A stretch of DNA of 63,933 nt, the filler included, from Octopus bimaculoides (taxonomy: Eukaryota): assembly GCF_001194135.2 (NCBI RefSeq). It is 8 parts of 5 records of this genome, joined end to end, with 100 filler letters (N's around TTAATTAATTAA, not from the genome) between each part and the next. Parts side by side here need not be neighbours in the genome. Positions count along the whole stretch, not along the records: positions 43,149 to 47,136 come from NC_068982.1; 7 more parts are not named here. The stretch is one strand, 5' to 3'. The position numbers and the translations under genes are program-made. Below the pieces are notes generated by a model. It did not search any database and was not told where the DNA came from. It worked only from the letters and a program-made list of their open reading frames with translations. The stretch's first letter is position 1. Every line of letters starts with the position of its first letter. Positions 1 through 63,933 of the stretch are shown piece after piece.

Positions 1-757
1 ATATATCACACACATACACACGCATCATACACCGGATTAACTTCTTATAATCGAGTTGCGTTAACTCTTTCTTAACACACAAGTCATTTCTTTTCTCTCC
101 GAATTATCCATATATTTCTTTTTCAAGCATGTGTCTAAATCTGAGTTTTTCTTCAACTGAAAATTTGTTAATTTTGTCCACTTTAATCCTTCTTTTTCAG
201 CAGCATCACAAATGGACACCGGTTGCATTTCTTGCCACGTTCCTCCTCTTTGCCCTATATCCTTCTTCAATTATAGTATTTAAAAAAGGCTTATACTGTT
301 TATAAGATTATGTAATTTAACTATATTTATATCAAATACACTATTATTCTTGTGGATCAGAGTAAATGCATATAAAATAGAGACCAGGAAAATTTGAATG
401 TTAGGCTAAAAACATTTAAATGTCAAAGTTATATGTGAGCTCAAAACGAGTTATGTTTCTAGACCTACTTCTATTTTTTCTACTTCAATTTGTCGGAGCG
501 ATATCAACGTAACATGGTGCATGGATCATATTATATCAATAGATGAGAGCGTCATGATTCTAATAGGAGCATCAGTAATGTTGTTAGAGTGGTTGCAAAG
601 CATATTAACGTTTTATATTTCGATTTTTTGGTAGTTTTAAAGTAGTTGTTAAACGTTCTATTAAGCTCTGCGTGATTGAATGATTTAGAGGTTTACTCTG
701 CAGCCACTTCGAAAGGCAGTTGCTCCCTCGAACTAAAATAGAATTATATTTTATTTC

Positions 758-789
<32 letters not shown>

Positions 790-1459
790 NNNNNNNNNNN
801 NNNNNNNNNNNNNNNNNNNNNNNNNNNNNNNNNNNNNNNNNNNNNNNNNNNNNNNNNNNNNNNNNNNNNNNNNNNNNNNNNNNNNNNNNNNNNNNNNNNN
901 NNNNNNNNNNNNNNNNNNNNNNNNNNNNNNNNNNNNNNNNNNNNNNNNNNNNNNNNNNNNNNNNNNNNNNNNNNNNNNNNNNNNNNNNNNNNNNNNNNNN
1001 NNNNNNNNNNNNNNNNNNNNNNNNNNNNNNNNNNNNNNNNNNNNNNNNNNNNNNNNNNNNNNNNNNNNNNNNNNNNNNNNNNNNNNNNNNNNNNNNNNNN
1101 NNNNNNNNNNNNNNNNNNNNNNNNNNNNNNNNNNNNNNNNNNNNNNNNNNNNNNNNNNNNNNNNNNNNNNNNNNNNNNNNNNNNNNNNNNNNNNNNNNNN
1201 NNNNNNNNNNNNNNNNNNNNNNNNNNNNNNNNNNNNNNNNNNNNNNNNNNNNNNNNNNNNNNNNNNNNNAGAGAGAGAGAGAAAGTGAGAGAGCGTGTGT
1301 GAGAGAGATAGATATAAATAAATATTTATATATACATACATATATATACATATCAATGCGCATATATACGTGGTATATATATGAATATAAATAATATATA
1401 TAATTTTAGAAGATATATATATATGCGTGTATGTGTTTGTCTGTGTGTGTGTACGTGTC

Positions 1460-1495
<36 letters not shown>

Positions 1496-3774
1496 CGCGC
1501 GCGCGTGCGCGTGTGTATGTCTGTTTTCCAAAAACAGCTAATTAAGCTTCTTTTATCTCGAAACCAACCCGCTCAGAGTATTCCCGTCAAAGTTAATAAA
1601 ATCTGATAACCTTACTTACAGTGTTAGCAGCTTTAAAATCTAATAACATTAGATTCGACGATCTGACAAGCCAGCGGCATATGTGTGAAATGACATGAAT
1701 TAAGATCCTATTAATATACCTGCACTTTCGTAGTTACAGTTAAGAGGGACTGATCAATGTTTTCCTCTCATGAAATTATTCTGTCATTGGTGCTGAATAA
1801 ATGACACATCTCACTTTCTGCCAGTTTCACGTTAATAGTATACACTTATCTAGATCTGAACAATTACACTAAGTGAGATGACGACTATGTAAGACGATCG
1901 AGGAGTGAGAAGGGGAAAGTAATTAGTTATTTAGACATTTAATCATGGTCAGCCTACGGAAGCATATTATCATAGTTTCTACATTACCATTCACATAATT
2001 TCCGTTTCTTATCAACGTCCGTGCTTCAGAGAATAGCAACTCGCTGACAGGAAACCGGTGGAAGAGAAATATACAAATCACACGGCTAGAAACACAGGAA
2101 ATGAACTTATTTTTTTATTGTAGAAGTGTTATTTATGTAACAACATTTATAATTATTTAATTCGTTTTCATGAGACTCAATGTAACATTATTTTAATTAG
2201 TGATACGTTGCAGAAGTGACATTCAAAATTGACTTTGAATTGCATGATTGCTGAATATACTGTATTGTCCTAGGATATTTAAGAAGATTTACGCGAGTAT
2301 TGATCTTATATAAGTAATAGTTACTAAACAGTGAGTTTATTGTGCCATCCGTCCATATGTATAAAAAGGATATTGAAAAGAAGCAAATAAGTTATGAAGA
2401 AGATAAAGTCGCGTAAAAAGAAGTATATTTTTAAAATATACACGATATCTATTTTCGTTGTCAAGTGTCTCCAAAACCATTTAGGGAGTACACTTGTCCA
2501 ACGTATTAAAACGTACATGGAAGAATCCCAATAATGCAGCAATTGTCCCGTATAATAATACATACTCTACAATTCGAACTATTAGTTGTAACAAATTGTG
2601 ATTCAACCTATTTCGAGTACACAAATGCGTCATAAGCCACCCATTTCATATATGCAGACACTGTCTTCTTTAAACTAATGTTAATTTATAAATTGAATTG
2701 TCCTGGCTTAACGTTTGGCAAGAGAAACTGTACACTCATTTGCAAAATGGTTTTGTTCCCGATGTGTAATTTCACATCCTTACGTGTCAGCCACCGCACT
2801 TCATATTTGGTTGCTTTACGGAAGTATTTTCATTCATTAAACATTGATTTGAAAATAAATATTTTATCAAAACTTTTTTTAATGTTAGCTTATCTGATCA
2901 CAACATCCCATTCAGTATTATTTACATTTTATAACTGGTTAAATACTTGCGTCTGAGGTTATTTTTTTGAGTGTAAAGGCATTTTAACAAATAAGACACA
3001 AACACAAACTTTCAACTTATGAATTTGGAAAAATCGGTATTTCTCTGTGTTTCATTGTGTAAAGAACTTTGGATCACATCCCTTGCCTTTTTCTTTTTGT
3101 ACCAACGACAACATTTTAATTCATTTTACATTGATTTAAAATTTGTGTGAGCATTGCAAGCGTTCCAAATTATGGTGTACAATTTGCAATGACGTAACTG
3201 AGAACTATGTTTTCGCAGTAGCTATTCATCACTAATAATAATACATAACATAAGGGAATATATGTCTTCTAACTACTTACTTTCGTGTGAATGGAAAGAA
3301 AATGTTAAATGTTAATGTTGTGTAATAAATGAATTCCAATGTATTCATGATTAATGTCACAAGACAACCATTACAAACCTCCACTTACGATAGTGTATCT
3401 ATCACATGCCAGTTTATTGGACTCCATTTTTGTTTCATTAATTGGACTACAACCTAACGAAACACTTATCGATTATTTATGCATGCTGGAAGCGCTTAGT
3501 AGGGAGTTTTACCTATAAAATATATCTGTTTATTCTCTCTTCGCTTGGATAATTTGAGAATTAAGTATTTTCTGCGTCAACACATCGCAGTAGTTCTTCT
3601 ATTGACACCAATTACAAGTAAGATTTCTCCTGTAGTATAATAACTTCTTTCAGCGATATACATTAAACCAAATATAACAGTTACCCATCAACAAATTTAG
3701 AAATCACTTACGGCTCATTTACGATTTTATGTGATTATATTGGAAACTTAAAATCTGATCTTTCCTTATTAACG

Positions 3775-3985
3775 GTTTTAAATTTTGACATATGTCCAGC
3801 TATAATAGCGGGAAAGGATAGTCGATTACACCAATCTCAATGCTCGGCCGTTGCCTATTCTATTGACTCCAAAACGATGAAAGGCTACGTTGATCCTCGT
3901 GGAATTAAGAATCAGAAAATAAAAATGCGGAAGAAAAGTCGCCCAGCATAATATCAGATATACTAACGATTCAACCCTCTCACTG
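3775..3985 (-). mobile_element. Degraded tRNA-derived SINE (family C, head GGCGGCGAGCTGGCAGAATCGTTAG)
   Basis: The minus strand reads gaatcgttagtatat...ttccacgaggatcaacgtagcctttcatcgttttggagtcaata...gtgtaatcgactatcc, colinear with the intact copy at 42257-42457. Confidence 0.55.
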
Positions 3986-4278
3986 AACATTCTTAATATG
4001 TTCATAAACCGATGCTCCAGCCAAGTAGAAATCAAAACCAGAACTTTCAGCTGAAGACCAAAAATGAAAATCGCTCTTTAGATGTGTCTATCAACGTACG
4101 GGTTTCAATTCTCGTCCGAGAGCTGAATTTGACATTCTTTGAAGATAATAAAACAAGACGTTAAATACGGTCGTTAAGTGAATCAACTAAATTCCGTTTC
4201 TCTGTAATGGTAATCATATGCTAATTGAAAATAGAAACTATGAAAAATAAATAAATAAATAACTTGACGCATAGTACA

Positions 4279-4360
4279 TTCTTCTTCTTCTTCTTCTTCT
4301 TCTTCTTCTTCTTCTTCTTCTTCTTCTTCTTCTTCTTCTTCTTCTTCTTCTTCTTCTTCT
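4279..4360 (+). repeat. (CTT)n microsatellite
   Basis: Perfect trinucleotide run. Confidence 0.95.
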
Positions 4361-4494
4361 TTTCCACACTGATAATTTAGCGATAATTTACTAATAGGTT
4401 CATTAAGTTATTACTTATCTTCTTCAATAAGATCACTTGCCCAATTTTATCCACATCAAATCCCCATGACTCGCACCCATACCTCCACTGTTCT

Positions 4495-4536
<42 letters not shown>

Positions 4537-7194
4537 ACATACACACACCAAATANNNNNNNNNNCTACTACTACTACTACACATACACACACCAAATACA
4601 TTTCGATAACCCTCCCTTTCAACTATTGTGCACTAATCAGTCGGACTTTATTTTAGATGTGAAAAAAATGTAGCATCTGTTCTCCAGTTGAAAATACACT
4701 CGATCAGTCGTGCATCGCAAAAATGCAGGGTTATAAACCAGAAACCTAACACCATTTGCTATTTTTCTCTGTTCATCTACAGTCTGGATTCGATACCCCT
4801 TTACTGTTCGCCTGAGACCCCAATCTTTGCAAAACCTATCTCAGCCCCGTCTTTGCAACATCCATTTTAGCTCCCTGACCTTGTAACAACTCTGATTTCA
4901 CCTCTACTACTCTTCAAATCATTCAAAAGATGTAAAAGAATACACTCGCTTTTCAAATTAGAAAGATCCTGGTATCAAGCTAGGTACAAACAGTTTCTTG
5001 CAAATATACGTGTGTTTGCATGTACACATAACATTTTCGTCGTTTAGTCACGTCTCTTCAGCATTTTGCCAAGCAGCATGACATTCCTTTTATTTTCATT
5101 TTTCCTAACACATATCTTGTCACTCACACTCTTACCACGCCTATTCCTTCCTTAATACCCCTCTCCTCTCGTTCTCTATGTCTGTCACTTTCATCATCCA
5201 AACGCAATACTCTGCATAAAACATTGACTTTTTCCTCATGTTTTACTCATGACATAACATATATTCCGCACTTTGAATATTCTATTTACAATCTAGTCTG
5301 TCTCTTTATAACTCTCATAGTTGTTACAGACATTTAGCGCCAAGTGTGCTCTGATCAACTCACCTATAATCCATATCATACAAACATGAGCGTATCACCA
5401 TTTATTATAATCCAGAGCACTCAAGAGTGCTTCATTAATGCGTCGTTCTTTTTTAAAGGGTAGTGTATGATTTGAGTGAGAGATTGCTGCTAAAAAATCA
5501 CTGGAGTTTATCAATCCTTCATTCACAACTTTTCTTCGTGGATCTTATGCGTGTAGATTTTGATGCAAACTAGTATAAACGTAGTTAATATTTTTCACTT
5601 GGAGCTCGACAGTTGCTCTTTCTCAGTATTCAAATTTAGTGCTGTGTAACCTAGGATGCCACTTAACACTACTGGCTATTTTTTCATGTTTGTTATATAT
5701 TTTCTGGATCACTTCTGCATCTTATTCCATTATGGTTGTTGTTTATCCTCGGCCAGCTACGAAAAAACATATCAATATTGAACGTCTACGGAATATGTCA
5801 AAACATGTATTTTGTTCAAATATAGGGTATCAAAAGCTATATTAATCAATGGATCACCTTACCGTAAGATAGTAAAATATGATCTTACGGATATTTGGTT
5901 GCATTTCTAGCATGATCAGCAACTACATACATCAGCTGTCTTTCTTCAACTGATCTGGAAACTATGTCTTTCATCATAAGTTTTGTTTACAGTTAGAAAA
6001 ATACATCACCCGCAGAGGCTTTGCTGATTTTTTGTTTTTCCTGAAGCAGTTAATGCCAAACTATCGTTTCGGGTGTGTGCTCCGTTGGTGAAGAAATGGA
6101 TGAAATGTGAATGAATATTTTACATAAATCTGTCAATATTGAGAAGTTCTCCATGGTTGGCTGTACTGCTACTGATTGTAGACAAGACAGGTTCGCAATT
6201 TAAGAAGAATTCAGTATATTTATGAAGAACTATGAAGATCCAGATATACATTTATTCCTTCGATCAATATGGCATATATTCCAATGGCCCATAAGACACT
6301 ATTTAAAAGCAATCACAAATATATAAATCTTGTATCTAGGATTTCTGTAAGAAATCCTAGATGTGGATCTAGTATGTATACCTTTTATTAGGTTTTTCGA
6401 GTGGAAACATCATAATTTGCTACTTTATTTCGTTTTTAGTTTAGTTTAATTAATGGGATTTCAAAGCAGAAATCGAAACACCTTCCAGTGTTTCATCAGA
6501 TATGGCGCCTTATAGTACAACCTTCACAATCTAATACAATATAGAAAATTCACTTTGCGTTAAACAGACTTCAGCATTTTTGATAAGAGACGAAAAATAA
6601 TTAGTTTCCTTTTAAGAAAACATATAGATTTGAAATCAGCAAAAATATATCATTTACATAAGAAAACAATTATTTGTTATGGTAAAAATTTTTACACTGA
6701 AATACAATGTTTGTTTGTTCAGAGAGCAAAAATGAAACGATTATGAATGGCATGAAAACTTGAGTGGGTCAAATGTTTATTCAATCCAAATCTCTATAGA
6801 TGGAAAATTACACACGTAGTGCATAAAAAAATTCCTTCTGTTAAAATATGTTAATGATTTCCCTGGTCCCACGGTCTTGTCTTTAAAGGAATTGGACCAG
6901 AAATCTTTACATGTTAACCGAAAAATATTATTTGCTTACTTCTGAAATTCAAATAAAACCATCATACTAGAACTTTTTGATTCAGTATTCAGATTTTAGC
7001 AGAGCAGTAAAGGATGGCAAATAATGATTTCTGAAATAAGGATAAAACCAAAATCTATTGAGAGACGGAAAGGACGATTATATCAATACCTGTATTTGTA
7101 TGATACAATTTATTTAACCTTAGAAGCTTTTGAATTAACTGAATCGAGTGACATAACTGAATAACCTTTCTGTTATACTTACAATAACTAAAGT

Positions 7195-7570
7195 GTAGGG
7201 AAGGTGGTTAGTCGATTACATCAGTGTTCAATCGGTATTTATTCCATCGACTTCGAAAGAGGATGAAATGTAAAATCGATTTCAGCGGACGAAATACCAT
7301 AACGCATTATGTTCAGCATGCAAACGATTCTACCACCACACCACCTGATGATATAAATGAATATACTAAGGTATCTTTATCACTTGAATTATCCATGCAC
7401 TGAAGGATAACAAATGTGTCTAATTTACGCACAATTTTTAATGAAAGGGCGTTAGTCGATGGCATCCACGTTAGATATAGATTGCTAGTTTAATTCATCT
7501 ATCCTGGAATGATAAAGGCAAAGTTGCCACTAAAACGCAGAAAACGGCGCAATTACTGTATAACATTTTT
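7195..7570 (-). mobile_element. Two degraded family C SINE fragments
   Basis: Contains gtcgattacatc...ggtatttattccatcgac...aaaggatgaaatgtaaaatcga and cctggaatgataaaggcaaagttgcc...aaaacgcagaaaacggcg, which are reverse complements of the family C body. Confidence 0.5.
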
Positions 7571-8404
7571 CAGACGCTCTAAAACTTCTTCCAGCCCACT
7601 ATTTTTTGGGGAAAAGGAACGGTAAATTAAAAGAATACCAGTGTAATACTAACTATAAGAAACCTGGACCGACGCTTGAGAATGCATTAACCATTTTTGA
7701 TTATATATATATATATATATATATATATNNNNNNNNNNNNNNNNNNNNNNNNNNNNNNNNNNNNNNNNNNNNNNNNNNNNNNNNNNNNNNNNNNNNNNNN
7801 NNNNNNNNNNNNNNNNNNNNNNNNNNNNNNNNNNNNNNNNNNNNNNNNNNNNNNNNNNNNNNNNNNNNNNNNNNNNNNNNNNNNNNNNNNNNNNNNNNNN
7901 NNNNNNNNNNNNNNNNNNNNNNNNNNNNNNNNNNNNNNNNNNNNNNNNNNNNNNNNNNNNNNNNNNNNNNNNNNNNNNNNNNNNNNNNNNNNNNNNNNNN
8001 NNNNNNNNNNNNNNNNNNNNNNNNNNNNNNNNNNNNNNNNNNNNNNNNNNNNNNNNNNNNNNNNNNNNNNNNNNNNNNNNNNNNNNNNNNNNNNNNNNNN
8101 NNNNNNNNNNNNNNNNNNNNNNNNNNNNNNNNNNNNNNNNNNNNNNNNNNNNNNNNNNNNNNNNNNNNNNNNNNNNNNNNNNNNNNNNNNNNNNNNNNNN
8201 NNNNNNNNNNNNNNNNNNNNNNNNNNNNNNNNNNNNNNNNNNNNNNNNNNNNNNNNNNNNNNNNNNNNNNNNNNNNNNNNNNNNNNNNNNNNNNNNNNNN
8301 NNNNNNNNNNNNNNNNNNNNNTATATATATATATATCAGGTTGAGTAAAAAGTAAGCAACGTCTTGAACCCAGAAGAATTTGAACCGGATTTTTGCAGAA
8401 ATGG

Positions 8405-8560
8405 TCATTTCTTGCAAAGAGCTTTAAATCATCCATGTAAATGAGATGCTTTATATTTTTATCAAACGTTTTATAACCGTATTGTACGTCACTGAGCAAT
8501 TTTGAGAGAGGCATTAAGGCTAGACATCCCCCGATGTTATCAGATTAGATTTGTTTTTGA
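8405..8560 (-). pseudogene. Reverse transcriptase fragment of an R4/Dong-type non-LTR retrotransposon
   Basis: Translates to LALMPLSKLLSDVQYGYKTFDKNIKHLIYMDDLKLFARND; HLxYMDDLKL is the catalytic motif of this group. Confidence 0.85.
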
Positions 8561-8616
8561 ATGGAGAGCCCGGTGTAGCACATCTATGTTGTTATTCAGC
8601 GCGCGGAGCTTCTCCC

Positions 8617-8617
8617 A

Positions 8618-8671
<54 letters not shown>

Positions 8672-8996
8672 GATTGTTGTTATTGCTGTTGTTGCTGTTA
8701 TTATTCAGTAGTCTTATTTTATCACGTGCTTTCACCGCATTACCGAGCGCAGATCTGTGTGCCTTGGATATGTGCTGTGGTTTGCTTTGATGCTCTTATT
8801 GTTACTGTATTGAATGCGTTTTACGTAGGATGTATGCCGTGCCGAGTAGTGCTATTTTTTGTATGTTATATATGCTTGTTACTCCAGGTGTTTTTGTTTG
8901 TATCATACCGAATTCGCCTCTGATAGGAATTGTCTCTGTTTTTAGACTCCACATTCGAGTTACCTCTATTTCCAGGTTTTTGTATTTTGAGAATCG
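8617..8996 (-). mobile_element. 5'-truncated R4/Dong-type LINE 3' end (C-terminus of the restriction-like endonuclease, 3' UTR, (TAA)n tail)
   Basis: With frameshifts it reads FSKYKNLEIEVTRMWSLKTETIPI...SIYNIQKIALLGTAYILRK, then a short UTR and an (AAT)n tract at about 8617-8670. Confidence 0.8.
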
Positions 8997-9186
8997 TTAA
9001 CACGCCGGATGAAATGCTTAACGGTACATCGGCCGTCGCTACGTTCAGAGTACAAATTCCGCCGAGGTCGACTTTACATTTCATGCTTTCAAGATCAATA
9101 AAATAAATACCAGTTGGACTCTGGGGTCGATATTATCGAGTAGTCCTCACCCACCAATTTTCAGGCCTTGTGCCTTTAGTAGAAAG

Positions 9187-9217
<31 letters not shown>

Positions 9218-9259
9218 CTTCTTCTTCTTCTTCTTCTTCTTCTTCTTCTTCTTCTTCTT
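8991..9259 (+). mobile_element. Family C SINE missing the first ~15 nt, with (CTT)n tail
   Basis: gaatcgttaacacgccggatgaaatgcttaacgg...gttcagagtacaaattccgccgaggtcgacttt...tttcaggccttgtgcctttagtagaaa. Confidence 0.85.
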
Positions 9260-9359
9260 NNNNNNNNNNNNNNNNNNNNNNNNNNNNNNNNNNNNNNNNN
9301 NNNTTAATTAATTAANNNNNNNNNNNNNNNNNNNNNNNNNNNNNNNNNNNNNNNNNNNN
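9260..9359. other. Artificial 100-bp scaffold spacer (44 N + TTAATTAATTAA + 44 N). Identical spacers at 20885-20984, 35737-35836, 43049-43148, 47137-47236, 59136-59235, 61778-61877
   Basis: The same length and layout occur seven times. The 12-mer is self-complementary and puts TAA in all six frames, as in concatenation linkers. Confidence 0.95.
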
Positions 9360-9371
9360 ATATATATATAT

Positions 9372-9416
<45 letters not shown>

Positions 9417-9687
9417 GATAGGTATGTTGATTAGAACTCATCAAGCTGTAGATATATAAATTCATAGGTCATTGACCAGTTACTAGTTTGATGAGTGCCA
9501 ACACATGAAACCCTCAGACCTTGAGTCACATTATTACTTCTGCTAAATATTAATAAAAAAAAAATGGGTGTGCATGTGTGCCTATGTGTGTGTGTGTGTG
9601 TGTGTCTGTGTGGTCATTCAACCAGCAAGCAATAGCAAGCAATAGTGGCAAAGCCTCCCTCCAATAGTGTGTGTATATATGTGTGTG

Positions 9688-9722
<35 letters not shown>

Positions 9723-9761
9723 ACGTGTATATATATATATACATATATATANNNNNNNNNN

Positions 9762-9828
<67 letters not shown>

Positions 9829-10324
9829 CTGAGAGAAAGAGAGAGAGAGGTAGATAGATAAATAGAGATGGATGGATGGCTCTCTGGCAGATTTGACAAT
9901 GAGGATTAGGTTGTTTGATAAAGTGGATTATCTGATTGTTCATTTATGGTTTGGAAGGAGATTTTACTGCTATTGCTTGCTTGTGGAGTGACCACAGAGA
10001 GGCTCTCTTCTTTAGCTGAAGGGGATGATGTTGATAGTGGTTGTAACAATAGTTGTAATAATAATGCTGATAATGATGACGGTAGCAGTGATAAAATGAT
10101 AATATTGATGGCAACAATGATGAGGATGATGATGACGATGATGAGAATGACAATGACGACAACAATATTGATGATGATGATGATGATGATGATATCTTGT
10201 CTGCTGAGAATAAGAACAAAAAATGAATTACTTCTGTCTGAAATAAAATCTTTTTTAACATGAATGTTTTCCAAAACACACTTCTTGTCACATTTTTCAA
10301 TTTATTTTTGAATTTGAGTTTAAT

Positions 10325-10541
10325 GTGCTGCTGCTACTAGTGGTGGTGGTGGTGGTGGTGGTGATGGTGGTGGTGGTGATGATGGTGGTGGTGGTGTTGG
10401 TAGTTTTGGTGGTGGTCGTGGTGGTGGTGACGGCAATAGCACAGCTGCTGCTACTACTACTACTACCACCACCACCACCACCACCACCACTACTACTACT
10501 TCAAAAGCAGCTGCGGTGTGGTGCCAGCAGCAGTAACAACG

Positions 10542-10574
<33 letters not shown>

Positions 10575-10575
10575 C
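10325..10575 (+). repeat. Compound trinucleotide microsatellite (GGT/CTA/CCA/CAA)
   Basis: Visible directly; it generates the polyV/polyP/polyN ORF artefacts. Confidence 0.9.
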
Positions 10576-11099
10576 TTCTGCTATAACTACAGCAATCAGC
10601 AAGAGAAGGAAAACTGAGAAATTAATAGGCAATTACTAATGAATCATCAGTATGTCTGTTTTTCTTTGTTACTATTTCATAAGACTGTTCACTATTTAAT
10701 CACAGTTTCATTAAAGACATTAAAAAACAAGGCTCTTTTTTTCATGATTTGCTTCTTTCCTGTTCCTCCCACTTCATCTCTTTTTGTGTCTGTCTATCTG
10801 TCTGTCTGTTTGTCTCTGCCTATCTCATTCTCTTTCTCTCTCTCTCCACCTTTTCTCGTTTAGCTTTTTTTTAACAAATAACTGAACTAAAACTACAAGG
10901 AAGTTAGTCCTGAACAGTCAAGGCAAGAGTGGCAAATGCCTTCCTTATCTTCATCAACTCTTACCATCTCTCTCACTGTCATGCCATACCCAAGTTTACA
11001 TCTGACCAGACAAAGGTGTCTGCTCTCCCACATTTTCTCAAAGTTAGGCTCTCTGTTTGCTGTCACCACCCACAGTGTCAGGGGCTGGGCATGCTGTGG

Positions 11100-11441
11100 A
11101 TGATGTTGTTTGTTGCTGTTGGAACAGCCTGCTCGTGAAATTAACATGCAAGTGGCTGAGCACTCCACAGACACGTGTACCTTTAACATAGTTCTCAGGG
11201 ATATTCAGCATGACACAGTGTGACAAGGCTGACCCTTTGAACTACAGGTACAACAGAAACAGGAAGTAAGAGAAAGTTTTGGTGAAAGAGTACAGCAGGG
11301 TTCGCCACCATCCCTTGCCGGAGCATCGTGGAGCTTTAGGTGTTTTCGCTCAATAAACACTCACAACGCCCAGTCTGGGAATTGAAATCACGATCCTATG
11401 ACTGTGAGTCCGCTGCCCTACCACTGGGCCATTGCGCCTCC
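11100..11441 (-). mobile_element. tRNA-derived SINE (family A, head GGAGGCGCAATGGCCCAGTGGTAGGGCAGCGGACTC)
   Basis: tRNA-like head with A-box (TGGCCCAGTGG) and B-box-like (ATTTCAATTCC) sequence, a unique body and a CAA-type tail. Resembles the Octopus OK/OR SINE group; exact family name not assigned. Confidence 0.85.
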
Positions 11442-11507
11442 ACTCGTGTGGATGATGACAATGATGACAATGCACAAGTATGTGCTGAAGCAGTGATATC
11501 TTCAGCA

Positions 11508-11672
11508 GGCACAGGAGTGGCTGTGTGGTAAGTAGCTTGCTTACCAACCACATGGTTCCGGGTTTAGTCCCACTCCATAGCACCTTGGGCAAATGTCTTC
11601 TACTATAGCCTCGAGCCGACCAAAGCCTTGTGAGTGGATTTGGTAGATGGAAACTGAAAGAAGCTCATCGTA

Positions 11673-11754
<82 letters not shown>

Positions 11755-11967
11755 CGTGTTTGTGTGTCTGTGTTTGTCCCCCCACCATCGCTTGACAACA
11801 AATGAAGGTATGTTTATGTCCCCCGTAACTTAGCAGTTCGCTAAAAAGAGACCGATAGAATAAGTACTAGGCTTACAAAGAATAAGTCCTAGGGTCAATT
11901 TTCTCGACTTAAGGCAGTGCTCCAGCATGGCCGCAGTCAAATGACTGAAACAGGTAAAAGAGTAAAA
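11508..11967 (+). mobile_element. Full-length tRNA-derived SINE (family B) with internal (TA)n
   Basis: Head ggcacaggagtggctgtgtggtaagtagcttgc...gggtttagtcccac, a CORE-like ccttgggcaaatgtcttctactatagcctc, central (TA)n, and tail gctccagcatggccgcagtcaaatgactgaaac. Confidence 0.9.
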
Positions 11968-12187
11968 TTCTTTGATGGTAAACATGTGTGGTCGCTGTTT
12001 GTTGGATGCATATTTTCATAGCTTGCCTCTTTGACAAGGTTGCAGCTCTGTGTTAAGCAAAAACTTGTGATATGAGTGCCTGGCATTTCAAATGCTGTCA
12101 AGCTCTCACAGCCCTCTACCAGTCAGGCCGTGTGGTAGGTAGAAGTTCCACATTTGAATTCTGTTCTGGAACAGCTTTATGCCACAA

Positions 12188-12226
12188 CTCAAGGATAATC
12201 TCAAGGATAATCTCATGGATAATCTC
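12188..12226 (+). repeat. 12-bp tandem repeat CTCAAGGATAAT x3
   Basis: ctcaaggataat ctcaaggataat ctcatggataat ctc. Confidence 0.85.
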
Positions 12227-12244
12227 CATAACTCCCTGTTGAAC

Positions 12245-12550
12245 TTATTGACTCTAGTACTTATCTTTTTCAGTCAGACTCTTCTGCCAAACTACTAAGT
12301 TATGGGGACATAAATACACCTGCACCAGTTGTCAAGTGGTGGTGGTGGTGAACAAACACATACACTAAGACACACACAGATATATATATATATACAATGG
12401 ACTTCTTCCAGTTTCCATCTACCAAATCCACTCACAAAGCTTTGATCAGCTTGAGGTTATAGTAGAAGACACTTGCCCAAGGTGCTACAGAGTGGGACTG
12501 AACCCCAAACCATGTAGTTGGGAAGCAAATTTCTTACCACACAACTACAC
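12245..12550 (-). mobile_element. Family B SINE, degraded
   Basis: Reverse complement of the 11508 element (ctagtacttat...ccaaactactaagttatgggga...ccatctaccaaatccactcacaaagc...cacttgcccaaggtgc...aaccatgtagttgggaagc). Confidence 0.85.
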
Positions 12551-13054
12551 CTGGAGTTATGCCAAACAGCTGTCACTTGAAGGGCAGACCTAGCTCTCAG
12601 CTGTCTTATTTGTAAAAGTCATCTCTTCACTTTCCTTTGGCTGGAAAGGTCAGGCAGGCTTTATCTGTGTGGTGACTTTGACAAAAGTGGTGTATGGTGA
12701 ACGAGATGAATGAGATTAACCCTAAAACTGCAAAATTAAATTTCATGGTTATTCCTGTAATGTTGTTAAATATCTAATAAAAAACAGAATTGATATTTTC
12801 TGCAAGTCACATTGCCTCAATAAACTTGACATAATTTAACAAAAAATAGTTTTGAACATGACATTCTTCAACAAAAGAATAGATTGGTATTTAAAACTAC
12901 TTTCTGCAGTTAAAGCTAATGAAATTTTGAATGGATACATCTGATATCCACAGTAAAAAGATTGAAAAAGGCTGAAGATAAATACGTTTTTCTTTTGCTA
13001 GCCCAAATATTTCCTTTCTAAGTTTCACTTGAAAAGAACAATTAGGGGGTTGAT

Positions 13055-23445: not shown

Positions 23446-23787
23446 CATGACAATCAGTCNNNNNNNNNNAGGTATGTCAGAAGAAAGTAATTCAACAACG
23501 CCGGTTGATGAACCGTAAGACGTGTGGCCAGACCCTCCTGGAAAATAACCATATTGAGGGACATTCCACAGTTGAATTAGAACAGTCACAAACAGTGAAA
23601 GAAGACATGCACCCAACACCAGAGCTGAAGACACCTCCGAAAGGGGGTGACCCCACCACGTCAAAACGGTAGACGAGTAGGGGCCGAAACCGGACGTGGT
23701 TCCTCCTGATGATGTCTTGAGCAAACTGGATCCTATAAAGGAGCCCTTGTGGTAGCAGACCACGAAACATGGTTGAAATTCCCCGCA

Positions 23788-23943
23788 CAGGTTTGGCTGT
23801 GTGGTAAGCAGTTTGCTTCCCAACCACGTGGTTCTGAGTTCAGTCCCACTGTGTGGTACCTTGAGGAAGTGTCTCCTACTATTGACTTGGACCGACCAAA
23901 GCCCTGTGATTGCATTTAGCAGACAAAAACTGAAAGAAGCCTG

Positions 23944-23977
<34 letters not shown>

Positions 23978-25280
23978 CGTTGACCACTAACGTGGACATT
24001 CAATGTGCTAGAAATAGATCACATCTTGTGTCTATGAAGACCTAAATCGTTCTCAAAATGAAATTTAGCGGAATACCAAAGCGTAAGCGGGCAAGACATT
24101 TAAAATTACCGAAAAAAATCATTATTAAACAGGGTTTCAAAATTAACAAATTTACCGACTGTCTGTTTCTCTTCAGCCTGATTCGTAATGTAACCAAAAT
24201 CCACAGAACCCTATACAAAGTTAGGCTGAAGAGAAACAGACAGTCGGTAAGATTGTTAATTTTNNNNNNNNNNNNNNNNNNNNNNNNNNNNNNNNNNNNN
24301 NNNNNNNNNNNNNNNNNNNNNNNNNNNNNNNNNNNNNNNNNNNNNNNNNNNNNNNNNNNNNNNNNNNNNNNNNNNNNNNNNNNNNNNNNNNNNNNNNNNN
24401 NNNNNNNNNNNNNNNNNNNNNNNNNNNNNNNNNNNNNNNNNNNNNNNNNNNNNNNNNNNNNNNNNNNNNNNNNNNNNNNNNNNNNNNNNNNNNNNNNNNN
24501 NNNNNNNNNNNNNNNNNNNNNNNNNNNNNNNNNNNNNNNNNNNNNNNNNNNNNNNNNNNNNNNNNNNNNNNNNNNNNNNNNNNNNNNNNNNNNNNNNNNN
24601 NNNNNNNNNNNNNNNNNNNNNNNNNNNNNNNNNNNNNNNNNNNNNNNNNNNNNNNNNNNNNNNNNNNNNNNNNNNNNNNNNNNNNNNNNNNNNNNNNNNN
24701 NNNNNNNNNNNNNNNNNNNNNNNNNNNNNNNNNNNNNNNNNNNNNNNNNNNNNNNNNNNNNNNNNNNNNNNNNNNNNNNNNNNNNNNNNNNNNNNNNNNN
24801 NNNNNNNNNNNNNNNNNNNNNNNNNNNNNNNNNNNNNNNNNNNNNNNNNNNNNNNNNNNNNNNNNNNNNNNNNNNNNNNNNNNNNNNNNNNNNNNNNNNN
24901 NNNNNNNNNNNNNNNNNNNNNNNNNNNNNNNNNNNNNNNNNNNNNNNNNNNNNNNNNNNNNNNNNNNNNNNNNNNNNNNNNNNNNNNNNNNNNNNNNNNN
25001 NNNNNNNNNNNNNNNNNNNNNNNNNNNNNNNNNNNNNNNNNNNNNNNNNNNNNNNNNNNNNNNNNNNNNNNNNNNNNNNNNNNNNNNNNNNNNNNNNNNN
25101 NCCACCACTGCTTGACAACCGGCTTTGGTGTGTTTATATCACACGTTTCGGCCAAAAAACACCGATAGAATTAGCAATAGACTTAACAAAAATTAAATAC
25201 TGGGGTCGATTCATTCGGCTAAAGAAAAAAAAAAATTCTTCTTAGTCGTGCCCCGGTTTAATGAAACAGGTAAAAGATAA
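23788..25280 (+). mobile_element. Family B SINE split by a foreign segment and an N gap (5' half 23788-23975, 3' half 25102-25280)
   Basis: Head gcacaggtttggctgtgtggtaagcag...; tail ccaccactgcttgacaacc...gatagaattag...tggggtcgattc. Confidence 0.7.
24139..24263. repeat. Near-perfect 41-bp inverted repeat with 43-nt spacer
   Basis: aaaattaacaaatttaccgactgtctgtttctcttcagcct / aggctgaagagaaacagacagtcggtaagattgttaatttt; 2 mismatches; abuts a gap. Confidence 0.9.
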
Positions 25281-26551
25281 CAGTTCTACATATTCCAGTT
25301 TAAGACGTTTTTTGGGGGTTTTTTTTCTGCACAGGAGTCAAATTTCCAACGCACTAACAGTCATATAAGCGAACAACAGTTCCTTCTGTTCACCCCTCTG
25401 ACTGAAGAGGAACAATGGTTAGTTCCTCTTAGTTTGTGTCTTACAGATAGATGGATTTTTAAAACGTGTCCCAGAGACTCGATTCGTGGATTCGTAAGTG
25501 TAACATACCTATAACCGTGGTCAACATTTGTCATTGAGTTTTTCTTTATGCGTCTATGTCTTTTTCACATGTACGTGTTTATGGAAACTATTTATGAGTG
25601 ATAGCAACTTATAAAAATATTATCTCTCTCACACTCTCTTTCTTTGCTATATGATCTACTATTTATATCAGGATATATATTATTTTGAGTATTGAATGTA
25701 TACATTCATCCCGAAATCGCAAGAAAGACATCTTTTATGTTTTTGCATTCTGTTAATAAATGAAAAGAACACTCCATGATTATTTATTAATAACAAAGTT
25801 ATAAATAATTCATTACATTCACGCATAAGTATGGGAAATTGAGCGAATCAACACCTTCCTTTACATCTAAATCATATGGAGAGAAAAAAACCCAACGCCT
25901 TGCTAGATGTCTGCCTACTATATATACATATATATATATACATATATATNNNNNNNNNNNNNNNNNNNNNNNNNNNNNNNNNNNNNNNNNNNNNNNNNNN
26001 NNNNNNNNNNNNNNNNNNNNNNNNNNNNNNNNNNNNNNNNNNNNNNNNNNNNNNNNNNNNNNNNNNNNNNNNNNNNNNNNNNNNNNNNNNNNNNNNNNNN
26101 NNNNNNNNNNNNNNNNNNNNNNNNNNNNNNNNNNNNNNNNNNNNNNNNNNNNNNNNNNNNNNNNNNNNNNNNNNNNNNNNNNNNNNNNNNNNNNNNNNNN
26201 NNNNNNNNNNNNNNNNNNNNNNNNNNNNNNNNNNNNNNNNNNNNNNNNNNNNNNNNNNNNNNNNNNNNNNNNNNNNNNNNNNNNNNNNNNNNNNNNNNNN
26301 NNNNNNNNNNNNNNNNNNNNNNNNNNNNNNNNNNNNNNNNNNNNNNNNNNNNNNNNNNNNNNNNNNNNNNNNNNNNNNNNNNNNNNNNNNNNNNNNNNNN
26401 NNNNNNNNNNNNNNNNNNNNNNNNNNNNNNNNNNNNNNNNNNNNNNNNNNNNNNNNNNNNNNNNNNNNNNNNNNNNNNNNNNNNNNNNNNNNNNNNNNNN
26501 NNNNNNNNNNNNNNNNNNNNNNNNNNNNNNNNNNNNNNNNNNNNNNNNNNN

Positions 26552-26609
<58 letters not shown>

Positions 26610-27159
26610 GTATATATGCGAATATATTTGGAAGTGGTTACACATATACGAGGATACATGTGTGTGTCTGTGTGTATCTGCGTGTGTGGTACAAAAGTAA
26701 AGAGCAGAATGGGAAAATAGTTTTCAGTTTCATAGATTTTATGCTATTTATTACTCTAACGTCTGGCATCACTTATCTATTTATTCGAATTCCACGTTTT
26801 CCATCATTAGAAACGACATGAATTGCGTAATCGATGATATCTTCTCATGAAGTGGATAATATCTCATGACGTGTGCTCAAGTTCAATGATATCTCAGTGA
26901 AAATGAACACCAGATGTTTGGAACCGAGTTAAAAGCTAAAGTGTTGAAAATTAATGAAAAAGAAAGAATCACAGACGCAGTATAACTCAGTAGTAAGAAT
27001 ACTATCAAAAACCGTTAAGATGGATCATTTAGGAAACCATATAATTGCAGAGGGGAGAACAAAAAATGCATCGCGAAGACTAATAGATGATTTGATTACC
27101 GATTTGTATAAAGGAATAAACAGTTTTGCCTTGTCCGGAGTATTCATCTTTGAGGAGAA

Positions 27160-27460
27160 CAAATCAGGTGGAAACATCCTGTCTGGCGATTCACTGGCTT
27201 TCTGAGCAAAGGCTTGTCTATTCAACAAGAAAGTGTCTTTGAGAAATTTCTCTCAGACAAAATATTGGAGCTAGTGCTAAACTATATTTGTAAACATATA
27301 AATTTTATAAACGACGGTATGATAATAAATATTTTAACGAAAGTGCCTCATGTATCTTAATGAGATGGGTGGACCTGGTGTTCGGTAACAACATCATGAC
27401 TATTAGGGTGAAAGTGTCTGAATTGCAGTTTTACGTTACCAAGTTCCCCGATACCAGATT
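27160..27460 (+). pseudogene. Possible highly degraded piggyBac-type transposase N-terminal fragment
   Basis: QIRWKHPVWRFTGF...SVFEKFLSDKILELVLNY resembles the F..F..DE....IV..TN segment, and HHDY*G lies downstream. Weak. Confidence 0.3.
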
Positions 27461-28020
27461 TGTATCTTTGTGTATATAACATTGCATCTATATGGCTAAA
27501 TCAAGGCTTGACCACGTGAAAACTTACAAGTAAACATGTCTTAATAACAGCTCTAACACTTGGGTATTTGATTTCCGTACTTTTTCCTGTAAACGAAACC
27601 ACCAAAGATATTTGTAGAAGGGAAAATTATCAACATTGAATTATGATGTGAATTGTTCTGCAAGTCGAATTCCATGTCACTACGAAACTGATCTCTCTCT
27701 CTGTCTTTATCTGCCTATCTGTCTGTTTTTCTCTCTCTCTCCCACCTTTCTCTCTCCCTCTATTTCTTTCTCACACACACTCTATAAGTACCCTGTTATG
27801 TATGTGTGTATGTGTATATATATAACCAAAACTGTCCGACGAACGGCAACGTGAAACTCTGAGTAANNNNNNNNNNNNNNNNNNNNNNNNNNNNNNNNNN
27901 NNNNNNNNNNNNNNNNNNNNNNNNNNNNNNNNNNNNNNNNNNNNNNNNNNNNNNNNNNNNNNNNNNNNNNNNNNNNNNNNNNNNNNNNNNNNNNNNNNNN
28001 NNNNNNNNNNNNNNNNNNNN

Positions 28021-28057
<37 letters not shown>

Positions 28058-28361
28058 GTATATATATATAACCAAAACTGTCCGACGAACGGCAACGTGA
28101 AACTCTGAGTAACATTTCTTGTGATGTCTTTGCAACTTTATTCATAAGGTATATATATGTATGTGTATATGTATGCATTCATTTATGCATTCATTTATGT
28201 ATAGATGCATGTGTAAACAGCCGTCTATCTCTGTATCTGTGTATATGTATGTATGTATCAAAGTAATATCTGTTTTACAACTATTTATGACATAAATACA
28301 TAATATGTACATACATACATATATATATATTTATATACACACCCGTACAAACATACTTATA

Positions 28362-29170
28362 CAGAAGCCAGGCTCTAGCAGCCAATGGACACCTTTTCAA
28401 GGACACATTGATATCGAGTGGACTGCCTAAAAGGAACTGTTTTGGGGCTGCTGCAATGTTGTGGCGTCCCACTCAGATACCCCATCAGGTAGCCAATCCT
28501 CCTAGCTATACCGACGACACAAAAAGAACACAAGCAGTCAAGTACCTTCTTAATGCTAATATTCTATTGAGAGACCTAGATACCATATTCGAATGCGCCG
28601 AAGAAATTAATATGCACTGTGTTGCAGGTAAATTCCAGGCCGTCCACCATCAGACAGTATGTGCTAAGACAACGTAAGAAAGATACTTCGAACTGACAGG
28701 AGCAACAGCGCTTGTGATTAAACGCAGTGCGTGACCTGGGAATTCATATAAGTAACGATGTTTCGTTTCATGTATATATCACCAAGATGATGGTGATGTG
28801 TAGACGAACGGTTCGATTGATTTTGAGAACTTTTAAAACAAGGAAGAAGGAAACAATCCTGGTATTATGGAGGGCATTTTCCCGCAGCCATCTGGACAAC
28901 ATTCACCTATGGTCACCCAAGTGCATCGATTTTATGGCAAAATTCAAGGAGGTTCAGTAGCGATATACAAAGAAGAATGCATCAGTGAAACACATGAGTA
29001 ACTGAAACAGACTGAAAGAATTACCGTCCTACTCACTGGAGTGAATATAGAAGAGATATGCTGTGATATACATACGGAAGGTTGGAGAGGAGCTGGCATG
29101 AAATTGTAACATCGAGAGTTGTACCAGCACGCCACTGCACTGCATCAAAGTCTCACCTATTCTGGATCAT
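28362..29170 (+). mobile_element. CR1/L2-group LINE relic (RT C-terminal half)
   Basis: ANG...SSGLPK(GTV)LG, SYTDDTK, LLRDLDTIFECAEEINM..GKFQ, VRDLGIHISNDVSFHVYI, LILRTFKTR, SHLDNIHLWSP, EVQ*RYTK. Motif order intact, with frameshifts. Confidence 0.85.
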
Positions 29171-29349
29171 GTACTGCAATAGCTTGGTCTTCAAAGGCTC
29201 ACAGCTTTTGATGTCTTGCAAAAAAAAAAGAAAAAAAAAAGTGCGAGATGTACATTTACTGGGTGGAGTGTAGATATTTTAAAGAAGGATCGCACACACA
29301 CACACACACAGACACGCGCGCGCGTATATATATACATACACATACACGC

Positions 29350-29399
<50 letters not shown>

Positions 29400-30480
29400 G
29401 TATATATATAAATATATATATGTGTGTGTGTGTGGTGTATGTGTGTCTGTCTGTCTGTCTGTGTGTGTATTATGATGTACATAGGAAATGGTAGTTTTAA
29501 ATTAGGTTACTTTTATGTTCAAACTTGTTATTTTCTTTTGGACTGTACAATTATTTTACTGCGGTCTCGTAAACCATTTAGTCTTCTAGAATTATACGTA
29601 CCTGTTTACCATGATTATATTCCGTTACAACAGACATATTTTCAAAACCTTATTAGGTAAAACCACTGCGTATATCCAGAACTCAATTTATTACTCTGTC
29701 CTTTGTACTTTCCTTTTGAAAATAAGAGAGTGATTTCAAAGACAGAAATGACTACTATTTCTAACAAGACCTACGACAGCACAGATACACCACCATTTCA
29801 TTTTTTTTTAGGACATTCATGCTAGTGATGATCCTGAAAGGGGTAGGCATCTAATCAAAGACAATCCGATCATAACTGTCCCCTCTTGTAGGAAATGTAC
29901 TGTATGCATGAATAAATTATCTAATATAAAATTGCCCTTTTGGAGGTAACTTGTGAACCCGGAGGTACCTCGAGGAAATGTAGGTTTTATTTGTAGCAGG
30001 TTCATCAATAGAATACAGGTACTATCCGTGGAATGCTCGTTAGGTCTATATTATAATACAGGTGTAAGATGGTGCAAGTCATTTATCATATATTAGTTAT
30101 ATTTTACTGATTTGAAATCTATTCGAAATCGACATGCTTTCGAATTTGATAAAAGGAAAGATCAGTCAAATACTAGGATACATCCAATTCTTCACAAATG
30201 TATATTCTTCTGCCAGTCTTAGAAATCAATATTGAATTTGGGAGCGTTATGAAGAGTGCTGGGGAAGAAATATGAGCTGTGTTTTAAGAAGACACTTTGG
30301 TTACCAGGTTTGTGAATTTCGAAATTGTGAATGACAGCAATGAATGTTGTCTGTGTAACTTTCCCTGCTGAAATAACATGCTTAACACACCCCCATTCAA
30401 TATATCAATAACGCGGAAATTTATGACAGGTAGGTGGAGGGGAGGTCAATGGCGGGGTGGCTATTGAAACAGCAAGGATA

Positions 30481-30494
<14 letters not shown>

Positions 30495-30519
<25 letters not shown>

Positions 30520-30597
30520 AATACTTATATATAGATAGGTGTAGATATAGACACTATCTTTATATCTATATACAATTTATATATGTATATTATATAT

Positions 30598-30672
<75 letters not shown>

Positions 30673-30711
30673 TCATCATCACCGTTAGTCCACTTCATCA
30701 CATCATCATCA

Positions 30712-30756
<45 letters not shown>

Positions 30757-30888
30757 AATGTATACTAATGCCATTATACGGAAGCTGTAAAAAATAAGAG
30801 CAACAACTAAGAGGAGAGGAAGTAGATGAAAAGGAGAAGAAGGTGAGAGAAGAGAAAGGAAAGCGAAGAAGAAGAAGAAGAAGAAGAA

Positions 30889-30935
<47 letters not shown>

Positions 30936-30975
30936 AGAAGGAGGAGGAGGAGGAGGAGGAGGAGAAGAAGAAGAA
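30495..30975 (+). repeat. Compound microsatellites (TG, CTA, CAT, GAA, GGA)
   Basis: Visible directly. Confidence 0.9.
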
Positions 30976-31744
30976 TAGGAGGAATGAGAGCGTTTGAAGA
31001 AAAAAATAAAAAGAAGCAGAGAGAAAATTAACTGTATTAGGTTTATAAAGAGGATCTTAAAGGAAATCTAAGGTAAGAAGAGAAGTTCAGTTGCCGGAAG
31101 GGAGAGAAAAGGAGAGAGAGAGAGAAAGACAGTGAGAGAGAAATGTGAAAGAGTATATGTGAGAAAGGAAAGAAATGAAAATCTCTTAGGAAGGTAACGA
31201 GAGAAAAAATAATGAGAGGAGAGGGGAAATGAGAGAGAGTGAGAGAGAGAGAGAGAAAGACACAGAGAGAGAAATGTAGAAGGATTGAACCTTTAGATTC
31301 ATTTGTTTAAAGCTAATGAGAAAGAAACAGTTATAGGAGGACTAAAGAAAGTGTAAATGAAGGTAGGAAGATAGAGAGGTAAGACGTAATAATGTTGCAG
31401 TCAATATAAAAATAGTGCAACAAAAATACAAATAAAGAAAGAAGTGAAAGAATTAAAGATAAAATCAGAAAATGGAAAGAGAAAAAAATCTGAAAAAGTA
31501 AAACGAAGAAAAAAAAACAACAAAAAAACTAATGGATGCAAAATGTCCACCCCACCCCATTACTAAAAATTATAACACCAAAAACAGAAAAACAAACATA
31601 AATAAGATATGCAACAATTACGAAAGCAATATTAATAATAATCTTTGTTTAACAAAAATCAAATCTCAAATGAGAAATTAAGTGATAACACACGTTCACA
31701 TTCAAGTGTCTAAATATATTTTAGAGATGATGGTGGTAGTTGGC

Positions 31745-31951
31745 CATAATGATGATGATGATGACGATGAGGAGGAGGAGGAGGAGGAGGAGGAGGGGGA
31801 GGTGGGGAGGAGAAGGAATAATAAGGCCGTAGGAGAATCGTTATTTCAATGAAGGTATGAAGAACAATGAAGACAGTAATAGTAGTAACTTTAGCAGCAG
31901 CAGTAATAGTAGTAGCTAGTAGTAGTAGTGGTAGTAGTAGTAGTAGTTGTG

Positions 31952-31982
<31 letters not shown>

Positions 31983-32035
31983 AAGAAGAAGAAGAAGAAG
32001 AAGAAGAAGAAGAAGAAGAAGAAGAAGAAGAAGAA
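31745..32035 (+). repeat. Compound microsatellites (GAT/GAG, GTA, GAA)
   Basis: Visible directly. Confidence 0.9.
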
Positions 32036-32149
32036 AAGCAACAAACTAATGAGAAAAAGAACAAGAAATAGCAAAAAGAAGAAAGGAAACAAATACGAAG
32101 AAAAATAGAAAATACAGAAGATGTGATGGAGAATACTGACGATGATGAT

Positions 32150-32275
32150 GATTTCAATTTTTGACACAAGGCCAGCAATTTCGGATTGGGGTGTAAGTCG
32201 ATTGCATCGATCCAAGTACTCAACTGGTACTTATATTATTCACTCCGAATGGTTGAAAGGCAAAGTTACATCAAA
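32150..32275 (-). mobile_element. Family C SINE 3' part
   Basis: atttcaatttttgacacaaggccagcaatttc...gtcgattgcatcgatccaagtactcaactggtact...ttgaaggcaaagt. Confidence 0.75.
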
Positions 32276-32343
32276 ATATCTACGACCTCAATGCGGTATG
32301 GGGGGGGGGAGCAGTAAGGCAGATATTCCTCTTCAATTAACAT

Positions 32344-33045
32344 AATTTTTTTAAACTAAACACTTTCAAATTTCTAATACTGGTAGAATATGTCACATAG
32401 AACAGAACTTATTCTTAACGTTTTTGACAAAATTTTGTATTTTAGAAGCGGTATTTCGTCTGTCTTTACGTTGTGAGTTCAAATTCCGCTGAGGTTGACT
32501 TTGCCTTTCATCCANNNNNNNNNNNNNNNNNNNNNNNNNNNNNNNNNNNNNNNNNNNNNNNNNNNNNNNNNNGAATATAATTCTAAAATGAATTTCTTCT
32601 TTCCAAGGCGGTGAGCTGGCAGAAAAGTTAGCACGCCGGACGAAATGCTTAGCGATAATTCGTCTTTCTTTACGTTTTGAATTCAAACTTCGCCGAGGTC
32701 GACTTTGGCGTACATATAATGTAATTAATTTTTTTAAACTAAACACTTTCAAATTTCTAATACTGGTAGAATATGTCACATAGAACAGAACTTATTCTTA
32801 ACGTTTTTGACAAAATTTTGTATTTTAGAAGCGGTATTTCGTCTGTCTTTACGTTGTGAGTTCAAATTCCGCTGAGGTTGACTTTGCCTTTCATCCATTT
32901 CGGATCTATTCAATTAGACGAACAGATTATTTAATTAATTTTTTTAACTAAAAATGTTCAAACTTCCGATACTGGTAGAATGCGTTACATAGAACAGGGT
33001 TTACTCTAAACGTTCTTGACAAAATTTTGTATTTTAGAAGTTATT
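32344..33045 (+). repeat. Local duplication: 32344-32514 identical to 32728-32897 across a gap; diverged third copy at about 32935-33045; includes family C SINE pieces
   Basis: Direct comparison of the sequences. Confidence 0.85.
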
Positions 33046-33691
33046 CTGTCAGAAGTTACAGAGTGACACTGGACAAACTGGTGTTTGATAAGTGCCAGTA
33101 TACGAAACTCTCAGCTTTTGACTTGCTCTCTAATTTCTGCTGAATGTATGTATACATATTACATATATATGTAAAATAATCTGATCACGCTATCAAACCA
33201 ATGAAAGAGCTTCTACCTTTAATTTTTTGCGTGGAATCAAATACCTTGACCTTCTAATATGCTGCAAATCCCTTATTTTCGTTCGGAAAAAATGAGGTGG
33301 GGGGTTCCCCCCAATCCCGGAACCATTAGAAAATTTTCTTTTTCGTTGAATGAATTCCTGTGGCCTCCTAATAGTGCAATATTAGGTTACTTAGTGGTAA
33401 CTGATGGCTTTGGATCTTATTGTTTGTAACTTTTGGTGAGCCATGGTGCAACCAAGAACATGGTAAAAAGCCATGCCATTAATTCGGTGTGGATGGGTAA
33501 TATCAGATAATTTAATCAGAACATATTTAAATTAGACAAGAAAAAAATTGAAATATTATCATCATTTACATGAAAAAAATGAAATATATTTAAATTCAAC
33601 ATGAAGAAAATTGAAATATTATTTTTCAGTATTTTATAAGTTAAAATCTTAAAATATTAATTGACACATTATTAATTATCTTATAACAGCA

Positions 33692-34235
33692 ATGCCTGGA
33701 AAAATCATGGATTACATGGAAAAAGGCGAGCATGCAAAGTCATATTCTTAAGATTATAAACATGGAGATGTACAGGACAAGTTATTACACCTGGAAAAGT
33801 ATAGGACACACTTTTACTTCTAGTAAAGAATAAGAAACATTTTACTTAAACTATTGCAGCTAAAATTAAAATTTGAATATTAAAACTTATTTTATTATAG
33901 TTTACAAATAACACTATACTTATTTAAGTAGAATTTGGATAATTTACTACCTTTAATACAGAAAAAATGACTAATTAGACGAACTTACAAATTAGCTGAA
34001 CAGTTTTGTACAATAAATTTATAAGATGAGTACTGTAAAGAGTGATAGATAAGAACTGGCATTCTTTGCTGCAATATTTTAAGTAAAACGTTTCTTATTC
34101 TTTACTTTACTAGAAGTAATTGCTTGTCCTATACTTTTACAGGTGTAATACATTGTCCTGTATTTTGCAATGTTTATGATCTTAAGAATATCACTTTCTA
34201 AGCTCGCATTTTTCTATGCAATGATTTTATGGCAT
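33692..34235. mobile_element. MITE-like foldback element with ~170-bp imperfect terminal inverted repeats (33692-33860 / 34068-34235)
   Basis: tacaggacaagttattacacctggaaaagtataggaca...aagaataagaaacattttacttaaactattgcagc is mirrored by gctgcaatattttaagtaaaacgtttcttattctt...tcctatacttttacaggtgtaatacattgtcctgta. Confidence 0.75.
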
Positions 34236-34509
34236 CAATGTGGTAACGAAGAAATGCTTGTGACGGCATGTTGTTTTTGTAGTATTACAGTTAAGTTCGT
34301 AAGTACATGAGGTATGTCGAAGAAAGGTACGCGCAGTTTGTTGTTACGGAAGTTGTGAAATGTTTTTATTGTTTCTGTATAGTTGTTATGGTTGTAAAAT
34401 ATTGTGATGTTACGTTGTTGTTATGGGAATGGAGGAAGAAATCTAAACCTAGCTTTTCTTCATTAAAATCTTACTAGAGTAATGAACACTTGAAAGAAAA
34501 TAATAAGGT

Positions 34510-34935
34510 GCAAAGGAATATATGAACTTACAGTACAAACTGCTGCAAAACATTATAAGAATGAACTTCAAAAAGAACTAGCGTAATGGAATTTTCAACT
34601 GCACTAAATGAAAATTTATAGAAAAGGAATATAGCAATGTACTTAAAGAAGATGGAAACGGAATATACAGAATGCTCCCCAAGAAGATAAACGGAAAAGA
34701 ATGCACTGAAAGAAGAAGAACAGTAAAGGGATAAGGGAATGCCCCGAAGGAAGACGTACAGAAGAAACAAAGAATATAGGAATGCACTTAGAGAAGAAGA
34801 ACGGCAAAAGGAATATGGGAATGCATTGTAATGAGAGCTTTGGCAATGGAATGTAAGAATGACAAAGTGTTATAGTAACGTACAACATGAAGAAATACGG
34901 CAATAAAATTTGGAAATGCACTAAAAGAAGAGTTA
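34510..34935 (+). repeat. Degenerate ~39-bp purine-rich tandem repeat (consensus about AAGGAATATAGGAATGCACTTAAAGAAGAAGAACGGCA)
   Basis: Roughly ten copies of ggaatat..gaatgca.t...gaagaaga. Confidence 0.65.
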
Positions 34936-36524
34936 CAAGTTAAACAGCAACTACTCTAAGAAGTTATAATCGTAACAAAAAAAGTCACAAAATGGAAATT
35001 CAAATTACTGTGATGAACAATAACGATGAAATAGGATTAACTTAAGCACAACGTACTATACGATAATATGCAACCTTGGGATATTATATAGCGAAGAAGA
35101 AGGAAGAACTAACGTAAGTGAGGGAATCTCTACAGGACCATAATTAGAGATGGAATTACTATGTTTCCTATTCAATATATTGACCAGATCTCTCTCAATT
35201 TAAATCCGACTATTTTTAAAGGAAATCAAAACATGGGTAACGTTTTCTTTGACATGTTTCTACTAACTACAGCAGGGTCTGAGTGTTAATAGTTTGTATC
35301 TTACATCTCCCTTAACAGTACTGAACTGGATTTCAACAACAACGAGGACAGACAGTTACGATGCAAGAATCACCATCACTGCCACTAATCGAGTTCTGTT
35401 ATCTGAAAAAACAGATAGGATGGCCAAAGGTGGAACGCTTTGATCAAAAACAATATCAATCACATTTCAATACTGACGTCAGTGGTGGATAGCTACCTGA
35501 TACCGTGATCAGTCAATTAGAGAGGCAGTTTTATATGGTGTGTGAAGTATTATTGAAACATCAAGAGACAAAATGACGTATACGTCTTCGATACTAGTGT
35601 GCTGATTATAAATTATAAAAAACACGCAAGCACACGCACATAAACATGCTAGTATATATGTTTACATTAGTACATACACAACACACACACACACACGTGT
35701 GTGTATATATGTTTATATATATATATATATATATATNNNNNNNNNNNNNNNNNNNNNNNNNNNNNNNNNNNNNNNNNNNNTTAATTAATTAANNNNNNNN
35801 NNNNNNNNNNNNNNNNNNNNNNNNNNNNNNNNNNNNATATATATATATATATATACATATGTACACTTCTGAATTTCTTCACACATCTCAAAACATGAAG
35901 ATTTATAACTAATGCAAGACATTTGAAACACGTACATACTACTATCACGTGACAGCTAAACCTCTGTCTGCCATGCGAATTGTTATCAGTTGAATGAAAG
36001 TCAAACCGTGATCTCCAATGACGATTAGTTCTTGAAAAGTTGTCTTACATAAACAACCATTCATTAATCTTTGAACTCTCTTACAGCTATAAGCTAACAT
36101 TCCTCCTCCTCGTTCACCTCTTCCAAATCCTCCTCCTTCTTACCTCCTCTTTAAAAACACCATAGACATATCGGCTTACATATTACATATATTCCCGTCC
36201 TTGGGCCCTGAACTTCTAATGGAGTCGTAGGGGCGCCATCGTGACATGCGGCGTGTCTTGGGTATTTTAAACGTGACAGTACTCGACCCTCTCCTGTTTT
36301 GAACGCAGTCAATTTCTTCCAAATGCAAAAATTGAAAGGATAGAGAAGAATCGTAAATAGTACTAGGCTGTTTCTTCATTTATGCATCCCAAAAGGGTGT
36401 AGGACAAAGTAGATCTTGGAGGGATTTGAACTCAAAGAGCGCAGAGACCGCGAATGAATAACGCAAGGAAATTTATCCGATGCTCCAGCGACCGTGACAC
36501 TTCGCTTCTTTTTATATAACTTTG

Positions 36525-36940
36525 ACTACGTGGTATGTGGTGAGCAATTTGTTTCCCAGCCCTGTGATTTATGGTTCGGTTCCTTTGCATGGCACCTTGA
36601 GCAAGTGTTTTCTACTGTAGCTCCGAGCCAACCAAAGCCTTGTGAGTGAATTTATTAGACGAAAACTGAAAGAAGCTTGTTGTATATATATATATATATA
36701 TATATAGGTGAGAAAGTTGGTATGTGAATATNNNNNNNNNNNNNNNNNNNNNNNNNNNNNNNNNNNNNNNNNNNNNNNNNNNNNNNNNNNNNNNNNNNNN
36801 NNNNNNNNNNNNNNNNNNNNNNNNNNNNNNNNNNNNNNNNNNNNNNNNNNNNNNNNNNNNNNNNNNNNNNNNNNNNNNNNNNNNNNNNNNNNNNNNNNNN
36901 NNNNNNNNNNNNNNNNNNNNNNNNNNNNNNNNNNNNNNNN

Positions 36941-36990
<50 letters not shown>

Positions 36991-37205
36991 GCATGTGTGA
37001 GTGTGTGTAAGTGTGTGTGTGTGTGTGTGTGTTTTGGCACCACTCGCTCGGAAACAGGTTCAGCAAAAAAAGATCGATGGTATACGTACTGGGCTTAAAA
37101 ATGAATACACTGGTGTCGGCTCAATCCTAGTTCCATTCAACCCTTCAAGGCGATGCCCCAGCATGGCCACAATCGAAACAAGACTGAAACAAATAAAACA
37201 GTTAA
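36525..37205 (+). mobile_element. Family B SINE spanning a gap
   Basis: Head gtggtatgtggtgagc...ggttcggttcc...ggcaccttgagcaagtgttttctactgtagc; tail ccccagcatggccacaatc...gactgaaac. Confidence 0.75.
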
Positions 37206-37251
37206 AAGTTAAAGTTATACGACTATTATATCTTATCATGGTATGCCTGTA

Positions 37252-37470
37252 TAAGGCGGGTAGCTGGCAGAATTCTTAGCAAGGCGAGCAAAATGCTTAA
37301 CTGCATTTCGTCCGTCTTTACGTTCTCAGTTCAAATAGTTTTCGTCAACCAGTTCCACTCACAAGGCTTTAATCGGCTCGGGACTAGATTAGAAAGCACT
37401 TGCTCAAAATACCAGACAGCAGAACCAAACCCGGAAACATGTGGGTCCGAAGCAAGCTTCTTCCCACACA
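37252..37470. mobile_element. Family C SINE head (+, 37252-37345) fused to a family B 5' part (-, 37345-37470)
   Basis: aaggcgggtagctggcagaattc...gttctcagttcaaat, then ccactcacaaggcttt...cacttgctcaaa...aaacccggaaacatgtgggtccgaagcaagc. Confidence 0.7.
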
Positions 37471-37654
37471 GGTACACGTAGAAACAATCCCCCCACAACA
37501 TGCCCATATTTTAATATACATGTACATACAGAAATTCTTATACAAAGATATGCGCATATATCTTAGACACGCGCAAACATACAATATATACACACATATA
37601 CACGCTAATATGGACACGTACATGTATACGCTAATGTACACATACATACTCTCT

Positions 37655-37891
37655 TTTACTCTTTTACTCTTTTACTCTTTTACTTGTTTCAGTCATTTGA
37701 CTGTGGCCATGCTGGAGCACCGCCTTTAGTCGAGCTAATCGACCCCAGGACTTATTCTTTGTAAGCCTAGTACTTATTCTATCGGTCTCTTTTTGCCGAA
37801 CCGCTAAGTTACGGGGACGTAAACACACCAGCATCGGTTGTCAAGCGATGGTGGGGGGGGACAAACACAGACACACAAACACACAAACACA
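37655..37891 (-). mobile_element. Young family B SINE 3' half (CpG intact)
   Basis: Reverse complement of ccatcgcttgacaaccgatgctggtgtgtttacgtccccgtaacttagcggttcggcaaaagagaccgatagaataagtactaggcttac...gtaaaagagtaaaagag. Confidence 0.92.
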
Positions 37892-38246
37892 CACACACAC
37901 ANNNNNNNNNNNNNNNNNNNNNNNNNNNNNNNNNNNNNNNNNNNNNNNNNNNNNNNNNNNNNNNNNNNNNNNNNNNNNNNNNNNNNNNNNNNNNNNNNNN
38001 NNNNNNNNNNNNNNNNNNNNNNNNNNNNNNNNNNNNNNNNNNNNNNNNNNNNNNNNNNNNNNNNNNNNNNNNNNNNNNNNNNNNNNNNNNNNNNNNNNNN
38101 NNNNNNNNNNNNNNNNNNNNNNNNNNNNNNNNNNNNNNNNNNNNNNNNNNNNNNNNNNNNNNNNNNNNNNNNNNNNNNNNNNNNNNNNNNNNNNNNNNNN
38201 NNNNNNNNNNNNNNNNNNNNNNNNNNNNNNNNNNNNNNNNNNNNNN

Positions 38247-38278
<32 letters not shown>

Positions 38279-40368
38279 CGTATATATACACAGTCACATA
38301 TGTATTAATCATTAATTTATATACTCACAATCACTGGCAAACACATACCGGCCGGTATTTTTATACGCACGTTCATGTACATTTATATATATATATATAT
38401 ATATACTTACTGATATATACATACTGATATATACACATGCTTGCACATACACTAGTTTCACGTATACAATCTTGTCATGTATCCTACATCAACACTCAAC
38501 TTCGCTTCCCATCTACTTTAGTAAGACATTTTTTTATGAGTGACCTCTTTCTTAACGTCACCTTCTACCACGCTTCACCCCTACCCCCACCGTCGTCAGG
38601 GATGCTGGGACGAGATTAAATGTTCTGTATCCGTCATGATCAGTCGGACATGGTGACTTATCTGTAAAGGTCACACACGTGACGTCCCCTTTTTTTTTCA
38701 CTCTTCACCCTTCTGTCCCCTAAACCCTGTCAGTCATTTGTTACGTCAATAAGAAGGTTGTGATAGTGTTCTCTGCCTTAGCGTTGGGTTCAATGGGGGT
38801 GGAGTTACGGTGACGAGATATAGCGTAAAGATACTTGGGTATGATGAAAGTTCTGATGTGGAGAAGACTGGTAGTTGTTTGCTTTCGGATAAGAAAATCT
38901 TTTGTTATTGTAGTTGAGAAAGCTTATAACCAAAGGTAATCCAGCGGTGACCTTCCCATCGTCTTCCTATATACTGGGTACCCAGAACCACAGTATCTAA
39001 TGTGTTCTTTTTAAAAAGTATAGAGTGAGAAATCTACTATTTGTACGAAGTCAAACAACAACGTAGGCTTCCTCGAAGCATAGTTTAAAGAACTGGCTGC
39101 TATTTCTAGTTAGTCAAGAATTAGTCTTGAGATATCTTTGTCATAAATAGTGGCTCTGATGATCAAATTTAAACGTTATAAAGAGATAAAGATGCCTTAC
39201 AACGAAATGACAGCCATTTTATCGCTCCTTCTATCTCAGATGAAAAGCAAGAGTCCAAACGTTACATTTCCTAGACTTTACACAAGTGAAACTTACTAAA
39301 TTCCTCTAGAAGTCTGCTATAAATTTCACATGCCAAATGAAGGTTTTTGCATGACAGAGTTTCATGAGAGTAATGGTCACGTTGAGTTGCAAGTGTTGTT
39401 CAGACTAGCAAGAACAGATAAGCTTCGTTGCTTCAATGAATGCGAGACGTGCAATGCGAGACGTGCAATGCGAGCCTAAGATATATAAATGAAAGCGTAT
39501 GAATCAAATTTTGAAATAAATTTTCCGTGTTTCATGCGAGAGCTGAGAAGAGCTTGCTTACATATCCTATATCACTCAGATTCTATTAATTCTAAAAGCT
39601 GTGTGATCTGGCTTTAAGTATCATCGTACCTGGAACAGACCTGTAATCAAACGTGAGACTTCTGCCATATTCAGTACCTAGATATGAAGGAGATTTGGCT
39701 GTTATCTATGGGGCAAACTTCAACAAAGGGCTTCCCTAATTGTTTTGTATTACGAATGTGTTTCTATAGCGTGAGCTGAGGCAGAGTCTTGATAGAGTTC
39801 AGTGAGAGGATCTTGTTGGTATGACACATCCTCCCTCCATTGGAGCATATTTTCAAGGCCTTTGATCACGCAAGTAGTGCATGTCTGATGTTAGAAGTTG
39901 AAGTTGTGTGCTAATGTTGTTCGATAGCTAACAGAGAATGATTAACTGATACCTCTGAATTAGGATTCAATAAGATCTGTCACAGTGTGGGTTCATGGTG
40001 GGGGCAAAATATTATGTGAGAGGAGGGTTGATGGTTTGTATGAGCTGGGTGAAGTAATACAAAACTAGCATTTTTTCCTTCAGTAAAAGAAACTTCGTTT
40101 ATCATTGGAACATACAACAGATTTTATGCAGATGAGATCTTTTAATTACTGAAATATACATAGGTTTATAAAAATACTTGGGCAATGTTGTGATAATCCA
40201 ATGACAAATGTGTGTGTGCGTTTATTTGCGTATAGAGACTTGCGGTCACTTTATCCGTCTTCTAGAGGGTATATAAGCTATCTTCACAGCCATTCCACGT
40301 TCGAGAATTCTTTTATGTTCTGCAGAATACCGATTCAGTCGGCGCATATAAGTTTGTTTGCAAAATGT

Positions 40369-40406
<38 letters not shown>

Positions 40407-40926
40407 AATGAATAGCAATATATGATACTGTAACAAGGACTGTTATAGTTCTTAAATTTGACAGGAATAGGAAGGCTGATTCGCTGGTGTAAAGGTAACA
40501 CACTAAGTCGCATTAACAAAGGGATGTGGGTTCGACTCCCACGTGGTTTGAAAAGCCTTCTTTTTTCCGTCGAGGACTATTTTCCTTAGTTATTGCACGG
40601 TGATCGCCATAAGATTTAAGCTTATATAAAATACCATTATTACTATTGACAGGATTGTAAAAATGACGCCTTATGAAAAACCATTCGCACGAAAGTATAT
40701 ATATATGTATGTATGTATATATATATATATGTGTGTGTGTGTATACATTGTTATTACCATTGTTTACACTGAGACCTGGAGCGTTTATTTACATAATATT
40801 TATCCATAATGCGTCTGTGCAGGTTTAGATATAAACTATGGCTGTTATTGTTTTGTACGTCAAAAAAGAATAATTTATCTCTTTTACGACGGCATTATAT
40901 TCAACACACTCAGCTCATTGGCACAT

Positions 40927-40983
40927 GGGGATCTGGAACACTGATGTTTCGACATGTTGTGTCTCGTCAGTCAGAAGTACCCG
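40927..40983 (-). ncRNA. Hammerhead-ribozyme-like motif (type I, minimal)
   Basis: Minus strand UCUGA CUGACGA GACA-caaca-UGUC GAAA CA-ucag-UGU U CCAGA: intact core, 4-bp helix II, 3-bp helix III, GUU triplet, 4-bp helix I with an A.C mismatch at 1.1/2.1. Confidence 0.6.
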
Positions 40984-41984
40984 GACCTTTGAGCCGGAGC
41001 CAATCCACTGGCTTTGTTTCGGCGAACAACCTGTTTGCTGATCTGTACTTATGTCTACCAACATATACAAGCAACAATGGTAAGACCGTCAATGAGTATT
41101 TGCATATACATTCTTAATACGTCTAGGCAAGTTCTCTGAAAATACTAGGAGTTGCTCCTGCTCTGTAAATTAATTCACTGAATGTTCTTCTAAGGTAATA
41201 CAGCTTAAAAACGAAAATAGATATCTGTGTATTATTGGTTATAACGCTGATGTTGCGTTTGGTGCAACGCACACGACTTAAGTAGGGAAGCAAGGCGAAA
41301 GATAGTATGACTAAGACCGGTATCTAAATAGAAAAACGTCAACAACCCGAAACTATTTTCCTAACAGAAATCTTTCTCTAATCTTTTGTCTCATGTCAAA
41401 TTACATTACGTTTCGTGGCATATTGAAATATGAAGAGTGCTACATTAATTATTAAAAAATTCTACTCTACTTTCAGAAACAAGGTATACACATTTTACCT
41501 ATTCAGGTGTGACAATGATTGGCATTTCATATATATATATATATATANNNNNNNNNNNNNNNNNNNNNNNNNNNNNNNNNNNNNNNNNNNNNNNNNNNNN
41601 NNNNNNNNNNNNNNNNNNNNNNNNNNNNNNNNNNNNNNNNNNNNNNNNNNNNNNNNNNNNNNNNNNNNNNNNNNNNNNNNNNNNNNNNNNNNNNNNNNNN
41701 NNNNNNNNNNNNNNNNNNNNNNNNNNNNNNNNNNNNNNNNNNNNNNNNNNNNNNNNNNNNNNNNNNNNNNNNNNNNNNNNNNNNNNNNNNNNNNNNNNNN
41801 NNNNNNNNNNNNNNNNNNNNNNNNNNNNNNNNNNNNNNNNNNNNNNTATATATATGATATACTTACTTGGAAATGGATGCGTTGCGTTCAATTAAATAAT
41901 AAATAATAGATGATACATGAATATGTGCTCCAGCATGGCCACAGTCAAAATGACTGAAACAAGCTAAAGCATAAAAGAATATAT

Positions 41985-42197
41985 AAGGCGGCAAGATGGC
42001 AAAGCCGTCACCGCACCGGGCATTGTGCTTAGTGTCATTTCGCCCGTCTTTATGTTCTGAGTTCAAATTCTGCCGAGGTTGACTTTGCCCTTCATCCCTT
42101 CGCGGTCCATAAAATAAGTGTCAGTCGGGAACCGGGGTCGATGTAATCGACTTTCGCCTTCTCTTTAATTGCTGGCCTTGTGCTAAAATTTGAAATC
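41985..42197 (+). mobile_element. Family C SINE
   Basis: aaggcggcaagatggc...gttctgagttcaaattctgccgaggttgactttgcc...ggggtcgatgtaatcgac. Confidence 0.85.
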
Positions 42198-42256
42198 TAT
42201 ATAAATACGCACTGTATATTCCCTCTTCAGGCGTTTATTATTGCTTTTATTTTTTA

Positions 42257-42457
42257 AGGCGGCGAGCTGGCAGAATCGTTAGAACGCTTAGCGGTATTTC
42301 GTCTGTCTTTACGTTCTGAGTTCAAATTCCGCCGGGGTCGACTTTGCCTTTCATCCTTTCAGGGTCGATAAATTAAGTACCTGTTGCGTACTGGGGCCGA
42401 TCTAATCGACTGGCCCTCTCCCACAAAACTTCGGGCCTTGTGCCTAGAACAGAAAAG
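42257..42457 (+). mobile_element. Young family C SINE (reference copy)
   Basis: aggcggcgagctggcagaatcgttag...gttctgagttcaaattccgcc...ttcgggccttgtgcctagaacagaaaaga; A and B boxes, CpG intact. Confidence 0.92.
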
Positions 42458-43148
42458 ATTATTGTTCTTATTTTATCTTATGTACATTGTCTGGAAATCT
42501 TTTGTCACACATCTATGACCTCCTCAGTGATTCTTTCATTTCATGTGTCTCGTCCTATTCTGTTTGTCCATTCGCCATATATAAATCAGTGAAAAGTTTA
42601 AAAATAAAAGCTAAAAAACTGATAACATATTCAATAAAAAAAATTTTAAACAAGGAATTAGGAGATTCAGAAATTTAACAAAATAGGCATTGTGTGGACG
42701 TATGAATACACACGCACATACACACACACACAAACATATATATATATGTATATGTACAAATATATACACACGTATTCGGATACAGACTGTTTAAACAAAT
42801 TTATTTTATTTAGAACTAATACACATATATAGTACACTGAGTGTGTTTATATATACTTGGTAATCAGTCTAAAAGAGTTCAACGACTAAGTTTTTTCTGC
42901 AGTGCTGCCACGAGACGTACAGAATGCAAGTCTTTTACGTTCTGTAGATATACAATCATAAAATCACAAACGCACATATATTTATATGCACATATATATA
43001 TGTATAGATATATATATGTATAGATATATATATGTATATATATATATANNNNNNNNNNNNNNNNNNNNNNNNNNNNNNNNNNNNNNNNNNNNTTAATTAA
43101 TTAANNNNNNNNNNNNNNNNNNNNNNNNNNNNNNNNNNNNNNNNNNNN

Positions 43149-43191
<43 letters not shown>

Positions 43192-44333
43192 TATGCGTGT
43201 ATATATATTTGTTTGTGCACACTCACATACATATGTATATAAGCTTTTTTTTACATTTATTTAATGATTATATGTTGTCATATTGTTATATTTTATATTC
43301 CTTATTCATTATCTTTCGGAGTTGATCAGACTCATTTTACCATCTGTCCTGTATCAGTCCCTTAACGTAACAGTTAAGAACAATATTTTATTCATTAGAT
43401 ACAATGTTGCGCTAAAAAAAATATTACAGTTTGTTCCCTGGATATTATTTAAATACTAGTTTGCACGGCAATTATGCATTTTATGAAACACATTAAATGT
43501 CTGTGTCGTTTTTTTTAATAACTATATGCAATAATATTAGCACCGAGCTGCATATTATATGCAAAGTAAGCACTTTGTTGTAACTGTATATAGATTAGTG
43601 TATACAAAGTTTCAATACAAAATAAAAATTTGACTTTGATTAAGATAAACTGAAATATAGAGTGAAATCTACGTACATTGATGGTCTGCTTGTATTCTCT
43701 TATACGCAGCCACTTATTCATATAAATATCTACCAGACTTCTTGCTGATGTCTGATAAATATTTATGTGCATATTTGATCTTCACGTCAGTCATATTTTG
43801 ACTTACTAATTTCAATGTTGTTTATTCTTTACTTAATTATTTTACTGGTTTAGATATTTTGGTCACCACCTTCATATATCTTTGTTAAATATATCCTCCT
43901 AAAATATATTTTCTCGATGTCAGTCGATTAGATTTTAAAAAGAATTAATTACTTCACTTTATAGAGAAAATTACATTTCAGCAGTGAAATACACGAGCTA
44001 TTTATGGTGGAATATACTGGTATAAGCAAAAGTAAATATAGCAAAACAGGCATAGAAATTTTTATTTGCACAGTGGCCTGAAGACATGAACACGGATTTC
44101 TACAATACAGACACTCATGTTCACACGAATTTCAAAATGCATGCAAACAGCCATAACAGGCAAACATACTCATCGAATCCATAGGGGACAAACGCTTGTA
44201 GAATCAAACACAAGCAAGCCTACACGAAAACATATTGCACATATTGCGGATGCAAAACATGCACAGAAATGCACGCGTAGACTTCCTGTGTGCATGATTT
44301 TTACGCATGCGCTGATCGTGCATGTGCAAACAT

Positions 44334-44334
<1 letters not shown>

Positions 44335-44373
<39 letters not shown>

Positions 44374-44762
44374 TCACAAAAGTGTGCCTTCGGCTAATGG
44401 CCTATGGCCATGTCTTCTTCTTCTTCTTCTTCTTCTTCGTCTTCTTCTTCTTCTTCTTCTTCTTCTCCTTCTTGTTCTTCTTGTTCTTCTTTTTCTTTTC
44501 TTCTTCTTCTTCTTCGTCTTCTTCTTCTTCTCCTTCTTCTTCTTCTGCTCCTTCTCCTTCTTCTTCTTCTTCTTCTTCTTCTTCTTCTTCTTCTTCTCAT
44601 TATTATTATTATTATTATTATTACTACTACTACAACTATTATTACCTCTTCTGGTACTTGCTGTAGTAGTTGTTGTTGTTGCTGTTGTTCTACATCTTCT
44701 TCTTCTTCTTCTTCTTCTTCTTCTTCTTCTTCTTCTTCTTCTTCTTCTTCTTCTTCTTCTTC

Positions 44763-44814
<52 letters not shown>

Positions 44815-44835
44815 CCTTCCTCTTCTTCTCCTTCC
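44335..44835 (+). repeat. (TG)n and long (CTT)n/(ATT)n/(GTT)n compound microsatellite
   Basis: Visible directly. Confidence 0.95.
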
Positions 44836-45170
44836 TCTTCACTATCTCTGGATAGTTTCTTTGTATGGTCGTTGTTATCATCATTACTATTTTATCGATT
44901 CAGTGATTTTCAATAGTATTTTGTACTAGTGTTACTATCAGTTGTTGTAGGTCACTTTTCGCTGGAATTTTTTCGCCATCGAAACGTTGTATGATGTGGC
45001 ATTTAGTACCATCTGATTTACGTGAGAAGCGGGTGCACTTTGTAAAAATTCCAGGTAATGACGGCAATACGAGAATGTGCACTTAGAAATTACATATATA
45101 TTGCTATGCGTTCATGCAACATATTTAATATTTGGTTGTGCACACAGGCATTATGTGTGTGTGGGGGGGG

Positions 45171-45210
<40 letters not shown>

Positions 45211-45352
45211 ATAATTTGTGTTGCGAGACCCTATCATACCTGATGTGAAACCGTGTGTTGAAACAGATATTGTTATATTCTGGGATTCTTCATTTTTACC
45301 TTTTTGGTGGCCAGGGTAAAGATGCAAATAAAGACATGCGCTATATATTCGT

Positions 45353-45541
45353 TCTTCACTCGTTTATTGCTGTTCTTATTTCATCTTATATCCATAGTCC
45401 GTAAATCTTTCGTCACACATCTGTGACATCTTCAGCGACCCATTCCGTCCTCCTGGTTCGCTTAATCTATTCTCTATGTGACGAAACATTTGAGAACAAT
45501 GGACATAAGACAGAATAACAACAGTAATAAACGAGTAAAGA
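45353..45541. repeat. Inverted repeat (45353-45416 / 45478-45541) with a hammerhead-like core on the minus strand (45408-45435); possible inverted PLE pseudo-LTR
   Basis: Minus strand CUGAAGA U GUCAC-agaugu-GUGAC GAAA. The arms share gtgacgaaa.attt..g.ac.atgga.ataaga..aataa.aacag.aataaacgagt.aaga. Confidence 0.6.
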
Positions 45542-46414
45542 GCCAATAATTACGAGAAAATCTTAATGATACGCCTTAAATGCACATCTATATTTTTTAG
45601 AAATTGATTAAATAGACCGAAATACTTTAAATGATGTTAATCAAGATCTAATTGCACAAACAATAACATTTGTTAAGTATAGTTGTTTAGAAGGTATTGC
45701 AATAGTTACTTCAAACACATAATGAAGTTTTTGATGAAAGGAATTGTCTCAGGAAAGAAGAGACATCATTATTTAATTGTTGCTATTTCCATCAACATTT
45801 CATCAAATATTTAAGATAAATATCAACAGTGGTAGATTTAATGCTTTACGAACTATCTCTTAGAAGTTGAAATAGTTTAACGATCGAAAACACGCAAACA
45901 GAATATGATTAGGAATAGCTGATAGGAGACTAAATGTGTATGTACATCCATATTGCCAATCAACATTACTATCGCTTTGTACTCTGCTACATTTATTAAG
46001 AAATCGATGCTTCAGTATTTCGTATGTGTATGATTTAATTTAAAATAAATCAGTGGAATATATATAAGTACATATAATACGAGGCAAACAGACACGAATT
46101 ACAGCGATACAAATTATATGATTTAATACAAGCTGCTGAAGGGGAACAATCACAACTCCGTGTTTCACTAGTTTTATATATCGTACGTCTAAGTTATATA
46201 AAACAAATGAACTCATCAGGCAATTTGGTGTATATTCACAGACTACATCACAAAATAATACAGATAGTACGCGATAATGTGTAGAGTAATCAAAGATTTC
46301 CCTTACACAGACAATACTCCTGGACGAGATAGAATTATACCCCTTAGACAGGTTTCAGTTGAGTCAAAAATAATCAATGTATGGACGATTCGTTTCCACA
46401 TTCTGAAAATAGTA

Positions 46415-47112
46415 ATCTCGTGTTTCCACTAAGAAATTCCTCTAATGACGGCATAGACTAAACACCACTTTTTTGCAGTTTAAAAATGTATCTAGGTCAA
46501 GAAAGTGTTTTGCTCTCTCGGTCAAGCAAAATTTACATCGTTTGCTCCCGTTGAGGAAGAGTTCCTGTCGTTCAAGCTGCTTCTATATAATTATGTATGA
46601 TGCACAATCTTCTTTTAAGCACCAGACGTAGCTGGTCAAGTGTGTATCTCTAGTATTCTAAAAGAGGACCTGCCAATATTAAGACGTTGCTTGAATGGAC
46701 CCTCTGAGGTTCCAACATATTTCCCTGCCTGAGCCCAAGTGCTGGTGTTGTTTCAATTGTTGTTGCTGTCGTTCTCGCTGCGAATGTTGTTGTTAGTGCC
46801 ATGCGAGTTGCTGCTTTATGTGTTGTTGTTGTTATTATTACTGTTATCGTTGCCATTGTTCCACTTGTTGCTGGACGCGATGTTGCTGCTGCTGCAACCG
46901 GCTGATGTTTTGTTGGTATTCACAACGCTGCCGCCTCTGACGTTAGTGCCAGACATCACCTCAGCTTCATAGACCAGGGTTTAGGAATTGTATCAAGCCC
47001 CACTGGGCATTTATTGCTGACACTACATGAGGATCCTTTCTCTGCTCGAGGTTTAAGTGCATTCACTAATAATTATTTAACGTTACGTTGGGTGCAGAGA
47101 TGAAACTGAGAC
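46415..47112 (-). mobile_element. Penelope-like element relic (copy 3): complete GIY-YIG domain with a 79-codon N/S-rich insert
   Basis: LLVNALKPRAEKGSSCSVSNKCPVG...TLVYEAEV-[79 codons]-YVGTSEGPFKQRLNIGRSSFR...TSYVWCLKEDCASYIII*KQLE...FLNGSKRCKFCLTERAK...FLNCKKVVFSLCRH. Confidence 0.9.
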
Positions 47113-47236
47113 TTATATATATATATATATATATATNNNNNNNNNNNNNNNNNNNNNNNNNNNNNNNNNNNNNNNNNNNNTTAATTAATTAANNNNNNNN
47201 NNNNNNNNNNNNNNNNNNNNNNNNNNNNNNNNNNNN

Positions 47237-47595
47237 ACCTATTGTCATAGGTGCCCTGGGAATGACAGCGAAACGGGCTGATTACTACCTAGCTCAGATA
47301 CCAGGAAACCCCAAAATGGCTGAAGTCCAAAAGATAGTGCTCATGGGAACTGCCCATATCCTACGTAAAATACTGTCTATGTGATCTCAAATTTTAAAGC
47401 AAACATAATTTTCTTATGGTTTCTTAAACATTCACTTGAACAAAACTGTACAAATCCAAATATATGGTACCCTAGGCATAACACCTACATGAACTTCTAA
47501 CTTGTTGTCTCTTGAGGTCTCTGGGTGAGACTTGGATCCAACTTGTACAAATGCAAAACAAAAGTCAAACATAAAATAATAATAATAATAATAAT
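47237..47595 (+). mobile_element. R4/Dong-type LINE 3' end (young subfamily) with (AAT)n tail
   Basis: PIVIGALGMTAKRADYYLAQIPGNPKMAEVQKIVLMGTAHILRKILSM* (stop at 47382-47384), ~190-nt UTR, then aataataat. Confidence 0.88.
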
Positions 47596-47599
47596 GGGC

Positions 47600-47785
47600 C
47601 CCAGCTACAAGGTCACGGGTTGTTTATCTTGATATGAGATCACCATGTCGTGCACATATAGTTGTGATTCATCTGCCTAGTGTACCCTTACCAGACTGGT
47701 AGTCATGATGGGTATACTGGGCTTCATATACTTTACCCCAGTGTCACTTTGATAGCATGCACTGCTCTCTCACTCAATAATAATA
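47600..47785 (+). mobile_element. 3' remnant of another retroposon with (AAT) tail
   Basis: gggtatactgggcttc...ttaccccagtgtcactttgatagcatgcactgctctctcactcaataataat. Recognised as a recurring octopus retroposon tail from memory only. Confidence 0.45.
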
Positions 47786-48549
47786 GAATTCATTTCTATT
47801 TTCCGAATGAAACGATGTATTTTAACTGTGCCACCTCGTCTCATCCACAACACCTCTAAACGCGCTAGCCACAATGCCAAACTGCTGGACTACACCCATG
47901 TAGGTAATACTCATTAAAAGTACTGGACTATATCCGAGTATATACATATTGGACTATATCCGATTAAGTACACATCACAAAAACGTGAGTACGTAAACTA
48001 ATTAAATACGGGTACACCCTAGTTTTACATGAACACATTTTAATATTTCAAAATGACATTAAGTAATGTATAAACAAGCTCGCGCACGCACACATGTAAA
48101 GCAATTGAATAAAAACAACCGACAAACACTACCCATAATTGATGACAAAAACATTAAACAGATACATATATATACATATACCCTCATCCCCCGGCATTAA
48201 ACAAATACATACCCCCATGGAAAAGATAGGGTGAATATTAGTTTTTTTGTTTGTTTCTTTGTCTCGTTTGACTACGTTTATTTGTTTATAATTATAGAAG
48301 CGGTACTCTATCAAATTGTCTACGCTAATAGATAAGACACGGAGCCTAGTACTAACACGAAAGTGTTAATGACAATTAACCAAAGCTCATAACGGATCAG
48401 ATGAAATATTAACAATGACAAATAGAAAGAATATTAACAATGACAAATATTAACTATGACAAATAGAAGACAAATATTAACAACGGCAAATAGAAGAAAT
48501 GGTTCACAGAAGTAGAGCTCGAAGCTATCAAAAGACGGGTATTGGAAAA

Positions 48550-63933: not shown

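What the first reader, a model, noticed from the sequence alone, without database searches (positions are those of the whole stretch)
46415..47112. Penelope-like family whose GIY-YIG endonuclease is split by a long Asn/Ser-rich, microsatellite-like insertion
Seen in sequence: on the minus strand the first endonuclease motif (LVYEAEV) and the second (KYVGTSEGPFKQR) are in the same frame but 237 nt apart (46720-46956, 79 codons): MSGTNVRGGSVVNTNKTSAGCSSSNIASSNKWNNGNDNSNNNNNNT*SSNSHGTNNNIRSENDSNNN*NNTSTWAQAGK. The rest of the domain follows (SYVWCLKE...CKFCLTER...CRH). Two further diverged copies on other scaffolds (18609-19512, 52745-55018) have an N/S-rich tract starting at the same position. 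Copies 1 and 3 share its borders (M[ST]GT...N[TN]TST[KW]AQx[QG]KYVG), while the interior varies in length and sequence. Established: in GIY-YIG nucleases, including those of PLEs, the two motifs are about 10 residues apart and form a beta-hairpin of the catalytic core. Inference: the active element encoded a hypervariable disordered loop inside its nuclease, because the repeats are phased mostly as AAC/AGC/AAT codons in the GIY-YIG frame. The loop might affect target choice or RNP assembly, and the element would carry trinucleotide-repeat seeds around a genome already rich in them. I do not know of a description of this architecture, but I cannot search the literature.
Basis: partly seen in the sequence, partly recalled or inferred. 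Interest (0 to 1): 0.88.

Follow-up and report, generated by a model that had tools for sequence, protein, structure and literature searches.

The report
Dead retrotransposon nuclease with expanded repeat loop
This is a broken, truncated copy of a Hydra-clade Penelope-like retrotransposon in which the naturally variable loop at the tip of the nuclease's catalytic hairpin has grown into about 70 extra Asn/Ser codons of decayed AAC/AGC repeat; the oddity is real but modest, and similar long loops occur in unbroken relatives.

Summary
On the minus strand, LVYEAEV (46957-46977) and KYVGTSEGPFKQR (from 46722) are in one frame, 237 nt apart. The tract between them is 51% Asn+Ser.

The element is a 5'-truncated, dead C-terminal endonuclease remnant of a Hydra-clade Penelope-like element (Craig et al. 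2021). It lacks the CCHH pair, has an SxCX5C remnant of the CxCX5C linker, has CxxC and CxH motifs, and abuts (TA)n. It carries at least two frameshifts and three in-frame stops, and the catalytic His is lost.

In 271 database relatives the two tyrosines are 9-19 residues apart in 267 (mode 14). Here they are 83 apart.

The tract is a decayed AAC/AGC array in a single phase.

The hairpin tip is a length hotspot in this clade. Loops of 22 and 29 aa occur in intact ORFs, and loops of 75-76 aa occur in two open reading frames from other lineages. A long loop in an active element is therefore plausible.

I could not reach other copies of this family. Whether its source element carried the tract remains open (my estimate about 0.55). 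No evidence supports a function.

The parts
47114..47136 (.). (TA)n microsatellite at the piece edge, directly 5' of the remnant. It is the likely insertion target.
   Evidence: TRF reports period 2 with 11.5 copies. Hydra-clade PLEs insert into (TA)n (PMC8557442 section 11). Relatives in L001 also abut (TA)n.
46980..47039 (-). Degenerate zinc-finger-like linker, KGSSCSVSNKCPVGLDTIPK. It is an SxCX5C remnant of CxCX5C followed by CP. The first and fourth Cys are lost, and it is one frame off the GIY block.
   Evidence: Translation. It aligns without gaps to the CNCRxKxxCPLxGxCL of relatives.
46957..46977 (-). GIY block LVYEAEV (beta-strand 1 of the hairpin).
   Evidence: It aligns to VVYEATL / LIYRAHV of relatives. 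In the AF2 model of P0011 this is strand 46-54.
46720..46956 (-). The 79-codon Asn/Ser-rich tract. It is a decayed, phase-coherent AAC/AGC trinucleotide array (core about 46747-46944) between native-looking loop ends (MSGT... and ...TSTWAQAGK). It contains an in-frame TAA and an in-frame TGA.
   Evidence: AAC x20, AGC x10, and 51/79 codons within one substitution of AAC or AGC in phase 0 only. The core matches perfect (AAC)n at 59%, against 42 +/- 0.4% in shuffles. TRF does not call it at score >= 30.
46639..46722 (-). YIG block KYVGTSEGPFKQRLNIGRSSFRILEIHT (beta-strand 2 and the helix with the catalytic Arg). The catalytic His is replaced by Gly.
   Evidence: The family consensus is YIGLTExTFKxRxxxHxxSF.
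46445..46657 (-). Rest of the nuclease in a third frame: HLTSYVWCLKEDCASYIII, then TAG, then KQLERQELFLNGSKRCKFCLTERAKHFLDLDTFLNCKKVVFSLCRH. It holds the CxxC, the conserved E and N, and the CxH. The stop codon is at 46442-46444.
   Evidence: About 10 nt are missing relative to relatives between SF and YVW. TAG 46583-46585 stands where relatives have an invariant Trp.
46154..46219 (-). Hammerhead-ribozyme-like core in the presumed 3' UTR: CTGATGAG, a hairpin with 22-nt arms, then GAAAC-ACGGA-GTT. It is probably a decayed PLE hammerhead, but this is not proven.
   Evidence: The pattern is found once against 0.01 expected. The hairpin is I2. Rfam finds no hammerhead here even at E <= 10. Relative L039 has a canonical type-I hammerhead about 200 nt 3' of its nuclease.

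Best explanation
The locus is a dead, 5'-truncated copy of a Hydra-clade Penelope-like retrotransposon lying next to a (TA)n tract. Only the C-terminal GIY-YIG endonuclease and the 3' tail are present.

The two catalytic tyrosines are 83 residues apart, against the clade's usual 12-17. The extra roughly 69 codons are a slippage-type trinucleotide (AAC/AGC) expansion. It grew out of the natively Asn/Thr/Ser-rich coding sequence at the tip of the beta1-beta2 hairpin.

In this clade that tip does not carry the two cysteines of the CCHH knuckle found in other PLE nucleases. It is a solvent-exposed length hotspot and can accept low-complexity sequence without disturbing the fold.

I judge it somewhat more likely than not (about 0.55) that much of the tract was already present in the source element when this copy was made. 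After that it drifted by slippage and substitution. I regard the tract as a tolerated, neutral or nearly neutral by-product, not as a functional module.

Shown: the identity of the element, the position of the tract, its repeat nature, the decay of the copy, and the variability of the loop in relatives. Inferred: slippage as the mechanism, the timing, and neutrality.
For: Identity of the element:
- A query made only of window residues scores 77.9 bits to P0011.
- The family profile finds 3621 proteins among 90%-identity clusters and 13868 among 50%-identity representatives.
- Full-length relatives carry RWK, DKT and YRDDG RT motifs plus this nuclease. This matches the Hydra-clade definition in PMC8557442.
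- There is no Cys pair between GIY and YIG, and CxxC and CxH are present.
- (TA)n lies on the 5' side.

Fold:
- The AF2 model of P0011 has pLDDT 86.6, with strands 46-54 and 61-67 and a loop at 55-60.
- Its best BFVD matches are nearly all GIY-YIG nucleases, with probabilities 0.99-1.0.

Loop statistics:
- Among 271 relatives the spacing is 9-19 residues in 267. The others are 22 (P0267, a 762-aa full-length ORF), 29 (P0249), 75 (P0185) and 76 (P0242, a 420-codon open frame).
- Close relatives of P0249 have loops of 27 and 13.
- The 36 metagenomic GIY..YIG pairs my regex paired correctly and in frame are 36-48 nt apart.
- Native and enlarged loops are built of AAC/AAT/AGY/ACA/CAA codons.
- In the AF2 model of P0249 the 29-aa loop is a lower-confidence coil and the core stays above 90 pLDDT.

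The tract:
- It is a single-phase AAC/AGC array.
- Its net length is a multiple of 3, while both flank indels are not.
- The same piece holds a 428-bp (GAA)n array, so the genome is prone to trinucleotide slippage.
Against:
- The tract has two in-frame stops, so it gives no evidence of an open frame.
- About 98% of sampled relatives have short loops, and 83 residues is longer than any seen in an open frame.
- The listed relatives are the best-scoring ones, so the sample is biased toward normal loops.
- TRF does not call the tract a tandem repeat. It is 26-36% diverged from pure AAC/AGC, so an origin by slippage is inferred from composition and periodicity, not observed.
- P0185's long loop is not repeat-like. 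Long loops therefore need not arise by slippage.
Confidence: 0.55

Rival explanations
1. Purely post-insertion microsatellite growth. The active element had a normal or only mildly enlarged loop (about 12-25 aa) containing a short AAC/ACA run. After this copy died, the run expanded by slippage and then decayed. Other copies expanded independently at the same seed.
For: - The tract is a single-phase AAC/AGC array with two in-frame stops.
- The copy is old and broken.
- The same piece holds a 428-bp trinucleotide array and several dinucleotide arrays.
- 267 of 271 relatives have loops of 9-19 residues.
- The shared 'borders' resemble native loop ends, so they do not prove inheritance of the interior.
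Against: - This is unverified, but independent expansion to long tracts in every copy is less parsimonious than inheritance.
- Relatives prove that 75-76-aa loops can sit in open frames.
- The tract is 26-36% diverged from a pure repeat. It is therefore not a young microsatellite, and it may never have been a pure one.
Confidence: 0.3
2. The active element encodes a hypervariable disordered loop inside its nuclease that has a function, such as target choice or RNP assembly, and it spreads trinucleotide-repeat seeds through the genome.
For: - Long low-complexity loops at this exact position occur in open frames in two other lineages: P0242 with 76 aa and P0185 with 75 aa.
- A full-length 813-aa ORF (P0277) carries a low-complexity insert of about 125 aa just upstream of the nuclease linker.
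- P0131 has an N/S/D/G tract of about 95 aa at that upstream site.
- The fold tolerates loop growth in models.
Against: - There is no evidence of function. Loop sequences are unrelated between lineages, lengths vary freely, and about 98% of the clade does without a long loop.
- Codon phase is explained by slippage alone.
- This copy is dead.
- P0242 and P0185 are singletons at 90% identity, and both copies are defective upstream of the nuclease (P0242's 5'-truncated, P0185's frameshifted), so neither is proven to come from a thriving lineage.
Confidence: 0.12
3. The tract is foreign sequence, either another repeat or a captured fragment, inserted into a dead copy. Alternatively, the two motif blocks are juxtaposed by chance.
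For: None specific. The first 20 or so codons (MSGTNVRGGSVVNTNKTSAGC) look less repeat-like than the core.
Against: - Both flanks align collinearly to one protein family at 78 bits.
- Three-base periodicity runs through the whole tract in one phase.
- There are no terminal repeats or duplications at its edges.
- The edges grade into native-type loop residues.
Confidence: 0.03

Closest known systems
Hydra clade of Penelope-like elements (Craig, Yushenova, Rodriguez & Arkhipova 2021, PMC8557442)
   Same: C-terminal GIY-YIG nuclease without the CCHH pair. CxCX5C-type linker, with CxxC and CxH around the conserved E and N. Insertion at (TA)n and frequent 5' truncation. Relatives have RWK and DKT RT motifs and a hammerhead ribozyme 3' of the ORF.
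   Different: The hairpin loop is 83 residues against the usual 12-17. The main text of that paper does not mention loop-length variation. The RT part is missing from this copy, and the hammerhead is at best decayed.
Canonical PLE endonucleases (Penelope/Poseidon, Neptune, Nematis, Naiad; cd10442)
   Same: A GIY-YIG nuclease attached to a PLE reverse transcriptase, with the same catalytic Y, Y, R, H, E and N layout.
   Different: These place two Cys of a CCHH knuckle directly between GIY and YIG, which should fix the hairpin tip. The window element and its clade lack them. This may be why the tip is free to vary (inference).
Homing-type GIY-YIG nucleases (I-TevI; the PBCV-1 and iridovirus HE_Tlr8p_PBC-V_like group)
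   Same: Same fold. The AF2 model of a relative matches viral GIY-YIG nucleases. hhalign lines up GIY, YIG, R and H with I-TevI (weak, E 0.009).
   Different: Their hairpin is short, about 10 residues. They have no RT partner and no Cys-rich linker. Pfam PF01541 does not detect this clade.
Terminon-associated GIY-YIG nucleases
   Same: PLE-related nucleases reported to contain 'large unique insertions' (PMC8557442).
   Different: [quoted passage not shown] The position and nature of their insertions are not given in the text I could read.
Coding trinucleotide-repeat or low-complexity expansions in surface loops (general phenomenon; my own knowledge)
   Same: In-frame growth by slippage from a short codon run, with Asn/Ser/Gln-rich composition and length polymorphism between relatives.
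   Different: Here it lies inside the catalytic hairpin of a transposon nuclease, in a copy that is no longer coding.

Membership tests
Hydra-clade Penelope-like element | GIY-YIG nuclease lacking the CCHH pair between GIY and YIG | tested here: met
   There is no CxxC between LVYEAEV and KYVG. The single Cys in the tract is part of the repeat. Relatives also have none.
Hydra-clade Penelope-like element | CxCX5C linker upstream of GIY | tested here: met
   The window has S-S-C-SVSNK-C-P, aligned without gaps to C-N-C-RxKxx-C-P. The first Cys is replaced by Ser (TCC) and the later CL Cys by Thr. The motif is degenerate but in register.
Hydra-clade Penelope-like element | CxxC and CxH motifs flanking the conserved E and N | tested here: met
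   CKFCLTE, LN and CRH are present at 46445-46582.
Hydra-clade Penelope-like element | RT with an RWK motif and with DKT in place of DKG, upstream of the nuclease in one ORF | not testable with these tools
   The RT is absent from the piece: the copy is truncated at (TA)n, which is also the piece edge. In relatives of the same nuclease family the motifs are present: P0154 LRWK/ADKT, P0238 MRWK/ADKT, P0267 ADKT, and YRDDG.
Hydra-clade Penelope-like element | Canonical hammerhead ribozyme in the 3' region | tested here: inconclusive
   CTGATGAG...GAAAC-ACGGA-GTT at 46154-46219 occurs once against 0.01 expected. Rfam gives no hit at E <= 10. Relative L039 has RF00163 at 25.3 bits, below the gathering score of 34.
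Hydra-clade Penelope-like element | Insertion into (TA)n | tested here: met
   (TA)11.5 lies at 47114-47136, directly 5' of the remnant. Only a 9-nt TA run (46058-46066) is seen on the 3' side, so the 3' junction is uncertain.
GIY-YIG nuclease superfamily | Beta-hairpin with the GIY and YIG tyrosines, followed by catalytic R, H, E and N | tested here: met
   Y (VY), Y (YVG), R (FKQR), E (LTER) and N (FLN) are present. His is mutated to Gly in this dead copy. In relatives all of them are nearly invariant.
GIY-YIG nuclease superfamily | GIY-YIG fold or profile match | tested here: inconclusive
   Pfam gives no PF01541 hit for the window or for relatives. A PDB sequence search finds nothing. Foldseek against the PDB gives nothing significant. 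Foldseek against BFVD returns top hits that are nearly all GIY-YIG nucleases, with probability 0.99-1.0 and E from 1.5e-3. hhalign against I-TevI gives E 0.009. PMC8557442 reports HHpred matches to cd10446 and cd10443.
Canonical PLE endonuclease (cd10442: Penelope/Poseidon, Neptune, Nematis, Naiad) | CCHH motif with two Cys between GIY and YIG | tested here: not met
   It is absent in the window and in all 271 relatives aligned.
Trinucleotide microsatellite | Head-to-tail copies detectable as a tandem array | tested here: inconclusive
   TRF at score >= 30 does not report it. However, 30/79 codons are exactly AAC or AGC and 51/79 are within one substitution, all in one phase. The core matches (AAC)n at 59%, against 42% in shuffles.

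The most novel reading that the evidence does not exclude
Hydra-clade Penelope-like elements repeatedly evolve very long (about 75-85 aa), lineage-specific, low-complexity loops at the tip of the catalytic GIY-YIG hairpin, and similar tracts just upstream of the nuclease linker, while remaining able to transpose. The window family would be one such lineage. Its active elements would encode an Asn/Ser loop, would seed AAC/AGC repeats wherever they insert, and the loop might modulate nuclease behaviour.
Probability: 0.3. Interest if true: 0.6.

Novelty: new variant of a known kind. Interest (0 to 1): 0.38.

Why it matters
If the long loop was carried by transposing elements, the GIY-YIG catalytic hairpin of this PLE clade tolerates insertions about six times its normal length. 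That would be a natural experiment on the plasticity of a minimal nuclease fold.

It would also suggest a consequence of losing the CCHH knuckle, which would otherwise pin the hairpin tip. And it would give a concrete route by which a retrotransposon spreads trinucleotide-repeat seeds through a repeat-rich genome.

If the tract grew only after insertion, this is ordinary microsatellite growth in a dead transposon copy. In that case it matters mainly as a caution: codon phase in a trinucleotide repeat is not evidence of selection.

Tried and rejected
- **Pfam** on the frame-corrected nuclease, with and without the tract, gave no GIY-YIG hit. It also gave no hit on full-length relatives.
- **Word-indexed protein search** with a query made only of window residues returned one candidate and no hits. 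Close copies of this family are therefore not in that collection.
- **Exact look-up** of ten window ORFs found none in the collection. The source genome and its other copies stayed out of reach.
I used a profile of real hits plus exact window fragments instead.
- **Seed sequences from memory.** Two family sequences I recalled from memory were used only as seeds. All conclusions rest on the real database proteins they retrieved, and on the window-only phmmer score against those proteins.
- **Related-loci scans.**
  - Profile A3 against metagenomes gave 80 loci, none with a long loop.
  - L078's extra length is a C-terminal duplication, not a loop.
  - Viral contigs gave nothing.
  - Prokaryote genome records gave 8 loci.
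- **Structure searches.** A PDB sequence search and Foldseek against the PDB gave nothing significant.
- **Upstream homology.** Homology upstream of 47039 is not demonstrable: observed score 36, shuffled mean 36.9.
- **Rfam** found no hammerhead in the window.
- **Literature.** No description of loop expansion in PLE nucleases turned up. The supplements of PMC8557442 are not held.
- **Rejected argument.** I rejected the idea that codon phase or the lack of frame-breaking indels in the tract proves coding constraint. At the flank indel rate, about 1.2 indels would be expected in 237 nt, so P(0) is about 0.3.

Full report
**1. What is in the sequence**

The piece (43149-47136) is AT-rich, non-coding-looking eukaryotic DNA full of simple repeats. 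It has (AT)n at both ends, (GT)n, (TG)n, and a 428-bp (TCT/GAA)n array.

On the minus strand between 47039 and 46442 lies a broken reading frame, spread over three frames:
- Frame b: KGSSCSVSNKCPVGLDTIPK (46980-47039).
- Frame c: HLTSYVWCLKEDCASYIII, a TAG, then KQLERQELFLNGSKRCKFCLTERAKHFLDLDTFLNCKKVVFSLCRH (46445-46642). The stop follows at 46442-46444.

- It has two frameshifts in the flanks, one of them with a deficit of about 10 nt.
- It has three in-frame stops, two of them inside the tract.
- The catalytic His is replaced by Gly.
- Two linker cysteines are lost.

**2. What the element is**

Pfam does not recognise the domain. A word-indexed search with the window's own residues found nothing.

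A small profile seeded with two sequences I recalled from memory retrieved 3621 real database proteins. An exhaustive HMMER search with a profile of those hits plus exact window fragments found 13868 representatives at E <= 1e-3.

The seeds do not matter for the conclusion. The window-only conceptual protein scores 77.9 bits against P0011.

The family consensus is CNCRxKxxCPLxGxCLxxxxIYxAxV-(loop)-KxYIGLTExTFKxRxxxHxxSF...NSTELSKYIW...W...SKRCxLCLTEK...LLNKRSELxSKCRHENK.

Full-length members (about 700-810 aa) have RWK, DKT, FDIxxFYPSI and YRDDG motifs upstream of this nuclease. Copies sit beside (TA)n in tandem and inverted arrays. One relative has a type-I hammerhead about 200 nt 3' of its ORF.

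This matches, feature by feature, the Hydra clade of Penelope-like elements as defined by Craig et al. 2021. That definition includes no CCHH, a CxCX5C linker, CxxC and CxH near E and N, RWK and DKT motifs, hammerheads, and (TA)n targets.

An AF2 model of P0011 (pLDDT 86.6) shows a hairpin with strand 46-54, loop 55-60 and strand 61-67. Its best matches among predicted viral structures are nearly all GIY-YIG nucleases, including iridovirus and PBCV-1 proteins. Searches against the PDB were uninformative.

The window copy is thus a 5'-truncated Hydra-clade remnant abutting (TA)n (47114-47136). I could not confirm that the host is an octopus.

**3. How unusual the spacing is**

I aligned all 274 fetched proteins to the family HMM (271 could be scored) and counted residues between the GIY tyrosine and the YIG tyrosine:
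- 9-19 residues in 267 of 271 (mode 14).
- 22 in P0267, a 762-aa full-length ORF.
- 29 in P0249.
- 75 in P0185.
- 76 in P0242.

The 36 correctly paired, in-frame GIY..YIG pairs in metagenomic DNA are 36-48 nt apart; three frame-shifted pairs measure 52-62 nt and the other six pairings (240-711 nt) are false. The window has 83, about 69 codons in excess.

The native loop is itself Thr/Asn/Ser/Asp-rich (TTNNATKN, TSTTSNKTTTKN) and is encoded by ACN/AAY/AGY codons.

It is an indel hotspot. Relatives of P0249 at 55-64% identity have loops of 27 and 13 residues with unrelated sequence.

The two long loops sit in open frames:
- P0242 is a 420-codon open frame in a 5'-truncated copy. Its loop is made of ACA/ACC/CAA/AAC codons.
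- P0185's loop is acidic and not repeat-like, and the copy has a frameshift upstream.

A second variable site, between HNKKIL and the Cys linker, carries tracts of about 95-130 aa in P0131, P0162 and the full-length 813-aa P0277.

In an AF2 model of P0249 the enlarged loop is a lower-confidence coil, while the core stays above 90 pLDDT.

**4. Nature of the tract**

The key figures come:
- AAC occurs 20 times and AGC 10 times among the 79 codons.
- 51 of 79 codons lie within one substitution of AAC or AGC, and only in the nuclease's phase.
- The 198-nt core matches perfect (AAC)n at 59%, against 42 +/- 0.4% for shuffles.

It is a decayed trinucleotide array, too degenerate for TRF to call.

A repeat that grows by slippage from an in-frame AAC/AGC seed keeps that phase without selection. 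AAT, AGT, GGC, GAC and ACC are each one substitution away from AAC or AGC.

The net length is a multiple of 3, whereas both flank indels are not. That fits slippage.

The tract's ends (MSGT... and ...STWAQAGK-YVG) resemble native loop ends (...STGKSYIG). Copies would therefore share these 'borders' whether their interiors were inherited or grew independently.

**5. Most likely history**

The hairpin tip in this clade is free of the CCHH cysteines that canonical PLE nucleases place there. It is also surface-exposed in the models. I infer that this is why it accumulates low-complexity sequence.

The window tract is the extreme of that tendency. Whether the source element already had it cannot be decided here, because no other copy of this family was reachable.

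For inheritance:
- Loops of 75-76 aa exist in open frames elsewhere.
- The tract is heavily diverged, so it is not a young pure microsatellite.

For post-insertion growth:
- The tract has in-frame stops.
- The genome context is repeat-prone.
- Long loops are rare in the clade.

I put inheritance of a substantial tract at about 0.55, purely post-insertion growth at about 0.3, a functional loop at about 0.12, and foreign insertion at about 0.03.

**6. Comparison and novelty**

The element belongs to a described clade. A GIY-YIG hairpin stretched to 75-85 residues is not mentioned in the papers I could search, and the supplements of the key paper are not held.

I rate it a new variant of a known kind, of modest interest. 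Loops tolerate insertions, this copy is dead, and no function is indicated. The recurrence of long loops in open frames across lineages is still worth a systematic look.

Noticed in passing
window 46154-46219 (-): A hammerhead-ribozyme-like core lies about 225 nt 3' of the nuclease stop: CTGATGAG, a hairpin with 22-nt arms, then GAAAC-ACGGA-GTT. A possible helix I is AAUUGC/GUGAUU. The pattern occurs once against 0.01 expected, but Rfam finds no hammerhead there. It is probably a decayed PLE hammerhead.
   Followed up: partly
window 45346-45548: An inverted repeat with 72-nt arms, 81% complementary and 59 nt apart. It looks like a hairpin or MITE and is unrelated to the PLE remnant.
   Followed up: no
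window 44413-44840; also 44336-44370, 45154-45210, 43149-43194: A 428-bp (TCT/GAA)n array with embedded (CAA/CAG)n and (AAT)n patches, plus (GT)n, (TG)n and (AT)n arrays. The locus is very prone to simple-repeat growth.
   Followed up: partly
P0242 (L092 551-1813), P0185 (L093 415-1104): Two relatives from marine metagenomes have open reading frames with 76-aa (T/N/Q/P-rich) and 75-aa (D/G/A-rich) loops between GIY and YIG. Both are singletons at 90% identity.
   Followed up: partly
P0131, P0162, P0277: There is a second low-complexity hotspot between the HNKKIL helix and the CxC linker. It holds an N/S/D/G tract of about 95 aa in P0131 and an S/Q/P/A tract of about 125-130 aa in P0162 and in the full-length 813-aa ORF P0277.
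   Followed up: partly
L084-L091: Copies of this animal retrotransposon nuclease occur in records labelled as bacterial MAGs. These include an Endozoicomonas MAG and the 'Cli_8' and CBDDTI bins. Host DNA was most likely binned by mistake.
   Followed up: no
L001 4300-9550: Four truncated copies of two Hydra-clade subfamilies lie in tandem and inverted order around (TA)n tracts. This is the complex insertion pattern typical of PLEs.
   Followed up: partly
L016 2424-2542 and 3100-3218: Two tRNA-model hits (44.8 and 50.4 bits), each spanning 119 nt, lie downstream of a PLE nuclease relative. They may be tRNA-derived SINEs or intron-containing tRNA genes.
   Followed up: no
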